Sequence record: NC_054922.1
Origin: Escherichia phage vB_EcoM_KAW1E185
DNA: 64,000 nucleotides
Reading direction: 5' to 3' (one strand)
The translations under genes were made by a program, and so were the position numbers. Positions 1 through 64,000 of the stretch are shown piece after piece; within the stretch, counting starts at the first letter, position 1, and the number at the start of each line of letters is the position of its first letter. The notes beneath the pieces were generated by a model that had not been told where the DNA came from, did not search any database, and saw only the letters and a program-made list of their open reading frames with translations.

Positions 1-1
1 A

Positions 2-223
2 GGTTATCATGACGATTTAGTAATGTCTTTAGTGATTTTTGGATGGTTATCAACGCAGTCAAAATTTATTGATTATGCGGATAAAGATGACATGCGATTA
101 GCATCTGAAGTATTTTCAAAAGAGCTTCAGGATATGAGCGACGACTACGCGCCAGTTATATTTGTGGATTCGGTTCATTCTGCTGAGTATGTTCCAGTAT
201 CTCATGGTATGTCAATGGTATAA
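2..223 (+). CDS. 17: terminase large subunit gp17, C-terminal fragment (5' partial, runs off window start)
   Basis: Open frame from window edge to TAA at 221-223, immediately upstream of gene 18 as in T4; identity rests on synteny. Confidence 0.6.
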   Translation, partial: GYHDDLVMSLVIFGWLSTQSKFIDYADKDDMRLASEVFSKELQDMSDDYAPVIFVDSVHSAEYVPVSHGMSMV

Positions 224-226
224 ATA
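219..226 (+). promoter_or_regulatory. T4-type late promoter TATAAATA for gene 18
   Basis: Exact TATAAATA about 30 nt upstream of gene 18 ATG, overlapping gene 17 stop. Confidence 0.6.
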
Positions 227-254
227 TATTAAAGCATATTAAAGAGGATTAAAA

Positions 255-2234
255 ATGACTTTATTATCTCCGGGCATTGAGCTCAAAGAAACTACGGTTC
301 AAAGCACCGTGGTTAATAACTCTACTGGTACAGCAGCTTTGGCCGGTAAATTCCAGTGGGGTCCTGCTTTTCAGATTAAACAGGTTACAAATGAAGTAGA
401 TTTAGTTAATACTTTTGGTCAACCAACCGCTGAAACTGCTGACTATTTTATGTCTGCGATGAATTTCTTACAGTACGGAAATGACTTACGAGTAGTTCGT
501 GCTGTTGATAGAGATACCGCTAAAAACTCATCTCCGATTGCTGGTAATATTGAATACACAATTTCTACCCCAGGTAGTAACTACGCGGTTGGAGATAAAA
601 TAACTGTCAAATATGTTTCAGATGATATTGAAACTGAAGGTAAAATTACCGAAGTAGACGCAGATGGAAAAATTAAGAAAATTAATATTCCTACTGCAAA
701 AATTATCGCTAAAGCGAAAGAAGTCGGTGAATATCCAGCACTAGGTTCTAACTGGACTGCAGAAATTTCTTCGTCTTCCTCTGGTTTAGCTGCAGTAATA
801 ACTCTTGGAAAAATTATTACTGATTCTGGTATTTTATTAGCTGAAATTGAAAATGCTGAAGCTGCTATGACAGCTGTTGACTTTCAAGCAAGTCTCGAAA
901 AATATGGAATTCCAGGAGTAGTAGCTCTTTATCCAGGCGAATTAGGCGATAAAATTGAAATTGAAATCGTATCTAAAGCTGACTACGCAAAAGGAGCTTC
1001 TGCATTACTCCCAATTTATCCGGGCGGTGGTACTCGTGCATCTACTGCTAAAGCAGTGTTTGGATATGGACCGCAAACTGATTCACAGTACGCTATTATA
1101 GTTCGTCGTAATGATGCTATTGTTCAAAGCGTTGTTCTTTCAACTAAGCGTGGTGAAAAAGATATTTACGATAGTAACATCTATATCGATGACTTTTTCG
1201 CAAAAGGCGGCTCAGAATATATTTTTGCAACTGCACAAAACTGGCCAGAAGGATTCTCTGGAATTTTAACTCTGTCTGGTGGATTATCATCAAATGCTGA
1301 AGTAACAGCAGGAGATTTGATGGAAGCTTGGGACTTCTTTGCTGACCGTGAATCTGTTGACGTTCAGCTGTTTATTGCGGGTTCTTGTGCCGGTGAATCT
1401 TTAGAAACAGCATCTACTGTCCAAAAACACGTCGTTTCAATTGGGGATGCTCGCCAAGATTGCTTAGTATTGTGCTCTCCTCCGCGTGAAACTGTAGTTG
1501 GAATTCCTGTAACTCGTGCTGTTGATAACTTAGTCAATTGGAGAACTGCAGCAGGTTCATACACTGATAATAACTTTAATATCAGTTCAACCTACGCAGC
1601 AATTGATGGCAACTACAAGTATCAGTATGACAAATATAATGATGTGAATCGTTGGGTTCCATTAGCAGCTGATATTGCTGGTTTATGCGCGAGAACTGAT
1701 AACGTTTCTCAGACTTGGATGTCTCCGGCTGGTTATAATCGTGGTCAGATTTTGAACGTTATTAAACTTGCTATTGAAACTCGCCAGGCGCAGCGCGACC
1801 GTTTATACCAAGAAGCTATCAACCCGGTAACCGGTACAGGTGGTGATGGTTACGTATTGTATGGTGATAAAACAGCTACTTCTGTTCCTTCTCCATTTGA
1901 TCGTATTAACGTTCGTCGTCTGTTTAATATGTTGAAAACGAATATCGGACGTAGTTCAAAATATCGTTTGTTCGAATTAAACAACGCGTTTACTCGTTCA
2001 TCGTTCCGCACAGAAACTTCCCAGTACTTGCAGGGAATTAAAGCTCTCGGTGGAATTTATGAATATCGTGTAGTTTGCGATACAACAAATAACACTCCGT
2101 CAGTAATTGATAGAAATGAGTTTGTTGCAACATTCTACATTCAACCGGCTAGAAGCATTAACTACATTACCTTAAACTTCGTAGCAACTGCTACTGGTGC
2201 AGATTTCGATGAGTTAACTGGTCTTGCGGGTTAA
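255..2234 (+). CDS. 18: tail sheath protein gp18
   Basis: 659 aa ORF, same length as T4 gp18; N-terminus MTLLSPGIELKETTVQST matches recalled T4 gp18; AGAGGA RBS. Confidence 0.95.
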   Translation: MTLLSPGIELKETTVQSTVVNNSTGTAALAGKFQWGPAFQIKQVTNEVDLVNTFGQPTAETADYFMSAMNFLQYGNDLRVVRAVDRDTAKNSSPIAGNIEYTISTPGSNYAVGDKITVKYVSDDIETEGKITEVDADGKIKKINIPTAKIIAKAKEVGEYPALGSNWTAEISSSSSGLAAVITLGKIITDSGILLAEIENAEAAMTAVDFQASLEKYGIPGVVALYPGELGDKIEIEIVSKADYAKGASALLPIYPGGGTRASTAKAVFGYGPQTDSQYAIIVRRNDAIVQSVVLSTKRGEKDIYDSNIYIDDFFAKGGSEYIFATAQNWPEGFSGILTLSGGLSSNAEVTAGDLMEAWDFFADRESVDVQLFIAGSCAGESLETASTVQKHVVSIGDARQDCLVLCSPPRETVVGIPVTRAVDNLVNWRTAAGSYTDNNFNISSTYAAIDGNYKYQYDKYNDVNRWVPLAADIAGLCARTDNVSQTWMSPAGYNRGQILNVIKLAIETRQAQRDRLYQEAINPVTGTGGDGYVLYGDKTATSVPSPFDRINVRRLFNMLKTNIGRSSKYRLFELNNAFTRSSFRTETSQYLQGIKALGGIYEYRVVCDTTNNTPSVIDRNEFVATFYIQPARSINYITLNFVATATGADFDELTGLAG

Positions 2235-2269
2235 TACGGTGCATTCTAAAGGCCTGTTTCGGCAGGCCA

Positions 2270-2277
2270 TATAAATA
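2270..2277 (+). promoter_or_regulatory. late promoter TATAAATA (distal, gene 19)
   Basis: Exact TATAAATA following hairpin GGCCTGTTTCGGCAGGCC (2251-2268). Confidence 0.5.
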
Positions 2278-2328
2278 CACTATATCCTTAATTCTTTAAT
2301 TCTATATGCCCTAGGTTAAACATAGGGA

Positions 2329-2336
2329 TATAAATA
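2329..2336 (+). promoter_or_regulatory. late promoter TATAAATA (proximal, gene 19)
   Basis: Exact TATAAATA 15 nt upstream of gene 19 ATG. Confidence 0.6.
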
Positions 2337-2350
2337 CTACAGAGGCTAAT

Positions 2351-2842
2351 ATGTTTGTAGATGATGTAACACGAGCGTTTGAATCTGGTGATTTTGCTCG
2401 ACCTAACTTATTCCAAGTAGAAATTTCTTATCTTGGACAAAATTTTACGTTCCAATGTAAAGCTACTGCTCTACCAGCTGGTATTGTAGAAAAAATTCCA
2501 GTCGGATTTATGAACCGTAAAATTAACGTAGCAGGTGATCGTACATTCGATGACTGGACTGTTACAGTAATGAACGATGAGGCACATGATGCTCGCCAGA
2601 AGTTCGTTGATTGGCAAAGCATTGCTGCGGGGCAAGGAAACGAAATTACTGGTGGAAAACCTGCAGAGTATAAAAAGAGCGCTATCGTTCGTCAATATGC
2701 TCGTGACGCTAAAACAGTAACAAAAGAAATTGAAATTAAAGGTCTATGGCCTACTAACGTGGGTGAACTTCAATTAGATTGGGATTCAAACAATGAAATC
2801 CAAACCTTTGAAGTAACTCTTGCTCTCGATTATTGGGAATAA
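2351..2842 (+). CDS. 19: tail tube protein gp19
   Basis: 163 aa ORF, T4 gp19 length; position after gene 18. Confidence 0.93.
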   Translation: MFVDDVTRAFESGDFARPNLFQVEISYLGQNFTFQCKATALPAGIVEKIPVGFMNRKINVAGDRTFDDWTVTVMNDEAHDARQKFVDWQSIAAGQGNEITGGKPAEYKKSAIVRQYARDAKTVTKEIEIKGLWPTNVGELQLDWDSNNEIQTFEVTLALDYWE

Positions 2843-2874
2843 AATGAATGGGGAGAAATCCCCATCCTGCTTAA

Positions 2875-4499
<1,625 letters not shown>

Positions 4500-4500
<1 letters not shown>

Positions 4501-4748
4501 TGGAAGGTTTAATTGAAGCTATTAAATCAAACGACCTCGTAGCCGCTCGTAAATTCTTTGCTGAAGCCATGGCTGCAAGAACGATTGATTTAATTAAAGA
4601 AGAAAAAATCGCTATCGCTCGTAATTTCTTAATCGAAGGTGAAGAACCCGATGATGAGGATGACGAAGACGAGGATGATGACGAAGATAGTGATGATAAA
4701 GACGACAAAAAAGACAAAGACTCTGACGAAGACGAGGATGATGAATAA
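4500..4748 (+). CDS. 67: prohead core protein gp67 (acidic C-terminal tail)
   Basis: 82 aa, start overlaps gp20 stop (TAATG); poly-Asp/Glu tail; T4 order 20-67-68-21. Confidence 0.85.
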
Positions 4749-5173
4749 TGCTTCTGATCCCTGAAACTCATGAATTAGTTCTCGAGAATGTCGAAGCACT
4801 TATTCCTGAAGCACAGGGTCGCTTTGACGAATTGTCTTCTGCTTTAAATAAAGACGATATAAATACAATTATCGAGAATATGCTTGATGATGAAACTGAT
4901 TTAGCAATTGCATTAGCTTCTATTAATGAAGATATGCCGCTAAATGAATTCATCGTTAAACATGTTTCTGCTCGTGGTGAAATTACACGTACTAAAGACC
5001 GCAAGACGCGTGAACGTAATGCATTTCAAACCACCGGGCTGTCTAAAGCAAAACGTAGACAAATTGCTCGCAAAGCTACCAAAACGAAGATTGCCAATCC
5101 AGCAGGTCAATCTCGTGCTCAGCGTAAGCGTAAAAAAGCTCTTAAACGCCGTAAAGCATTAGGATTAAGCTAA
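4748..5173 (+). CDS. 68: prohead core protein gp68
   Basis: 141 aa, translationally coupled between 67 and 21. Confidence 0.85.
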
Positions 5174-5811
5174 TGAATGAACCCCAATTACTAATTGAAA
5201 CTTGGGGTCAACCTGGCGAAATTATTGATGGTGTGCCAATGCTTGAATCCCACGATGGAAAAGACTTAGGTTTAAAACCTGGTTTATACATCGAAGGAAT
5301 ATTCATGCAAGCGGAAGTCGTCAATAGAAATAAACGTCTTTATCCAAAACGCATATTAGAAAAAGCGGTAAAAGACTATATCAATGAGCAAGTTTTAACT
5401 AAACAAGCTCTCGGAGAATTAAATCATCCTCCACGCGCTAATGTTGACCCGATGCAAGCCGCTATCATTATAGAAGATATGTGGTGGAAAGGAAATGACG
5501 TATACGGACGAGCTCGTGTTATTGAAGGTGACCATGGTCCTGGAGATAAATTAGCAGCTAATATTCGTGCCGGATGGATTCCAGGAGTTTCTTCTCGTGG
5601 ATTAGGTTCATTGACTGACACAAATAAAGGTTATCGTATCGTAAACGAAGGATTCAAATTAACTGTAGGTGTTGATGCAGTATGGGGTCCAAGTGCTCCA
5701 GATGCATGGGTAACTCCTAAGGAAATTACCGAATCACAGACGGCGGAAGCCGATACAAGTGCCGATGACGCCTATATGGCTCTCGCAGAGGCCATGAAAA
5801 AAGCGTTATAA
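5173..5811 (+). CDS. 21: prohead core scaffold protein and protease gp21
   Basis: 212 aa, T4 gp21 length and position. Confidence 0.92.
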   Translation: MNEPQLLIETWGQPGEIIDGVPMLESHDGKDLGLKPGLYIEGIFMQAEVVNRNKRLYPKRILEKAVKDYINEQVLTKQALGELNHPPRANVDPMQAAIIIEDMWWKGNDVYGRARVIEGDHGPGDKLAANIRAGWIPGVSSRGLGSLTDTNKGYRIVNEGFKLTVGVDAVWGPSAPDAWVTPKEITESQTAEADTSADDAYMALAEAMKKAL

Positions 5812-5814
5812 ATA
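5807..5814 (+). promoter_or_regulatory. late promoter TATAAATA for gene 22
   Basis: Exact TATAAATA overlapping gene 21 stop, about 28 nt upstream of gene 22 ATG. Confidence 0.55.
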
Positions 5815-5841
5815 TTATTATCTAAACAACAGGACTACAAA

Positions 5842-6651
5842 ATGCTTAAAGAACAACTGATTGCTGAAGCGCAAAAAATTGATGCTTCCGTTGCTCTTGA
5901 TAGTATTTTCGAATCAGTTAATATTTCTCCGGAAGCAAAAGAAACTTTCGGCACTGTATTCGAAGCTACCGTCAAGCAGCACGCCGTTAAATTAGCTGAA
6001 TCTCATATCGCTAAAATTGCTGAAAAAGCAGAAGAAGAAGTAGAAAAAAATAAAGAAGAAGCCGAAGAAAAAGCTGAGAAGAAAATCGCTGAGCAAGCTT
6101 CTAAATTCATCGACCATCTTGCGAAAGAATGGCTCGCTGAAAATAAATTAGCAGTTGATAAAGGCATCAAAGCCGAACTGTTTGAATCCATGCTTGGTGG
6201 ATTAAAAGAGCTCTTTGTTGAACACAACGTTGTTGTTCCAGAAGAATCAGTTGATGTTGTAGCTGAAATGGAAGAAGAGCTGCAAGAACATAAAGAAGAA
6301 TCAGCTCGTCTGTTCGAAGAACTCAATAAGCGTGACGCATATATCAATTATGTGCAGCGTGAAGTGGCATTGAGCGAAAGTACTAAAGATCTGACTGAGT
6401 CTCAAAAAGAAAAAGTCTCTGCTCTGGTCGAAGGTATGGATTATTCAGATGAATTCTCAAGTAAATTGAGTGCCATCGTAGAAATGGTGAAGAAGTCTAA
6501 TAAAGATGAAAGCACTATTACTGAGGGTATAAATACTCCTGATACTGAAGCAGCCGGACTGAATTTCGTCACTGAAGCTGTAGAAGATAAAGCTGCACCT
6601 GGTGCAGAAGATATTGTAAGTGTATATGCGAAAGTCGCATCTCGTTTCTAA
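5842..6651 (+). CDS. 22: prohead core scaffold protein gp22
   Basis: 269 aa, Glu/Lys-rich coiled-coil composition, T4 gp22 length and position. Confidence 0.9.
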   Translation: MLKEQLIAEAQKIDASVALDSIFESVNISPEAKETFGTVFEATVKQHAVKLAESHIAKIAEKAEEEVEKNKEEAEEKAEKKIAEQASKFIDHLAKEWLAENKLAVDKGIKAELFESMLGGLKELFVEHNVVVPEESVDVVAEMEEELQEHKEESARLFEELNKRDAYINYVQREVALSESTKDLTESQKEKVSALVEGMDYSDEFSSKLSAIVEMVKKSNKDESTITEGINTPDTEAAGLNFVTEAVEDKAAPGAEDIVSVYAKVASRF

Positions 6652-6669
6652 TTTTAAAGGTTAACACAA

Positions 6670-8235
6670 ATGACTATCAAAACTAAAGCTGAACTTTTGA
6701 ACAAATGGAAACCATTACTGGAAGGTGAAGGTTTACCGGAAATTGCTAATAGCAAACAAGCGATTATCGCTAAAATCTTTGAAAACCAGGAAAAAGATTT
6801 CCAGACAGCTCCAGAGTACAAAGACGAAAAAATCGCTCAGGCGTTCGGTTCTTTCTTAACAGAAGCTGAAATCGGTGGTGACCACGGTTACAACGCTACT
6901 AACATCGCTGCTGGTCAGACTTCTGGCGCAGTAACTCAGATTGGCCCAGCTGTTATGGGTATGGTACGTCGTGCTATTCCTAACCTGATTGCTTTCGATA
7001 TTTGCGGTGTTCAGCCGATGAACAGCCCGACTGGCCAGGTATTCGCACTGCGCGCAGTATATGGTAAAGACCCAATCGCTGCCGGTGCTAAAGAAGCATT
7101 CCACCCAATGTATGGTCCAGATGCAATGTTCTCTGGTCAGGGTGCTGCTAAGAAATTCACAGCTCTGGCTGCTAGCACACAAACCACAGTAGGTGATATC
7201 TATACTCACTTCTTCCAGGACACTGGTACTGTGTATCTGCAGGCTTCTGCTCAAGTAACAATTAGTTCTACTGCAGATGATGCAGCTAAATTAGATGCTG
7301 AAATTAAGAAACAAATGGAAGCTGGTGCACTGGTAGAAATCGCTGAAGGTATGGCTACTTCTATCGCTGAACTTCAGGAAAGTTTCAACGGTTCTACCGA
7401 TAACCCATGGAATGAAATGGGCTTCCGTATCGATAAACAAGTTATCGAAGCTAAATCTCGTCAGCTGAAAGCTGCTTACTCTATCGAATTAGCACAAGAC
7501 CTCCGCGCTGTTCACGGTATGGATGCTGATGCTGAACTGTCTGGTATTCTGGCTACCGAAATCATGCTGGAAATCAACCGCGAAGTTGTTGATTGGATTA
7601 ACTACTCAGCTCAGGTTGGTAAATCTGGTATGACCCTGACTCCGGGTTCTAAAGCTGGTGTATTTGACTTCCAGGATCCGATTGATATTCGTGGTGCTCG
7701 CTGGGCGGGTGAATCCTTTAAAGCTCTGTTGTTCCAGATTGACAAAGAAGCAGTTGAAATTGCTCGTCAGACCGGTCGCGGTGAAGGTAACTTCATTATC
7801 GCTTCCCGTAACGTAGTTAACGTTCTGGCTTCAGTTGATACTGGCATTTCTTATGCTGCACAGGGTCTGGCTACCGGCTTTAACACTGATACTACCAAGT
7901 CAGTATTTGCTGGTGTTCTGGGTGGTAAATACCGTGTATATATCGACCAGTATGCTAAACAGGATTATTTCACTGTAGGTTATAAAGGTCCGAACGAAAT
8001 GGATGCTGGTATTTACTATGCTCCATATGTAGCTCTGACTCCGCTGCGTGGTTCCGATCCGAAGAACTTCCAACCAGTAATGGGATTCAAAACTCGTTAC
8101 GGTATCGGTATCAACCCATTTGCAGAATCCGCTGCTCAGGCTCCGGCTTCTCGCATCCAGAGCGGTATGCCTTCTATTCTGAATAGCCTTGGTAAAAACG
8201 CTTACTTCCGCCGTGTATATGTTAAAGGTATCTAA
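6670..8235 (+). CDS. 23: major capsid protein gp23
   Basis: 521 aa, T4 gp23 length; N-terminus MTIKTKAELLNKWKPLLEGEG matches recalled gp23. Confidence 0.97.
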   Translation: MTIKTKAELLNKWKPLLEGEGLPEIANSKQAIIAKIFENQEKDFQTAPEYKDEKIAQAFGSFLTEAEIGGDHGYNATNIAAGQTSGAVTQIGPAVMGMVRRAIPNLIAFDICGVQPMNSPTGQVFALRAVYGKDPIAAGAKEAFHPMYGPDAMFSGQGAAKKFTALAASTQTTVGDIYTHFFQDTGTVYLQASAQVTISSTADDAAKLDAEIKKQMEAGALVEIAEGMATSIAELQESFNGSTDNPWNEMGFRIDKQVIEAKSRQLKAAYSIELAQDLRAVHGMDADAELSGILATEIMLEINREVVDWINYSAQVGKSGMTLTPGSKAGVFDFQDPIDIRGARWAGESFKALLFQIDKEAVEIARQTGRGEGNFIIASRNVVNVLASVDTGISYAAQGLATGFNTDTTKSVFAGVLGGKYRVYIDQYAKQDYFTVGYKGPNEMDAGIYYAPYVALTPLRGSDPKNFQPVMGFKTRYGIGINPFAESAAQAPASRIQSGMPSILNSLGKNAYFRRVYVKGI

Positions 8236-8250
8236 TCTTTGACGATTTAA

Positions 8251-8280
8251 GGGACCTTCGGGTCCCTTTAGTTGTTTTTA
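8251..8280 (+). terminator. rho-independent terminator after gene 23
   Basis: Hairpin GGGACCTTCGGGTCCC followed by T-rich tract. Confidence 0.7.
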
Positions 8281-8283
8281 TGG

Positions 8284-8291
8284 TATAAATA
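8284..8291 (+). promoter_or_regulatory. late promoter TATAAATA for gene 24
   Basis: Exact TATAAATA about 28 nt upstream of gene 24 ATG. Confidence 0.6.
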
Positions 8292-8318
8292 AATCATATA
8301 AACCAAAAGGAAAGCGCA

Positions 8319-9602
8319 ATGGCTAAAATCAACGAACTTCTGCGCGAATCAACCACAACGAATAGCAACTCAATCGGTCGCCCAAATCTCGTTGCTTTGA
8401 CTCGCGCTACCACTAAATTAATATATTCTGACATTGTAGCAACGCAAAGAACTAATCAACCTGTTGCTGCTTTTTATGGTATCAAATACCTTAATCCAGA
8501 TAACGAATTTACATTTAAAACTGGTGCTACTTACGCTGGCGAAGCTGGATACGTAGACCGAGAACAAATCACAGAATTAACAGAAGAGTCTAAATTAACT
8601 CTCAATAAAGGCGATTTATTCAAATATAATAATATCGTTTATAAAGTATTAGAAGATACACCATTTGCTGATATTGAAGAAAGCGATTTAGAATTAGCTC
8701 TTCAGATTGCAATTGTTCTTTTAAAGGTTCGTTTATTTTCTGATGCTGCAGTAACAAGCAAATTTGAAAGCTCTGATAGTGAAATTGCGGATGCTAGATT
8801 CCAGATTAATAAATGGCAAACCGCAGTTAAATCTCGTAAACTTAAAACTGGCATTACGGTTGAATTAGCACAAGATTTAGAAGCAAATGGATTCGATGCT
8901 CCTAATTTCTTGGAAGATTTGCTTGCAACTGAAATGGCAGATGAAATCAATAAAGATATTCTGCAATCTTTGATTACAGTATCAAAACGCTATAAAGTTA
9001 CAGGAATTACTGATACTGGATTCATTGATTTGAGTTATGCATCTGCACCTGAAGCTGGTCGTTCATTATACCGAATGGTATGTGAAATGGTTTCGCATAT
9101 CCAAAAAGAATCAACTTATACTGCAACGTTCTGTGTTGCTTCAGCTCGTGCCGCTGCGATTCTTGCTGCATCAGGTTGGTTAAAACATAAACCAGAAGAT
9201 GACAAATATCTTTCACAAAATGCCTATGGGTTCTTAGCTAATGGTTTACCGCTTTATTGCGATACTAACAGCCCATTAGATTATGTAATCGTTGGCGTAG
9301 TAGAAAATATTGGCGAAAAAGAAATTGTTGGATCAATTTTCTATGCTCCGTATACAGAAGGTCTTGACTTAGATGACCCTGAACATGTAGGTGCATTTAA
9401 AGTTGTAGTTGATCCAGAAAGTTTGCAGCCATCTATCGGTTTATTGGTTAGATATGCTTTATCTGCAAATCCTTACACTGTAGCAAAAGATGAAAAAGAA
9501 GCAAGAATAATTGATGGTGGAGACATGGATAAAATGGCGGGTCGTTCAGATTTGTCTGTTTTATTAGGTGTTAAATTACCAAAAATTATCGTTGATGAAT
9601 AA
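8319..9602 (+). CDS. 24: capsid vertex protein gp24
   Basis: 427 aa, T4 gp24 length; gp23-like fold expected; follows gene 23. Confidence 0.93.
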   Translation: MAKINELLRESTTTNSNSIGRPNLVALTRATTKLIYSDIVATQRTNQPVAAFYGIKYLNPDNEFTFKTGATYAGEAGYVDREQITELTEESKLTLNKGDLFKYNNIVYKVLEDTPFADIEESDLELALQIAIVLLKVRLFSDAAVTSKFESSDSEIADARFQINKWQTAVKSRKLKTGITVELAQDLEANGFDAPNFLEDLLATEMADEINKDILQSLITVSKRYKVTGITDTGFIDLSYASAPEAGRSLYRMVCEMVSHIQKESTYTATFCVASARAAAILAASGWLKHKPEDDKYLSQNAYGFLANGLPLYCDTNSPLDYVIVGVVENIGEKEIVGSIFYAPYTEGLDLDDPEHVGAFKVVVDPESLQPSIGLLVRYALSANPYTVAKDEKEARIIDGGDMDKMAGRSDLSVLLGVKLPKIIVDE

Positions 9603-9608
9603 AACAAA

Positions 9609-9632
9609 GGGACCGAAAGGTCCCTTTTTATT
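9609..9632. terminator. bidirectional terminator between convergent 24 and rnlB
   Basis: Hairpin GGGACCGAAAGGTCCC flanked by A-run and T-run. Confidence 0.7.
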
Positions 9633-10636
9633 TAACTTACCAGTTCAATCCAAGCCGGACGAAGTACATCTTGTACCATTTTAACTAATTCCTTTTTAAT
9701 CAAAGAAGGATTATCCGCTTGAGTTAAAGTAATACCTTCACGAGAAGTTTCTTCCAAAATATCTTGAACAGTTAGTCCCATCACCTTTCCAAAATCCTTT
9801 GGACCAATTTCGCCAATTTTAGAAATAACGTTATTTACTCGGTTCAGTGTAACGTAACAAGCTAAAATTCCAACCAATTTGTTATCAGCTTCTGACAGTT
9901 CAACTTTAGCTTTAATAGGCTTATCAGACTTTTTCTTTTCACTAAATTTAGAGTTCTTGCATTTGATGGCTACGCGATTGCCATTAGGCATCCAAGAAGG
10001 ATAACAAGGTTTCAATACATATCCTTCAGCAGTAAATACTTCGCCTTTTGCTTCAGCATTCCAAACGCATTTATTTGCATCGACTAATCCAGCATGGTCT
10101 ACTGTAAAATTATAATCTTGGACGACAGAATCTAAATCATTTGGCAATTTAATAAGCTCTTCAAATTTACCGCGACCTAAAAGTGGAGCCATTTTAAATT
10201 TAAATGTATTGCAGAATGATTCCATCATATAATCGTCGACATAAGTCACATCGCCACTTTCTGTAGTGACAATAATGTCAAATACATAAAAATCTTTATC
10301 ACCATAATCGACATTCTTCTGAATGCCAGGTCCAGCGAATTCGCCAAAGACTTGATAAGATACAACCGCTGAGGTTTCCATAATATCTTGTACTGCTTTA
10401 ATGGAATCAGCGTAATTCTTTAGAATAATTTCATACCCAAAGAAATCTTCAGCAGGAAGAATCGGTCCAGTACGTTTAGCGCAAGTTACTTTATCACGCT
10501 CAATAATCAATGAGAAATTTGTGCCGTGAATCTTTTCACGAGCTACCCATTCGCCGCCAGTCAATCCCAAGCTATAAAGTTTTTCAATAAATTTAGAGTT
10601 GTAATGATTTTCAAGACTGCTATACTTTTTAAACAT
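9632..10636 (-). CDS. rnlB: RNA ligase 2 (RnlB)
   Basis: 334 aa; [24 protein letters not shown] and KIHGTNFS ligase motif match recalled T4 Rnl2. Confidence 0.93.
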
Positions 10637-10645
10637 AATTAATCC

Positions 10646-10924
10646 TCAAAATGTAATTTCTAACCAATCACCATCACGCTGATCACTATTAACTTTAAAG
10701 CTGAATCCTTCTTTTCTCAGCCAATCACCAATTTCTTCAGTAATCAATTTATCACGAGCAATACAATAATAATTAAAATGTGTTTTACCCTGTTCAGCTG
10801 CTTTATTAGCAAGTTCCGAAAAATCTTTAATAAAACACTCTAGCTTAAACTGTTTACTTTTGAATGCTTTTTCGCGTAATTGATTAGCAAAAGATTCATT
10901 TTCATAAAGATCATACTGTTCCAT
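10646..10924 (-). CDS. hypothetical protein, T4 24.2-like
   Basis: 92 aa ORF downstream of rnlB-hoc block; assignment by position. Confidence 0.6.
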   Translation of the reverse strand: MEQYDLYENESFANQLREKAFKSKQFKLECFIKDFSELANKAAEQGKTHFNYYCIARDKLITEEIGDWLRKEGFSFKVNSDQRDGDWLEITF

Positions 10925-11126
10925 TTTTCACCTTTTTATTGATATGTCTTTTTCTATAGACAACTTTTTCTCGAGTTTCAAATTTATTCTTAGCAGTCAT
11001 AGCTCGAGCCCATAATACAGCCACTTCTTTTGCCTGTAAGTTTAATTCACGAGCAATTTCAATGAATGACTTTCCAGACTCATGAAGAGTAAACACCACA
11101 ACCTCAGTTCTCATAATCAATCTCAT
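10911..11126 (-). CDS. hypothetical protein, T4 24.3-like
   Basis: 71 aa ORF; assignment by position. Confidence 0.55.
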   Translation of the reverse strand: MRLIMRTEVVVFTLHESGKSFIEIARELNLQAKEVAVLWARAMTAKNKFETREKVVYRKRHINKKVKNGTV

Positions 11127-11179
11127 GTTATCGAGTTGGTGCCATTATATACATCATTTTCTGATTGTGTTTTGTGTGC

Positions 11180-11210
11180 TTTCAAAATGAAGAAAGGGGC
11201 CGAAGCCCCT
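11180..11210 (-). terminator. terminator after hoc
   Basis: Hairpin AGGGGCTTCGGCCCCT on minus strand followed by T-rich tract. Confidence 0.5.
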
Positions 11211-11215
11211 TATGA

Positions 11216-12346
11216 TTATGGATAGGTATAGATGATACCAGTTTCTAAAGCAGTTTTATGAATGATGTATCCATTACGCGATTCTTGGACATCAACTTCT
11301 GGATAGTCTTTCATCATCTTCTGAAGAGTGTAACGATGCAGGTAGTATTTACTATCTGGATCTTCAGTTTTCCAATCTTTACCTTCTTCAGTCATTTTTT
11401 GGATTTCATCCATAACCCACCAACCGCACCAGATGTAAGCTGAGCTACGGTGTGGAAGAGGATGAACATAAGGTAATTCACCTTCTGGTTCTGGAGCAAC
11501 TTTATCAGTTACCTGAACTTGACCTTCCGCCGTAATAGTTTTGCTATCATAATCAGCAGCAGTAACAGTTGCAGTAACTTCAATAGTTTGACTTCCAATA
11601 GATGAGGTATCAACTGTATATACATTAGTTGATCCTTCTACAGGAGAAGAATCTTTCTTCCATGAATACGCAATTTGCGCTTCTTCTGGAGCATCAGTGA
11701 CATTAGCAGTAAATGTAGCCGAAGCATCTTGTTGAACGTTAATAGAAGGAGGAGTCAATGTAACCTGTGGATTCATTGTCTTCTTATTAACTGTTAATGA
11801 TACTTCATTCGAAGTAACTTCCTTTTCATTGTAATTTTCAGCAGTTACTTGAGCTACGCATTTAATTCTTTTTACTCCACTTGTAGTTGGAGTATAGTTA
11901 AATGTAGAGTTAGTTTCTCCACCAACTTGTGAATCATCTACATACCACTGATACGTAGCAGATGCTCCATCAGGTTGAGAAGCTAAGGCAGCGGTAAATT
12001 CAACAGCTGTTCCAATCACTCCAGCAGCAGGACTATCAGGAGTTACTGCCAAGGTAGTTGTCTGTGTCTTATTTTGAACTGTGATAGTTGTTGTCGCTTC
12101 AGCCGTTTCCGGGCCTCCTTCAGAAAGTGTATTTGTTGCAACTACTTTAATAGTCTTTTGACCGGCAGGTCCTTTTAGTACATAACTAAAAGTTGCTTCA
12201 GCTCCATCTTGTGGAGCATCATCTACAGTCCAAGCATAGGTAATAGTTCCGCCTCCAGTTTCACCACTGGGTGTAGCAGTAAACTGCTGAGTCTGATCTA
12301 TAACTCCAGTAGGTGTTTTAGGAGTTATATCAACTGTAAAAGCCAT
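11216..12346 (-). CDS. hoc: highly immunogenic outer capsid protein Hoc (Ig-like domains)
   Basis: 376 aa, T4 Hoc length; Thr/Val-rich repeated Ig-like segments. Confidence 0.88.
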   Translation of the reverse strand: MAFTVDITPKTPTGVIDQTQQFTATPSGETGGGTITYAWTVDDAPQDGAEATFSYVLKGPAGQKTIKVVATNTLSEGGPETAEATTTITVQNKTQTTTLAVTPDSPAAGVIGTAVEFTAALASQPDGASATYQWYVDDSQVGGETNSTFNYTPTTSGVKRIKCVAQVTAENYNEKEVTSNEVSLTVNKKTMNPQVTLTPPSINVQQDASATFTANVTDAPEEAQIAYSWKKDSSPVEGSTNVYTVDTSSIGSQTIEVTATVTAADYDSKTITAEGQVQVTDKVAPEPEGELPYVHPLPHRSSAYIWCGWWVMDEIQKMTEEGKDWKTEDPDSKYYLHRYTLQKMMKDYPEVDVQESRNGYIIHKTALETGIIYTYP

Positions 12347-12355
12347 AAGTTATCC

Positions 12356-13036
12356 TTATTTTAATGTTACGAAAGAAGAATTGCGTGTTTCACGAATTAG
12401 AACTGATCCGTCGCGATTAATGTAATAAATTAAGCTAAATAAAGTTTGGTGTGCCGACGCATGTTCAAAACTAGTTGGGTGAGATTTCCAATCCGGAGTT
12501 TCAGCAATCCACTGATAAATCCACCAAGGAACAGTACAGAATCCTGGATTTTTTCCAATCAGCTGAAGATTCGGACTAAAGTTTTCCGGAAGAGTAAATA
12601 CAGACGGCTTTTCAGATTCAATAATCTCAGCTACAGCTTGCTCGAATTTTTCTTCAACAAAAGGAGTATCTTCAATCAAAACATCGGTATTTTCGGGAAT
12701 TTTATCCGTTTCGACTACTTCAATTTTAATGTCAGATTTAACCGGAGAATCAATCAGAAGTGCTGCCTCTGGATTGACTTCTTCATCGTCATATTTTAAT
12801 CCGTCTGCGGCATCAGCAGCATCAATTAAGTCTTTAATAGATAACCCATCAGTCTCTGGCATAGGTTCACTAGCGAGCTTCTGGAGGGCTTCTTCAATAT
12901 CATTAACGATATTATCAAAAGATTTATTCTTTTTGACCTTTATACCAAACTGTTCAGCATATTCAGCTAATTTAGCTTTAGCTTCTTTATTATCATCAAG
13001 AGCCTTCAGCTCTGCAATATAATCTTTATCTATCAT
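12356..13036 (-). CDS. inh: Inh, inhibitor of prohead protease gp21
   Basis: 226 aa, T4 Inh length and position between hoc and uvsW. Confidence 0.8.
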   Translation of the reverse strand: MIDKDYIAELKALDDNKEAKAKLAEYAEQFGIKVKKNKSFDNIVNDIEEALQKLASEPMPETDGLSIKDLIDAADAADGLKYDDEEVNPEAALLIDSPVKSDIKIEVVETDKIPENTDVLIEDTPFVEEKFEQAVAEIIESEKPSVFTLPENFSPNLQLIGKNPGFCTVPWWIYQWIAETPDWKSHPTSFEHASAHQTLFSLIYYINRDGSVLIRETRNSSFVTLK

Positions 13037-13049
13037 AATATTTCCTCAG

Positions 13050-13057
13050 TATAAATA
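13050..13057 (+). promoter_or_regulatory. late promoter TATAAATA for uvsW
   Basis: Exact TATAAATA about 30 nt upstream of uvsW ATG. Confidence 0.55.
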
Positions 13058-13086
13058 TAGATATATTTATTACATGGTATTTAGAC

Positions 13087-14598
13087 ATGACTGACATTAA
13101 AGTACATTTTTATGATTTTAGTCACGTGAGAATTGATTGTGAAGAAAGTACATTTCATGAACTCCGTGATTTCTTTAGCTTTGAAGCTGATGGGTATCGT
13201 TTTAATCCGAAGTACAAATATGGCCACTGGGATGGACGAATCCGTCTTTTAGATTATAATCGTCTTCTTCCATTCGGCTTAGTCGGGCAAATTAAAAAGT
13301 TCTGTGATAACTTTGGCTATAAAGCCTGGATTGACCCACAAATTAACGAAAAAGAAGAATTATCAAGAAAAGATTTTGATGAATGGCTTTCTAAATTAGA
13401 AATCTATTCAGGAAATAAAAGAATTGAACCACACTGGTATCAAAAAGATGCAGTGTTCGAAGGATTAGTTAATCGTCGTAGAATTCTTAATCTTCCAACA
13501 TCTGCAGGTAAATCTTTAATTCAAGCTTTGCTTGCGCGATATTATTTGGAAAATTATGAAGGTAAAATTCTTATCATTGTTCCAACAACTGCTCTGACAA
13601 CTCAGATGGCTGATGACTTCGTCGACTATCGTTTATTCAGTCATGCAATGATAAAGAAAATTGGCGGCGGAGCATCAAAAGATGATAAATATAAAAATGA
13701 TGCACCAGTCGTTGTTGGTACATGGCAAACTGTAGTTAAACAACCGAAAGAATGGTTCTCACAGTTTGGAATGATGATGAATGATGAATGTCATCTTGCT
13801 ACAGGAAAAAGTATTTCATCTATCATATCAGGTTTAAATAACTGCATGTTCAAATTCGGTTTGTCTGGTTCATTACGTGATGGCAAAGCCAATATCATGC
13901 AGTATGTTGGAATGTTTGGTGAAATATTTAAGCCAGTAACGACTTCTAAATTAATGGAAGATGGACAAGTAACTGAGCTAAAAATTAATAGTATTTTTCT
14001 TCGCTATCCCGATGAGTTCACTACTAAATTAAAGGGAAAAACTTATCAAGAAGAAATAAAAATTATTACTGGGCTTAGTAAAAGAAATAAATGGATTGCT
14101 AAATTAGCTATTAAGCTTGCGCAAAAAGATGAAAACACTTTTGTCATGTTTAAACATGTATCACATGGTAAAGCTATTTTCGATTTAATTAAAAATGAAT
14201 ACGATAAAGTTTATTACGTATCAGGGGAAGTTGATACCGAAACACGCAACGTAATGAAAACCTTAGCTGAAAACGGTAAAGGAATAATTATAGTAGCTAG
14301 TTATGGTGTATTTTCTACTGGTATTTCAGTTAAAAATCTGCATCACGTTGTTTTAGCGCACGGTGTTAAATCAAAAATCATTGTATTACAAACAATAGGT
14401 CGCGTATTACGTAAGCATGGTTCTAAAACAATCGCAACGGTCTGGGACCTCATTGATGATTGTGGTGTTAAGCCAAAATCTGCTAATACGAAAAAGAAAT
14501 ACGTTCATTTGAACTATCTTTTAAAACATGGCATTGATCGTATTCAGCGCTACGCAGATGAAAAATTTAATTACGTAATGAAAACAGTTAATTTATAA
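13087..14598 (+). CDS. uvsW: UvsW DNA/RNA helicase (SF2)
   Basis: 503 aa, T4 UvsW length; Walker A LPTSAGKS and DECH box present. Confidence 0.95.
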   Translation: MTDIKVHFYDFSHVRIDCEESTFHELRDFFSFEADGYRFNPKYKYGHWDGRIRLLDYNRLLPFGLVGQIKKFCDNFGYKAWIDPQINEKEELSRKDFDEWLSKLEIYSGNKRIEPHWYQKDAVFEGLVNRRRILNLPTSAGKSLIQALLARYYLENYEGKILIIVPTTALTTQMADDFVDYRLFSHAMIKKIGGGASKDDKYKNDAPVVVGTWQTVVKQPKEWFSQFGMMMNDECHLATGKSISSIISGLNNCMFKFGLSGSLRDGKANIMQYVGMFGEIFKPVTTSKLMEDGQVTELKINSIFLRYPDEFTTKLKGKTYQEEIKIITGLSKRNKWIAKLAIKLAQKDENTFVMFKHVSHGKAIFDLIKNEYDKVYYVSGEVDTETRNVMKTLAENGKGIIIVASYGVFSTGISVKNLHHVVLAHGVKSKIIVLQTIGRVLRKHGSKTIATVWDLIDDCGVKPKSANTKKKYVHLNYLLKHGIDRIQRYADEKFNYVMKTVNL

Positions 14599-14623
14599 GG
14601 GCTTCGGCCCTTTGGAGAAAAAG

Positions 14624-14854
14624 ATGTTACTAGAATTTAAACAATTTCTTTATGAAGCTTCTATTGATGAATTTATGGGTAAAATTGCCTCTTGTCAAAC
14701 ATTAGAAGGTCTAGAAGAACTTGAAGCTTATTATAAGAAAAGAGTTAAAGAAACTGAATTAAAAGATACTGATGACATCTCTGTGAGAGATGCTTTGGCA
14801 GGAAAAAGAGCTGAATTAGAAGATTCAGACGATGAAGTAGAAGAAAGCTTTTAA
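14624..14854 (+). CDS. uvsW.1: UvsW.1 small acidic protein
   Basis: 76 aa from ATG 14624 with GGAG RBS; ORF-track start 14612 is TTG. Confidence 0.7.
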   Translation: MLLEFKQFLYEASIDEFMGKIASCQTLEGLEELEAYYKKRVKETELKDTDDISVRDALAGKRAELEDSDDEVEESF

Positions 14855-14909
14855 ATTAAAAAAGGCCCAACCAAAAAGGAAGGGCCAAAACTATAGACTA
14901 AAGGTCACA

Positions 14910-15077
14910 CTATAGCAAAAGTTGTGTTTCATTTAATTGTTCTTCCGAACTTTCTGAAACTGGTAGTTCTTTAATGTAATTATAACAAGGCCCAGGATGT
15001 ACAGGACCTTTGTCTGTTTCAACAACCAATGCAGAATCGATTGGAGTTTTACAGACAACACAAATCTTATCTGACAT
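14910..15077 (-). CDS. small Cys-containing protein (T4 uvsY.-2-like), 55 aa
   Basis: Hand-translated MSDKICVVCKTPIDSALVVETDKGPVHPGPCYNY...; GGAG 6 nt upstream of ATG; below the 60-aa ORF-track cutoff. Confidence 0.5.
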   Translation of the reverse strand: MSDKICVVCKTPIDSALVVETDKGPVHPGPCYNYIKELPVSESSEEQLNETQLLL

Positions 15078-15105
15078 GATTGTCTCCTCTAAATTATATA
15101 TCTAT

Positions 15106-15330
15106 TTATATAACTCTCATATGCATATCAATGCCCATATCTTTAGAATAAAAATATTCATCAAGATATCCGGCAAATTTTCCTTTAATATAAAGTACAT
15201 CTTCACCGCATGGGTGGTCGGCCAGGATACGAATATCCTGACGCTTGAGATTATACTTTTTCATTAAGAATTGAATTTCCGTTTCAAATTCTTCTTCATA
15301 ATTAAAAGCATCATCAATGCTATATCTCAT
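15106..15330 (-). CDS. uvsY.-1: hypothetical protein uvsY.-1
   Basis: 74 aa, start overlaps uvsY stop. Confidence 0.7.
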   Translation of the reverse strand: MRYSIDDAFNYEEEFETEIQFLMKKYNLKRQDIRILADHPCGEDVLYIKGKFAGYLDEYFYSKDMGIDMHMRVI

Positions 15331-15743
15331 TATTTTCCAGCCTCAAATGCTCGCATGTCTTGAATATGCTTAATAGCAAATCCGCGTGATTTGATAGCAT
15401 CAAGAGCTCCGCTACAGAAATCTAATAAAATCCCCCAATACTGTAACGAGGTATCAACCTTTAAAACATCCTTATCAGCTGATAGAACTGTCTTCATTTC
15501 TGATTTCTCGTAACGATCCATACTAAATTCATCACCATCTCCTCGTCCCGAGTAGTAGTCTAATTTAGCTTTAAGAGCAACTTTTTTCTGCGCGTCAATT
15601 CTAAGCATTTCCTTTTTAATACTTGAATGCTTATTGAGCCATTTACTATATAACATCACATTATTAGCTGCTTCATACTGCAATTTAGTCGAATCTATAA
15701 ACACATCTTTCTTCAATTCTTCTTGAAGATCTTCTAATTTCAT
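15330..15743 (-). CDS. uvsY: UvsY recombination mediator protein
   Basis: 137 aa, T4 UvsY length; MKLEDLQEELKKDVFIDSTKLQYE matches recalled UvsY. Confidence 0.93.
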   Translation of the reverse strand: MKLEDLQEELKKDVFIDSTKLQYEAANNVMLYSKWLNKHSSIKKEMLRIDAQKKVALKAKLDYYSGRGDGDEFSMDRYEKSEMKTVLSADKDVLKVDTSLQYWGILLDFCSGALDAIKSRGFAIKHIQDMRAFEAGK

Positions 15744-15783
15744 ATTGTTCTCTATTCAATTGTTATTGGATGGACTTAGATTC

Positions 15784-15810
15784 ATTATACCACGTTTATA
15801 CGTGAAGCAT
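15784..15810 (-). promoter_or_regulatory. MotA-dependent middle promoter for uvsY
   Basis: Minus strand aTGCTTcA MotA box, 13-nt spacer, TATAAT -10. Confidence 0.55.
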
Positions 15811-16208
15811 TATACTCTGTTACTGGAAGCCAGTTGTAGTTTTATCTGCTCAATATCATCAGGGTTATCGATGACCGAAAAGCGTATTTCTACTATCAGA
15901 GTATAATCATCATAAACTGGTATTACATTAACTGCTAATTTATCAATACGTGGCTCGTAGTTTCTTACTGCGCTTTCAATGTTACGCTCAACAGTATCAG
16001 CAGTAAGAGGAGTCATATTCTCAAAAAGCTGATCAGATAAATCGCATCCAAATTCTGGGTCAAATGGCCTTGACCCTTTCCTGGTTGTAATAATTCCCAA
16101 AAGGCTATTTTTAATTGACCTTAATCCAAGAGATCTGGAAACGTCTTTGTCCCAATCCATTTTCATTTCTGGGTCAATGTCAGAATAAAGCTTATTAATA
16201 TTTGCCAT
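15810..16208 (-). CDS. 25: baseplate wedge protein gp25
   Basis: 132 aa, T4 gp25 length; [22 protein letters not shown] matches recalled gp25. Confidence 0.93.
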   Translation of the reverse strand: MANINKLYSDIDPEMKMDWDKDVSRSLGLRSIKNSLLGIITTRKGSRPFDPEFGCDLSDQLFENMTPLTADTVERNIESAVRNYEPRIDKLAVNVIPVYDDYTLIVEIRFSVIDNPDDIEQIKLQLASSNRV

Positions 16209-16834
16209 TACAATAGCTCAAAGAATTCTTTGAGTCCTCTTATTACATGAGCGTGAGATTTTCCACACTCTGGACACTTAATTGGAACAGCCAAATAAAC
16301 AGTAGGCTTTAAAAGCATATCTTTTATAGCTACAATATCTGACTCTGTGATGATAGAATATAAATCTTCCAACTCTTTTTCATTTAAGTCTTCAATTGGA
16401 ATGCTTTCACCGTTAGCATGAATCGTTTCTATACATGATACTATCATGTGGGCTATATTTTTATCATCAAAAATTTTAGGGTAATGGAACTTAATTTTAA
16501 TGTCACCCAGTGTATACCAGAGGTCTTCTGGTGCATCTATTTGTGTATGTAATAGATTTATATGGGTTGGTATTTCAGTTCCGCAGGTGCACTTCCAGGA
16601 GTTTTCGTGATTAACTTCTCCAAGAGAATGTGCCCATAAATGAATCAATAGTAGTTCTGATTCTTGGCGGTTTAAATCTTTTGCATTTGTGCATTCTTTG
16701 ATTAGCTTTTTAACGATCTCTTCTACTGAACCGTTCTTTTTAGCAGTAATAAGTTCTAGATATTCTTTAAGAGTAAATGCGCGACAGTTGATTATTTTAG
16801 AACCAACTCTCACATCAAATTTGTATTCATACAT
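16208..16834 (-). CDS. 26: baseplate hub protein gp26
   Basis: 208 aa, T4 gp26 length, divergent from gene 51. Confidence 0.88.
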
Positions 16835-16855
16835 ATTTAGCTCCTTTATTTATCA

Positions 16856-16863
16856 TATTTATA
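16856..16863 (-). promoter_or_regulatory. late promoter TATAAATA for gene 26 (divergent, overlapping)
   Basis: Palindrome TATTTATAAATA at 16856-16867 gives TATAAATA on both strands. Confidence 0.55.
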
Positions 16864-16867
16864 AATA
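16860..16867 (+). promoter_or_regulatory. late promoter TATAAATA for gene 51
   Basis: Same palindrome, plus-strand reading, about 18 nt upstream of gene 51 ATG. Confidence 0.55.
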
Positions 16868-16884
16868 GAATAAAAGGAGCATCT

Positions 16885-17634
16885 ATGGCAAACATTATTC
16901 GTTGTAAATTACCAGATGGTGTTCATCGTTTTAAACCATTTACGGTAGAAGATTATCGAGATTTTTTGTTAGTTCGAAACGATATAGAACATCGGTCACC
17001 ACAAGAACAAAAAGAAATAATTGCTGATTTAATTGCCGATTATTTTGGAGACTATCCGAAGACTTGGCAACCATTTATATTTTTGCAGGTATTTGTAGGG
17101 TCAATAGGTAAAACTAAAGTACCGGTCACATTTGTATGTCCAAAATGTAAAAAAGAAAAGACAGTTCCATTTGAAATATATCAAAAAGAATTAAAGGAAC
17201 CTGTTTTTGATGTAGCTAATGTTAAAATTAAATTAAAGTTTCCTTCTGAGTTTTATGAAAATAAAGCAAAGATGATTACTGAAAATATTCATTCCGTTCA
17301 AGTAGATGAAATGTGGTATGATTGGAATGAAATTAGCGAATCAAGTCAAATAGAACTTGTTGATGCCATCGAGATAGAAACATTAGAAAAAATTCTCGAT
17401 GCAATGAATCCTATTAATTTAACATTGCATATGTCATGTTGTAATAAGTATGTAAAAAAATACACTGATATAGTAGATGTGTTTAAGCTATTAGTTAACC
17501 CAGATGAAATATTTACTTTTTATCAAATCAATCACACGCTCGTAAAAAGTAATTATAGCTTAAATTCAATAATGAAAATGATTCCTGCTGAGCGCGGATT
17601 CGTATTAAAACTGATTGAGAAGGATAAACAATAA
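16885..17634 (+). CDS. 51: baseplate hub assembly catalyst gp51
   Basis: 249 aa, T4 gp51 length and position. Confidence 0.88.
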
Positions 17635-18809
17635 TGAGTATGTTGCAACGCCCAGGATATCCAAATCTCAGCGTTAAATTATTTGATAGCTACGACGCTT
17701 GGAGTAATAATAGATTTGTTGAATTAGCTGCTACTATTACCACATTAACTATGCGGGATTCTCTTTATGGCCGAAATGAAGGAATGCTGCAGTTTTATGA
17801 TTCTAAAAATATCCATACAAAAATGGATGGAAATGAAATAATTCAGATTTCTGTAGCTAATGCAAACGATATTAATAATGTTAAAACACGAATTTATGGA
17901 TGTAAGCATTTTTCCGTGTCAGTAGATTCAAAGGGTGATAACATCATTGCTATTGAATTGGGAACTATTCATTCTATAGAAAATCTTAAATTTGGCAGAC
18001 CGTTTTTCTCTGATGCAGGTGAATCTATAAAGGAAATGCTTGGTGTCATTTATCAGGATCGCACGTTATTAACTCCATCAATAAATGCTATAAATGCTTA
18101 TGTTCCTGATATTCCGTGGACTAGTACATTTGAAAACTATTTGTCATATGTTAGAGAAGTTGCTCTAGCTGTAGGAAGTGACAAATTTGTATTTGTGTGG
18201 CAAGACATCATGGGAGTTAACATGATGGACTATGATATGATGATAAATCAAGAACCATATCCAATGATTGTCGGTGAGCCATCTTTAATAGGTCAATTTG
18301 TCCAAGAATTAAAATACCCATTAGCATATGATTTTGTTTGGTTGACTAAATCGAATCCTCACAAACGTGACCCAATGAAAAATGCTACTATCTATGCTCA
18401 TTCATTTTTAGATTCTTCACTGCCAATGATTACTACAGGAAAGGGTGAAAACTCTATTGTAGTGTCAAGGTCAGGTGCTTATTCTGAAATGACTTATAGG
18501 AATGGATATGAAGAAGCTATTCGTCTTCAAACTATGGCACAATATGACGGCTATGCTAAATGTTCTACTGTCGGTAATTTTAACTTGACTCCTGGTGTTA
18601 AAATTATTTTTAATGATAGTAAAAACCAATTTAAAACAGAATTTTACGTTGATGAAGTTATCCATGAATTATCCAATAATAATTCAATAACTCATCTATA
18701 TATGTTCACTAATGCAACGAAACTGGAAACAATAGACCCAGTTAAGGTTAAAAATGAATTTAAATCTGATACTACCACTGAAGAAAGTAGTTCTTCCAAT
18801 AAGCAATAA
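17634..18809 (+). CDS. 27: baseplate hub protein gp27
   Basis: 391 aa, T4 gp27 length. Confidence 0.92.
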
Positions 18810-19287
18810 AGAAGTTTCTATTCCTAAAATGGGTCTTAAACATTATAACATTTTAAAAGATGTTAAAGGTCCTGATGAAAATTTAAAACTTCTTATTGAT
18901 TCTATTTGTCCGAATTTATCACCGGCAGAAGTTGATTTCGTTTCTATTCATTTATTGGAATTTAATGGAAAGATTAAATCTCGTAAAGAAATAGATGGCT
19001 ATACTTATGACATTAATGATGTTTATGTATGCCAAAGATTAGAATTTCAATACCAAGGAAATACATTTTATTTTAGACCTCCTGGAAAATTTGAACAATT
19101 TTTAACGGTGAGCGATATGTTATCTAAATGCTTGCTTAAGGTCAACGATGAAGTTAAAGAAATTAATTTTCTTGAGATGCCAGCATTCGTTTTAAAATGG
19201 GCAAATGATATTTTTACAACTTTAGCAATTCCTGGCCCTAATGGTCCAATAACTGGAATTGGCAATATTATTGGATTATTTGAATGA
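18754..19287 (+). CDS. 28: baseplate hub distal subunit gp28
   Basis: 177 aa, T4 gp28 length; overlaps 3' end of gene 27 by 56 nt. Confidence 0.82.
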
Positions 19288-21056
19288 AAAAGCCACAAGA
19301 AATGCAAACGATGCGTAGAAAAGTTATTTCAGATAATAAACCAACACAGGAAGCGGCTAAATCCGCTTCCAACACTTTATCTGGACTTAATGACATATCT
19401 ACGAAATTGGATGATGCTCAAGCTGCTTCTGAATTAATTGCTCAAACTGTCGAAGAAAAATCGAATGAAATAATTGGAGCAATTGACAATGTAGAAAGCG
19501 CAGTGAGTGATACTACTGCCGGTTCTGAGTTAATTGCTGAAACTGTCGAAATTGGCAACAATATTAATAAAGAAATCGGTGAATCGCTCGGAAGCAAATT
19601 AGATAAATTAACAAGTTTACTAGAGCAAAAAATCCAGACAGCCGGAATTCAACAAACAGGAACTAGTTTAGCTACGGTTGAAAGCGCTATTCCTGTTAAA
19701 GTTGTTGAGGACGATACAGCTGAATCTGTGGGTCCTTTATTACCGGCTCCTGAAGCAGTTAATAATGATCCTGATGCTGATTTTTTCCCTACCCCTCAGC
19801 CAGTTGAACCTAAACAAGAATCGCCAGAAGAAAAACAGAAAAAAGACGCATTTAACTTAAAATTATCTCAAGCTTTAGATAAATTAACAAAGACTGTTGA
19901 TTTCGGATTTAAGAAATCTATTTCAATTACTGATAAAATATCAAGCATGCTATTTAAGTATACCGTCAGTGCTGCTATTGAAGCTGCTAAAATGACTGCA
20001 ATGATATTGGCTGTTGTTGTTGGAATAGATCTGCTGATGGTTCATTTCAAATATTGGTCAGATAAATTTTCACAGGCTTGGGATTTGTTTAGTTCAAACT
20101 TTACTAAATTCTCTAGCGAAACCGGAACATGGGGTCCTTTATTACAGAGCATCTTTAGTTCTATTGATGAAATTAAAAAATTCTGGGAAGAGGGAGATTG
20201 GGGCGGTTTGACGGTAGCTATTGTAGAAGGGCTTGGAAAGGTTCTTTATAATTTAGGAGAACTTATTCAGCTTGGAATGGCTAAATTATCTGCTGCAATT
20301 CTTCGAGTCATTCCTGGCATGAAGGATACCGCTGATGAAGTAGAAGGAAGAGCACTAGAAAATTTCCAAAATTCTACTGGAGCATCTCTCAATAAAGAAG
20401 ACCAGGAAAAAGTTGCAAATTATCAAGATAAACGAATGAACGGAGACCTTGGTCCGATAGCAAAAGGATTAGATAAAATTGCTAATTGGAAAACTCGTGC
20501 ATCTAACTGGATTCGTGGCGTTGATAATAAAGAAGCACTAACTACCGACGAAGAACGTGCAGCAGAAGAAGAAAAATTAAAGCAACTTTCACCAGAAGAA
20601 AGAAAAAATGCTTTAATGAAGGCTAATGAAGCCCGTGCCGCGATGATTCGTTTTGAAAAATACGCTGATTCGGCTGATATGAGTAAAGACTCAACGGTTA
20701 AATCAGTTGAAGCTGCCTATGAAGACCTTAAAAAACGGATGGATGACCCGGATTTAAATAATTCACCGGCAGTTAAAAAAGAACTTGCTGCTAGATTTTC
20801 TAAAATTGATGCTACTTATCAAGAGCTCAAGAAAAATCAGCCTAATGCCAAACCTGAAACTTCTGCTAAATCGCCAGAAGCAAAACAAGTCCAGGTAATA
20901 GAAAAGAACAAAGCACAGCAAGCTCCTGTTCAACAAGCATCTCCTTCAATCAATAATACTAATAATGTTATTAAGAAAAATACTGTCGTTCATAATATGA
21001 CACCCGTAACGAGCACGACTGCTCCTGGTGTATTTGATGCGACCGGAGTTAATTAA
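19284..21056 (+). CDS. 29: tail tube length tape-measure protein gp29
   Basis: 590 aa, T4 gp29 length; predicted hydrophobic central segment. Confidence 0.9.
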   Translation: MKKPQEMQTMRRKVISDNKPTQEAAKSASNTLSGLNDISTKLDDAQAASELIAQTVEEKSNEIIGAIDNVESAVSDTTAGSELIAETVEIGNNINKEIGESLGSKLDKLTSLLEQKIQTAGIQQTGTSLATVESAIPVKVVEDDTAESVGPLLPAPEAVNNDPDADFFPTPQPVEPKQESPEEKQKKDAFNLKLSQALDKLTKTVDFGFKKSISITDKISSMLFKYTVSAAIEAAKMTAMILAVVVGIDLLMVHFKYWSDKFSQAWDLFSSNFTKFSSETGTWGPLLQSIFSSIDEIKKFWEEGDWGGLTVAIVEGLGKVLYNLGELIQLGMAKLSAAILRVIPGMKDTADEVEGRALENFQNSTGASLNKEDQEKVANYQDKRMNGDLGPIAKGLDKIANWKTRASNWIRGVDNKEALTTDEERAAEEEKLKQLSPEERKNALMKANEARAAMIRFEKYADSADMSKDSTVKSVEAAYEDLKKRMDDPDLNNSPAVKKELAARFSKIDATYQELKKNQPNAKPETSAKSPEAKQVQVIEKNKAQQAPVQQASPSINNTNNVIKKNTVVHNMTPVTSTTAPGVFDATGVN

Positions 21057-21064
21057 GGAATAAT

Positions 21065-22159
21065 ATGGCAATTGTTAAAGAAATAACTGCTGATTTAATT
21101 AAAAAGTCCGGTGAGAAAATTTCAGCCGGACAGAGTACTAAATCAGAAGTAGCAACTAAAACATACACTGCCCAGTTTCCAACTGGGCGTGCTAGTGGTA
21201 ATGACACTACAGGGGACTTCCAGGTAACAGATCTATATAAGAATGGATTATTATTTACTGCATACAATATGTCATCTAGGGATTCTGGAAGTCTTAGATC
21301 GATGAGATCTAACTACTCTTCTTCATCTTCGAGTATTTTAAGTACAGCTAGAAACACTATTAGTAGTACAGTATCAAAACTATCAAATGGATTAATATCA
21401 AACAATAATTCAGGAACAATAAGTAAAGCTCCTGTCGCAAACATTCTTTTACCGAGATCTAAATCTGACGTTGATACGTCATCACACAGATTTAATGATG
21501 TTCAAGAAAGTCTTATCAGCAGAGGCGGAGGTACTGCTACTGGCGTGTTAAGTAATATTGCTTCAACTGCAGTATTTGGGGCACTGGAAAGTATAACACA
21601 AGGTATAATGGCTGATAATAATGAACAGATTTATACGACAGCCAGAAGTATGTATGGCGGTGCTGAGAATAGAACTAAAGTGTTTACATGGGATTTGACA
21701 CCACGTTCAACAGAAGATTTGATGGCTATTATTAATATCTATCAGTATTTTAACTATTTTTCTTATGGTGAAACGGGCAAATCTCAATATGCTGCTGAAA
21801 TAAAGGGGTATTTAGATGATTGGTATCGTTCTACATTAATTGAACCTTTATCTCCGGAAGACGCGGCTAAAAATAAAACACTATTTGAGAAAATGACATC
21901 GAGTTTAACTAACGTTCTAGTAGTTTCAAACCCGACAATTTGGATGGTGAAAAACTTTGGCGCAACATCTAAGTTTGATGGAAAAACGGAAATATTTGGC
22001 CCATGCCAAATACAGAGCATCAGATTTGATAAAACACCTAATGGTAACTTTAACGGATTAGCTATTGCTCCAAACCTCCCTAGTACATTTACTCTTGAGA
22101 TTACTATGAGAGAAATTATCACGTTAAACCGTGCTTCTTTATATGCGGGGACTTTTTAA
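21065..22159 (+). CDS. 48: baseplate-tail tube junction protein gp48
   Basis: 364 aa, T4 gp48 length. Confidence 0.9.
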   Translation: MAIVKEITADLIKKSGEKISAGQSTKSEVATKTYTAQFPTGRASGNDTTGDFQVTDLYKNGLLFTAYNMSSRDSGSLRSMRSNYSSSSSSILSTARNTISSTVSKLSNGLISNNNSGTISKAPVANILLPRSKSDVDTSSHRFNDVQESLISRGGGTATGVLSNIASTAVFGALESITQGIMADNNEQIYTTARSMYGGAENRTKVFTWDLTPRSTEDLMAIINIYQYFNYFSYGETGKSQYAAEIKGYLDDWYRSTLIEPLSPEDAAKNKTLFEKMTSSLTNVLVVSNPTIWMVKNFGATSKFDGKTEIFGPCQIQSIRFDKTPNGNFNGLAIAPNLPSTFTLEITMREIITLNRASLYAGTF

Positions 22160-23124
22160 TGTATTCTTTAGAGGAATTTAATAATCAAGCAATAAACGCA
22201 GATTTTCAACGTAATAATATGTTTAGCTGCGTTTTTGCGACAACTCCATCAACTAAAAGCTCTTCGTTGATAAGTTCAATTAGTAACTTTTCTTATAATA
22301 ACTTGGGTCTAAATTCAGATTGGTTAGGATTGACTCAAGGCGATATTAATCAGGGAATTACCACGCTAATTACTGCTGGCACACAAAAACTGATAAGAAA
22401 ATCAGGGGTTAGTAAATATCTTATTGGTGCCATGAGTCAACGTACAGTTCAAAGTTTATTGGGCTCATTTACAGTTGGTACATATTTAATTGACTTCTTT
22501 AACATGGCATATAACTCATCTGGATTGATGATATATTCTGTAAAAATGCCAGAGAATAGATTATCCTATGAAACTGACTGGAACTATAATTCTCCTAATA
22601 TTCGTATAACTGGGAGAGAATTAGACCCTTTGGTTATTTCATTTAGGATGGATTCAGAAGCTTGTAACTATCGTGCGATGCAAGACTGGGTTAACGCTGT
22701 TCAAGACCCAGTAACTGGATTGCGTGCTTTGCCACAAGATGTCGAGGCAGATATTCAGGTTAATCTTCATGCTCGTAATGGATTACCTCATACTGCGGTG
22801 ATGTTCACTGGATGCATTCCAGTGTCAGTGAGCGCTCCTGAGTTATCATATGATGGAGATAACCAAATAACTACATTTGATGTTACTTTTGCGTATAGAG
22901 TCATGCAGGCTGGGTCGGTTGATAGACAAGCTGCGCTTGAGTGGCTTGAATCTGCTGCTATAAATGGCATTCAAAGCGTTCTCGGAAATAGTGGAGGTGT
23001 TACTGGATTATCTAATTCGCTTTCACGACTTAGTAGATTAGGGGGAACTGCTGGAAGCATTTCAAACATTAATACTATGACAGGAATTGTCAATTCGCAA
23101 AGTAAAATATTAGGAGCAATATAA
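22159..23124 (+). CDS. 54: baseplate-tail tube initiator gp54
   Basis: 321 aa, T4 gp54 length and position. Confidence 0.9.
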   Translation: MYSLEEFNNQAINADFQRNNMFSCVFATTPSTKSSSLISSISNFSYNNLGLNSDWLGLTQGDINQGITTLITAGTQKLIRKSGVSKYLIGAMSQRTVQSLLGSFTVGTYLIDFFNMAYNSSGLMIYSVKMPENRLSYETDWNYNSPNIRITGRELDPLVISFRMDSEACNYRAMQDWVNAVQDPVTGLRALPQDVEADIQVNLHARNGLPHTAVMFTGCIPVSVSAPELSYDGDNQITTFDVTFAYRVMQAGSVDRQAALEWLESAAINGIQSVLGNSGGVTGLSNSLSRLSRLGGTAGSISNINTMTGIVNSQSKILGAI

Positions 23125-23128
23125 CAAT

Positions 23129-23160
23129 GGGGACCGAAAGGTCCCCATATTTTTATTTAC
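23129..23160. terminator. bidirectional terminator between convergent gene 54 and alt-proximal ORF
   Basis: Hairpin GGGGACCGAAAGGTCCCC plus T-run; same stem-loop core as at 9609-9624. Confidence 0.65.
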
Positions 23161-23443
23161 GGAATGAAATAAAAGCAGCAACTGAAGCAACTAAACTGTC
23201 TTCAATATAAACTTCAATTTTTACCGGAGCTTCTGACTCAAATTTACCTGTTACTACACCTTGGAAAATGCTTTCAGTCTGCTCTGGCTTTGAAAAATTT
23301 TCAGAAGGAAAAATTCCGAACTTTTTATCTGTTCCAAAAATTTTGATAAATTCATCATAAACTGCTTCATTAAAAGCATTATCAGCAGGAATAACGCCTT
23401 CAACTACAAGTTCTTGACCTAAAAAGCGCAAAGAAGATTTCAT
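23153..23443 (-). CDS. hypothetical protein (T4 alt.-3-like)
   Basis: 96 aa ORF with GAGGA RBS and own early promoter; assignment by position. Confidence 0.6.
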   Translation of the reverse strand: MKSSLRFLGQELVVEGVIPADNAFNEAVYDEFIKIFGTDKKFGIFPSENFSKPEQTESIFQGVVTGKFESEAPVKIEVYIEDSLVASVAAFISFRK

Positions 23444-23474
23444 TTTGTGTTCCTCATGTTATGTAAGTAAAATT

Positions 23475-23504
23475 ATTATAACACAACACGAGGGACTTGT
23501 AAAC
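23475..23504 (-). promoter_or_regulatory. T4-type early promoter
   Basis: Minus strand GTTTAC, 17-nt spacer aagtccctcgtgttgtg, TTATAAT. Confidence 0.6.
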
Positions 23505-25564
23505 TACATCTTAAACTTTTTAGACATTCCGTCGATGTTAACCAAAGAAGCTAAGATTTGAGAAACTTCGTTTTCCTCTTCTTTTGATTCTTCTACAAGG
23601 AATTGATTAAATCCAGTCATTGGACGAACTTCACCAGTTTCCATCAGATGGTCGCCATCATATACCGATTCTTCTAATTGTTCAGAAGGAGGAACGATTG
23701 TGCCTTCGATTAAATACTTGTTATAAGCAGTTTCTTTCATCATGTACGTGCTCACTTTATTAATCTTCAGCAAAATTCCACGCGGTAGAATAACTTCAGC
23801 TTCTGTTGCTATTCCGAGACTTCCTGGATATACAACATTAACTTTATGAGCTCCATCAATTGCCCATCCTATTTGAACTTTAACGTATTCAGGATTTTCT
23901 TTATACGCTCTTATTTCGTTTGGATTAATAGTTATTCCTTCTTCATTTTTATCAACCGTTAATTCGTTACGAGCTTCTGGTTCTAAAAGACCAATACCAG
24001 CATGTGTAATTCCAAAACGCCCAAAAATGATAGGAGTTAAAGAAGTAGATACAAAATTTCTGAAATAGAACACTTTATTTTTAACTAGCGCTTCGTATAT
24101 AGGAGCAGTCATACTTTGAGCACGATAAACTGTAATGCCTTCCGGTATGCGGTCACCATTTTCAAAAGCTGAATCTAAATTATTTATAGCAGATTCAATT
24201 TCTTTTTCACTCATTACATCATATCGTTCTGGATTGTAACGACCTAAAAGAAGATTATTGATGTCAGTATATCCTGAACCACAATACTCTCTAATGCCGC
24301 GCTTTTGTGATGGAGTATATTTAGAACCATCACGGGCAATAGTAATATCAATCATTGGACCTGCACCAATTCCAGAAAAACTATAAATCATTCTTTTGAG
24401 GAATTTAGTTTTTGCTGCGTTCCAGGAATTTTTAGTCATTTCTTCCCAGACTTCATCTGGCTGCCCTTTACGAGTTTTATTATGTTTATCAAGCCAATTA
24501 TCTTTATATTCTTCAAAGAGTTGATTAACAGCTGCTGCGTATTTCTCTAAACATTTTATTGAAGTAGTTGGTTCATTTTTAATCGCATTAAGAATTACAT
24601 CTTTAATTTTTTCAGAAACTTCATTAACCTCACTTTTTGAAAAGAATTTATAGTCATAATGAAGTTCATTCGCAGTTCCTTCGGCAATAATTTTTGCTGC
24701 CTTAGTTTTAGAAGCTAATGAATTAATTCCAAGCTTCATTTCTTCTGCTTCGGGAATTAAAGGAGCGGTAGCAGGTTTATTGAAATTAGCTGCGGTAGAT
24801 TCATACTTCTGGAATAATTCACTTTCAAATCTAGAAGATTCCAATGATTGACTTTGCGCAATTGCTCTACGGGAAATTTTAACTTTAACGATTACAGCTT
24901 GGTCAGAACGTTTATCATTTTCTTGTGCAATAGATGCTGCAATTGCCTCATTTTTAGTTACTTGAGCTCCAGTATCTTTATTGATATAAACATCGCCGAC
25001 TTTCGATTCAACTTTAGTAAAGAGCTCGGTACTAATTTCCGGAACTCCTGGAATGTCTTCTAGTGATACATTTTTGCGATGTATAAGAATATATGCATAC
25101 TTTTTATCATAATCCCAGAGTTCCTTAAGAAGGACGTATCTGCCACCTGAACGACTACGGATAAGTCTATCAGCAATAACTTGAATTTGTCGAGCTTGAC
25201 CAGCGGTTTTAGACTTAAGAATACGAAGCATACAAGCATCAATTTTATACTGACGCATTGTTTGCATTGCAACAGTAAAAACTGAATTGATATAATTAAT
25301 TGGGCTTGGACCGAGACCTTTTAATTTAGCAATTGAACCTTTGGCAGTTAATGTAAAAGGAACAATATGCATCATTTTATCGCCCATCTTTAAATCGCGA
25401 TTAGTATCACCTCCAGATGTATAGGTGCATAAACGAAAGCCTGGTTGTTCAATTGCATCATCAACACGAACTGAAAAAATTTGTGGTATTTTCTTCTTTG
25501 GATTTAAGTTTGTAATCGGAAGAGTAGTATCTTCGTCAAATAATTCTGTAATGAGTTCCATCAT
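23504..25564 (-). CDS. alt: Alt ADP-ribosyltransferase (packaged, modifies host RNA polymerase)
   Basis: 686 aa vs T4 Alt about 682; MMELITELFDEDTTLPITNL matches recalled Alt; true start may be the second Met. Confidence 0.9.
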   Translation of the reverse strand: MMELITELFDEDTTLPITNLNPKKKIPQIFSVRVDDAIEQPGFRLCTYTSGGDTNRDLKMGDKMMHIVPFTLTAKGSIAKLKGLGPSPINYINSVFTVAMQTMRQYKIDACMLRILKSKTAGQARQIQVIADRLIRSRSGGRYVLLKELWDYDKKYAYILIHRKNVSLEDIPGVPEISTELFTKVESKVGDVYINKDTGAQVTKNEAIAASIAQENDKRSDQAVIVKVKISRRAIAQSQSLESSRFESELFQKYESTAANFNKPATAPLIPEAEEMKLGINSLASKTKAAKIIAEGTANELHYDYKFFSKSEVNEVSEKIKDVILNAIKNEPTTSIKCLEKYAAAVNQLFEEYKDNWLDKHNKTRKGQPDEVWEEMTKNSWNAAKTKFLKRMIYSFSGIGAGPMIDITIARDGSKYTPSQKRGIREYCGSGYTDINNLLLGRYNPERYDVMSEKEIESAINNLDSAFENGDRIPEGITVYRAQSMTAPIYEALVKNKVFYFRNFVSTSLTPIIFGRFGITHAGIGLLEPEARNELTVDKNEEGITINPNEIRAYKENPEYVKVQIGWAIDGAHKVNVVYPGSLGIATEAEVILPRGILLKINKVSTYMMKETAYNKYLIEGTIVPPSEQLEESVYDGDHLMETGEVRPMTGFNQFLVEESKEEENEVSQILASLVNIDGMSKKFKM

Positions 25565-25584
25565 ATCCTCTCTAGTGTTTATTC

Positions 25585-25592
25585 TATTTATA
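25585..25592 (-). promoter_or_regulatory. late promoter TATAAATA upstream of alt
   Basis: Minus-strand TATAAATA about 20 nt upstream of alt ATG, preceded by hairpin 25598-25615. Confidence 0.5.
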
Positions 25593-25613
25593 AAATTAAA
25601 GGCCCGAAGGCCT

Positions 25614-25802
25614 TTAATAATCTATTGGTAAGAGAGTACGATATATTTCAAACTTTGGACCTTTTTCATAGGCATCAAATGTTTCTGTGAATTTATTATA
25701 AGCATATGCATCTATAAATTCAATCATAATTTGTGATACAGAAGTAGAAACATCTCCACCTTCTTTTTGAGCAACGACAATTGTTTCTAAGTAAGCTTTC
25801 AT
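25614..25802 (-). CDS. hypothetical protein between gene 30 and alt
   Basis: 62 aa ORF, start overlaps gene 30 stop. Confidence 0.5.
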   Translation of the reverse strand: MKAYLETIVVAQKEGGDVSTSVSQIMIEFIDAYAYNKFTETFDAYEKGPKFEIYRTLLPIDY

Positions 25803-27262
25803 AGACCAGTTACCTCATGAAAATCACCAAATACATCCTCGAATGTATTAGCTTTAGTTTTATCTTCACGTAAACGAATCGCAATCGGAAGAAATAATTT
25901 AACGTAATCAGTGCGGCCATCAGATTTTAGCCAACCGTTGCATTCGCACTCTAGAATTTTTCCAATATAATAATTTTGGTTTTCCATAATGCGAGTACGG
26001 TCAAGTTCATGTGATTTTACACCGGCTTTATCTTTTAAGCCTGAACCAGCATTTACTTTAATTTTTCCACACTCTGATTCAAGAATAAATCCACCTGCTT
26101 TAGTAGGGTCTTTACGGTGAGGATAAATTCCTACAATTTTTAAATCAACATCAATTACTTCTTTAAATTTATAGAGATTTTTTGAACGAGCATTTTCCCA
26201 CAATCCATCGGTATTTTTGAGAATAATACCTTCAAGACCTTGGTCAATATACTTTTTATAAATTACCTTAGCTTCATCTAGGTTATTTACTACCTGGTTT
26301 TCAATTAAAATTACTTTATCATATCCTGATGTCATTTGTTCTAGTTTAGAAAAACGTACATCATATTTTAAACGAAACGCCGGAAGACCGTATATTTCTA
26401 CCAACGGAACATAATCCCAGACCTGAAACTTCATGCATTGAGCTTCTTTTTCTGAAATAGTTCCCTTTAAAGATTTATTAGCGATTCCATTAGAAGCAGT
26501 ACGAGATTCCGCTACTTCGGCGAATTCTTTAGCTTTACTAATTTCAGGATAATCATCAAAAAGAAAATCTAGGCCTTCTGGTTCCTTTTTAACTTGCTCA
26601 TGGTATACCAATTCGCCATCAATTAACACACCTTCTGGATGAATCTGGCGGGCTTCAGCAGTCATTTTGATTAATTCTTCCTTAAGAAGATCTAATCCTA
26701 GATATTCATTACCAGCTCGTGATAAAAGACGAACATCATCTAATTCATCGCCTCGGACTTCAGCAAAACACCTGGCTCCATCTGCTTTTAACTGTGCAAA
26801 GGCTGGAAATTTGATATTCTTACTAATGCCCTTTTCATCATAAGAACTTGCCAGCATTTGAGGTTGTTCAGGAATTAAACCTGGCCAAACTTTGTTTGCA
26901 ATAGATACTGAAGCACCGCATTCAAGGTCTCGCATCATCACTCGACGCAAAACTTCAACATCATCCTTTTTACCATCGGTGATATATCCAGTCAATTCCT
27001 CAATTGCAGCATTTCCGGTCAATTTCCGAGTAGCTAACGTGAATTCAATGAAGTCAAGCATATCGGTAATGGTCAGCATTCCAAAACTCTGGGTAGCAAT
27101 ACCAGGTTTAGGCCATTTCTTGATATAATACTGTAACCCACGAGAATAAGTTAGACGATATACTCGTTTAAGCAATTCATTATCTTTATTCTTTTCAAGA
27201 ATTGCTTGCTTCTGCTTAGTTGATCCAATAGATGCTATTTCATTCAGAATTTTAAGAATCAT
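25799..27262 (-). CDS. 30: ATP-dependent DNA ligase gp30
   Basis: 487 aa, T4 ligase length; KADGAR adenylation motif; MILKILNEIASIGSTKQKQAIL matches recalled gp30. Confidence 0.95.
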   Translation of the reverse strand: MILKILNEIASIGSTKQKQAILEKNKDNELLKRVYRLTYSRGLQYYIKKWPKPGIATQSFGMLTITDMLDFIEFTLATRKLTGNAAIEELTGYITDGKKDDVEVLRRVMMRDLECGASVSIANKVWPGLIPEQPQMLASSYDEKGISKNIKFPAFAQLKADGARCFAEVRGDELDDVRLLSRAGNEYLGLDLLKEELIKMTAEARQIHPEGVLIDGELVYHEQVKKEPEGLDFLFDDYPEISKAKEFAEVAESRTASNGIANKSLKGTISEKEAQCMKFQVWDYVPLVEIYGLPAFRLKYDVRFSKLEQMTSGYDKVILIENQVVNNLDEAKVIYKKYIDQGLEGIILKNTDGLWENARSKNLYKFKEVIDVDLKIVGIYPHRKDPTKAGGFILESECGKIKVNAGSGLKDKAGVKSHELDRTRIMENQNYYIGKILECECNGWLKSDGRTDYVKLFLPIAIRLREDKTKANTFEDVFGDFHEVTGL

Positions 27263-27528
27263 TGTTCATCCTTCAGAGTTTGATTTACAGCTCTATTATA
27301 AATCAATTCATCATTAAGCTCAGTCAAAGACCTATGATATGTAGTTCTAACTTTATTTCCTTGCATCCAGTGCTTGACGTAAATGAAACCTTGCTCTACA
27401 CATTTTTTAAAAATTCGTTCGTCTTTTTGAGCTCGGAATTCTGGATTGCATCTAAAAAATTGATTTACGTGACCGTAATCACGTGTAGTATTACCTTCAT
27501 TTTCATAAATAGTGTGAACGACAAACAT
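27259..27528 (-). CDS. hypothetical protein (T4 30.1-like)
   Basis: 89 aa ORF; by position. Confidence 0.55.
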   Translation of the reverse strand: MFVVHTIYENEGNTTRDYGHVNQFFRCNPEFRAQKDERIFKKCVEQGFIYVKHWMQGNKVRTTYHRSLTELNDELIYNRAVNQTLKDEQ

Positions 27529-28367
27529 TAGAATGCTCCTTGGAAAATATTATCACCACTAGTAGGTCTATTATACAAATACTCTATGCCACCAGGTTTA
27601 ATATAGTTCCATGTCTGAAACGGATGTGTCTGATATGGATGATATAGATGATTATAAGGATTAAATCCAGGAGTTCTCCAGGTAGTATTCCAACGAAAAG
27701 AATCGTTTTTAATCATCTTTTCAATTGCATCTTTTATAGCTTTTTCACTATCAAAACTTTCTTTATTTTCCTTCGGTGAAAAAAGCTTATTTTCTACATC
27801 ATTCCATGTATAAACTCGCTGTGCAGTTTTTGGAATACTGTCACGCTCTCCTCGAGCCATCCAATAAACAGGAACATTTAATATTTCACTCGCGTGATCG
27901 CAGTGGTGAGCGAGATCGTCAATATAACAAATTACGTTATATTTTTCTTTTGCCTTTTTGAACAGCTCTTCTTTTGAAGAATCATGACCACACATCATTA
28001 CTTCTGAGAAGGCACCAGGAAAAAGAGCATTCAAATTAAATTGACGATTCAGCAGAGCGTCAATAGAATCACCCAATGCTGTAACAGCTACAAAATTATA
28101 ATCTTCTTTTAATTTGTTAATTACACACAGAGCATCTTTATATGGAGACAAGTAACGAATAAAATCTGAACGATTGTATTTTTCAATTAACTTGACACCA
28201 AGTTCTTCATCACAATTAAAGAGTTTACCTGGAGAAATAAATTTCTCATCCTGGATCATTTTTAAAATATGTTCTAACGGAAGATTATATTTCTGAGCAA
28301 AATAAGGAAGGCCTGATTGCCAGCTTAAACATACTCCATCAATATCAGTTAAAATAGTAGGCTTCAT
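27528..28367 (-). CDS. HAD-like hydrolase candidate (T4 30.2-like)
   Basis: 279 aa; N-terminal DIDGV resembles HAD motif I. Confidence 0.6.
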   Translation of the reverse strand: MKPTILTDIDGVCLSWQSGLPYFAQKYNLPLEHILKMIQDEKFISPGKLFNCDEELGVKLIEKYNRSDFIRYLSPYKDALCVINKLKEDYNFVAVTALGDSIDALLNRQFNLNALFPGAFSEVMMCGHDSSKEELFKKAKEKYNVICYIDDLAHHCDHASEILNVPVYWMARGERDSIPKTAQRVYTWNDVENKLFSPKENKESFDSEKAIKDAIEKMIKNDSFRWNTTWRTPGFNPYNHLYHPYQTHPFQTWNYIKPGGIEYLYNRPTSGDNIFQGAF

Positions 28368-28828
28368 AGAGAGTCTCTTAATAGGTTTAACACATCAATA
28401 AATTCAGCTTCGGTTAGTATTGTATCATCTTTTGTTAGACCACTAGCCATGCTGTGCTTCAAAACTTTTCCTTTCGAGGCTTGTAATGCATCGCGAAAGC
28501 CCTTGTTTTGGATCGCTGCTTCAAAATATGCATTTGTGTATAATTCTTTCCACGCTGGAGAGTATCTTGAAAACGGAACTCCAAGCCAGAAGAGGGTCCC
28601 ACGGTCCTGAGCTCTAGCATAAGCTCGTCCAGCTTGTTGGGCGGCAAGCCCGGATAACCCAAATATACGTCTTTGATGTTCAACATTTTTCACCTTACAC
28701 CCTTGGAGGAATCCTTCGAGACCTCCAAATTGGATACCATCCATAACAAAAGGCCATTGGGCGAAATTACTTAATGCGCATGATGGCCATCTAAAATTGC
28801 TTCTTATCTCTAGCTCAGACATTTTCAA
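28364..28828 (-). CDS. NADAR/DUF1768-family protein candidate (T4 30.3-like)
   Basis: 154 aa; resemblance to YbiA/NADAR from memory, unverified. Confidence 0.55.
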   Translation of the reverse strand: MKMSELEIRSNFRWPSCALSNFAQWPFVMDGIQFGGLEGFLQGCKVKNVEHQRRIFGLSGLAAQQAGRAYARAQDRGTLFWLGVPFSRYSPAWKELYTNAYFEAAIQNKGFRDALQASKGKVLKHSMASGLTKDDTILTEAEFIDVLNLLRDSL

Positions 28829-29021
28829 TACTTATAATTTCAACATCAGCCCAATGACCATAGCAAGGAAGACGAAATTCAACTGGCCAGTTAGGGTCCT
28901 TTTCTAATATAATAGACTCAACTTGTGGTTCTTCGTGTTCATCAGTATATGGATTTTTATCTGTTACTTTATATGTGACCTTAATGTACTGAATTCCAAA
29001 AATCTTATTAATTATATTCAT
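28815..29021 (-). CDS. hypothetical protein
   Basis: 68 aa ORF in 30.x cluster. Confidence 0.5.
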   Translation of the reverse strand: MNIINKIFGIQYIKVTYKVTDKNPYTDEHEEPQVESIILEKDPNWPVEFRLPCYGHWADVEIISIENV

Positions 29022-29215
29022 ACTAATTCCTTTAATCCGTAAATAGGAGATAATTCATCGCCCATACGAAGGTCTTCATTTCCATCTACCCAGGAAACAA
29101 TATAAGCCTCTTTTATTTGAATACCACTCCATTTAAATGGAGGTAGAACCTTAGAAATTAATCCAGGTATACCAACTCCCTTTAATTCAACAGTTTGACC
29201 TAAAAAGAATTTCAT
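29018..29215 (-). CDS. hypothetical protein
   Basis: 65 aa ORF in 30.x cluster. Confidence 0.5.
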   Translation of the reverse strand: MKFFLGQTVELKGVGIPGLISKVLPPFKWSGIQIKEAYIVSWVDGNEDLRMGDELSPIYGLKELV

Positions 29216-29502
29216 TAGAACCTCATCTGAAAGCCATGCGATTTAACATTACCGCCGCCAATATCAGAAATATTAATTTCACGCGCAATTGAAGGGTCAA
29301 TGTCAATTTCACGATTGAGTTTAGTGATAGCTAAAGTATCGCGCCCATTTACAGTACGGAACTTTAAAGGACATACTACATTAACGTAGTTTTTAATCGA
29401 TTCACTAGTAGGTTGCAAATGAGCAGGAAGGTCTTTAGGCGCCTTAGAGAAAACTACTTCGCAGAAGTTTTTACGAGTATCAAAATAAGTAGTCATAAAC
29501 AT
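29215..29502 (-). CDS. hypothetical protein
   Basis: 95 aa from ATG 29502 with GAGGA RBS; ORF-track start 29526 is non-ATG. Confidence 0.55.
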   Translation of the reverse strand: MFMTTYFDTRKNFCEVVFSKAPKDLPAHLQPTSESIKNYVNVVCPLKFRTVNGRDTLAITKLNREIDIDPSIAREINISDIGGGNVKSHGFQMRF

Positions 29503-29542
29503 AGTATTTTCCTCAGTAAGGGCCAAAGCCCCTCATTTTATT

Positions 29543-29908
29543 TTAAATATCAAATTCGTTAAGAACTACATCAAAGATTGCTTCAAGATGCTCAGGTTTA
29601 GCTCTGTTACTCAGAATATGACGAATCCAAGTTTTAACAAGAAGCTTACGATTAACGCCATTCCAGCAAGGATGAGTCCCTAAATCGCGTTGACGAAAAT
29701 CATCATCCAAAGCGATTTTGAAGTTGGAACCTTCCATTGTAATTGAAACCGTGATGCCATTTTCAAATCGCATATAAACGTAGTTAGGAGTCATATACTG
29801 TTCAATTTCGCATACTGATCCATTTTGATGTTTCCAAAGGCAAATAGTATCAATAGAACCTGCAATACCATTAGAAACATATTTACGTTCAAAGTTGATG
29901 TAGTTCAT
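29543..29908 (-). CDS. hypothetical protein
   Basis: 121 aa ORF in 30.x cluster. Confidence 0.55.
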   Translation of the reverse strand: MNYINFERKYVSNGIAGSIDTICLWKHQNGSVCEIEQYMTPNYVYMRFENGITVSITMEGSNFKIALDDDFRQRDLGTHPCWNGVNRKLLVKTWIRHILSNRAKPEHLEAIFDVVLNEFDI

Positions 29909-29984
29909 TTTTATTCTCCGAGATGTTTAATTGCGGTACAGGTATATAATATCATATCCTGTACCAAAGTAAACAATTATTTTA

Positions 29985-30308
29985 CTACTTTCCAGTGCTG
30001 CATGTCAAGTTTACCAACTTTTTCATCTTCTCAATTAAGCGTTCGGCACGTTGGCGAGCTGTAACATAATACCATTCACCTAATTCATTTTGTTCAATTT
30101 TTCCAACGATTACTGTATTCAATTCATAAATCCAACCAGTAAAGAAATTATGAACTTGAATTGTAAAGGTGAAATCTGTTCCCATACCTTCTGTTGTTTC
30201 TACTTCAATAATATCACCTTCAACTGCCATTAAGAACCACATAGTTTCATCATATTTACCATTGAAGCATTTAGTTTTAACTGCAGCGTTCAGATTAATC
30301 GTTTTCAT
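29985..30308 (-). CDS. hypothetical protein
   Basis: 107 aa ORF with AGGAG RBS and early promoter upstream. Confidence 0.6.
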   Translation of the reverse strand: MKTINLNAAVKTKCFNGKYDETMWFLMAVEGDIIEVETTEGMGTDFTFTIQVHNFFTGWIYELNTVIVGKIEQNELGEWYYVTARQRAERLIEKMKKLVNLTCSTGK

Positions 30309-30334
30309 TTTATTCTCCTTTGTTTGTGTAAGAT

Positions 30335-30366
30335 AATACTATCACAAAGGAACTATACTGTAAACA
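30335..30366 (-). promoter_or_regulatory. T4-type early promoter
   Basis: Minus strand GTTTAC, 17-nt spacer, TAGTAT/TATTAT. Confidence 0.55.
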
Positions 30367-30384
30367 ACTTTGTGCAATCTTTGG

Positions 30385-30414
30385 AAAATAAAAAAGGACT
30401 CCCGAAGGAGTCCT
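30385..30414 (-). terminator. rho-independent terminator
   Basis: Minus strand hairpin AGGACTCCTTCGGGAGTCCT followed by TTTTTTATTTT. Confidence 0.7.
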
Positions 30415-30418
30415 CAAC

Positions 30419-30595
30419 TTATGCTTTCTGCTTACCAAAACGAGAAGCATCATCTCGAAGAACCGCGCGTGCTCGGCGCATGATCTTCTCAACAGTTTGA
30501 TTGATACGAGAGTTCGACCCACGCTTGTAGCCAGCGCGTTTAGAATCACCAACTTTCTTTTCAACTGCTTTCTTTGCTTTAGCTTGTTTTGCCAT
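30419..30595 (-). CDS. small Lys/Arg-rich protein, 58 aa (frame open upstream to ATG 30727)
   Basis: MAKQAKAKKAVEKKVGDSKRAGYKRGS...; weak AGAGA RBS; own terminator; start uncertain. Confidence 0.45.
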   Translation of the reverse strand: MAKQAKAKKAVEKKVGDSKRAGYKRGSNSRINQTVEKIMRRARAVLRDDASRFGKQKA

Positions 30596-30832
30596 TATAA
30601 ATTCTCTTTTAAATGAAAATGCAGGACTTATTGGCATTGCCGCGAAAGCCCTCAAGGGGTACTTAGGTTTTGAATATTTACCGACAGGATAACCATAAAC
30701 CTCGTCAACATTCAAGAGGTACACCATAAAACTGCCGGGGTCTTAAAACTATAATGATTCGCAAATCATTAATCAGACAGTTCGATGGCTCCTCGATTTT
30801 AGCTCACACTAAGGCAGTGAATCTCCAATAAA

Positions 30833-31081
30833 TTACTTCAGTGTTACCACAAAGTGACGAACTGCTTTTCGTGCAGCAGAAGCCAGAGGCTTAGCATACT
30901 TAAGTTCATCTTTTTCCTGAAGCTCAGCAGCTAATGCAGTTTGAGCAGGATTCAGATGTTTGAAATAACGCAGGATTTCAAGAGCTTCGGCTTCAACATC
31001 AATAGATGCGCCATAGTTTTCGTGACCATTATTCCATGCGTTTCGTTGCAGTTCAAGAGCGTGTTGTAATTGTTTAATCAT
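30833..31081 (-). CDS. rIII: RIII lysis-inhibition accessory protein (probable)
   Basis: 82 aa ORF, T4 RIII size, position between 30.x cluster and gene 31. Confidence 0.6.
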   Translation of the reverse strand: MIKQLQHALELQRNAWNNGHENYGASIDVEAEALEILRYFKHLNPAQTALAAELQEKDELKYAKPLASAARKAVRHFVVTLK

Positions 31082-31220
31082 TTAAAAATTCTCGTTAGAG
31101 ATTAAAACTCGGTAGTCACGTTCTTCTGAATTTCATCTTCTTTCGACAGATCTCTCAGTTGTAGACTACCACATAGAATTGTTCGGTTAACTTATTATTC
31201 CGACACCCAATTCATATTAT

Positions 31221-31228
31221 TATTTATA
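31221..31228 (-). promoter_or_regulatory. late promoter TATAAATA downstream of gene 31
   Basis: Minus-strand TATAAATA just after gene 31 stop. Confidence 0.4.
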
Positions 31229-31564
31229 TCACTTATAAAGACACGGAATAGCTTTATAGTGACAGGTAACGAATTTTTGTTTAATTTCTTTTGGCTGCTT
31301 AAGACCCAGAGCTACAAAAGGATGCGGAACGTTTCGAATTTGACCAACTGGAAGAGAAGTCAAATCACCAACTTCGCAGAAACCTTCAGGAACATCAGGA
31401 CCAACAGAGTGAATTACACACAGTTCAGGAACTTCACCTTGAACACGTTTACCGATAATGAGTCCTGATTCTGTGACTTCTTCATCACCGGCTTGTGCAG
31501 GTTCAGAAACTAAAATAACATATTCACCGACAGCACGAATTGGTAGCTGTTGTACTTCAGACAT
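31229..31564 (-). CDS. 31: head assembly co-chaperonin gp31 (GroES analogue)
   Basis: 111 aa, T4 gp31 length; [26 protein letters not shown] matches recalled gp31. Confidence 0.92.
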
Positions 31565-31620
31565 CGTTTTTCCTTTTTGTTAACAGATGAATTAATAATA
31601 ACAAATAATTCTTAAAGCAT

Positions 31621-31929
31621 TTATTTACCAATAAATTGAAGCAAATGCTCAACTTTCATACCATTAACGGAAATCAATTTGTCAATAGAAAAACCTCGCC
31701 ACTCGCCAAGCTCAACATCAAATACTGGAATCATATCAGTAGATTCTTTCCGAGCAGATTCAGTCAATTTACCAGTTTGCATGGTTGGCATAAAGTCAGC
31801 ATCGCGAGTACCTTTCATAGTACGAATAGTACCATCAGACTTTTCAAAAACTACGTTTGAAATACCCATGGACAATTTAGTTTTCAAAATTTCACGAATT
31901 GCTACTTTCTGTTCAGTTGTCAGTTTCAT
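31621..31929 (-). CDS. hypothetical protein (T4 31.1-like)
   Basis: 102 aa ORF. Confidence 0.6.
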   Translation of the reverse strand: MKLTTEQKVAIREILKTKLSMGISNVVFEKSDGTIRTMKGTRDADFMPTMQTGKLTESARKESTDMIPVFDVELGEWRGFSIDKLISVNGMKVEHLLQFIGK

Positions 31930-32166
31930 TTATTTACCTATTACAGTTTTAATATGAGTTGTTCCACGTTCTTTAAGGGTGGAAAGTAATTTTTGGCATT
32001 TTTCTAAATCAGATTTCCAACTATATGGTCTATCAATACTAGTCCAATCAGTTTTATAATACTGTTTCCATTTAGAGAAAAAATATTTCTTATACTCTAC
32101 AGCAAACGAGATGTTCTCGTTAGAATAAGAACTAATTGCTGTAAGCTTTACCAAACGAAATTTCAT
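31930..32166 (-). CDS. hypothetical protein (T4 31.2-like)
   Basis: 78 aa ORF. Confidence 0.5.
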   Translation of the reverse strand: MKFRLVKLTAISSYSNENISFAVEYKKYFFSKWKQYYKTDWTSIDRPYSWKSDLEKCQKLLSTLKERGTTHIKTVIGK

Positions 32167-32747
32167 TATTCACCACAGAATTCGTTGATATTTTCCCAGT
32201 TTAACTTATTCAAGTTTTTCTTAGGAACATTAAACACTTCAATACCTGCATTTCGCAGAATATCATCCCAGCCAGGTTTATTTTTATCGTATGTTTCACA
32301 ATAAACCAACTTTTTAATTCCAGATTGAGCTATTGCTTTTGCACAATCTGGACAAGGAGAAAGTGTTACATACATAGTAGCACCTTCAATAGAAGAACCA
32401 TTTCGTGCAGCAAACAAAATTGCATTTAGTTCAGCATGAATTTCATTTTTAGACGACCATTCAGAGTGAGCGCTGCGGTGTTCTTTCGCCAAGACAAAAC
32501 GATCAGTTGAACCAAATGATACACATTCGGGCTTATGACCTTGAATGATAGTATGTTTAGGCTTATTCAACAACCAACCTTGCTCAGCAGCATAATCACA
32601 GCAATTTACTCCACCTGCCGGAGAACCATTATACCCAGTAGAAATAATACGTCCATTCTTTTCAATTACTGCTCCTACCTTCCAGGAGCAACATTTTGAT
32701 TCCTGTGATACTAAATATGCAATTTGAAGTACTGTACTCGCTTTCAT
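32166..32747 (-). CDS. cd: dCMP deaminase
   Basis: 193 aa, T4 Cd length; zinc-binding HAELNA and PCPDC motifs. Confidence 0.93.
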   Translation of the reverse strand: MKASTVLQIAYLVSQESKCCSWKVGAVIEKNGRIISTGYNGSPAGGVNCCDYAAEQGWLLNKPKHTIIQGHKPECVSFGSTDRFVLAKEHRSAHSEWSSKNEIHAELNAILFAARNGSSIEGATMYVTLSPCPDCAKAIAQSGIKKLVYCETYDKNKPGWDDILRNAGIEVFNVPKKNLNKLNWENINEFCGE

Positions 32748-33082
32748 TTCATAATCACCAGATAAGCAGATTTAGCAGTTTCAACACGATAAATTTCGTG
32801 ACGAAGTTTAGTTATACTTTTAATAACAGAACTAATTATATTCTGCCCATCTTTAAAGCGGTTTTTCTTATCAATAAAAATTGCACCAGCCATCTTTTTG
32901 TGAAGCTCAACTGGATATTTCGTCACAATAATAGCATCATACACAGAAGGATGAATACTATTCACTAGAGTATCATTCATTAAAGTTATTCTAATGAACT
33001 GTGCTGTTTCAGAATCAAGCGCTCTATGATCGCCAGTATCATTTTCAAGACAATTATCAATTATATCAGTTAAATTCATCAT
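32744..33082 (-). CDS. hypothetical protein (cd.1-like)
   Basis: 112 aa ORF. Confidence 0.55.
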   Translation of the reverse strand: MMNLTDIIDNCLENDTGDHRALDSETAQFIRITLMNDTLVNSIHPSVYDAIIVTKYPVELHKKMAGAIFIDKKNRFKDGQNIISSVIKSITKLRHEIYRVETAKSAYLVIMK

Positions 33083-33315
33083 AGTACGCCATACACCCTT
33101 TGTGCTTCAACTAATCCATCAAAATCCAGTTTAAGATGTGTTATTTGGTCACCATCACCTGGATTCACAATTACTAATACTGAACGAGGAGTTTCGGTAA
33201 TAACACGAACCGATGTTTCTGGAAATCGTACAGAAACTTTATTTACCAATTCCTGAGCAAATAGTTTAACTTTTTCTTGGAATTCTTTAACAGTAATTGG
33301 TTTTTCACTTAGCAT
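33079..33315 (-). CDS. hypothetical protein (cd.2-like)
   Basis: 78 aa ORF. Confidence 0.55.
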   Translation of the reverse strand: MLSEKPITVKEFQEKVKLFAQELVNKVSVRFPETSVRVITETPRSVLVIVNPGDGDQITHLKLDFDGLVEAQRVYGVL

Positions 33316-33836
33316 GTTGATCCCAGCTCCTTACTTTCAACGTTTTTAACTAATTTGACAGAAACTAATTCGGCATCTTGGGTAATCATTACCGGGCCTT
33401 CTTCATACTCTTCAAGATATTCTAGAGCTTTCTTTTTAGCTTCTTCCTTCGTATCAGTTTGAGCATAGATATAAAACATACAACCAGTAATACCTACTAC
33501 TTTCCACTTAATTTCTTTATCAGTTTTAATTTCAAATTTACTGATAGAGTCATCTTTTTGAACTTCTTCGAAAAAATAATATTCTGACATATAAGTAATT
33601 GAAAATAGCGGGCTATCTTTATAAGATTCGCCCATTACATCAACAGCTTTATACCAGCAATCGTCAATTTCGCGTTTAATGCTAATAACATTTTTCGCAG
33701 GATCTATTTTTACTTTAAATGAATTTTCCCCAATAAACTGAGAAATTCGTTTATTAGCCCCGCAAGTTTCATTAAAAATATCTTTATATCCAGCTTTAAA
33801 GTGATAAACCTTATCTTCTTCAAACCATTTGCTCAT
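33309..33836 (-). CDS. hypothetical protein (cd.3-like)
   Basis: 175 aa ORF with early promoter upstream. Confidence 0.6.
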   Translation of the reverse strand: MSKWFEEDKVYHFKAGYKDIFNETCGANKRISQFIGENSFKVKIDPAKNVISIKREIDDCWYKAVDVMGESYKDSPLFSITYMSEYYFFEEVQKDDSISKFEIKTDKEIKWKVVGITGCMFYIYAQTDTKEEAKKKALEYLEEYEEGPVMITQDAELVSVKLVKNVESKELGSTC

Positions 33837-33866
33837 TTCAATTTCCTCATTTGTTTTGGTAGAGCT

Positions 33867-33896
33867 ATAATATCACAACTCTACCGTAAAGTAAAC
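33867..33896 (-). promoter_or_regulatory. T4-type early promoter
   Basis: Minus strand GTTTAC, spacer, TATTAT. Confidence 0.5.
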
Positions 33897-33898
33897 TG

Positions 33899-34174
33899 TT
33901 AAATTGCCTTGAATTCTGATGTCTGTGATTCAAAGCGAATATCGCCTTTGATGACTAGCTCAGCATCAAGACCAAATACGACAATGATATGCGCAGAACC
34001 TGGATACAGCGTAATGGCAATAGAATCCACCTGGTCTGGAAGCAAAGTGTTCAATACATGAGTCACTTGAGCATGAATTCGAAGCTCAGCTGCGTTATCA
34101 AGCTTTTCAAACATATTATTAGCAATAATTTGACTAAACACTACTTCTACGATTTTAGAATAAGTCGGAAACAT
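33899..34174 (-). CDS. hypothetical protein (cd.4-like)
   Basis: 91 aa ORF. Confidence 0.55.
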   Translation of the reverse strand: MFPTYSKIVEVVFSQIIANNMFEKLDNAAELRIHAQVTHVLNTLLPDQVDSIAITLYPGSAHIIVVFGLDAELVIKGDIRFESQTSEFKAI

Positions 34175-34176
34175 AT

Positions 34177-34369
34177 TTACCTCACATAATTTTCTTCAAG
34201 CCAATCAATAACATCCAACGCATTATCAAAAGTTGAACCATCTACTTTGTCTTCTGTTTCATAATCAAGAACATCTAAGCCTACTCTTCCATCAACAATA
34301 GGCCATAAACAAAATAGATATTTCTTTTCTTTTTCAATTTTATCACAAAGACGATAAATCTTTTCTATA

Positions 34370-34377
<8 letters not shown>
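34177..34377 (-). CDS. hypothetical protein (cd.5-like)
   Basis: 66 aa ORF. Confidence 0.5.
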
Positions 34378-35792
<1,415 letters not shown>

Positions 35793-35795
35793 TTA

Positions 35796-36026
35796 TTATT
35801 TCTCAACCAATGATTGAATATAATCATGCAAGTCTTTAGATGCTTTACCCCACTTATTTTGGTATTCATTTTTAAGATTAGCCCGAGATTGAGCTAATAA
35901 AACATCATTAGTTGGAGGTAAAGATTCTAACCGTTGAATCTGGCGTCCATAAATCATTGCAGCCATCTCGGATTCATAAATCAATCCTTTGAGATGTTCA
36001 AATTGATGCCATGAAATCATTTGCAT
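35796..36026 (-). CDS. hypothetical protein
   Basis: 76 aa ORF. Confidence 0.45.
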   Translation of the reverse strand: MQMISWHQFEHLKGLIYESEMAAMIYGRQIQRLESLPPTNDVLLAQSRANLKNEYQNKWGKASKDLHDYIQSLVEK

Positions 36027-36316
36027 TTATCCTCTTTTAACTCTTGACGATAATAACATATCATAGTTTTCTGATCATGTACATATCGTTTTACATCATT
36101 AAGCCAAATGCGAAATTCCTGGGAATCTTCAAATGGCATACCGACCCAAGCTTTACCATCAATAACTTTAACTTGCCAAGATAGTTTAGCTTCATCATAT
36201 GACTTTATTTGTACAGGCCAATTAGGATGAACTGTTTCTTTCTTTACTTCTAGAGGCTTTGTCGAACAACCAACTAGAAGACCAATAGATAATATTACTG
36301 TTGATAGTTTAATCAT
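36017..36316 (-). CDS. o-spanin lipoprotein (T4 PseT.2-like, Rz1 equivalent)
   Basis: 99 aa; signal peptide with lipobox LVGCS; adjacent to i-spanin. Confidence 0.7.
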   Translation of the reverse strand: MIKLSTVILSIGLLVGCSTKPLEVKKETVHPNWPVQIKSYDEAKLSWQVKVIDGKAWVGMPFEDSQEFRIWLNDVKRYVHDQKTMICYYRQELKEDKCK

Positions 36317-36666
36317 TTAGAAAGGTCCTGGATGTCTTCTGCGAACTTGTTGAAGGAGTTGTTGATTTGTTTTTCAACCAATCCTGGCTTATGAGCCACC
36401 ACATCCGCCTTCTTTGCGTCTTTGCGCAGTTTTTCATTTTCACGCTCAATAGCAGCAATTGCCTCACGATTTTTATTATTCATCGCATCAATATAATTAT
36501 ACTGAATTCGCAAATTATTTAATGCTAAAGCGTTTTCATTGGCCGTTTTTGTAATTTCTACAACAGACGTTTCTAATCTTTCAATTTTATTTTTTAAAAT
36601 TAAAGAAGTTCCGCCCAATGCAATTACAATTAATAGCAAGCCTGCTGTCGTATTACTTAATTGCAT
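36313..36666 (-). CDS. i-spanin (T4 PseT.3-like, Rz equivalent)
   Basis: 117 aa; N-terminal TM helix then predicted coiled coil. Confidence 0.7.
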   Translation of the reverse strand: MQLSNTTAGLLLIVIALGGTSLILKNKIERLETSVVEITKTANENALALNNLRIQYNYIDAMNNKNREAIAAIERENEKLRKDAKKADVVAHKPGLVEKQINNSFNKFAEDIQDLSK

Positions 36667-37163
36667 AAAGTTTTAATAACCTCTATAATATCGTCTTGAG
36701 AAAGACCGTTAATTAAAATATGATGTTCAGCAGGAGATTTAGAAATTTTAAAGCATGCCTCAACATCTTCTGCCATATCTGATGCGCTACGATTTGGATT
36801 ACTAATTCCAAGACGATGTTTTCCCGTCAAAGGATTAACGATGATATAGCATTTACAGTTGTTAATATGAACATTAGGTTGAGTCTGATTAATGAACACA
36901 TCACAATCATATTTCGCAAGCTGATTTTCTAAAAAGACTTTCATCTCCTCAACTGCATCAGGAAGCATATCACGGGCTTGCTCAAGACGACGATTTCGAT
37001 ATTCTTTAATGGTCGTTTTCCGCTTGACTTGCTTAGCTAAATCTTTCTTAAGATCGGTGATATATCCAACTCGACGATTTCCTTTAAATACAGAAATCCC
37101 ATCTGTAGTATCACCGTATGCTTCAACGACCATTTCAGTAGTAATAAGCTGTAAATCCATCAT
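36657..37163 (-). CDS. alc: Alc, inhibitor of host transcription on cytosine DNA
   Basis: 168 aa (T4 Alc about 167), position between spanins and rnlA. Confidence 0.8.
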   Translation of the reverse strand: MMDLQLITTEMVVEAYGDTTDGISVFKGNRRVGYITDLKKDLAKQVKRKTTIKEYRNRRLEQARDMLPDAVEEMKVFLENQLAKYDCDVFINQTQPNVHINNCKCYIIVNPLTGKHRLGISNPNRSASDMAEDVEACFKISKSPAEHHILINGLSQDDIIEVIKTLCN

Positions 37164-37191
37164 AAAGTCCTCATGTTATGTCAGTAAGACT

Positions 37192-37221
37192 ACTGTAACA
37201 CAACACGAGGGACTTGTAAAC
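37192..37221 (-). promoter_or_regulatory. T4-type early promoter for alc
   Basis: Minus strand GTTTAC, spacer aagtccctcgtgttgtg (identical to promoter at 23475-23504), TTACAGT. Confidence 0.55.
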
Positions 37222-37224
37222 AGC

Positions 37225-38812
<1,588 letters not shown>

Positions 38813-38839
38813 AATAAAATGGGCCTTGCGGCCCACTCC

Positions 38840-40009
38840 TTAAAAATATTTTTTAAAACTCATCATAACTTTATCATCAACGTCATTATCAATCTGTGCT
38901 ACAAGATAAGATGACAGTTCTACTTCTTGCGGTGCAGATTGAACATTATCAGAATTAAGATATTCACGAATCCAAGGATACGGATGTTTAACCGGAGCAT
39001 CAGTAATTGGGCATGGAAGACCACACTGTTTCATACGAGATACAGTTAAGTAATCAATAAAGCTCCACATGCTATTTGTATTTAATCCAGGAACATCGCC
39101 ATCTTTAAATAAATGAACTGCCCAGTCTTTTTCTTGACGGTTAACTTCCATGAAAATATCAACTGCTTCTTGTTCACACTCTTGAGCAATTTTAACCCAT
39201 TCATCACCATCAGTGCCAAGTTGAAGTTGACGAATAATATATTGGGTGCCTTTAAGGTGAAGCTGCTCATCACGTGCAATGAACTTCATAATCTTGGCAT
39301 TACCTTCCATGATTTCCATGTTCTTATGGAAGTTAAAGGTACATGCGAAAGATACATAAAAACGAATAGCTTCCAATGCGTTGATTACGTGCAGGCAGAG
39401 GTAAAGAGATTTCATTAGTGCTCGTTTAGTACATTCAACAACTTTGCCTAGCTCTTCTTTACGAAATCCTTCTGATAAAATTCCTTCATAATCTTCAACC
39501 GCATTCTGATATTCACGAGTCTTAACTAGAACGTCATCATAATAACGACCAATAGATTCAGCACGTTTCATGATAGCTTTATCTAATACAATCTCATCAA
39601 ATACCTTTGATGGATCAGTATAAAGATTTCGCATGATATGAGTATATGAACGACTGTGAATAGTTTCGCTAAAAGTCCATGTAGCAACCCATGTATCAAG
39701 ACTTGGGTCTGAAATTAACGACATAAGTACAGCAGACGGCGCACGACCCTGAATGCTATCCAAAAGTGATTGATACTTCAGGTTATTAGTAAAAATATCT
39801 TGCTGATATTGAGGAAGCTTGTTAAATTGTGCAGCATCCATCATCAAGTTTACTTCTTCAGGACGCCAGAAAAATGATAAAGATTTCTCAATAAGTTCTT
39901 CAAATACTCTATGCCGTTGAATATCATATCGAGCTAAACCCAATCCAGAACCAAAAAACATCGGCTCAGTCAAAATATTAACAGGGGATGTATTAAAAAC
40001 TGTACTCAT
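38840..40009 (-). CDS. nrdB: ribonucleotide reductase small subunit NrdB (uninterrupted)
   Basis: 389 aa single ORF, T4 NrdB about 388 aa. Confidence 0.93.
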   Translation of the reverse strand: MSTVFNTSPVNILTEPMFFGSGLGLARYDIQRHRVFEELIEKSLSFFWRPEEVNLMMDAAQFNKLPQYQQDIFTNNLKYQSLLDSIQGRAPSAVLMSLISDPSLDTWVATWTFSETIHSRSYTHIMRNLYTDPSKVFDEIVLDKAIMKRAESIGRYYDDVLVKTREYQNAVEDYEGILSEGFRKEELGKVVECTKRALMKSLYLCLHVINALEAIRFYVSFACTFNFHKNMEIMEGNAKIMKFIARDEQLHLKGTQYIIRQLQLGTDGDEWVKIAQECEQEAVDIFMEVNRQEKDWAVHLFKDGDVPGLNTNSMWSFIDYLTVSRMKQCGLPCPITDAPVKHPYPWIREYLNSDNVQSAPQEVELSSYLVAQIDNDVDDKVMMSFKKYF

Positions 40010-40647
40010 TTAGAATCCTTAAATTTACATTTATCATAATGCCATCTTAGAGCATTGCCTTTATTAACCTTCTTGCCACAATGCGGACAAGGCGGATACT
40101 CTATACTTTGCTTAGTTCTCAAAGAAATCAAATCACGAGTTTCTTTAGTATGAGGAACATCTCTTGTTGGAGAGATTGTACCATACATCGGATTAAGCAC
40201 GCCGACTTTAGCAGCAGCTATATTCTTTTTAGCTTCTTCGGTTTTAGGTTTTCTCATGCGAGCTAAATGCTCTTTGGTAAATTTCCTTCCTTTAAGAGCT
40301 CTACTTATCTTTTCCCTGGTTTCTATAGAAACTTCACGTCCTATAGCAGCTTCAGATAAACGTCGTCTACCTAATTCGTATAGTTGAGAAGAAATTTTAT
40401 ATGAGCGATTTTTACCAGTCAAGCACATTAAACCAAAAGCTTTCTTTAATCCTGGGGTGTCATATATTTTGCATAAAAGCCAATGAGCTATAAAATGCTC
40501 TCTACCTGTTAATTCAACTAAATTTTCTTTATCATCAGAACCTCCCATACATCTAGGGATTATATGATGAGTCTCTTTATATTCAGATAAAGGTTCCCGA
40601 GCCTGAGCTCGGGAAATTAGGTCATTATAGATTTTTTGATAATTCAT
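40006..40647 (-). CDS. free-standing HNH homing endonuclease (MobE-like) with NUMOD3-like repeats
   Basis: 213 aa; HNH core ETHHIIPRCMGGSDDKENLVELTGREHFIAHWLL; ETREKISRALKG and ETRDLISLRTK repeats; C-terminal CPHCG...H...C. Confidence 0.8.
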   Translation of the reverse strand: MNYQKIYNDLISRAQAREPLSEYKETHHIIPRCMGGSDDKENLVELTGREHFIAHWLLCKIYDTPGLKKAFGLMCLTGKNRSYKISSQLYELGRRRLSEAAIGREVSIETREKISRALKGRKFTKEHLARMRKPKTEEAKKNIAAAKVGVLNPMYGTISPTRDVPHTKETRDLISLRTKQSIEYPPCPHCGKKVNKGNALRWHYDKCKFKDSK

Positions 40648-42911
40648 TACAATTTACACGCTGCACAATCTTCAGCTTTTGGAGTTTCTATTTCATAATC
40701 ATCAGTACCAGAACCATCGCGGGTATTATGATAATAGAAATTTTTTCCGCCAAAATACCAAAAATACAAAAGGTCATCAATCATTATTGACATTGGAACC
40801 TTGCCTTTAGGGAAGATTTGGGGGTCATAGTATGTATTCGCCGAAGCTGATTGACAAACCCATTTCAGCATAATAGCTACCTGCGTAAGATAAGGTTTAT
40901 TACCTTTCTTAGCTAATTTCCATGTATAGTCGTAAAGGTCTATGTTATGCTCAATATTGGGCACGACCTGATTAAAGGAGCCCTCTTTTGATTCTTTAAC
41001 AGAGACTGGTCCACGTGGAGGCTCGATACCGTTTGTACTGTTAGAAACTTGGGAAGATGACTCACATGGCATAAGTGCTGATAATGTGCTATTACGGATG
41101 CCAAAGAGCTTAAGGTCTTCCCGCAGCGACGACCAGTCACAAACGTATTTTGGAGCTGCGATTTGGTCAATCTTTTTATTGTACCAGTCGATAGGTAATT
41201 CGCCTCGAGACCAACGAGTGTCTGAATAATATTCGCAAGGTCCTTTTTCTTTGGCGAGCTTAATGGATGCTTTAATGAGTCCATACTGCAATCTCTCAAA
41301 TAGTTCATGTGTTAAATCGTTAGCATCTTCATAAGAAGCAAAATTACTTGCCAGCCAAGCTGCATAGTTAGTAACACCTACGCCGAGGTTTCGACGCTTT
41401 TTAGCTTTTTCTGCTTCAGGAACTGGATATCCTTGGTAGTCCAAAAGATTATCAAGAGCACGAACTTGAACTTCTGCCAATTCATTAATTTTATCTTGGT
41501 CTTGCCAATCAAAGTTATCTAACACAAATGCAGATAACGTACACAATCCAATTTCAGCATCAGGACTATTCACGTCATTTGTTGGAATAGCAATTTCACA
41601 ACACAAGTTGCTCTGACGAATAGGTGCCTTTTCACGAATAAATGGAGTATAGTTATTCGTATTATCAATGAACTGTACATAAATCCTTGCTGTTCCTGAG
41701 CGTTCAGTCATTAGCAATTCAAACAGCTCACGGGCTTTAATACGCTTTTTACGAATATTAGGGTCTTTTTCTGCGGCTTCATATAATTCACGGAAACGGT
41801 CTTGGTCTTTAAAATAAGAATAATAAAGCTCACCACCCATTTCATGTGGACTGAACAAAGTAATGTAATCGTTCTTTCCGAATCGTTCCATCATCAAATC
41901 ATTCAGCTGAACACCATAATCCATATGACGAATTCGGTTTTCTTCTACGCCTTTGTTATTTTTCAAAACGAGAAGATTTTCAACTTCCAAATGCCAAATA
42001 GGATAATAAGCAGTAGCAGCGCCGCCACGAATTCCACCCTGTGAGCATGATTTAACAGCAGTCTGAAAATGTTTCCAAAAAGGAATAACACCAGTATGAC
42101 GTACTTCACCTGTACCAATCTTAGAACCTTCGGCACGAATCATACCAACGTTAATACCAATTCCAGCGCGTTTGGAGATATATTCAACAATTGAAGCGGA
42201 AGCCTTATTGATAGACTTCAGCGAATCACCTGCCTCAATAACAACACATGAACTAAACTGTCGAGTCGGAGTACGACAACCAGCCATAATAGGAGTTGGC
42301 AGTGAAATCTGTCGAGTAGATACTGCTTCATAAAAACGGATAACATGTTTTAATCTATCAACAGGTTCATCTTGATGCAGTGCCATTCCAATAGCCATAA
42401 ATGCAAACTGTGGAGTTTCATAAATTTGACCAGTGGTTTTATCTTTAACTAGATATTTTTCTTTTAATTGCATCGCCCCGGAATAAGTAAATTCCATATC
42501 CCGCTCGTGCTTAATTTTTGATTCTAAAAATGTAATTTCTTCCGCAGAATATTTTGACAATAATTCAGGGTCATATTTACCTGCATTTACGCAATAAGAA
42601 ATATGGTCAATAAATGAACGCGGTTCATACTGCCCGTAAACATGCTTACGAAGAGCAAACATTAAACAGCGTGCAGCTACATATTGATAATCAGGCTCTT
42701 CAACCGAAATAGAATTCGCAGCAGCCTTAATGACAATAGTCTGAATATCATCAGTTGTCATTCCATCACGGAGATAAGATTTAATATTTTCATATAATTC
42801 ATAAGGATCTACTGATGTTCCCTCAGCTGCCCAAGATAAAACTTTAATAATTTTTTGTGGATCAAAGCTCTGAGAAACACCACTACTTTTGATAACATTA
42901 ATTAATTGCAT
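40647..42911 (-). CDS. nrdA: ribonucleotide reductase large subunit NrdA
   Basis: 754 aa, T4 NrdA length; N-terminal ATP-cone. Confidence 0.95.
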   Translation of the reverse strand: MQLINVIKSSGVSQSFDPQKIIKVLSWAAEGTSVDPYELYENIKSYLRDGMTTDDIQTIVIKAAANSISVEEPDYQYVAARCLMFALRKHVYGQYEPRSFIDHISYCVNAGKYDPELLSKYSAEEITFLESKIKHERDMEFTYSGAMQLKEKYLVKDKTTGQIYETPQFAFMAIGMALHQDEPVDRLKHVIRFYEAVSTRQISLPTPIMAGCRTPTRQFSSCVVIEAGDSLKSINKASASIVEYISKRAGIGINVGMIRAEGSKIGTGEVRHTGVIPFWKHFQTAVKSCSQGGIRGGAATAYYPIWHLEVENLLVLKNNKGVEENRIRHMDYGVQLNDLMMERFGKNDYITLFSPHEMGGELYYSYFKDQDRFRELYEAAEKDPNIRKKRIKARELFELLMTERSGTARIYVQFIDNTNNYTPFIREKAPIRQSNLCCEIAIPTNDVNSPDAEIGLCTLSAFVLDNFDWQDQDKINELAEVQVRALDNLLDYQGYPVPEAEKAKKRRNLGVGVTNYAAWLASNFASYEDANDLTHELFERLQYGLIKASIKLAKEKGPCEYYSDTRWSRGELPIDWYNKKIDQIAAPKYVCDWSSLREDLKLFGIRNSTLSALMPCESSSQVSNSTNGIEPPRGPVSVKESKEGSFNQVVPNIEHNIDLYDYTWKLAKKGNKPYLTQVAIMLKWVCQSASANTYYDPQIFPKGKVPMSIMIDDLLYFWYFGGKNFYYHNTRDGSGTDDYEIETPKAEDCAACKL

Positions 42912-43228
42912 AAGTCCTCAACTTGAAAATCGTCTTTAAACAATCGGTTAACTATATGAGCTATTATATCACCATGACACGGCTTTGGTTTACATGTGCA
43001 TCCTAGCCTCATTCCACGTAAAGGCTCTAAATGTGCTTTAGTTATTTCTCCGGATTTAATTCGACGTATAAAATCTTTTTTGAATAATTCAATGGCAGCC
43101 TCCCGGCTGCCAGCATCTTTACCGACGTAATTTCCCCAAAATGTACCGCGGTGAATATTAACATCAAAGTCGGATTTGTATTTATTCACTACCCGGCATA
43201 GACGGCCCACGCTGGAATAATTCGTCAT
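42902..43228 (-). CDS. hypothetical protein (nrdA.1-like)
   Basis: 108 aa ORF. Confidence 0.55.
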
Positions 43229-43445
43229 ATTGTTTTTCCGTTAAAACAGTAATATCGTAGTAACAGTCAGAAGAAGTTTTAACTGTGGAAATTTTATTAT
43301 CAAAATACTCACGAGTCATTTTATGAGTATAGTATTTTTTACCATAAATGGTAATAGGCTGTTCTGGTCCTGGAACTTCTAACTCGCTTGGGTTAGGAAG
43401 TGTAAAAAGAACAACGCCAGAAGTATCTTTAAATCGTAAAATCAT
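43182..43445 (-). CDS. hypothetical protein (nrdA.2-like)
   Basis: 87 aa ORF. Confidence 0.5.
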
Positions 43446-44302
43446 ATTGCCATTTTCCCTTTAATTGCTGGATGCGATTCATAATTTTCAAGGATAAAAT
43501 CTTTCGGTTTCATGTATTCAGTTAACCAGTAAAGCTGTGTTTCGGTGTCACAATTTCCAAACTCTATAGGCCAATCAATTTTAAGTTCACATAGTTCTTT
43601 AGGCTCACGACGTAAAATTTCTTTACATTGCTCAGTATGATTCATATAGATGTGAGTATTACCACCAGAAAATATCAAATCTCCTGGGATAAGATTACAC
43701 ATCTTAGCCACAATATGCGTCAAGGCAGCGTACGAGGCAATGTTGAATGGCAAGCCCAAGAAAACATCTACACTTCTTTGGTACCATTGTAAATCAAGAT
43801 AACCATTACGCACATTAAACTGATAGAACATATGACAGGGCGGTAATGCCATTTGATTGATTTCAGCTGGATTCCATGCTGAAACGATTTGACGTCGATC
43901 AGTTGGTAATTTTTTAATACGATCAATAGTTTCAACTAATTGATCCACACCACCGAAATCACGCCATTGTTTACCGTATATAGGACCAAGTTCACCACTA
44001 TGATATCCTAGGTCTTTAGCCTGGTTTTCATAGTTATCGTCCCAAATAGTTTTACCTTGAATAAGACTACCATGAGTGCGAAGACGTAAATCATTAACAT
44101 TGGTAGAACCGGAAATAAACCATAGAAGCTCAGCAATGCATGCATTCCAGGCGAGCTTCTTAGTCGTTACTGCAGGAAAACCTTTAGTTAAATCCCAGCG
44201 TAATTTAGTACCGAACAAAGCAATTGTTCCTGTGCCTGTTCGGTCATCGGTTTCATAACCATTTTCAAAAATGTCTTTAATTAAATCTTGGTATTGTTTC
44301 AT
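43442..44302 (-). CDS. td: thymidylate synthase (uninterrupted, no intron)
   Basis: 286 aa single ORF, T4 TS length; catalytic ALPPCH motif. Confidence 0.95.
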
Positions 44303-44346
44303 TTAGTACCTTATATAAATTATAATACATTTTATGAAGCTAATAA

Positions 44347-44694
44347 TTAATACGGTTTAGCATCAAATTTTCTCTCAATTTCAGGCGTGAAATATAATTC
44401 TTTACCGCGTTTGGAAAAGCGACCAATAATATGATAATTATTCTCATCAAACGTGATATTACCAATATCCATAGCTTTCAACCAAATATCGATATTTCTA
44501 TCCAGCTTTATGTCAAAATTCCAATACGGAGAACTATTACCGAAAATACTGCAAGCGGATTCAGTGAAACAACTGCTATAAATCTTGTCTTTAGGAACTA
44601 CTAATTGATAGACACCTTTAATAAACTGAGGACCCTGCCACTTTGGCTGTTTCGCGTCTTTTTCTAATAGAATAGGGTAATAATTAAAATTCAT
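44347..44694 (-). CDS. hypothetical protein between frd and td
   Basis: 115 aa from ATG 44694; no recognised family. Confidence 0.55.
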   Translation of the reverse strand: MNFNYYPILLEKDAKQPKWQGPQFIKGVYQLVVPKDKIYSSCFTESACSIFGNSSPYWNFDIKLDRNIDIWLKAMDIGNITFDENNYHIIGRFSKRGKELYFTPEIERKFDAKPY

Positions 44695-44714
44695 ATTTTC
44701 CGCCACGCGTTATT

Positions 44715-45544
<830 letters not shown>

Positions 45545-45555
45545 ATTATCTCCTA

Positions 45556-45888
45556 TTAAAAAGGATCAGGAACATATCCACTAGCTTTAATCATTTTAAC
45601 TAATGTTACCATTCCTTTGTTAACTGCTTGTGAGATTTCATCAAAAACTTCATCATTAAAAAGTTCTAGCACACCCTTCTGAACTTTTAATTTACAGCCA
45701 ACAATTTCGTCATCGCCTATAGTAAATTCATTACCGCCAATTCCACCGAAAAACTTAATTACCCCAGTTAACTGTCTTCCACGAGAATATGGGTCATGTG
45801 ATAAAGTAATATGAGTCACCCCAGGTACAGTTTTAAATTGACAGCGAATGTTTACTTGAGAAATTCCAGTTACATGAATGTCAGACAT
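45556..45888 (-). CDS. hypothetical protein (frd.2-like)
   Basis: 110 aa ORF. Confidence 0.55.
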   Translation of the reverse strand: MSDIHVTGISQVNIRCQFKTVPGVTHITLSHDPYSRGRQLTGVIKFFGGIGGNEFTIGDDEIVGCKLKVQKGVLELFNDEVFDEISQAVNKGMVTLVKMIKASGYVPDPF

Positions 45889-45898
45889 AATATTTTCC

Positions 45899-46141
45899 TC
45901 AAACAGACTTTTTCACAGTTTTCCAATCAGCTTTAAACTGATCAACATCAGAATGGTAAATCCAGAATCCTGCGCTTTCTCCATCCTCATAAAGAGGGCA
46001 TCCATCGCATTCATCTTCCCATCCCATATCACGCAAAAGACGTTCAGCTTTTTCAACGAGTTCAGAATCTTTACCGATGATATTAAAATACCATTTACCT
46101 CTAACTTCTGAATCTTTGATGCTCTGGCGTTGTAATCTCAT
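45899..46141 (-). CDS. hypothetical protein (frd.3-like)
   Basis: 80 aa ORF with GGAG RBS and early promoter. Confidence 0.55.
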   Translation of the reverse strand: MRLQRQSIKDSEVRGKWYFNIIGKDSELVEKAERLLRDMGWEDECDGCPLYEDGESAGFWIYHSDVDQFKADWKTVKKSV

Positions 46142-46165
46142 TTTATTCTCCTTAGTTGATAGGGT

Positions 46166-46196
46166 AATAGTATCACACTACTACCCTTCTGTAAAC
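46166..46196 (-). promoter_or_regulatory. T4-type early promoter
   Basis: Minus strand GTTTAC, spacer, ATACTAT. Confidence 0.5.
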
Positions 46197-46561
46197 TACT
46201 TTTTGAAAGTTTTTCGCAAAAGTTCAATGATTTCATCTACATTGTTTTCGTCAACAATGCAGTGAATTTTTGTTACGCCATAAACCTCGTCTTTGACTTC
46301 ATCTTCTTCAGAAGTCGGTTCTTTATACTCACGAAAACAATGAAATTCATCTTCGCAGACGTTGAAGTAAAAATGCTTTCCATTGGCGCATTCTACGTGT
46401 TTTACTACTTTAAATCCATCAGCAAAGAAAACTTCTTTAACTTCAAACCATCCGCCATTTTCTTGAATAGCTTTAACTATTAATGAATTAGAACGCGGGC
46501 GATAATTAATAAATGTATCAATAAGTCTTGGAACAAGTTCGTACTTTTTATCAATATACAT
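46196..46561 (-). CDS. hypothetical Cys/His-containing protein
   Basis: 121 aa ORF, GAGGA RBS. Confidence 0.55.
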   Translation of the reverse strand: MYIDKKYELVPRLIDTFINYRPRSNSLIVKAIQENGGWFEVKEVFFADGFKVVKHVECANGKHFYFNVCEDEFHCFREYKEPTSEEDEVKDEVYGVTKIHCIVDENNVDEIIELLRKTFKK

Positions 46562-46605
46562 TGTGTTTTCCTCATTTTAATAGGGGCTTGATAGCCCCTC
46601 GATAA

Positions 46606-46836
46606 TTACTGTTCAATCAATCCCATGTAAAATTCTGCATCTTCAGCATCCATACCATCACAGTATTCATTAGCCATAAATCGTTCAAGAACTTCTAAAG
46701 GACCTTCAATAACAATAGAAAAATTGCAATAATTGGGATCATCATGAATACTTGTGATACTAAGTTCAGGATAACGATTACGAATAATTTCTTCAATATA
46801 TTCAAAATCAACGATGTCAATATCAACTTTAGCCAT
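46606..46836 (-). CDS. hypothetical acidic protein
   Basis: 76 aa from ATG 46836 with AGAGGA RBS. Confidence 0.55.
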
Positions 46837-46879
46837 ATTGTTTTCCTCTTTAATCATCAGCAGTATTGCCGATAGTTGT

Positions 46880-46909
46880 ATAGTACCACAGTATGCTTTG
46901 GTTGTAAAC
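46880..46909 (-). promoter_or_regulatory. T4-type early promoter (copy of the motA promoter cassette)
   Basis: Minus strand GTTTAC, spacer aaccaaagcatactgtg, gTACTAT; about 65 nt near-identical to 63454-63520. Confidence 0.6.
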
Positions 46910-46924
46910 CGTTCTGTGAAAAAA

Positions 46925-46962
46925 AAATTTTTGAAATAAAAAAGGGGACCTCTAGGGTCCCC
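46925..46962 (-). terminator. rho-independent terminator after gene 32
   Basis: Minus strand hairpin GGGGACCCTAGAGGTCCCC followed by T-run. Confidence 0.75.
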
Positions 46963-46984
46963 AATTAATTAGTAATATAATCTA

Positions 46985-47893
46985 TTAAAGGTCATTCAAA
47001 AGGTCATCCAGGTCCGTGTCATCAGCACTAGATGAACTGCCAGAGCTTGAGCTCATAAAATCATCTTCAGTTTTTGTTTTGAAGTCATCAACATTGAATG
47101 CATCCAAATCATCAGCAACTTTATCGGCTTTCTTAGCAGCAGTTGCTGCGGCACCACCCATAGCAGCAGTTCCCATAACTTGACTGAACTTAGTGCTCAG
47201 TTCTTCAAACGATTTGAATTTATCTTTAGAAGTCATTTCAGAAAGGTCAACCATTTGTTCGAACAGTTCTTTCTGGAAAGATTCATCATCAATGTTTGGA
47301 ATCGCAGATTGATTCAGGAATTTAGATTCGTCGTAGTTACTAAATCCAGAAACTTGTTTAACTTTCAGTACAAAGTTAGCACCTTCCCACGGACAAGTTA
47401 CATCAACTGGAGTTTCACCCATTTCAACATCAACCGCAATCATTGCATTGATTTTATCCCAGATTTTCTTACCGAAACGGTATTTAAATACTTTACCTTC
47501 GTTTTCTGGAGCAGCTGGGTCTTTTACTACAAGAATGTTAGCCCAGTAAGAAGTTTTACGTTTAACAAGACTGTACTCTTTATTGTCAGTGTTGTACAGA
47601 TCATTTTTACTAATGTATTGACATACTGGGCAAGAATCGTAATCACCGTGGGTAGATGAACAGTTTTCAATATACCATTTACCATTTTTCTTGAAACCGT
47701 GATTTACAAGAATTGCGAATGGTGCTTGTTCATCATTTTTAGACGGAAGAAAACGAATTACTGCTTGACCGTTACCCGCATTGTCGAGTTTCAGTTTCCA
47801 CTCGCCTTTATCTTCAGAAGAAAAACCACCTTTATTTCCAGCCAGTTTAGCCATTTGTGCAGCGAGTTCAGCAGTAGATTTACGTTTAAACAT
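46985..47893 (-). CDS. 32: single-stranded DNA-binding protein gp32
   Basis: 302 aa; [37 protein letters not shown] matches recalled gp32; zinc ligand region; acidic C-tail. Confidence 0.97.
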
Positions 47894-47976
47894 TTTTATT
47901 TCCTTTTTAATTTAATTAACAGTTGGTGCTATGACGATGTATGACCTCATAGCTGGTCAGTGAGATAATTATAATC
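47894..47976 (-). promoter_or_regulatory. gene 32 mRNA leader / translational operator
   Basis: Minus strand leader ends UUAAUUAAAUUAAAAAGGAAAUAAAAAUG, matching the known T4 autoregulatory operator. Confidence 0.55.
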
Positions 47977-47984
47977 TATTTATA
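47977..47984 (-). promoter_or_regulatory. late promoter TATAAATA for gene 32
   Basis: Minus-strand TATAAATA about 85 nt upstream of gene 32 ATG. Confidence 0.5.
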
Positions 47985-47992
47985 ATAAGCAA

Positions 47993-48646
47993 TTAATACT
48001 TACAAGATTTCACAGTTTCAATGAAAACACTTTTAGCTTTCTGTGAATCAATATTTAAAATTTTTCTATAAGCCTTTAACTTTATAGAATAATTATTCCA
48101 GACTAAATTATCAGTCTGTTCATCATGTTTATCAATTATATTTAAAAATGAATCAAGCAAGATAAACGTCTCAAACGAAATTATGTTCGACTGAAGCAGT
48201 TTAAAAATATAACTTGATTGAACTTTTGGATTATATTCAAAAATTTCTTTAAAAGCAGAAACTTCAACTTTTTTACTAAAATAATAAATGTTGCGAATAT
48301 CTTCTTCAAACTTAAATTTAATTTGCTTTAAGCGTCCGATATATTCACGATAAAACACAAGTGCATCAGCGTCAGAGATGTCACCAATCCAAGCATCTTG
48401 GTTAGCAACCAAATTACTTATAAAGATTAAAGCAAGTTCCTTTAATTTATATTTTTCTGATAACTTCTGGAAAAAATACTTATCCCTTCGCTTTTGATAA
48501 GCGGCATCAGACACCCGCATGCACCAATTATACTTAATTACATCATACTTTCCATTCATATGTTGTTTTATCATTAAGTATAATTTATAAACTGATTTAC
48601 CATCAATGTATCTTTCACCACCAGCAGGCATGCGGAGTTTAATCAT
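47993..48646 (-). CDS. 59: helicase loader gp59
   Basis: 217 aa, T4 gp59 length, upstream of gene 32. Confidence 0.9.
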   Translation of the reverse strand: MIKLRMPAGGERYIDGKSVYKLYLMIKQHMNGKYDVIKYNWCMRVSDAAYQKRRDKYFFQKLSEKYKLKELALIFISNLVANQDAWIGDISDADALVFYREYIGRLKQIKFKFEEDIRNIYYFSKKVEVSAFKEIFEYNPKVQSSYIFKLLQSNIISFETFILLDSFLNIIDKHDEQTDNLVWNNYSIKLKAYRKILNIDSQKAKSVFIETVKSCKY

Positions 48647-48981
48647 AGTAGAAAATCTAATGTATTAGTTTTTTCACAACGAACAACAGAAGGACGTAAA
48701 AGATTTTCGTCAATAGCTTCTGACTGAATTTTTTCAATTATACCCGAAGGAATAAATTTAGCAAATTGAGTTTCAGGAATAGAATTTTCTTCCAAGAATG
48801 CTGTCGTAGCTTCAAGATAACTCATTCCAAACTCTTCTACCATTTTTTCAATAATAAATCCATTTTCTTGACGATCAAGAAGCTTTGCTATTTCATCCTT
48901 TTCTTTCTTAATTGAAAGTTCTTTTTCTGAAAGACCGGTCTCATCGACCGGACGAATATCATTTAGAGAAAACTGTGTCAT
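48643..48981 (-). CDS. 33: late transcription co-activator gp33
   Basis: 112 aa from MTQFSLNDIRPV (ORF track gives 3 extra residues). Confidence 0.8.
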   Translation of the reverse strand: MTQFSLNDIRPVDETGLSEKELSIKKEKDEIAKLLDRQENGFIIEKMVEEFGMSYLEATTAFLEENSIPETQFAKFIPSGIIEKIQSEAIDENLLRPSVVRCEKTNTLDFLL

Positions 48982-49228
48982 AAAGTTCAACTACCTCTTC
49001 AGTTTCAGCTTCAAACACATCACGGTTATCTTTATGATACAAAGCTAATAGACGATTAAACATCTTACCATCAACGCCAAGTTCATCTTTGGCACGAATT
49101 CGAATATCTTTAATCAGTTCATTATAACCGGAAATTTTCAGTTTATGATCAGATGCTTCTTTAATAAATTTAGCCAAGTCTTCGCCATGGATAGCTTCAT
49201 CAAATTCAACCATTTCTTTTTTAGCCAT
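48959..49228 (-). CDS. dsbA: DsbA double-stranded DNA-binding protein
   Basis: 89 aa, T4 DsbA size and position between rnh and 33. Confidence 0.8.
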   Translation of the reverse strand: MAKKEMVEFDEAIHGEDLAKFIKEASDHKLKISGYNELIKDIRIRAKDELGVDGKMFNRLLALYHKDNRDVFEAETEEVVELYDTVFSK

Positions 49229-49236
49229 TATTCACC

Positions 49237-50154
49237 TCAAAATTCATTAATGCTATTAGTTAATTTAGAAAGACCCGCTTTTACAAAATATGAATAAATT
49301 TTGCCACGCGGTGGTAATTTATATGAATTATAGTAATTCACAATGTTTGAAGCAATATTATCAGGAATATAATCAAAATCAATTAGAACTAAATTTTCTT
49401 TATAACGATTATATTCAGATTCTGTGAGAAGCACCTTAGCTTGCTCACGGTCATTAGCAATAGCTTCAACGATTGAAGTTTTCATTGAAGGAGTTCGTTC
49501 ACCTTCAACTCTGGTAAACCAAAAGTCAGATCGTACTTTAACTGAAGCAACGTTATCTTTTTTGTCGCCTTTAAGGATTTTAGTCATACAGTCAATTTCA
49601 GCAGAACCGCTTTTAATTTTAACCCACTTCTTGTGCATCGGTGACCATTGCTTAACATTTGGATATTTGTGAAGTTGTGTAAAGTCACCATCCGATGAAA
49701 TGATTAAAATCTTATGTCCTTCTAAAGAGAACTTTTTAACAAGAACAGCAATGTGGTCATCTGCTTCATACTTATCAATATCCATAACAATGTATGGCAT
49801 ATAAGCTTTCAATTCATCTATAACTTTATGGCTGGATTCAAAATAACCTTCCCAGTCCCAAGTAGATTCTTCTCGTGCTTTTCCACGGTTTTTCTTATAA
49901 TAATAAGCAAAATCACGACGCCAGTATCCAGATTTCGCGTTATCAATACACAGTACAATTTTAGTGTATCCAAGAGCTTTTGCTTTTTTGACATTAAACT
50001 TAATTGAGTTCAATATCAAATGACGAACCATTGATAAATTAATTTTTTCTTTATCTGGGAAGTTTACCAAAGCAGTTGAAAGCGCAATTTGACTAAAGTC
50101 AATTAAGCAGATTCCTTCTTTGTAATCTTCATCCAGCATCATTTCTAAATCCAT
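49237..50154 (-). CDS. rnh: RNase H (5'-3' exonuclease/flap endonuclease)
   Basis: 305 aa from ATG 50154; MDLEMMLDEDYKEGICLIDFSQIAL matches recalled T4 RNase H. Confidence 0.93.
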   Translation of the reverse strand: MDLEMMLDEDYKEGICLIDFSQIALSTALVNFPDKEKINLSMVRHLILNSIKFNVKKAKALGYTKIVLCIDNAKSGYWRRDFAYYYKKNRGKAREESTWDWEGYFESSHKVIDELKAYMPYIVMDIDKYEADDHIAVLVKKFSLEGHKILIISSDGDFTQLHKYPNVKQWSPMHKKWVKIKSGSAEIDCMTKILKGDKKDNVASVKVRSDFWFTRVEGERTPSMKTSIVEAIANDREQAKVLLTESEYNRYKENLVLIDFDYIPDNIASNIVNYYNSYKLPPRGKIYSYFVKAGLSKLTNSINEF

Positions 50155-50183
50155 ATGAACCTCGTTCAATTAGTGAGATTTCT

Positions 50184-50213
50184 ATTATATACCATCCGAA
50201 TCTTAAAGTAAAC
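50184..50213 (-). promoter_or_regulatory. T4-type early promoter for rnh
   Basis: Minus strand GTTTAC, 16-nt spacer, TATATAAT. Confidence 0.55.
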
Positions 50214-50234
50214 AAGTATAAATACTTATTATTG

Positions 50235-50360
<126 letters not shown>

Positions 50361-50415
50361 ATTATATACCATCCGAATCTTAAAGTAAACAAGTATAAAT
50401 ACTTATTATTGAAAA
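50361..50415. repeat. exact 55-bp direct duplicate of 50184-50238 flanking the adapter (assembly join artifact)
   Basis: attatataccatccgaatcttaaagtaaacaagtataaatacttattattgaaaa occurs identically on both sides of the adapter. Confidence 0.9.
50394..50401 (+). promoter_or_regulatory. late promoter TATAAATA for gene 34 (second copy at 50217-50224 within the duplicated block)
   Basis: Exact TATAAATA about 35 nt upstream of gene 34 ATG. Confidence 0.55.
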
Positions 50416-50435
50416 CACAATAGGAGCCCGGGAGA

Positions 50436-53400
50436 ATGGCCGAGATTAAAAGAAAGTTCAGAGCAGAAGATGGTCTGGACGCAGGTGGCGATAAAATAAT
50501 CAACGTAGCTTTAGCTGATCGTGCCGTAGGAACTGACGGTGTTAACGTTGATTACCTAATTCAAGAAAACACAGTTCAACAATACGATCCAACTCGTGGA
50601 TATTTAAAAGATTTTGTAATCATTTATGATAACCGCTTTTGGGCTGCTATAAATGATATTCCAAAACCGGCAGGAGCTTTTAATAGCGGACGCTGGAGAG
50701 CATTACGTACCGATGCTAACTGGATTACAGTCTCATCTGGTTCATATCAATTAAAATCCGGTGAAGCTATTTCGGTTAACACTGCAGCTGGTAATGATAT
50801 TACATTTACTTTACCATCTACCCCAATTGGCGGTGATACTATCGTTCTCCAAGATATTGGAGGAAAACCTGGAGTTAACCAAGTTTTAATTGTAGCTCCA
50901 GTGCAAAGTATTGTAAACTTTAGAGGCGAACAAGTACGTTCAGTACTAATGACTCATCCAAAGTCGCAGTTAGTTTTAATTTTTAGTAATCGTCTGTGGC
51001 AAATGTATGTAGCTGATTATAGTAGAGAAGCTGTAGTTGTAACACCAGCGAATACTTATCAAGCGCAATCTAATGATTTTATCGTACGTAGATTTACTTC
51101 TGCTGCACCGATAAATATTAAACTTCCGAGATTTGCTAATCACGGCGATATTATTAATTTCGTCGATTTAGATAAACTAAATCCGCTTTATCATACAATT
51201 GTTACTACATACGATGAAACGACATCAGTACAAGAAGATGGAACTCATTCCATTGAAGGCCGTACATCTATTGATGGTTTCTTGATGTATGATGATAATG
51301 AGAAATTATGGAGATTATTTGACGGGGATAGTAAAGCACGTTTACGCATTATAACAACCAATTCTAATATTCGTCCAAATGAAGAAGTTATGGTATTTGG
51401 TGCGAATAATGGAACAACCCAAACAATTGAACTTCAGCTTCCAACTAATATTTCTGTTGGTGATACTGTCAAAATTTCCATGAATTACATGCGAAAAGGA
51501 CAAACAGTTAAAATCAAAGCTGCCGGTGAAGATAAAATTGCTTCTTCAGTTCAATTGCTGCAGTTCCCAAAACGTTCAGAGTATCCACCTGAAGCTGAAT
51601 GGGTAACTGTTCAAGAATTAGTTTTTAACGGTGAAACTAATTATGTTCCAGTTTTACAACTTGCTTATATAGAAGATTCTGATGGAAAATACTGGGTTGT
51701 ACAACAAAACGTTCCAACCGTAGAAAGAGTAGACTCTTTGAATGATTCTACTAGAGCAAGATTAGGCGTAATTGCTTTAGCTACACAAGCTCAAGCTAAT
51801 GCCGATTTAGAAAATTCTCCACAAAAAGAATTAGCAATTACTCCAGAAACATTAGCTAACCGTACTGCTACAGAAACTCGTAGAGGTATCGCAAGAATAG
51901 CAACTACTGCTCAAGTAAACCAGGATACTACATTCTCTTTTGCTGACGATATTATCATCACTCCTAAAAAGCTGAATGAAAGAACTGCTACAGAAACTCG
52001 CAGAGGTGTTGCTGAAATTGCTACGCAACAGGAAACTAATGCAGGTACTGATGATACTACAATCATCACTCCTAAAAAGCTTCAAGCTCGTCAGGGTTCT
52101 GAATCATTATCTGGTATTGTAACCTTTGTATCTACCGCAGGAGCTACTCCAGCTTCTAGTCGTGAATTAAATGGTACAAACGTTTATAATAAAAACACTA
52201 ATAATTTAGTTGTTTCGCCTAAAGCTCTGGATCAGTATAAAGCTACTCCAACACAACAAGGTGCAGTAATTTTAGCAGTTGAAAGCGAAGTAATTGCTGG
52301 ACAAAGCCAAGAAGGATGGGCAAATGCGGTTGTAACGCCAGAAACGTTACATAAAAAGACATCAACTGATGGAAGAATTGGTTTAATTGAAATTGCTACA
52401 CAAAGTGAAGTTAATACAGGAACTGATTATACTCGTGCAGTCACTCCTAAAACTTTAAATGACCGTAAAGCAACTGAAAGTTTAAGTGGTATAGCTGAAA
52501 TTGCTACACAAGTTGAATTCGACGCAGGCGTCGACGATACTCGTATCTCTACACCATTAAAAATTAAAACTAGATTTAATAGTACTGATCGTACTTCTGT
52601 TGTTGCTCTATCTGGATTAGTTGAATCAGGAACTCTCTGGGACCATTATACCCTTAATATTCTTGAAGCAAATGAGACACAGCGTGGTACACTTCGTGTA
52701 GCTACACAAGTTGAAGCTGCTGCAGGAACATTAGATAATGTTTTAATAACTCCTAAAAAGCTTTTAGGTACTAAATCTACTGAAGCACAGGAAGGTGTTA
52801 TTAAAGTTGCAACCCAGTCTGAAACTGTGACTGGAACGTCAGCAAATACTGCTGTATCTCCAAAAAATTTAAAATGGATTGTGCAGAGTGAACCTACTTG
52901 GGCAGCTACTACTGCGATAAGAGGCTTTGTTAAAACTTCATCTGGTTCAATTACATTCGTTGGTAATGATACAGTTGGTTCAACACAGTCGTTAGAATTA
53001 TACGAGAAAAATAGCTATGCAGTATCACCATATGAATTAAACCGTGTATTAGCAAATTATTTGCCATTAAAAGCAAAGGCTGCTGATACAAATTTATTGG
53101 ATGGTCTAGATTCATCCCAGTTCATTCGTAGGGATATTGCACAGACAGTTAATGGTTCACTAACCTTAACCCAACAAACGAATCTGAGTGCCCCTCTTGT
53201 ATCATCTAGTACTGCTACGTTTGGCGGATCAGTTTCGGCAAACAGCACATTAACTATTTCTAATACTGGAACGGCAACTCGTCTGATTTTTGAGAAAGGA
53301 CCTCAAACTGGAACTAACCCAGTGCAGACGATGACTATCAGAGTTTGGGGAAATCAGTTCGGTGGCGGTTCAGATACAACACGTTCTACGGTATTTGAAG

Positions 53401-54305
53401 TTGGTGATGAAACGTCTAATCACTTTTATTCTCAACGTAATAAAGCTGGGAATATAACGTTTAGTATCAATGGTACTGTAATGCCAATAAATGTTAATGC
53501 TTCGGGTTCTTTGAACGCGGGCGGCGTTGCAACATTTGGTAGTTCAGTTACAGCCAATGGTGAATTCATCAGCAAGTCTGCAAATGCTTTCAGAGCAATA
53601 AATGGCGACTATGGATTCTTTATTCGCAATGATGCTGCTAACACCTATTTTATGCTTACTGCATCGGGTGATCAGACTGGTGGATTTAATGGATTACGTC
53701 CTTTAGCTATTAATAATGCATCTGGTCAAGTAACGATTGGTGAAAGCTTAATCATTGCCAAAGGTGCTACTATAAATTCAGGTGGTTTAACTGTTAACTC
53801 GAGAATTCGTTCTCAGGGTACTAAAACCGCTGATTTATACACCCGTGCACCGACATCTGATACTGTAGGATTCTGGTCAATTGACATTAATGATTCAGCC
53901 ACTTATAATCAGTTCCCAGGTTATTTTAAAATGGTTGAAAAAACTAATGAAGTGACTGGACTTCCATACTTAGAACGCGGTGAAGAAGTTAAATCTCCTG
54001 GTACATTGACTCAGTTTGGTAACACACTTGACTCGCTTTACCAAGATTGGATTACTTATCCAACAACTCCAGAAGCGCGTACCACTCGCTGGACACGTAC
54101 ATGGCAGAAAACCAAAAACTCTTGGTCAAGTTTTGTTCAGGTATTTGACGGAGGTAACCCTCCTCAACCATCTGACATCGGTGCTTTACCATCTGATAAT
54201 GCTACAATGGGCAATCTTACTATTCGTGATTTCTTACGAATTGGTAATGTTCGCATTATTCCTGACCCAGTGAATAAAACTGTTAAATTTGAATGGGTTG
54301 AATAA
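50436..54305 (+). CDS. 34: long tail fibre proximal subunit gp34
   Basis: 1289 aa, T4 gp34 length; GGAG RBS. Confidence 0.95.
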   Translation: MAEIKRKFRAEDGLDAGGDKIINVALADRAVGTDGVNVDYLIQENTVQQYDPTRGYLKDFVIIYDNRFWAAINDIPKPAGAFNSGRWRALRTDANWITVSSGSYQLKSGEAISVNTAAGNDITFTLPSTPIGGDTIVLQDIGGKPGVNQVLIVAPVQSIVNFRGEQVRSVLMTHPKSQLVLIFSNRLWQMYVADYSREAVVVTPANTYQAQSNDFIVRRFTSAAPINIKLPRFANHGDIINFVDLDKLNPLYHTIVTTYDETTSVQEDGTHSIEGRTSIDGFLMYDDNEKLWRLFDGDSKARLRIITTNSNIRPNEEVMVFGANNGTTQTIELQLPTNISVGDTVKISMNYMRKGQTVKIKAAGEDKIASSVQLLQFPKRSEYPPEAEWVTVQELVFNGETNYVPVLQLAYIEDSDGKYWVVQQNVPTVERVDSLNDSTRARLGVIALATQAQANADLENSPQKELAITPETLANRTATETRRGIARIATTAQVNQDTTFSFADDIIITPKKLNERTATETRRGVAEIATQQETNAGTDDTTIITPKKLQARQGSESLSGIVTFVSTAGATPASSRELNGTNVYNKNTNNLVVSPKALDQYKATPTQQGAVILAVESEVIAGQSQEGWANAVVTPETLHKKTSTDGRIGLIEIATQSEVNTGTDYTRAVTPKTLNDRKATESLSGIAEIATQVEFDAGVDDTRISTPLKIKTRFNSTDRTSVVALSGLVESGTLWDHYTLNILEANETQRGTLRVATQVEAAAGTLDNVLITPKKLLGTKSTEAQEGVIKVATQSETVTGTSANTAVSPKNLKWIVQSEPTWAATTAIRGFVKTSSGSITFVGNDTVGSTQSLELYEKNSYAVSPYELNRVLANYLPLKAKAADTNLLDGLDSSQFIRRDIAQTVNGSLTLTQQTNLSAPLVSSSTATFGGSVSANSTLTISNTGTATRLIFEKGPQTGTNPVQTMTIRVWGNQFGGGSDTTRSTVFEVGDETSNHFYSQRNKAGNITFSINGTVMPINVNASGSLNAGGVATFGSSVTANGEFISKSANAFRAINGDYGFFIRNDAANTYFMLTASGDQTGGFNGLRPLAINNASGQVTIGESLIIAKGATINSGGLTVNSRIRSQGTKTADLYTRAPTSDTVGFWSIDINDSATYNQFPGYFKMVEKTNEVTGLPYLERGEEVKSPGTLTQFGNTLDSLYQDWITYPTTPEARTTRWTRTWQKTKNSWSSFVQVFDGGNPPQPSDIGALPSDNATMGNLTIRDFLRIGNVRIIPDPVNKTVKFEWVE

Positions 54306-54313
54306 GAGGTATT

Positions 54314-55429
54314 ATGGAAAAATTTATGGCAGAGTTTGGACAAGGATATGTCCAAACGCCATTTTTATCGGAAAGCAATTCAGTAAGATATAAAATAAGT
54401 ATAGCGGGTTCTTGCCCGCTTTCTACAGCAGGACCATACGTTAAATTTCAGGATAATCCTGTAGGAAGTCAAACATTTAGCGCAGGCCTTCATTTAAGAG
54501 TTTTTGACCCTTCTACAGGAGCATTAGTTGATAGTAAGTCATATGCTTTTTCGACTTCAAATGATACTACATCAGCTGCTTTTGTTAGTTTCATGAATTC
54601 TTTGACGAATAATAGAATTGTTGCTATATTAACTAGCGGAAAGGTTAATTTTCCTCCTGAAGTAGTATCTTGGTTAAGAACCGCAGGAACGTCTGCTTTT
54701 CCATCTGACTCTATATTGTCAAGATTCGACGTATCATATGCTGCTTTTTATACTTCTTCTAAAAGAGCTATCGCATTAGAGCATGTTAAACTGAGTAATA
54801 GAAAAAGCACAGATGATTATCAAACTATTTTAGATGTTGTATTTGACAGTTTAGAAGACGTCGGAGCTACCGGGTTTCCAAGAAGAACGTATGAAAGCGT
54901 TGAGCAATTCATGTCAGCGGTTGGTGGAACTAATAACGAAATTGCGCGTCTACCAACTTCAGCTACTATAAGTAAATTATCTGATTATAATTTAATTCCT
55001 GGCGATGTTCTTTATCTTAAAGCTCAGTTATATGCTGATGCCGATTTACTTGCTCTTGGAACTACAAATATATCTATCCGTTTTTATAATGCATCAAATG
55101 GATATATTTCCTCGACACAAGCTGAATTTACCGGGCAAGCTGGATCTTGGGAATTAAAGGAAGATTATGTAGTTGTTCCAGAAAACGCGGTAGGATTTAC
55201 GATATACGCACAAAGAACTGCACAAGCAGGTCAAGGTGGCATGAGAAATTTAAGCTTTTCTGAAGTATCAAGAAACGGCGGTATTTCAAAACCCGCTGAA
55301 TTTGGCGTCAATGGTATTCGTGTTAATTATATCTGTGAATCTGCTTCACCTCCGGATATAATGGTACTTCCTACACAAGCATCGTCTAAAACTGGTAAAG
55401 TGTTTGGGCAAGAATTTAGAGAAGTATAA
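54314..55429 (+). CDS. 35: long tail fibre hinge connector gp35
   Basis: 371 aa (T4 gp35 372 aa). Confidence 0.9.
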   Translation: MEKFMAEFGQGYVQTPFLSESNSVRYKISIAGSCPLSTAGPYVKFQDNPVGSQTFSAGLHLRVFDPSTGALVDSKSYAFSTSNDTTSAAFVSFMNSLTNNRIVAILTSGKVNFPPEVVSWLRTAGTSAFPSDSILSRFDVSYAAFYTSSKRAIALEHVKLSNRKSTDDYQTILDVVFDSLEDVGATGFPRRTYESVEQFMSAVGGTNNEIARLPTSATISKLSDYNLIPGDVLYLKAQLYADADLLALGTTNISIRFYNASNGYISSTQAEFTGQAGSWELKEDYVVVPENAVGFTIYAQRTAQAGQGGMRNLSFSEVSRNGGISKPAEFGVNGIRVNYICESASPPDIMVLPTQASSKTGKVFGQEFREV

Positions 55430-55434
55430 ATTGA

Positions 55435-55461
55435 GGGAGCCTTCGGGTTCCCTTTTTCTTT
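55435..55461 (+). terminator. terminator after gene 35
   Basis: Hairpin GGGAGCCTTCGGGTTCCC followed by TTTTTCTTT. Confidence 0.65.
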
Positions 55462-55468
55462 ATAAATA
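55461..55468 (+). promoter_or_regulatory. late promoter TATAAATA for gene 36
   Basis: Exact TATAAATA about 25 nt upstream of gene 36 ATG. Confidence 0.6.
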
Positions 55469-55491
55469 CTATTAAAATAAAGGGGCATACA

Positions 55492-56157
55492 ATGGCTGAT
55501 TTAAAAGTAGGTTCAACAACCGGAGGCTCTGTCATTTGGCATCAAGGAAATTTTCCATTGAATCCAGCCGGTGACGATGTACTCTATAAATCATTTAAAA
55601 TATATTCAGAATATAATAAACCACAAGCTGCTGATAACGATTTCGTTTCTAAAGCTAATGGTGGTACTTATGCATCAAAGGTAACATTTAACGGTGGAGT
55701 TCAAGTTCCGTATGCTGTAAACAACACAAACCCATGCGGTGTTTATCCAGGTAACGGTGATAATGCTACTTTTGCTGTAGCAAATATCGATATTGTTTCG
55801 TGGAATGGTATTGGTTTTAAATCATCACAAGGTTCAGCAGCTCGAACTGTTGTAATTAATGCACGTAATGGTGATATTAGTACAAAAGGCGTTGTGTCGG
55901 CAGCAGGTCAAGTAAGAAGTGATGCGGCTGCTCCTATAGCAGCGAATGACCTTACTAGAAAGGACTATGTTGATGGAGCAATAAATACTGTTACGGCAAA
56001 TGCAAACTCTAGGGTGCTACGGTCTGGTGACACCATGATAGGTAATTTAACAGCGCCAAACTTTTTCTCGCAGAATCCTGCATCTCAACCTTCACACGTT
56101 CCACGATTTGACCAAATCGTAATTAAGGATTCTGTTCAAGATTTCGGCTATTATTAA
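55492..56157 (+). CDS. 36: long tail fibre distal connector gp36
   Basis: 221 aa, T4 gp36 length. Confidence 0.9.
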
Positions 56158-56165
56158 GAGGACTT

Positions 56166-59100
56166 ATGGCTACTTTAAAACAAATACAATTTAAAAGAAG
56201 CAAAACCGCAGGTGCACGTCCTGCTGCTTCAGTATTAGCCGAAGGTGAATTGGCTATAAACTTAAAAGATAGAACAATTTTTACTAAAGATGACACAGGA
56301 AATATCATCGATTTAAGCATTTCTACTGGCGGTAATATCAGTGGTAATATCACTCAAACTGGTGATTATACACAGACTGGAAAATTTAATTTAATTGGTC
56401 CGCAAATTGTAGCAAGCGGTGGATATATTGAGTTTAATTATCGTACTACTGGAAGTGGGGCTTGGTCCGGTCAACATACTGCGAAAGCTCCAATTTTTGT
56501 AGATTTAAGCTCAGCTACTTCCACATCTGAATATAATCCTATAATTAAACAGCGCTTTAAAGATGGAACTTTTTCATTAGGTACTTTAGTTTCTGAAGGT
56601 TCGTTGAAGATTCATTATATCAATGAATCTGGCGATTCGAAATATTGGACGTTTCGACGTGACGGCGGATTTACTGTTGACGGTGGAGGTTTAGCAGTAT
56701 CAGGAGGTAGTATAACTACATCTGGAAATATCGCAGCTATTGGAAATATTACTTCGCCTCAGATTAATACTAAAAATATTATTTTAGATACAAAAGCATT
56801 TGGACAATACGATTCGCAATCATTAGTTCAATATGTTTATCCTGGAACAGGCGAAGAAAATGGTATAAACTATCTTCGTAAAGTTCGAGCTAAATCAGGC
56901 GGTACAATTTATCATGAATTAGCTTCTGCGCAAACCGGAAAAAGTGATGAACTTTCTTGGTGGACTGGTAATACAGCCGTTAATAAACAAATGGGTCTTC
57001 GTAATGATGGGGCTTTAGTATTACGACGCTCACTCGCAATTGGTACAATTACAACAGATGAAAACATTAATAACTACGGCTCCGCTGGAGCAATGGGCGA
57101 ATGTTATATAGTTATCGGTGATGCATCAACAGGCTTATCATACAAAAAAACTGGAGTATATGATTTAGTTGCTAGTGGTCTTTCTTTAGCATCTATTACT
57201 CCTGATAGTTTCCGTAGTACCCGTAAAGCGATTTTTGGTCGTTCCGAGGACCAAGGTACAACATGGATTATGCCTGGAACCAACGCCGCGTTTTTATCGG
57301 TTCAAACACAAGCTGATGAAAACACTGCTGGAGACGGCCAGACGCATATTGGCTATAACTCAGGCGGAAAAATGAACCACTATTTCCGTGGTAAAGGCAA
57401 AACTAATATTAATACTCAAGAAGGCATGGAAGTTAACCCGGGTATTTTGAAATTGGTAACTGGCTCTAATAATGTAATGTTTTATGCTGATGGCGGTATT
57501 ACATCTGTTAAGCAGCTTTCAATATATAATGGCATATATTTAGCAGCTAATAATTCTACTGCTGGGCTAACATTCGCTCCAACTACTACAATTGATGGTA
57601 CTAAGCAAATTTTGTGGGAAGGCGGTACTCGTGCTGGGCAGAATAAAAGCTATGTAACTGTTAAAGCATGGGGTAATTCATTTAACGCATCTGGCGATCG
57701 TAATCGTGAAACGGTTTTTGAAGTAGCTGATGGACAAGGATATTATTTTTATTCACAGCGTGTGGCTCCAAGTGGCTCTGAAACTACTGGGCCTGTTGTA
57801 ACCCAGTTCAATGGACAAGTTAATGCTAGAGGAAGTATTATTACTGACGGAAGTTTTAAAGTTAATGGATTAAGCACTTTAGTCGGTAATGTTACCATGT
57901 CTAATGGTTTGTTTGTCCAAGGTGGTTCTTCTATTACTGGACAAGTAAAAATTGGTGGAACTGTTGATGCATTAAGAATTTGGAATGCCGAATACGGTGC
58001 TATTTTCCGTCGCTCAGAAACAGCATTACATATTATCCCGACTCCTAAAGATGCCGGTGAAAGTGGTGGAATAAGTAATCTCCGCCCACTTAGTATTAGC
58101 CTTAATAATGGTATGGTGCAAATGCGTCATTCCGTTACATTAGGTGATGATGGTGCAGGCGGTAATATGGTGACGGTTGATAATGATTCTAAAGTTATGG
58201 TAATGACGACTAATAGCCGTATTAGTCCTAACTTCCGTATGCAAATTGGACGGTCGTCTTATATTGATGTGGAATGTACTGATGCTGTGAGACCTGCTGG
58301 AGCCGGTTCTTTTGCTTCACAGAATAACGAAAACGTTCGCGCTCCGTTCTATATGAATATTGATAGAACAGATACAAGCACTTATGTTCCTATTGTGAAA
58401 CAAAGATACGTTCAAAATAATAGTTGCTATTCTATTGGTACTTTAATTAATGGTGGTAACTTTAGAGTTCATTATCATGAAGGCGGAGACGGCGTTTCTA
58501 CTGGTGCTATTATAAAGGATCTTGGATGGGAATTTAATAAAAACGGTGATTTTTATTCTCCTGGTAAATTAGGCGCTGGAAATATTAGAATAGGTACTGA
58601 TGGTAATATTACTGGCGGAACTGGTAACTTTGCTAACTTGAACACAACTATCGAATCATTAAAAACCGATATTGTATCGAGTTACCCAATCGGTGCTCCT
58701 ATTCCATGGCCAACGGATACTCCTCCTGACGGTTACGCTATTATGGAAGGCCAGACTTTTGATAAGTCTGCATACCCAAAATTGGCTATGGCTTACCCAT
58801 CTGGCGTAATTCCAGATATGCGCGGGCAAACTATTAAAGGTAAACCAAGTGGTCGAGCTGTATTAAGCGCAGAAGCCGATGGTGTTAAGGCTCATAGCCA
58901 TAGTGCATCGGCTTCAAGTACTGACTTGGGTACTAAAACTACGTCGAGTTTTGATTATGGTACTAAGACGACAAGTAGCTTTGACTATGGCACTAAGACT
59001 AGCAATACCACAGGTAACCACTCTCATACTGTAAGCGGTACTACGAGTTCTGCTGGTGCACACCAACATGCGCGCTCAGGTCCTCAGATACAAGCCGGCA

Positions 59101-59438
59101 TACCCAATAACATATTCTATGACGGATATAATAGTGTAGGTGCAAACGCCAACGCTAAATTCACTGGAACCGTGAACGGTGCTACTGTAGGGTCGAATAT
59201 AGCCAAAACTTCTTCAGACGGTGCTCATACTCATACTTGGTCTGGTACTACAAGCACTACAGGTAACCATGCTCACACAGTAGGTATTGGTGCTCATACC
59301 CATACTGTAGGTATCGGTGCTCATACCCACACGGTAGCAATTGGCTCGCATGGTCATACTATCACTGTAAATAGTACAGGTAATACAGAAAACACGGTTA
59401 AAAACATTGCTTTTAACTATATCGTTCGTTTAGCATAA
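56166..59438 (+). CDS. 37: long tail fibre distal subunit gp37 (receptor-binding tip)
   Basis: 1090 aa (T4 gp37 about 1026); C-terminal His-box repeats; ends [11 protein letters not shown] as recalled for T4. Confidence 0.93.
58929..59003 (+). repeat. tandem 30-bp coding repeat in gene 37 ([10 protein letters not shown] x2.5)
   Basis: Two 30-bp units encode identical peptides but differ at about 9 synonymous positions. Confidence 0.85.
59280..59360 (+). repeat. tandem 27-bp His-box repeats in gene 37 (VGIGAHTHT x3)
   Basis: Three consecutive 27-bp units; further HxH motifs upstream. Confidence 0.85.
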
Positions 59439-59465
59439 GGAGAGGGGCTTCGGCCCCTTCTGAAT
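59437..59465 (+). promoter_or_regulatory. gene 38 translation initiation region with hairpin between SD and AUG
   Basis: AAGGAG at 59437-59442, hairpin GGGGCTTCGGCCCC at 59444-59457, ATG at 59466. Confidence 0.55.
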
Positions 59466-60017
59466 ATGAAAATATATCATTATTATTTTGACACTAAAGA
59501 ATTTTACAAAGAAGAAAATTACAAACCGGTTAAAGGACTCGGTCTTCCTGCTCATTCAACAATTAAAAAACCTTTAGAACCTAAAGAAGGATACGCAGTT
59601 GTATTTGATGAACGTACTCAAGATTGGATTTATGAAGAAGACCATCGCGGCAAACGAGCATGGACTTTTAATAAAGAAGAAATTTTTATAAGTGACATTG
59701 GAAGCCCGGTTGGTATAACCTTTGATGAGCCCGGCGAATTTGATATATGGACTGATGACGGTTGGAAAGAAGACGAAACATATAAACGCGTTTTAATTCG
59801 CAATAGAAAAATTGAAGAATTATACAAAGAATTCCAAGTTTTAAATAATATGATTGAAGCTTCTGTCGCGAATAAAAAGGAAAAATTCTATTATAAAAAC
59901 CTTAAGCGGTTCTTTGCTCTTTTAGAAAAGCATGAGCATTTAGGTGGTGAATTCCCTTCATGGCCTGAAAAAGAACGGAAACCTTGGTATAAGCGTTTAT
60001 TCAAGCATTACGTATAA
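59466..60017 (+). CDS. 38: tail fibre assembly chaperone gp38 (T4-type)
   Basis: 183 aa, T4-type gp38 length; MKIYHYYFDTKEFYKEENYKP matches recalled T4 gp38. Confidence 0.9.
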   Translation: MKIYHYYFDTKEFYKEENYKPVKGLGLPAHSTIKKPLEPKEGYAVVFDERTQDWIYEEDHRGKRAWTFNKEEIFISDIGSPVGITFDEPGEFDIWTDDGWKEDETYKRVLIRNRKIEELYKEFQVLNNMIEASVANKKEKFYYKNLKRFFALLEKHEHLGGEFPSWPEKERKPWYKRLFKHYV

Positions 60018-60037
60018 ATATCTTAAAAGGAGGGTCT

Positions 60038-60694
60038 ATGGCAGCACCTAGAATATCATTTTCGCCCTCTGATATTCTATTTGGTGTTCTAGATCGCTTG
60101 TTCAAAGATAACGCTACCGGGAAAGTTCTTGCTTCCCGGGTAGCTGTCGTAATTCTTTTATTTATGATGGCGATTGTTTGGTATAGGGGAGATAGTTTCT
60201 TTGAGTACTATAAGCAATCAAAGTATGAAACATACAGTGAAATTATTGAAAAGGAAAGAAATGCACGCTTTGAATCTGTCGCCCTGGAACAACTCCAGAT
60301 AGTTCATATATCATCTGAGGCAGACTTTAGTGTGGTGTATTCTTTCCGCCCTAAAAACTTAAACTATTTTGTTGATATTATAGCATATGAAGGAAAATTA
60401 CCTTCAACAATAAGTGAAAAATCACTTGGAGGATATCCTGTTGATAAAACTATGGATGAATATGCAGTTCATTTAAATGGACGTCATTATTATTCTGACT
60501 CAAAATTTGCTTTTTTACCAACTAAAAAGCCTACTCCCGAAATAAACTACATGTATAGTTGTCCATATTTTAATTTGGATAATATCTATGCTGGAACAAT
60601 AACAATGTACTGGTATAGAAATGATCATATAAGTAATGACCGCCTTGAATCAATATGTGCTCAGGCGGCCAGAATATTAGGAAGGGCTAAATAA
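60038..60694 (+). CDS. t: holin T
   Basis: 218 aa, T4 holin length; single N-proximal TM segment; AAGGAGGG RBS. Confidence 0.93.
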   Translation: MAAPRISFSPSDILFGVLDRLFKDNATGKVLASRVAVVILLFMMAIVWYRGDSFFEYYKQSKYETYSEIIEKERNARFESVALEQLQIVHISSEADFSVVYSFRPKNLNYFVDIIAYEGKLPSTISEKSLGGYPVDKTMDEYAVHLNGRHYYSDSKFAFLPTKKPTPEINYMYSCPYFNLDNIYAGTITMYWYRNDHISNDRLESICAQAARILGRAK

Positions 60695-60967
60695 TTATTT
60701 GTTTGTATACATCTCTAGATATCGATATACACCCTCAAAACCCTCGTTGAATTCGTCGATGAGGGTTTTCTTATCTTCTTGAGTTAATTCAGAAACAATT
60801 TTACGGAATGAATTCTGATTTAACTTTCTACCTTCATGCGTTACTCCAATCTCATTCAGAAATGCAATAAAATTAGCACGATTCTCAACAATATCTTCTC
60901 TGGAAAATTTAATCAAAATAGACGCAACAGTAATAATTTCACGAACTGTATCAATGTTTTTATTCAT
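60695..60967 (-). CDS. asiA: anti-sigma70 factor AsiA
   Basis: 90 aa; MNKNIDTVREIITVASILIKFSREDIVENRANFIAFLNEIG matches recalled AsiA. Confidence 0.93.
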   Translation of the reverse strand: MNKNIDTVREIITVASILIKFSREDIVENRANFIAFLNEIGVTHEGRKLNQNSFRKIVSELTQEDKKTLIDEFNEGFEGVYRYLEMYTNK

Positions 60968-60979
60968 TAACTATACCAC

Positions 60980-61132
60980 TCAATTAGTTGACTTTGTTAT
61001 AATATCATCAGACGCTTGATTTGTAAACTGGTCTGTGTTATTTTCTTCAAAAATTTTTTCTACGAATTCTTTGAACGACTCACGTTCCTGAGCTACATTA
61101 TGCTCGATTACCTTTTCAAGATTATGACTCAT
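60980..61132 (-). CDS. small hypothetical protein, 50 aa
   Basis: Hand-translated MSHNLEKVIEHNVAQERESFKEFVEKIFEENNTDQFTNQASDDIITKSTN; ATG overlaps arn stop; below ORF-track cutoff. Confidence 0.35.
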   Translation of the reverse strand: MSHNLEKVIEHNVAQERESFKEFVEKIFEENNTDQFTNQASDDIITKSTN

Positions 61133-61407
61133 TCGAAATAATCTTCAATTTCATAATCATGGACATAAATCATTATAGTTTTTAATACATCATCAATACT
61201 TTTTCCTGGAGCTGGAATTACGTAGAAATATCCGGCTTTTGAGAGGTCTTTATAAGTTCCAATCAAGAAATCATTATTCTCAAGATGCAGTTCTTCAACT
61301 AATTCATTAACAATTGAAGGGTATAAATTTGGTAAAAACTTATATAGCTTTTCTAGAATATCAATTTTGATTGTGTATTGAACCACGGACTGAGAATCAA
61401 TAATCAT
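61129..61407 (-). CDS. arn: Arn anti-restriction protein (McrBC inhibitor)
   Basis: 92 aa, T4 Arn length, position between asiA and motA. Confidence 0.8.
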   Translation of the reverse strand: MIIDSQSVVQYTIKIDILEKLYKFLPNLYPSIVNELVEELHLENNDFLIGTYKDLSKAGYFYVIPAPGKSIDDVLKTIMIYVHDYEIEDYFE

Positions 61408-61490
61408 AGACCTTCCCCTTATGTTTCTGTTTGCGATTAGATTCTTTAAACGCTTTCTTCTTATCTTTATGAACAGAAGCTTTATTAAAA

Positions 61491-61709
61491 TTATGTTTTG
61501 CGACTAAATTGTTCATAGTGCTGAATTACCTCTCTCAAACATTTGCATGTGAATGAAAACTTTTTAGCTACACCACATTCAAATATATGTTCTCTTAAAT
61601 CGCGTGTATCAGTATATCCCATCTCAACAATAAAATGCCGTATTAGATTTTTATCTTTATCATTGAGAGAATTAAAATAGCCAGATTTTGAATTAATTTC
61701 CCTGGCCAA
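61491..61709 (-). CDS. hypothetical protein
   Basis: 72 aa ORF with Cys residues. Confidence 0.5.
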   Translation of the reverse strand: MAREINSKSGYFNSLNDKDKNLIRHFIVEMGYTDTRDLREHIFECGVAKKFSFTCKCLREVIQHYEQFSRKT

Positions 61710-61989
61710 ATTGAATCACCTTCAGTTGACGTTTTAACTCTTTTATCATTTCTTCGTTCATCGCAATATAAAGATCGCGTAAAGCAGGTTTTAGCATGTC
61801 ATTTATTATAGAACTAAATGGGCATACATAATCTTTTCCTACAAGCTTTTTGGTGAATTCCATATCACAGAACTTAAATCCCGGCTCATTGGTATAAATT
61901 CCCCAATTAGTTGACATCATTTTATTAGCATATTCCAGTGCCTGGATTTGATTCATAATTCCATCAATTTGAAACTTTTTAATATTCAT
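61693..61989 (-). CDS. hypothetical protein
   Basis: 98 aa ORF. Confidence 0.5.
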   Translation of the reverse strand: MNIKKFQIDGIMNQIQALEYANKMMSTNWGIYTNEPGFKFCDMEFTKKLVGKDYVCPFSSIINDMLKPALRDLYIAMNEEMIKELKRQLKVIQFGQGN

Positions 61990-62450
61990 TAGTAAAGGTC
62001 CTCAGAGTAAAGTTCTTTTTCACTACCACCACGTTCAATACGTACTTGTCCAGCGTAAGTTGCAATAATCATTGCTTCTTCACGTGTCCAATAATTACTA
62101 TATTGGTCAATAAACCCTTGGTCATCATCACAAACTTGCTGAGTAACTAATTGAGGTTTAACTACATCTAAAACTTCTGCCATATCTTTAGAATAATGAC
62201 GAGCACCTGGAATAACAAGAGTTCGTCCATCTTTTAATTTAAAACGGTTGGCTGCACAGACAATTCGTCGTTGATACTTTTGGTTTTCATCCCAGTACGC
62301 AGTCTGCCAACAGATTTCAGGAACTTCTTTCAGAATATCTTCTTCTGTGCATTTATAACCATGCGCTTTAAATTTTTCAACAAGACTTTCTGGAGTTTCA
62401 CGAGATAAAGGAACATTCAGCATTTTTAAACGATTAATAAATGGGTTCAT
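61989..62450 (-). CDS. hypothetical protein
   Basis: 153 aa ORF, start overlaps upstream stop. Confidence 0.55.
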
Positions 62451-62776
62451 TTAAACCATCCTTTAATACGTTGCCACAAAGTTTTCTGCTGAGCTTTGTT
62501 AACACCAATTGAACGAATAACCGGTTGAGATTCCTGGAATTCTTTATAATCGGCAAGGTAAATTTCGTAAGCTGCATCCGTAAATGAACTTATCGCTGCC
62601 ATAAAATTATTGCGAATACCTACTGGAGCATCTTTACTTTCACGAATAATCATGTATTTACCAGTCTTAATCTTTACGATAGTTCCAAGATAAGCTCCAT
62701 GGTACCAAATATCCCAACCCTCTTGAGTAGGTTCTGCACAACGACGAAGTTCATTGACAGTTTCTAACTTGTTCAT
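62447..62776 (-). CDS. hypothetical protein
   Basis: 109 aa ORF immediately downstream of motA. Confidence 0.55.
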
Positions 62777-62786
62777 TATTTATTCC

Positions 62787-63422
62787 TCACAGTTCAGATG
62801 CTACAGTGATTACTGCTTCAATGTTTTCTGCCGAGCGTTTAATGTCAAGATACACATTACCGTTTTTAGCGATTTTACATGACATTCCGATGTCAGTAAA
62901 TTTCTGAATATGATGTTCCATCATTTTATATCCAAAAATTCGCATATTTCCATTGTTGTTAATTTCAAAATTACGAATTCCGTGAGTGCGTTTTTCTAAA
63001 ATAGCGAGATAGTTACTGCGGTAAGTTTCAACCTTTTTAAGAACAAATCCATTTTCATCTAAAAGTTTTAACATGAGGTCTTTATCTTCTTCCATATCAG
63101 AAGTAATCTCGCGAGCTTTACGAGTTGCTCGTTTTTTCAGCAGTTCCGGAGCATTTTCCTGTGCGTATAAAGTTGCTGCGTTTGAAATAATATCCTGAGC
63201 TTCACCTGTAATGATTAATCCATCACCAGATTTCTCCACCAGGCCTTTTTTAATCAATACCCCAATATTACTATTAACTACTGCGTTACCTAAATCTGGA
63301 TGCACCTCACGAACTTCTGCAGCTGTAATGAAATCTTTCTTAGCAATAGTAATTAAAATCGCAGCAGTTTTTTCATTCAGAACATCGTTAGAAGCTTTGA
63401 TGATGTAAGTTACTTTAGACAT
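62787..63422 (-). CDS. motA: MotA middle-transcription activator
   Basis: 211 aa, T4 MotA length; MSKVTYIIKASNDVLNEKTAAILITIAKKDF matches recalled MotA; GGAG RBS. Confidence 0.93.
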   Translation of the reverse strand: MSKVTYIIKASNDVLNEKTAAILITIAKKDFITAAEVREVHPDLGNAVVNSNIGVLIKKGLVEKSGDGLIITGEAQDIISNAATLYAQENAPELLKKRATRKAREITSDMEEDKDLMLKLLDENGFVLKKVETYRSNYLAILEKRTHGIRNFEINNNGNMRIFGYKMMEHHIQKFTDIGMSCKIAKNGNVYLDIKRSAENIEAVITVASEL

Positions 63423-63463
63423 TTTCTAATCTCCGTAATTCTGTATCAGTAGTTGATAGTTGT

Positions 63464-63493
63464 ATAGTACCACAGTATGCTTTGGTTGTAAAC
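63464..63493 (-). promoter_or_regulatory. T4-type early promoter for motA
   Basis: Minus strand GTTTAC, spacer aaccaaagcatactgtg, gTACTAT. Confidence 0.6.
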
Positions 63494-63505
63494 CGTTTTA
63501 TGAAA

Positions 63506-63544
63506 AAATTTTTGAAATAAAAAAGGGAGAGCCGAGGCTCTCCC
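63506..63544 (-). terminator. rho-independent terminator upstream of motA promoter
   Basis: Minus strand hairpin GGGAGAGCCTCGGCTCTCCC followed by TTTTTTATTT. Confidence 0.7.
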
Positions 63545-63549
63545 TAAAA

Positions 63550-63699
63550 TTACTGCATGACTGTGATAACTGTCATGATAACACGTTGAATGCCGAACGC
63601 AAGAAGACCTCCTGCTACGGCTGGAACAACACCTACCCCCGCTAGTAAAATGCCGCCAGATACTAATGCAGCGCTTGTAATACCAATGAATGGACTCAT
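63550..63699 (-). CDS. small hydrophobic membrane peptide, 49 aa
   Basis: Hand-translated MSPFIGITSAALVSGGILLAGVGVVPAVAGGLLAFGIQRVIMTVITVMQ; ATG overlaps stop of upstream gene. Confidence 0.4.
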   Translation of the reverse strand: MSPFIGITSAALVSGGILLAGVGVVPAVAGGLLAFGIQRVIMTVITVMQ

Positions 63700-64000
63700 T
63701 TGATTTCCTCTAAATCTTTAGTGTATTCTGTAACTACATCAGTAGTTTTCCAATATTCGTTTTCTTCTTTTTTAGCTTTAGCTTCTTCAGCAAGTTTCTT
63801 TGCTTCATCAGAAGTCATATGAAAAATATTCATTCCAACTAGTTTATCAACATAAGAAGAATACATCTCAATTTTAGAAAGTTCTTCGGTCAGTTCTTTA
63901 CGAGTTTTACCCTGTACAACAATTTCACCTGAAATTACTTTCTTAATGAAATGCGCCTTGGCAAAGGCTAAACGAAATGCTGATTCAGTTTCTTTGATTT
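63696..64000 (-). CDS. 52: DNA topoisomerase II subunit gp52, C-terminal fragment (5' partial, runs off window end)
   Basis: Minus-strand frame open to window edge ending ...TEYTKDLEEIK; identity by T4 synteny. Confidence 0.55.
   Translation of the reverse strand, partial: IKETESAFRLAFAKAHFIKKVISGEIVVQGKTRKELTEELSKIEMYSSYVDKLVGMNIFHMTSDEAKKLAEEAKAKKEENEYWKTTDVVTEYTKDLEEIK

Follow-up and report, generated by a model that had tools for sequence, protein, structure and literature searches.

A tandem repeat in the gp37 tip stem of Escherichia phage vB_EcoM_KAW1E185 is probably an old structural module whose codons differ no more than chance predicts

Two neighbouring stretches of a tail fibre gene of Escherichia phage vB_EcoM_KAW1E185 (Tequatrovirus; record NC_054922.1) encode one and the same ten-residue peptide with largely different codons, which raises the question whether selection scrambled these codons or whether such a pair calls for no particular cause. 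In the window, i.e. the whole stretch of 64,000 nucleotides that was analysed, the peptide is found at residues 922-931 of gp37 (unit 1, 58929-58958) and again at residues 932-941 (unit 2, 58959-58988), both in frame with the open reading frame 56166-59438, and a partial third unit, GTKTS (58989-59003; GGC ACT AAG ACT AGC), follows and runs into the second His box; these features, as all others given below, lie on the plus strand. An earlier note on this DNA had described adjacent 30-bp units between 58929 and 59003 that encode the same peptide and are followed by a partial third copy, and translation in frame bears this out. It had also spoken of about nine synonymous differences: synonymous they all are, but they amount to eight nucleotides in six codons, and the TTT/TTT pair that it listed is identical. 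The two units share GGT, ACT, TTT and TAT as their first, second, eighth and tenth codons and read, in unit 1 and unit 2 respectively, AAA/AAG, ACT/ACG, ACG/ACA, TCG/AGT, AGT/AGC and GAT/GAC at the remaining six; the serine codons TCG and AGT are connected by no path of single synonymous steps. Tandem Repeats Finder detected the repeat independently (58922-59001; period 30, 2.7 copies, 74% matches, score 83). A register shifted 15 nt upstream (58914-59003) fits better, as it holds three full ten-residue units, the first of which, the degenerate unit 0 (58914-58943) seen in the repeat search, corresponds to T4 residues 890-899; unit 2 has no T4 counterpart. An overlapping gene was considered on either strand and rejected, the only other reading frames across the repeat being mechanical ones of 51 residues, and no promoter-like or terminator-like site was found on either strand in or beside the repeat.

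The reading frame 56166-59438 encodes the distal subunit of the long tail fibre, gp37, with 1090 residues. The name, already given in the earlier note, is confirmed by 96% nucleotide identity over the full length to Tequatrovirus gp37 genes and by the match of the C-terminal 278 residues to the structure of the T4 gp37 tip, PDB 2XGF (Bartual et al., 2010; as described in PMC6957217), which takes in the collar, the stem and the C-terminus (phmmer E=2.7e-95; query 35-312 to chain residues 2-242). The collar domain (residues 843-890, 58692-58835; Pfam PF07484, E=2.2e-11, 43.9 bits against a cut-off of 24) precedes the stem, as expected for a tip of the T4 gp37 type. The first HxH motif, HSH (residues 910-912, 58893-58901), stands at the base of the ascending strand and aligns to T4 H883/H885. 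It is followed, beyond the ten-residue units, by an ascending 14-residue module (HSH, 11 residues, HQH; residues 952-968, 59019-59069), by the head subdomain of 52 residues between the third and the fourth HxH (59070-59225), which matches the T4 tip subdomain 932-959 (PMC6957217) and varies among relatives, by a descending 14-residue module (HTH, 11 residues, HAH; residues 1021-1037, 59226-59276) and by a descending run of three nine-residue His-box units closed by HGH (59268-59357), within which Tandem Repeats Finder reports a second array (59274-59337; period 27, 2.4 copies, 86% matches). There are eight HxH motifs in all, three before the head and five after it. Directly downstream lies a reading frame of 183 residues (59466-60017), whose positional counterparts in relatives carry the annotation tail fibre assembly protein or 'similar to T4 gp38'; it would thus be a gp38-type assembly chaperone gene as in T4 and not an adhesin of the T2 type. 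Judged by homology, collar and HxH series, the end of KAW1E185 gp37 is a predicted receptor-binding tip of the T4 gp37 type with the 2XGF fold.

We consider it probable that the repeat is an old structural module of the tip stem and that the codon differences between its copies reflect saturation and patchwork inheritance, with no special selection. The tip would form the trimeric end of the fibre, in which each chain goes up to the head and then back down; a doubling back of the chain into a six-stranded needle is described in PMC12609058, where the number of HxH motifs is suggested to scale with needle length. The HxH motifs are predicted to hold, in KAW1E185 as well, iron ions that staple the tip along its axis. 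The ten-residue units (x-x-[F/T]-D-[Y/L]-G-T-K-x-x, here FDY units) would stand between the first two HxH of the ascending strand, each of them paired with one nine-residue unit of the descending His-box run (HxH-T-V-G-I-G-A), and one matched pair would correspond to one added stem layer and one predicted iron site. The KAW1E185 stem would then have three such layers with its eight HxH and the T4 stem two layers with seven HxH, and the KAW1E185 tip would bind an eighth iron at a predicted site, made up of residues 1044-1046 or 1053-1055 at the height of the additional FDY unit. The duplication itself is presumed to be old, and the copies in KAW1E185 carry two different and widely shared codon versions, which would account for the saturated synonymous sites. 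The identity of the two peptides would come from constraint on G-T-K and F-D-Y and, at the four positions that tolerate change (TTSS), from coincidence.

The published T4 contacts G921-F970 and H929-G964, with stem boundaries at 882-931 and 960-1009 (PMC6957217), give an antiparallel register of i+j ~1892, which places T4 residues 890-899 opposite 993-1002 and 900-909 opposite 983-992; this register is extrapolated from two contacts some 20-30 residues away. Ascending and descending units may accordingly lie opposite one another in the folded stem. A monomer model of this tip built with AlphaFold2 (32-sequence alignment) was unusable, with a mean pLDDT of 48.9, a pTM of 0.20 and no predicted stem strands, an intertwined trimer being unsuited to monomer modelling.

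The amount of codon difference can be compared with chance. If the codons of this peptide are drawn at random twice, the draws are expected to differ in 5.4-5.5 codons and 6.8-7.0 nucleotides; the observed values are 6 and 8, and the probability of a value at least as large is about 0.4-0.5. The divergence of the units is at saturation and not above it, and while the protein-level repeat is far beyond chance, the extent of synonymous difference is not. Taken alone, this test fits strong selection for scrambling just as well, the end state of such selection being saturated divergence. For the repeat on the descending strand (HTVGIGAHT twice), 3 of 27 nucleotides differ in KAW1E185 against 4.9 expected, which is not significant (P=0.17) and gives no strong evidence for the expectation that this repeat is clearly less diverged than chance.

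Across 30 distinct two-unit alleles, unit 1 and unit 2 of the same genome differ by anything from 0 to 13 nt. The peptides differ from each other in the majority of alleles; where they are identical, the difference is 0 nt in VR25, 4 in the allele L014, 7 in F2, 8 in KAW1E185, R5505 and KMB23 and 8 in LF82-41. VR25 (NC_028925) encodes the peptide twice in a perfect DNA repeat of 38 nt, other alleles have identical runs of 17-20 nt between the units, and the longest identical in-register run in KAW1E185 is 8 nt. G-T-K and F-D-Y vary little or not at all among the tips examined, and the serine position of the TCG/AGT switch is taken by S, G, T, A, N or V. The nearest DNA relatives of KAW1E185 unit 1 are the first units of PCM001 (2 nt) and TH57 (3 nt); those of unit 2 are the second units of L003 and F2 (2 nt each) and of LF82-41 (3 nt), with flanks that differ by 20-36%. 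Each unit is thus nearest to units at the same position elsewhere, so two codon versions were inherited, and the version in unit 2, being common to F2, LF82-41 and L003 at 2-3 nt, did not evolve in place. Unit 2 seems to be a mosaic patch of small size that other tip lineages share: between the second units of KAW1E185 and L003, 2 of 30 nt differ, against 36% in the flanks (binomial 2.5e-4, with no correction for the many comparisons made). R5505 and KMB23 have exactly the codons of KAW1E185 in both units, so the allele was already in GenBank, and the KAW1E185 tip, being 99.8% identical to that of deposited phages, is already known.

A patch of about 30 nt, common to three other tips in spite of such divergent flanks, would suit a role of the conserved DNA at the unit boundary (GGTACTAA, together with TTTGAYTAT) as a short homology for the exchange of tail fibre modules between phages, similar to the His box, so that the repeat would partly be kept as a recombination substrate. 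The occurrence of the same tip in Tequatrovirus, Mosigvirus, Gaprivervirus and Felixounavirus phages and in lambdoid Stf genes speaks for such a role. Duplications and exchanges in gp37 that are bounded by short conserved motifs were reportedly described by Tetart and colleagues in 1996 and 1998. However, the conserved codons are already explained by the invariant G-T-K and F-D-Y residues, and the patch statistic carries the reservation given with it above. We therefore hold this role of the boundary DNA to be unlikely.

The earlier note had proposed that the codons were scrambled to suppress recombination or slippage. On this reading the peptide is kept, and synonymous divergence is favoured since it takes away the DNA homology needed for slippage or unequal recombination. 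All eight differences are synonymous and the longest common run is short, as this would predict. Furthermore, a stem with one FDY unit and three His-box units, the result of a single FDY loss, occurs in 0 of 117 distinct tips, so deletions of a single FDY unit are probably harmful and their avoidance could pay. However, six codons and eight nucleotides against 5.4 and 7.0 expected is what random codons give, with no excess, and the difference is inconsistent among the alleles that keep the repeat (0-13 nt) and has a mean below saturation in the amino-acid-identical ones (0, 4, 7, 8 and 8 nt). VR25 retains its long perfect repeat with the same peptides, and the runs of 17-20 nt persist elsewhere; many alleles have no more than 1-5 differing nucleotides in the neighbouring 27-nt descending repeat. 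The divergence within a genome is not above the divergence between paralogous units of different genomes. The codon version of unit 2 is older than KAW1E185, and the TCG/AGT switch requires a non-synonymous intermediate or a multi-base change at a position that is variable among alleles. Thus what is left of the earlier reading is the constraint on the protein, visible in the kept G-T-K and F-D-Y, and selection for scrambled codons, against which saturation, allele spectrum and inheritance all speak, is in our opinion very unlikely. The note had also asked for copy numbers across T4-like phages and had taken an absence of repeats in other phages as counting against it: most of the phages sampled have two FDY units, and T4 and G2285 have one fewer, so the absence is partial.

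Least probable of all, by a small step, is concerted evolution, in which gene conversion or repeated re-duplication keeps the peptides identical: the DNA-identical units of VR25 (P=2e-4 for random codons), both of which are similar to first units elsewhere, and the smaller distance over all alleles between units of one genome than to other-position units elsewhere (7.07 vs 9.63 nt) would suit it, but the gap vanishes among T4-like phages (5.36 vs 5.61 nt), and the peptides differ in most alleles. In KAW1E185 the eight synonymous differences all but refute concerted evolution; there, no common run exceeds 8 nt, and each copy has a nearer relative at its own position in other phages than in the adjacent copy.

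Under the preferred reading, that of an old stem module with inherited codon versions, the number of FDY units should be seen together with the rest of the stem. From 100 loci and 120 protein clusters, 117 distinct tips were parsed and classified by their numbers of FDY units, ascending 14-residue, descending 14-residue and descending nine-residue modules, in this order: 35 tips are (1,1,1,2), 35 are (2,0,0,3), 45 are (2,1,1,3), one is (2,2,2,3) and one is the mismatch (2,1,1,2). Ascending and descending 14-residue modules are equal in number in every one of the 117 tips, and the number of FDY units tracks that of the descending His-box units in 116. The exception is a metagenomic contig (L001; IMG/VR 3300030021_000020) with two FDY units and only two descending nine-residue units, which could be an assembly or population variant. 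The pairing is also seen in other fibre architectures, namely in Felixounavirus VpaE1 (2/2) and, with three FDY units and three spacings each, in L102/L105 and a Mixta prophage. Alleles with at least three FDY units were found at four loci in three collections, L102 and L105 being the same protein; the allele with four units (L103) runs off its contig and provides no test of the pairing. Linkage could account for part of the covariation, since these sequences share ancestry and tips are transferred horizontally en bloc.

These counts lead us to the tentative suggestion, which we consider possible but rather less than even in probability, that stems of gp37/Stf-type tips consist of obligatorily paired modules: xxFDYGTKxx going up with HxH-TVGIGA coming down, and SxSGTxxSAGx-HxH going up with its twin coming down. 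Mismatched copy numbers would then be selected against, and stem length and iron-site number could change only by two coordinated indels about 300 nt apart, which flank the receptor-binding head. The FDY aspartate would, if the modules are paired, lie level with the iron site of the descending His box and possibly be a second-shell partner of its histidines. Such a pairing rule is stated neither in PMC6957217 nor in PMC12609058, and the primary structure paper (Bartual et al., 2010) may describe it; a full-text literature search for the FDYGTK motif and for His-box/GXHXH wording returned nothing. The repeat is real but ordinary: it belongs to a protein with a solved homologue, and its codon differences need no special explanation. 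For practice, the matched copy numbers, which hold for 116 of the 117 tips and recur in three further fibre architectures, suggest a design rule, that is to keep the stem halves in register when tips are engineered or heads are swapped, and module counts could serve as a sequence-only predictor of the number of predicted iron sites in such fibres.

The T4 gp37 tip belongs to the same family and has the same order of collar, HxH stem, head and return strand, with an identical C-terminus. In the stem the only differences are two gaps, both in T4, of 10 residues at the FDY unit and of 9 residues at HTVGIGAHT, so that T4 has one FDY unit and seven HxH where KAW1E185 has two and eight; the head of KAW1E185 is different and longer (52 vs 34 residues between the flanking HxH motifs). 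The Pfam family PF03335 (Phage_fiber), a 14-residue tail fibre repeat, touches the His-box segment of KAW1E185 at residues 947-960 with a sub-threshold 16.9 bits against a cut-off of 20 and leaves the FDY units uncovered. The closest phages are the Tequatrovirus members R5505, 303Ecol101PP and KMB23, with 98.7-99.8% nucleotide identity over the last 601 nt and few tip substitutions elsewhere. The gp37 of the Gaprivervirus VR25 has the same two peptides and the stem class (2,1,1,3) at 84% nucleotide identity over the tip, and differs from KAW1E185 in that its units are identical in DNA as well. Homologues number about 2256 in all. The C-terminus of lambda Stf and the tail fibres of E. coli prophages, at about 60-66% amino-acid identity over the tip, share the stem layout of KAW1E185, in which two FDY units (TTSSFDY, TTGSFDY) go with three nine-residue units on the way down. 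Lambda differs from KAW1E185 in its shaft and assembly protein (Tfa), in the bacterial-like codon usage and in the two peptides, which are not identical (Gly for Ser); lambda Stf and most of the T4-like phages sampled have eight HxH and a predicted three layers, like KAW1E185.

The repeat lies in the gene of the long tail fibre distal subunit, gp37, as the earlier note had proposed. The open reading frame at 56166-59438 (+ strand, 1090 aa) is 96% identical at the DNA level, over its full length, to gp37 of several Tequatrovirus phages, and its 278 C-terminal residues match the known structure of the T4 gp37 receptor-binding tip (PDB 2XGF, E=2.7e-95); a tail collar domain is assigned by Pfam to aa 843-890. 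Over the final 601 nt the identity to phages R5505 and 303Ecol101PP is 99.8%, thus the allele of the window has already been deposited. The next open reading frame (59466-60017, 183 aa) occupies the place where a gp38-type tail fibre assembly protein is annotated in relatives.

The segment 58929-59003 is in frame with gp37, and the reading confirms two adjacent 30-bp units with one shared ten-residue peptide, followed by a partial third. Unit 1 (58929-58958, + strand, aa 922-931) and unit 2 (58959-58988, + strand, aa 932-941) share the codons GGT ACT at the start and TTT and TAT near the end, and differ by 8 nt in six codons (AAA/AAG, ACT/ACG, ACG/ACA, TCG/AGT, AGT/AGC and GAT/GAC), all synonymous; the partial unit on the same strand reads GGC ACT AAG ACT AGC (GTKTS). 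The "about nine" synonymous differences claimed previously were close, although the listed TTT/TTT pair is no difference at all. Tandem Repeats Finder also calls the array (58922-59001, period 30, 2.7 copies, 74% matches), and a register 15 nt further upstream gives three full ten-residue units at 58914-59003. Apart from gp37, no plausible gene covers the repeat, and neither promoter-like nor terminator-like sites were found within or adjoining it.

The earlier note explained the scrambled codons by selection which keeps the peptide while suppressing recombination or slippage between the copies. We compared the two units with independent codon strings for the same peptide, drawn from the codon usage of gp37 or, separately, of 35 long open reading frames of the window. 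Such strings are on average 5.4-5.5 codons (sd 1.5) and 6.8-7.0 nt apart, and the probability of a difference at least as large as the observed one (6 codons, 8 nt) is about 0.4-0.5. The units are saturated at silent sites, with no excess of divergence over unrelated codon strings. Serine TCG versus AGT, one of the six codon changes, is unreachable by single synonymous steps, and relatives have S, G, T, A, N or V at this position; amino-acid identity there is an agreement of state and not unbroken conservation. In the other tandem repeat of the window, HTVGIGAHT x2, 3 of 27 nt differ against 4.9 expected (P=0.17), which is not significantly below chance.

The repeat was followed through 80 IMG/VR loci, 19 comparable GenBank phage loci and 120 protein clusters. 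The expectation of a repeat in other T4-like phages held for most of those sampled: the window, 16 other T4-like phages and lambda Stf carry two of these ascending-strand units (FDY units), but T4 and G2285 have a single one. In most two-unit alleles the peptides differ from each other (TVSTFNH is an example of a second unit), and constancy is limited to G-T-K and F-D-Y. The units of 30 distinct two-unit DNA alleles are 0 to 13 nt apart, and in the five alleles with identical peptides the distances are 0 (VR25), 4 (the IMG/VR locus L014), 7 (F2), 8 (window/R5505/KMB23) and 8 nt (LF82-41). The gp37 tip of VR25 (L087, NC_028925.1) has the exact two peptides of the window encoded by a 38-nt perfect direct repeat, compared to a longest identical in-register run of 8 nt between the window units; hence a natural phage tolerates a perfect repeat. 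Both VR25 copies look like the unit 1 found in other phages, suggestive of a recent conversion or re-duplication event.

The closest relative of neither window unit is its own neighbour. Unit 1 is nearest to unit 1 of PCM001 (2 nt) and TH57 (3 nt), and unit 2 to unit 2 of L003 and F2 (2 nt) and LF82-41 (3 nt); since the units are nearest to same-position units elsewhere, both codon versions predate the window phage. Against L003, a collected homologous locus, unit 2 shows 2 differences in 30 nt, compared with 36% divergence over the 159 nt on its flanks (binomial 2.5e-4, uncorrected for multiple comparisons). Set against phages that share its head type (ECO07P1, PCM001 and others), unit 2 is where the segment diverges most. 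Unit 2 therefore resembles a small mosaic patch. Strong mosaicism marks the tip as a whole and extends across phage groups: DNA like window 58840-59440 is present in Tequatrovirus, Mosigvirus, Gaprivervirus and Felixounavirus, its 3' end resembles lambda, other lambdoid Stf genes and Gifsy-2, and the head subdomain varies even where phage stems are near-identical.

Selection for scrambling within a genome predicts that units should differ more within than between genomes. This is not what is observed: the mean distance within a genome, 7.07 nt, is no larger than the 9.63 nt from unit 1 to unit 2 between genomes (5.36 versus 5.61 in T4-like phages only). Such selection is not needed, and it is contradicted by the perfect repeat of VR25, by the range of distances among alleles and by codon versions common to several genomes; it may at most be a weak second-order effect. 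Age and mosaic inheritance account for the silent-site differences; the protein repeat itself is genuine, and its location is a known one.

This location is the stem of the tip. In T4 gp37 the collar comprises residues 811-881 and 1010-1026, the stem 882-931 and 960-1009, and the tip subdomain 932-959, and seven iron atoms are held by histidines along the needle (PMC6957217). At the head the chain turns back on itself to form a six-stranded needle, whose length has been suggested to scale with the number of HxH motifs (PMC12609058). Our T4 numbering agrees with all residues named in PMC6957217 (G921, F970, H929, G964, H931, I933); the monomer AlphaFold2 model was of too low quality for use. 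The T4 repeat units, 890-899 and 900-909, belong to the ascending strand, directly above the collar. The contacts G921-F970 and H929-G964 (PMC6957217) give an antiparallel register of i+j ~1892, which upon extrapolation would place 890-899 opposite 993-1002 and 900-909 opposite 983-992. One descending nine-residue HxH unit (His-box unit) would then face each ascending ten-residue unit, with the D-[L/Y] of the latter level with HxH. On this reading the window repeat is an additional layer of the iron-stapled stem, and the return strand carries one more His-box unit to match.

Another tandem repeat with identical peptides, HTVGIGAHT x2, is located at 59274-59337 (aa 1037-1054; period 27 nt, 3 synonymous differences); one of its copies is missing from T4, as a nine-residue gap. 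It is this repeat, not the FDY one, that is a repeat_region in the GenBank record of phage teqhad. The phage GiZh records (KT184311.1 / NC_054903.1) annotate within gp37 an "attP prophage attachment site" and a direct repeat as "possible binding site of StbAB", which in a virulent T4-like phage looks like an annotation oddity.

We classified 117 distinct tip sequences by their numbers of FDY units, ascending 14-residue, descending 14-residue and descending nine-residue modules. Class (2,1,1,3), including the window, has 45 tips; (1,1,1,2), the architecture of T4, and (2,0,0,3) have 35 each; (2,2,2,3) and (2,1,1,2) have one each. One FDY unit with three descending nine-residue units occurs in 0 of 117, and ascending and descending 14-residue counts are equal in all 117. 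Ascending ten-residue units, the degenerate TDL unit included, equal the nine-residue His-box spacings in number. The sole mismatch, L001 (IMGVR_UViG_3300030021_000020, about 1501-2259), has two FDY units and two rather than three descending His-box units, and may be genuine or reflect an artefact of assembly or population. The single (2,2,2,3) tip, cluster P0042 (363 aa), carries two 14-residue TLSGTAxSAGA-HTH modules ascending and two descending, where the window has one each, which makes a second kind of paired stem module and a predicted total of 10 HxH motifs. Between the stem halves the heads show great variety (among the protein clusters, the two main classes have 13 and 21 distinct head starts), so exchange between stem halves seems common, and the near absence of mismatched stems is then suggestive of selection. 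Part of the covariation could come from shared ancestry and block transfer.

The equality of units and spacings extends to fibres of other architecture: Felixounavirus VpaE1 (2/2), the loci L102/L105 (3/3) and a Mixta prophage (3/3); the four-unit allele L103 is truncated by the end of its contig and carries no information on this point. In L102/L105, L104 (Mixta mediterraneensis) and L103 (an Enterobacteriaceae MAG), three or four FDY units come right after the first HxH, and L104 has HTY in place of HxH at one descending motif. Unlike T4, these fibres are without the T4-type C-terminus and end in ...LMGWYR[ST]A. Compared with the window stem, T4 has two gaps, the ten-residue FDY unit and the nine-residue return-strand HTVGIGAHT. 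These two units explain only 19 of the extra residues of the window protein (1090 aa versus 1026 aa in T4, by the residue numbering of PMC6957217), the rest being in the head and farther upstream in the shaft. The extra stem layer and its matching His-box unit account for 8 HxH motifs in the window phage against the 7 of T4.

Follow-up and report, generated by a model that had tools for sequence, protein, structure and literature searches.

The gp37 receptor-binding tip of Escherichia phage vB_EcoM_KAW1E185: a probable TuIb allele of the T4-type adhesin with a matched extra needle module and predicted OmpC use

Among the tips of T4-type long tail fibres, the C-terminal part of T4 gp37 has a solved structure (PDB 2XGF, Bartual et al. 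2010), and the statements made here on this structure are taken from later papers describing that work. The needle of T4 is six-stranded and doubles back at the head, and Fe is coordinated along it by seven di-histidine motifs (PMC12609058; PMC11705849). Residues 932-965, the equivalent of the head, are the specificity region (PMC9659904), and the T4 mutations concerning OmpC and LPS map to 938-955 (PMC5221442). The protein receptor of T4 is OmpC, and B-type LPS is also usable (PMC8594841). In phages of the T2/T6 type, gp38 has about 260 aa with glycine-rich motifs and is a separate adhesin that caps a cleaved gp37 (PMC3157838). Further gp37 C-termini have been described for the phages TuIb (X55191; Montag, Hashemolhosseini and Henning 1990, J Mol Biol 216:327) and TuIa (X55190), the receptor of the former being listed as OmpC/LamB by a secondary source and that of the latter being reported as OmpF (PMC9659904). 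For the BASEL phages FelixPlatter (Bas40), FriedrichZschokke (Bas41), AndreasVesalius (Bas42) and AdolfPortmann (Bas44), OmpC was determined experimentally as the primary receptor (PMC8594841 S5 table), and complementation was shown for the dependence of Bas40 on ompC (PMC8594841). The tail fibre tip of vB_EcoM_KAW1E185, encoded in the window, a stretch of 64,000 nucleotides of the record NC_054922.1, is here compared with these systems.

Gene 37 and its chaperone

Gene 37 (56166..59438, + strand), which encodes the distal subunit of the long tail fibre together with a C-terminal adhesin, is an ORF of 1090 aa as opposed to 1026 aa for T4 gp37 (NC_000866 156542-159622), and the difference of 64 aa, which the initial annotation had given, is thereby confirmed. 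The protein is 67% identical to T4 gp37 and 97% identical to gp37 of phage teqhad, and over its full length the gene has 96% DNA identity with about 14 GenBank Tequatrovirus records. The extra length had been assigned to the tip and repeat region, which in the alignment with T4 holds for 37 of the 64 residues if the tip is taken as the part aligned to 2XGF: a 10-aa unit ([10 protein letters not shown]), insertions of 15 and 3 aa in the head region, and one VGIGAHTHT unit of 9 aa. Upstream of the tip lie the remaining 27 residues (net), with a net gain of 16 within residues ~55-200 and of 11 around residues 651-661. The T4-like character noted for gp36, gp38 and the very C-terminus is borne out by the alignments: gp36 is 91% identical to its T4 counterpart, and the final 43 residues of gp37 are shared with T4 without any change.

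Gene 38 (59466..60017, + strand) encodes a tail-fibre assembly chaperone of the T4 type with 183 aa, of which 182 are identical in T4 gp38 (99.5%) and all 183 in TuIb gp38, so that the proposed retention of a T4-type chaperone was correct. The gp38 of T4 and of the BASEL records is annotated as an assembly protein or chaperonin, and the order gp37-gp38-holin is the same in teqhad and the BASEL relatives as here. A separate adhesin of the T2/T6 type is ruled out, since gp38 has 183 aa and is 99.5% identical to the T4 chaperone, and gp37 has its own adhesin domain. Its sequence marks gene 37 as one of the T4 type, in which the adhesin forms the C-terminal part of gp37 itself.

Architecture of the tip and its His-box array

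The receptor-binding tip, consisting of collar, needle and head (residues 813-1090; 58602..59435, + strand), was delimited by a phmmer match to the T4 gp37 tip in PDB 2XGF (E = 3.6e-94, query 813-1090, chain 2-242). The two tips are 76% identical with 37 gap columns, the collar and the needle flanks being identical or nearly so. The phage tail collar domain (Pfam PF07484; residues 843-890; 58692..58835, + strand) precedes the needle and scored 43.9 bits, the cut-off being 24 (E = 2.2e-11). The outgoing (ascending) needle strand (residues 910-968; 58893..59069, + strand) was recognised by its homology to T4 883-931, its direction following the account of the T4 structure in PMC12609058, and carries HxH motifs at 910, 952 and 966. 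Within it lie three 30-bp/10-aa units ([30 protein letters not shown]; 58920..59009, + strand), which were identified with Tandem Repeats Finder (period 30, 2.7 copies, 58922-59001) and by the alignment with T4, where only two such units and accordingly a 10-aa gap are found. The receptor-contacting head between HxH 966 and HxH 1021 (residues 969-1020; 59070..59225, + strand), delimited by the same alignment, has 52 aa compared with 34 in T4 (+15 and +3 aa) and shows little identity to it. The returning (descending) strand (residues 1021-1064; 59226..59357, + strand) was defined by the HxH positions 1021, 1035, 1044, 1053 and 1062, which are spaced by 14, 9, 9 and 9 residues as opposed to 14, 9 and 9 in T4. 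The conserved C-terminal tail (...[15 protein letters not shown]; residues 1065-1090; 59358..59435, + strand) is identical to that of T4 and largely invariant among 58 family members.

At least six HxH motifs had been reported for the last about 130 residues, and exactly six were counted in residues 959-1090 (the last 132; 59040-59438), namely 966 HQH, 1021 HTH, 1035 HAH, 1044 HTH, 1053 HTH and 1062 HGH. Two further motifs, 910 HSH and 952 HSH, lie just upstream of residue 959, which gives eight in the whole tip. All 16 histidines of the tip belong to HxH pairs. The number of motifs far exceeds chance, since in 20000 shuffles of the 278-aa tip HxH occurred 0.86 times on average and at most 5 times. 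Regarding the three tandem 27-bp VGIGAHTHT units of the initial annotation, the tandem 27-bp array as such was recovered from the unit DNA and by Tandem Repeats Finder (59280..59360, + strand; period 27 bp, 2.4 copies, 59274-59337), but only two units are exact (59280-59306 and 59307-59333), with three synonymous base differences between them, and the third (59334-59360) is a diverged copy, VAIGSHGHT. T4 has one VGIGAHTHT and one VAIGSHGHT, so the array is one unit longer here. The complete HxH spacing of 42, 14, 55, 14, 9, 9 and 9 residues fits the pattern of the family (32/42/52, 14, head, 14, 9...) in 233 relatives. T4 follows the same spacing rules with seven HxH motifs, two 10-aa units and two 9-residue gaps, as opposed to eight, three and three in the tip described here.

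By analogy with 2XGF, three chains would form the collar and a six-stranded needle, each chain running to a small head and returning, and each HxH motif, present once in every chain, would place six histidines around one axial iron ion as in T4. The eight HxH motifs predict eight metal sites, compared with the seven of T4. Receptor contact would be made by the head, and the choice of the receptor would be determined there. The extra VGIGAHTHT unit of the returning strand presumably pairs with the extra 10-aa unit of the outgoing strand, which would make the needle longer by one module; metal binding and needle lengthening are both suggested by the likeness to T4. The adjacent T4-type chaperone gp38 would be needed for folding. 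An AlphaFold2 monomer model of the 278-aa tip, built from a 58-sequence alignment, had a mean pLDDT of 58 and a pTM of 0.29, with confident values for the collar only (pLDDT about 75-84). Because of this low confidence, and because the tip is an intertwined trimer of which one chain was folded, the model was left out of the work on the strand register.

The tip allele and the coupling of unit numbers in relatives

The closest long-described tip is that of TuIb, which is 98.1% identical over 267 aa without gaps and has the same eight HxH motifs, two VGIGAHTHT units, three 10-aa units and head length. Of the five amino acid differences, four fall in the head (I/F, S/T, S/N, A/V) and the fifth close to where the tip begins, and 14 of the 799 compared bases differ. 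Among more recent isolates, gene 37 DNA is 92-96% identical in teqhad, Ozark, R5505, Bas40, Bas41, Bas44 and Bas42, and the ungapped identity over the last 267 aa amounts to 99.3% for teqhad, Bas41 and Bas44, 98.9% for Bas40 and 97.8% for Bas42. Of the 399 bases of 59040-59438, all but one agree with teqhad, Bas40, Bas41 and Bas44, and the DNA of 59189-59438 is identical in these four phages and TuIb, with one further difference at 59190 in Bas42. The head (969-1020) differs from those of TuIb, Bas40, Bas41 and Bas44 by one to four substitutions without gaps. Compared with teqhad and the BASEL relatives, A1008V and T827S occur in this phage only. The C-terminus of TuIa likewise has eight HxH motifs with equal spacings over 267 aa without gaps, but its identity is 87.3% and the substitutions are concentrated in the head. 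Matches to the tip with an identity of at least 95% are present in about 31 phage records of GenBank. The tip allele, the His boxes, the chaperone and the receptor class are already known from the literature and from dozens of GenBank phages. The genome of the window represents a separate isolate, as the rest of it reaches only about 96-97% identity with the best-matching GenBank records.

The numbers of needle units were surveyed in 233 relatives, comprising 116 complete tips from representatives at 50% identity and 117 closer homologues. A search of 5.8 billion proteins yielded mostly tips of prophage side-tail-fibres and no full-length T-even gp37, and served for this architecture survey only. 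Among the 116 representatives, a first HxH gap of 32 residues went with two terminal 9-residue gaps in 77 cases, one of 41 or 42 with three in 34 cases and one of 52 with four in four cases, besides one degenerate case. The 14-residue modules before and after the head were paired as (0,0) in 61 and (1,1) in 55 cases with zero mismatches; the coupling was equal in the 117 closer homologues. Since the surveyed sequences are related by descent, these counts stand for lineages rather than independent events, and the choice of representatives at 50% identity reduces this effect of kinship, although it is still present. With the three-unit layout in 34 of the 116 representatives, a needle with one extra module is a common state in the gp37-tip family. 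As the number of 9-aa returning units equals that of 10-aa outgoing units throughout the 233 relatives, the apparent expansion amounts to one matched needle module. The extra His unit of the gp37 tip is half of one matched pair. We tentatively suggest that the family follows a strict grammar, possibly one that has gone unstated, in which each 9-residue HxH returning unit would be accompanied by a 10-residue His-free outgoing unit (2/2, 3/3, 4/4) and the 14-residue HxH modules would be equal in number before and after the head (0/0, 1/1, 2/2). Such a matched-module rule accounts for the numbers of the His units and of the upstream FDYGTK units changing together.

Receptor use and alternative readings

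We regard the region, with a probability of about 0.9, as the C-terminal receptor-binding tip of a T4-type gp37 that carries the TuIb allele with a matched extra module and is predicted to use OmpC. OmpC is predicted as the primary receptor because the head is essentially identical to the heads of OmpC-dependent phages; the receptor data come from these BASEL relatives, the phage itself being known by its sequence, and OmpC use, which it would share with T4, is accordingly ascribed to it by analogy. The usable receptor range is probably narrower than that of T4, since Bas40 and Bas41, which bear the same type of tip, do not lyse the OmpC-less E. coli B strain REL606, whereas T4 can use B-type LPS.

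The initial annotation had proposed instead that the enlarged tip and repeat array confer a receptor other than that of T4 while the T4 chaperone is kept. This could be reconciled with a head that is 18 aa longer than that of T4 and barely alignable, and with the failure of Bas40 and Bas41 on REL606. Moreover, OmpF is the reported receptor of TuIa, whose tip has equal architecture and 87% identity, with the differences grouped in the head, so that head changes in this tip scaffold can switch the receptor. However, tips with 97.8-99.3% identity to the present one use OmpC, which is T4's own protein receptor, and the listing of TuIb as OmpC/LamB points in the same direction. In addition, the expansion of the His units is located in the structural needle, outside the receptor-contacting head, and the three-unit needle is common to surveyed relatives whose heads diverge widely (head gaps of 33-58 residues), which argues against a link between repeat number and specificity. 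An altered specificity is therefore unlikely, and the protein receptor is taken to be unchanged. A shift within the OmpC-binding type, for instance in the OmpC alleles accepted or in the tolerance of LPS, could be caused by A1008V (base 59188), which lies in the head, is found neither in TuIb nor in the BASEL phages that depend on OmpC, and is the sole difference from teqhad, Bas40, Bas41 and Bas44 in 59040-59438. Single head substitutions in T4 do change the use of OmpC or LPS (PMC5221442). Val is likewise present in TuIa at the position aligned with 1008. On the other hand, Ala to Val is a conservative exchange, and such an effect appears unlikely.

It must also be considered that the extra units arose by recent slippage in this isolate, or are an artefact of assembling short tandem repeats, because tandem units of 27 bp and 30 bp are prone to slippage and unequal crossing-over. 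Duplications in the tip region of T4 gene 37 were reportedly selected in the laboratory (Tetart et al. 1996, J Mol Biol 258:726, as cited in PMC3157838). The identity of 59189-59438 in TuIb, sequenced in 1990, and in the independent isolates teqhad, Bas40, Bas41 and Bas44 refutes a recent origin, and the probability left for it is close to nil. The about 31 matching GenBank records and the frequency of the three-unit layout among the representatives also speak against it. The three synonymous differences between the two VGIGAHTHT units indicate that the duplication is old.

In the reading as a TuIb allele, the array represents a metal-binding needle of the kind usual in T4-like tips and carries little weight as a discovery. 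For annotation, OmpC dependence of the phage can be predicted, and failure on OmpC-less E. coli B is probable. The only point of broader use is the matched-module rule, which could guide the engineering of fibre length: if it is true, viable changes in needle length would require two coordinated duplications, and if it has also not been stated before, the grammar would provide a design rule for longer or shorter fibre needles.

Tail-fibre cluster and the extra length of gp37

The window contains a full T4-type long-tail-fibre cluster, comprising gp34 (1289 aa, 95.4% identical to T4), gp35 (98.9%), gp36 (221 aa, 91.0%), gp37 (56166-59438, + strand, 1090 aa), gp38 (59466-60017, + strand, 183 aa, 99.5%) and the t holin (97.7%). 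gp37 is 62-67% identical to T4, the figure varying with the treatment of gap columns, and its shaft is far more diverged than its neighbours. Since these retain 91-99.5% identity, the cluster has its mosaic hot spot in gp37. In the backbone (20000-44000), identity to the best-matching GenBank phages (slur02/04, Ge15, FelixPlatter) is only about 96.7%. Overall, the window is that of a Tequatrovirus with approximately 96-97% identity to the best records and is identical to no record in the collection searched; it therefore represents a separate isolate with a known tip allele.

The strand opposite gp37 and gp38 has no ORFs of at least 80 aa. An 85-aa ORF with a TTG start (54016-54273, + strand), which overlaps the 3' end of gene 34 in a different frame, has most likely arisen by chance. 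The gp37-gp38 intergenic region contains, directly 3' of an AAGGAG Shine-Dalgarno-like sequence, a tetraloop hairpin, GGGGC-UUCG-GCCCC (59444-59457; -15.8 kcal/mol, z = -2.5), which is kept in T4, TuIa and TuIb with minor differences.

The 64 residues by which gp37 was initially annotated as longer than its T4 counterpart are exact (1090 vs 1026 aa). They had been assigned to the tip, but alignment with T4 gp37 and the T4 tip structure (2XGF) places only 37 of the 64 there, a little over half. These comprise an extra 10-aa unit (+10), two insertions in the head, which separates HxH motifs three and four (+15 and +3), and a VGIGAHTHT unit (+9). The net 27 others lie upstream, with net +16 in the poorly conserved residues ~55-200 (56330-56770) and net +11 around residues 651-661 (58116-58148), an 11-aa insertion relative to T4. 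The N-terminal third of gp37 is barely alignable with T4.

HxH array and identity of the tip

The region 59040-59438 encodes gp37 residues 959-1090 and contains six HxH motifs; counting the two that precede them (residues 910 and 952), the tip has eight as opposed to seven in T4. The 278-aa tip has 16 histidines, every one of which belongs to an HxH pair, and 20000 shuffles of the tip gave a mean of 0.86 HxH and a maximum of five. The array is real and non-random. Tandem Repeats Finder reported a 27-bp period with 2.4 copies (59274-59337) and a 30-bp period with 2.7 copies (58922-59001). The 27-bp units are indeed tandem, but instead of three identical VGIGAHTHT repeats they encode two exact ones and one diverged VAIGSHGHT. 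T4 has one exact and one diverged unit, so that the array is one unit larger here. In the adhesin genes of T-even phages, recombination and duplication are known to occur at short conserved motifs (PMC3157838, citing Tetart et al., 1996, 1998). Three synonymous bases distinguish the two exact units, and the same units are present in a sequence from 1990 and in many isolates, which rules out a slippage event or artefact in this genome and indicates that the duplication is old and fixed.

The T4 tip consists of a collar, a needle of six strands and a small head; each chain turns back on itself at the head, which is the part in contact with the receptor (PMC12609058). Its specificity region comprises residues 932-965 (PMC9659904), and mutations affecting the use of OmpC or LPS fall at residues 938-955 (PMC5221442). 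Mapped onto gp37 by homology and inference, the collar would correspond to residues 843-890 (PF07484), the outgoing strand to 910-968 (HxH at 910, 952 and 966), the head to 969-1020 (52 aa vs 34 in T4) and the returning strand to 1021-1064 (HxH at 1021, 1035, 1044, 1053 and 1062), followed by a conserved tail (1065-1090) identical to T4. The T4-type anatomy proposed in the initial annotation, with T4-like gp36 and gp38, is right. Eight HxH layers would provide eight predicted axial metal sites. An AF2 monomer model of the tip, folded as a single chain, gave a mean pLDDT of 58 and a pTM of 0.29, with the collar alone confident.

The tip DNA is 98.1% identical to X55191, gene 37/38 of phage TuIb, whose source is listed in PMC9659904 and PMC5221442 as Montag, Hashemolhosseini and Henning (1990). 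For the C-terminal 267 residues, protein identity is 99.3% to teqhad, FriedrichZschokke (Bas41) and AdolfPortmann (Bas44), 98.9% to FelixPlatter (Bas40), 98.1% to TuIb, 97.8% to AndreasVesalius (Bas42) and 87.3% to TuIa, all without gaps, and 76.1% to T4 with 37 gap columns. Across the 399 bases of 59040-59438, the sole difference from teqhad, Bas40, Bas41 and Bas44 is T instead of C at 59188 (A1008V, in the head); the corresponding TuIa residue is likewise Val. These four phages and TuIb share exactly the same DNA from 59189 through the stop codon. TuIa and TuIb already display the layout of eight HxH with two VGIGAHTHT units, and the tip has matches of at least 95% DNA identity in about 31 phage records in GenBank. 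The feature is an ordinary needle of a T4-type fibre tip, predicted to bind iron by homology to T4, in the TuIb allele, first known in 1990 and common among Tequatroviruses that have been sequenced. As such, it is already known.

Matched modules of the needle

The first two HxH of the outgoing strand are separated by a gap of 42 residues (32 in T4), and the returning strand has three terminal 9-residue gaps (two in T4). Among 127 parsable tips from 120 homologues (word-indexed search) and nine reference tips, gaps of 32, 42 and 52 were paired with two, three and four 9-residue gaps without exception, and 14-residue HxH modules were in every case equally numerous before and after the head (0/0, 1/1 or 2/2). 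An exhaustive, far less redundant search of 50%-identity representatives yielded 116 complete tips: 77 paired 32 with two, 34 paired 41/42 with three four paired 52 with four, and one further tip was degenerate, having lost an HxH; modules of 14 residues were 0/0 in 61 and 1/1 in 55, with zero mismatches. This coupling identifies the extra VGIGAHTHT as the returning-strand half of one module, whose outgoing-strand half is the extra 10-aa unit. Together, both halves would make each needle strand ~9-10 residues longer and provide one more metal site. In the Bas63 cryo-EM paper, HxH number was suggested to scale with needle length (PMC12609058); the strict matched-module grammar is the only element here that is modestly new.

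Needles with three modules are common, occurring in 34 of 116 representatives and in 56 of 117 closer homologues. HxH number usually ranges from four to eight; eight, found in 9 of 116 representatives, is the upper end of this range, and the maximum seen was ten. Longer needles occur in the surveyed proteins P0073 (nine HxH), P0055 (ten HxH, each strand having two modules of 14 residues), P0184, P0194, P0199 and P0238, some of which pair four 10-aa units with four 9-residue gaps. The matches of the word-indexed search mostly bear source names of genome records of E. coli, Shigella and Enterobacter and not of T-even phages. Since relatives with equal needle length have head gaps of 33-58 residues, repeat number does not track receptor specificity.

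Predicted receptor

TuIb reportedly takes its name from outer membrane protein Ib, which is OmpC (Datta, Arden and Henning, 1977). For Bas40, Bas41, Bas42 and Bas44, OmpC has been established by experiment as the primary receptor, and the ompC dependence of Bas40 was complemented (PMC8594841, S5 table for the receptors); PMC9659904 lists OmpC/LamB for TuIb and OmpF for TuIa. Because the near-identical tips of the four Bas phages use T4's receptor, the new specificity suggested initially is unsupported as regards the protein receptor, and OmpC is the best prediction for this phage. T4 has a fallback receptor, the B-type LPS core (PMC8594841, PMC5221442), and Bas40 and Bas41 do not lyse E. coli B REL606, a strain without OmpC. 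By analogy, the functional difference from T4 is likely narrower than a new protein receptor, namely that the phage would not use E. coli B lacking OmpC.

Follow-up and report, generated by a model that had tools for sequence, protein, structure and literature searches.

Putative hairpin-bridged Shine-Dalgarno sites at gene 38 and denA in a T4-type phage genome

Introduction

How is a gene translated when its only Shine-Dalgarno (SD) sequence lies 23 nt from the AUG and a stable hairpin stands between the two? The question arises at two places, gene 38 and denA, in the 64,000-nucleotide stretch of phage DNA analysed here (the window, equivalent to about 99-163 kb of T4). Few natural examples exist of mRNA structure that aids bacterial initiation rather than blocking it, and hairpin-bridged SDs are one. 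An intervening RNA structure cuts the SD-AUG distance from 22 to 5 nt at T4 gene 38 and from 27 to 11 nt at T4 gene 25, and mutations that destabilise these structures lower initiation at both genes (Uzan and Miller review, PMC3014915). The split region of gene 38 goes back to work from the Gold laboratory and to Nivinskas et al. 1999, as reviewed in PMC3014915. It is already known as a textbook T4 element, and the accessible T4 literature cites only genes 38 and 25 as hairpin-bridged. The gene 25 split region was reportedly described by Nivinskas et al. in 1999 and by Malys and Nivinskas in 2009. For denA, we found neither a description of the initiation region nor any experiment on it in the searchable literature; key subscription papers lay outside that search, and an earlier mention is possible.

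Results

Gene 38 and denA share one layout

An earlier note, made by reading the DNA letters, had singled out AAGGAG at 59437-59442 as the sole SD of gene 38, 23 nt from the ATG, with a perfect GGGGC-TTCG-GCCCC hairpin in between. The coordinates are exact and the sequence confirms the hairpin. The parts of the site are:

59436-59438, plus strand: TAA stop of the ORF 56166..59438, annotated as gene 37 in relatives; overlaps the SD by 2 nt
59437-59442, plus strand: gene 38 SD AAGGAG; with the preceding U it reads UAAGGAG, 7 nt complementary to the 16S rRNA 3' end
59443, plus strand: A between the SD and the stem
59444-59457, plus strand: gene 38 hairpin GGGGC-UUCG-GCCCC, a perfect stem with a cUUCGg tetraloop (GGGGC 59444-48, TTCG 59449-52, GCCCC 59453-57)
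59458-59465, plus strand: U-rich spacer TTCTGAAT (= UUCUGAAU) between the hairpin and the AUG, containing no SD
59466-59468, plus strand: gene 38 ATG, the first start codon past the in-frame stop
59466..60017, plus strand: gene 38, tail fibre assembly protein, 183 aa, 100% identical to T4 gp38

The product of gene 37 is the long tail fibre distal subunit. The same note held that denA, on the minus strand, is arranged in an identical manner, and this is the case:

38842-38840, minus strand: TAA stop of nrdB (ORF 38840..40009); overlaps the SD by 2 nt
38841-38836, minus strand: denA SD AAGGAG; predicted anti-SD duplex of -8.7 kcal/mol
38835, minus strand: T between the SD and the stem
38834-38821, minus strand: denA hairpin GGGCC-GCAA-GGCCC with a GNRA tetraloop (GGGCC 38834-30, GCAA 38829-26, GGCCC 38825-21)
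38820-38813, minus strand: U-rich spacer ATTTTATT (= AUUUUAUU) between the hairpin and the AUG, containing no SD; a partly terminator-like tail
38812-38810, minus strand: denA ATG, at which the conserved N-terminus begins
38402..38812, minus strand: denA, endonuclease II, 136 aa from the ATG

At gene 38 as at denA, the UAA of the preceding gene overlaps UAAGGAG, and 1 nt, a GC tetraloop hairpin of 14 nt, a U-rich stretch of 8 nt and the AUG follow. The SD-to-ATG distance is therefore 23 nt (1 + 14 + 8) in each case, and stop and start codons are 27 nt apart with the stable hairpin between them. No SD-like motif is present between the hairpin and the ATG of either gene. Another in-frame start with a conventional SD, which would have spoken against the note's reading, is absent from both: no other start is available upstream of gene 38, where gene 37's own TAA forms the in-frame stop at -30, and the in-frame GTG upstream of denA lacks usable SD spacing. 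The predicted SD/anti-SD duplex of gene 38 reaches -9.3 kcal/mol. Each hairpin can be extended by one pair, A-U at gene 38 (to 59443-59458) and U-A at denA (to 38835-38820).

The gene 38 site is the same element as that of T4, with the same junction, AAGGAG, cUUCGg hairpin and AUG, and agrees with the known T4 mechanism, as the note had stated. It differs in one extra C, which makes the stem a perfect GGGGC/GCCCC and the distance 23 nt, where T4 has an imperfect GGGGC/GCCC and 22 nt. Over 58.9-60.1 kb the window shares 99.4% identity with the gene 37-38-t region of T4. Its nrdB-denA-rnlA stretch matches Escherichia phage teqskov at 100% identity and T4T at 97.3%, which places the window in Tequatrovirus, close to T4 but distinct from it.

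Stable folding and a rare combination of parts

With cUUCGg and GNRA, both classic types of extra-stable tetraloop are represented. The segment of 32 nt at gene 38 folds at -13.3 kcal/mol (z -2.2) and that of 33 nt at denA at -16.4 kcal/mol (z -4.2), with none of 200 shuffled sequences folding as well as the latter. The hairpins alone are predicted at -9.6 to -12.2 kcal/mol. Structure prediction, the check that the earlier note had proposed, paired the core stems of both sites in every context tested, with an unpaired probability of ~0 in 80-, 160- and 300-nt sequences. Both genes carry a distant SD, defined as more than about 15 nt away on linear mRNA with none at canonical spacing. When the predicted stems are looped out, 6-9 single-stranded nt are left at gene 38 and denA, within the range of about 5-11 nt that we took to define a bridging hairpin; the functional spacing expected by the note would be restored at both.

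We then asked how often such a combination would occur by chance. The composite motif consisted of three parts: an SD core, a perfect GC-rich tetraloop hairpin starting no more than 3 nt further 3', and an ATG 4-10 nt beyond the hairpin. The window contains two copies, solely at gene 38 and denA, against a mean of 0.02 and a maximum of 1 in 200 first-order Markov simulations. GC tetraloop hairpins as such are over-represented in the window (17 loci versus ~2 expected; 34 strand instances versus 4.4), and among the 17 loci only gene 38 and denA combine a 5' SD within 2 nt with a 3' AUG at 7-8 nt. Many of these hairpins begin with AAGGG. No curated Rfam RNA family matched at gathering score anywhere in the window.

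We took a census of the window and of the complete T4 genome by an ORF/ATG scan and compared the result by eye with the T4 annotation tables. Only three true gene starts have a distant SD and an intervening hairpin and lack a canonical SD: denA, 38 and 25. Gene 25, already in the literature, was recovered by the same scan as the other two and served as the positive control:

16239..16206, minus strand: gene 25 split initiation region (SD GAGG 16239-16236; hairpin CUCAAAG-AAUU-CUUUGAG 16234-16217; AUG 16208-16206)

Gene 25 resembles denA and gene 38 in its distant SD (GAGG, 27 nt), the intervening stem-loop and the lack of a canonical SD. In contrast, it has an AU-rich hairpin of about -7 kcal/mol located within the coding sequence of gene 26, whereas those of denA and gene 38 are intergenic GC tetraloop hairpins. 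The overlap also differs: at gene 25 it is the AUG that the stop of gene 26 overlaps (UAAUG), while at denA and gene 38 the upstream stop overlaps the SD.

A model for initiation across the hairpin

Taken together, gene 38 and denA probably both start translation from a hairpin-bridged ('split') initiation region within a polycistronic mRNA. We hold the split-SD reading for gene 38 with high confidence; for denA, where it leans on the analogy with gene 38, we favour it somewhat. On linear mRNA, a sole SD 23 nt from the AUG would be too far away. A GC tetraloop hairpin of 5-6 bp would take up 14-16 of the 23 nt and, once folded, would leave SD and AUG 6-9 single-stranded nt apart plus the width of the helix. 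The 30S subunit would pair with UAAGGAG while the hairpin stays folded, and the AUG would be placed in the P site, a step that for denA is inferred. In T4-type lineages, the SD may have ended up on the 5' side of an older intercistronic hairpin. Given the overlap of the upstream UAA with the SD, a ribosome that terminates there would have to melt the hairpin, and some coupling of denA and gene 38 to upstream translation is therefore likely.

The denA arrangement is conserved and its stem covaries

The earlier note had suggested that the gene 38 architecture recurs at denA, and comparative evidence supports this. We examined 36 IMG/VR loci with a DenA identity of 60-100%. All except one (35/36) keep TAAGG(A/G) and a GC tetraloop hairpin, with the ATG 6-9 nt after it. 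Across 21 distinct denA junctions TAAGG is almost invariant, and the linear SD-AUG spacing in the relatives is 20-25 nt. The looped-out spacing is 5-9 nt in 19 of the 21 junctions, the other two (L013 and L023) being left out of this count as the simple finder misassigned their hairpins. The distance from hairpin to AUG (6-9 nt) and the adjacency of the SD to the stem (at most 2 nt) are both tightly conserved. Some denA lineages have a weak 5' SD, AAGGU or AAGAGAG, of -3.9 to -4.8 kcal/mol.

The 7-bp denA helix is paired in 93.5% of cells over the 21 distinct junctions. Four of its seven pairs have changed on both sides (24 cells). None of 500 shuffles attains the covariation seen, and slid-register controls collapse in the same test. 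We also trained a covariance model on the denA junctions only and searched the window and the rest of the T4 genome (~173 kb). It ranked the gene 38 junction second (34 bits, E ~7e-4), with an alignment running from UAAGGAG to AUG; in the third and fourth matches the SD is absent or the AUG is not a gene start. By the evidence here, denA would be the third instance in a T4-type genome after 38 and 25 and the most deeply conserved: its version reaches relatives with ~60% DenA identity, whereas the gene 25 arrangement is limited to close T-even phages (PMC3014915).

The one deviating relative (L025) has neither hairpin nor SD at denA and carries a TTATGA stop/start overlap alone, indicating that coupling alone can suffice for denA expression.

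The hairpin is kept where the SD lies elsewhere

Because IMG/VR gave only 2 gp38 loci, GenBank phage records were used as comparators for gene 38. The hairpin is kept in phages with a T4-type gene 38, with one compensatory change from G-C to A-U. T2, T6 and RB68, which have a non-homologous adhesin-type gene 38, carry a GC tetraloop hairpin directly after the gene 37 stop; the hairpin precedes their SD (AAGGA, GGAG or GGAGG), which is 5-6 nt away from the ATG. In Citrobacter phage Moon, whose gp38 is 34% identical, the hairpin likewise comes first and the SD after it. In the RB49-like Krischvirus, the gene upstream of denA is not nrdB, and at the denA junction TAAGG is followed by the hairpin, UUUGUUGU and a canonical SD, GAGGAAAGGA. 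The TAAGG thus stands 5' of the hairpin despite a downstream SD, which weakens the conservation of TAAGG as proof of SD function. The more distant Aeromonas phages and Slopekvirus show no hairpin at the denA junction.

The retention of the hairpin in T2, T6, RB68, Moon and Krischvirus alongside a downstream SD indicates that SD bridging is not its only function. These comparisons point to the hairpin as an older, independently conserved end-of-cistron element on which the side of the SD is lineage-specific. Its other role is plausibly mRNA 3'-end protection or weak attenuation, either of which is compatible with SD bridging.

Are the hairpins transcript elements?

The same observations can be read without a split SD. 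The hairpins might mainly be intercistronic transcript elements, either weak terminators or attenuators or barriers to 3' exonucleases that stabilise the nrdB or gene 37 message; the 'SD' would then be incidental and the downstream gene would be translated only by termination-reinitiation. The general abundance of GC tetraloop hairpins in the window, their persistence where the SD is elsewhere and the relative with denA at a bare TTATGA overlap all favour such a view. The nrdB-denA hairpin is also labelled an ARNold terminator in a Mosigvirus ATK47 record, and the tail of denA, AUUUUAUU, is U-rich.

We therefore scored the hairpins as terminators by a d'Aubenton-Carafa-style measure with modern energy parameters, whose values are approximate. 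denA scores from -5 to +25 depending on the assumed stem end, the upper value being in favour of a terminator. Gene 38 scores -9 to -21, its tail UUCU falling below the U-tract criterion of at least about 5 U in 8, and gene 38 together with all hairpins at the end of gene 37 ranges from -9 to -30, that is, non-terminator. The denA relatives vary between -43 and +23. Such a wide range at denA, together with the negative values at the end of gene 37, indicates that termination is not the conserved property. A consensus terminator scan called neither gene 38 nor denA. A GC-rich hairpin followed by U-rich sequence is shared with Rho-independent terminators. The two sites differ from these in that gene 38 has a poor U-tract and the denA relatives an inconsistent one, and in that the gene directly downstream has to be expressed from the same transcript. 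The terminator reading is hence unsupported at gene 38 and inconsistent across denA relatives. We found no T4 transcript 3'-end maps in the searchable literature.

A pure stabiliser, for its part, needs neither a tightly conserved distance between hairpin and AUG nor an adjacent SD, and the structure at gene 38 improves initiation according to the literature (PMC3014915). As the main explanation of the two sites, a transcript element is unlikely. It is partly compatible with a split SD, and one hairpin may serve both functions.

Does the structure repress initiation?

A second alternative reverses the sign of the effect: an extended stem would pair GGAG with the U-rich spacer and hide the SD, and denA and gene 38 would be translated only when an upstream ribosome opens the helix. 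The minimum free energy and centroid folds do pair GGAG with UUUU at denA and GGA with UCU at gene 38, and the unpaired probability of the SD is low in denA contexts. T4 also has SD-sequestering hairpins at e, soc, 49 and I-TevI (PMC3014915). The stem extension, however, shows no covariation; it is paired in 62% of cells, no better than shuffled or slid controls, which suggests mere compositional complementarity between purines and U. Weak, mostly G-U pairs make up the extension, against -8.7 to -9.3 kcal/mol for a 7-bp SD/anti-SD duplex, and the published data on genes 38 and 25 indicate enhancement (PMC3014915). The folds of the validated gene 25 site show a similar tendency. Given this similar behaviour of gene 25 and the lack of covariation of the extension, SD occlusion would have a minor modulating effect at most, and repression as the primary role of the structure is improbable.

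The start codon of denA

The last alternative concerns the annotation of denA itself, which involves one further feature:

38836-38834, minus strand: in-frame GTG 24 nt upstream of the denA ATG, the start in T4 RefSeq NC_000866.4 (144 aa)

If denA began here, the 'hairpin' would be coding sequence and the ribosome would reinitiate 3 nt after the nrdB stop. The T4 RefSeq annotation, a frame open from GTG to ATG and an in-frame ATG at the same position in an RB69-like group are in line with this, but the GTG overlaps the SD (AAGGAGTG) with a spacing of zero, and an in-frame start is present there in just two lineages, Tequatrovirus (GTG) and the one RB69-like group (ATG). The remaining lineages have either a closed frame or an intergenic length that is not divisible by three. 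The hairpin region varies among relatives in a non-coding, frame-shifting manner, and the stem changes in compensating pairs, as expected of RNA and not of protein. Homology among DenA proteins begins at MKEIA/MKDIA, and the crystallised EndoII construct (PDB 2WSH) starts with MKEIA after the tag, which reflects the depositors' choice and not N-terminal sequencing. Initiation at the GTG is thus very improbable; the true start of denA is probably the ATG (136 aa). On present evidence, the denA start in T4 RefSeq and in the records that copy it should move from GTG to ATG. Both gene callers and terminator predictors mislabel the nrdB-denA junction.

A gene-60-like bypass, with take-off at a UUU of nrdB and an in-frame UUU after the hairpin, was also considered and rejected, as the matching codons are not conserved in relatives.

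Discussion

If the split-SD reading of denA is accepted, the gene becomes a third test case of a hairpin-bridged SD in T4, more deeply conserved than the other two and clearly covarying. The occurrence of the SD on different sides of a conserved hairpin, depending on the lineage, also offers a system for studying the origin of such initiation regions. The findings at denA and gene 38 leave the overall view of T4 gene expression as it was.

The two sites share features with other intercistronic arrangements. Tuerk et al. in 1988 reportedly described intercistronic cUUCGg/GNRA tetraloop hairpins of T4 mRNAs, which resemble those of denA and gene 38 in having extra-stable GC stems and UUCG or GNRA loops between cistrons. 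Coupling by stop/start overlap (ATGA, TAATG) likewise puts the stop of one gene within the initiation region of the next; at denA and gene 38, in contrast, stop and start do not overlap and the hairpin separates them.

A more specific reading would treat UAA/SD, hairpin and AUG as a dedicated intercistronic hand-over cassette, that is, an end-of-cistron hairpin with a lineage-dependent SD side on which the 30S subunit is recaptured after refolding. We put this forward as a rather doubtful proposal. In T-even phages the SD would be fused to the upstream stop and the terminating ribosome would melt the hairpin; the hairpin would then refold, and the SD would recapture the 30S subunit with the AUG in position. 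Were the cassette real, it could fix a low ratio of downstream to upstream expression, suited to a toxic nuclease or to a chaperone needed in small amounts. The helix, standing in place of the usual A-rich 3' context of AAGGAG, might also shield the denA SD from RegB.

A strong RegB/S1 site was examined separately as a candidate at both genes; such a site would have its GGAG in unstructured intergenic sequence, with an A-rich stretch behind it. GGAGUGGGCCG at denA and GGAGAGGGGCU at gene 38 misfit the consensus GG*AGRAYARAA (PMC3014915), and the 3' side is in each case the GC helix.

Start codon and junction of denA

In the T4 RefSeq annotation, denA begins at an in-frame GTG that falls within the Shine-Dalgarno (SD) sequence and hairpin of the cassette shared by denA and gene 38 (an upstream UAA overlapping the SD, then a GC tetraloop hairpin and AUG).

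Window 38834-38836, T4 NC_000866.4 137949-137951, minus strand: in-frame GTG, annotated denA start in T4 RefSeq (144 aa)
Comparator sequences L008-L010, L014, L015 and L036: in-frame ATG (AAGGAATGGGGC) at position -24 of RB69-like denA junctions
Comparator sequences L053/L054, 50-70 nt upstream of denA: denA junctions of Krischvirus JK32 and G5211 (RB49-like)

The comparative data and the construct in PDB 2WSH favour the ATG start (136 aa) over the GTG. The latter is probably a start-codon mis-annotation, which may have been passed on to further records. The RB69-like ATG shares the -24 position with the T4 GTG, and both lack SD spacing; this ATG may be a coincidence or a minor reinitiation start.

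Only one denA relative, IMGVR_UViG_2974786931_000001 (L025), is devoid of the hairpin cassette; there, TTATGA overlaps the nrdB stop with the denA start and no SD is present. In JK32 and G5211, denA is preceded by a hypothetical gene rather than nrdB, and despite this neighbour the order TAAGG, GC hairpin with a GAAA loop and UUUGUUGU is still kept, with a canonical SD, GAGGAAAGGA, located 3' of the hairpin.

A covariance model built from denA junctions alone gave a third-best match at the T4 gene 39.1/39 junction.

L048 5372-5414, minus strand: T4 gene 39.1/39 junction (UAA, AAAGGCC-UUCG-GGCCUUU, UUUAUG)

This match has no SD and its AUG differs from the annotated gene 39 start; its likeness to the cassette is therefore only superficial.

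A group I intron with I-TevIII interrupts nrdB of T4, in which the gene is annotated as a joined CDS. Unlike this split gene, nrdB of the window phage is one continuous ORF, so the intron is absent.

Window 38840-40009, minus strand: nrdB (389 aa)

Hairpins at tail-fibre junctions and across the window

Window 56166-59438, plus strand: gene 37 (1090 aa)
Window 55433-55503, plus strand: gene 35-36 junction with cUUCGg hairpin GAGGGAGCC-UUCG-GGUUCCCUU

Gene 37 is longer than its T4 counterpart (1026 aa; T4 156542-159622). A stretch made up of its final ~540 nt, gene 38 and the beginning of gene t shows 99.4% identity to T4, which points to a mosaic tail-fibre gene. T2, T6 and RB68 (L059-L061), whose gene 38 is adhesin-type and non-homologous, retain a post-gene-37 hairpin with the SD downstream of it; the hairpin thus travels with the gene 37 end, not the gene 38 type.

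At the gene 35-36 junction, the hairpin's U-tract passes straight into a late-promoter-like TATAAATA, followed by a canonical SD (AAAGGGG) and the gene 36 ATG. The junction thus has the appearance of a cassette in which a terminator and a late promoter are combined.

GC-rich tetraloop hairpins are ~8-fold in excess across the whole window (34 strand instances versus 4.4 in simulations). The majority are intergenic; many are cUUCGg and many start with AAGGG. Several with strong U-tracts look like genuine terminators.

Example GC-rich tetraloop hairpins (window)
8249-8268
9606-9627
11194-11211
14597-14612
23127-23148
25595-25618
30395-30414
46944-46962
63524-63545
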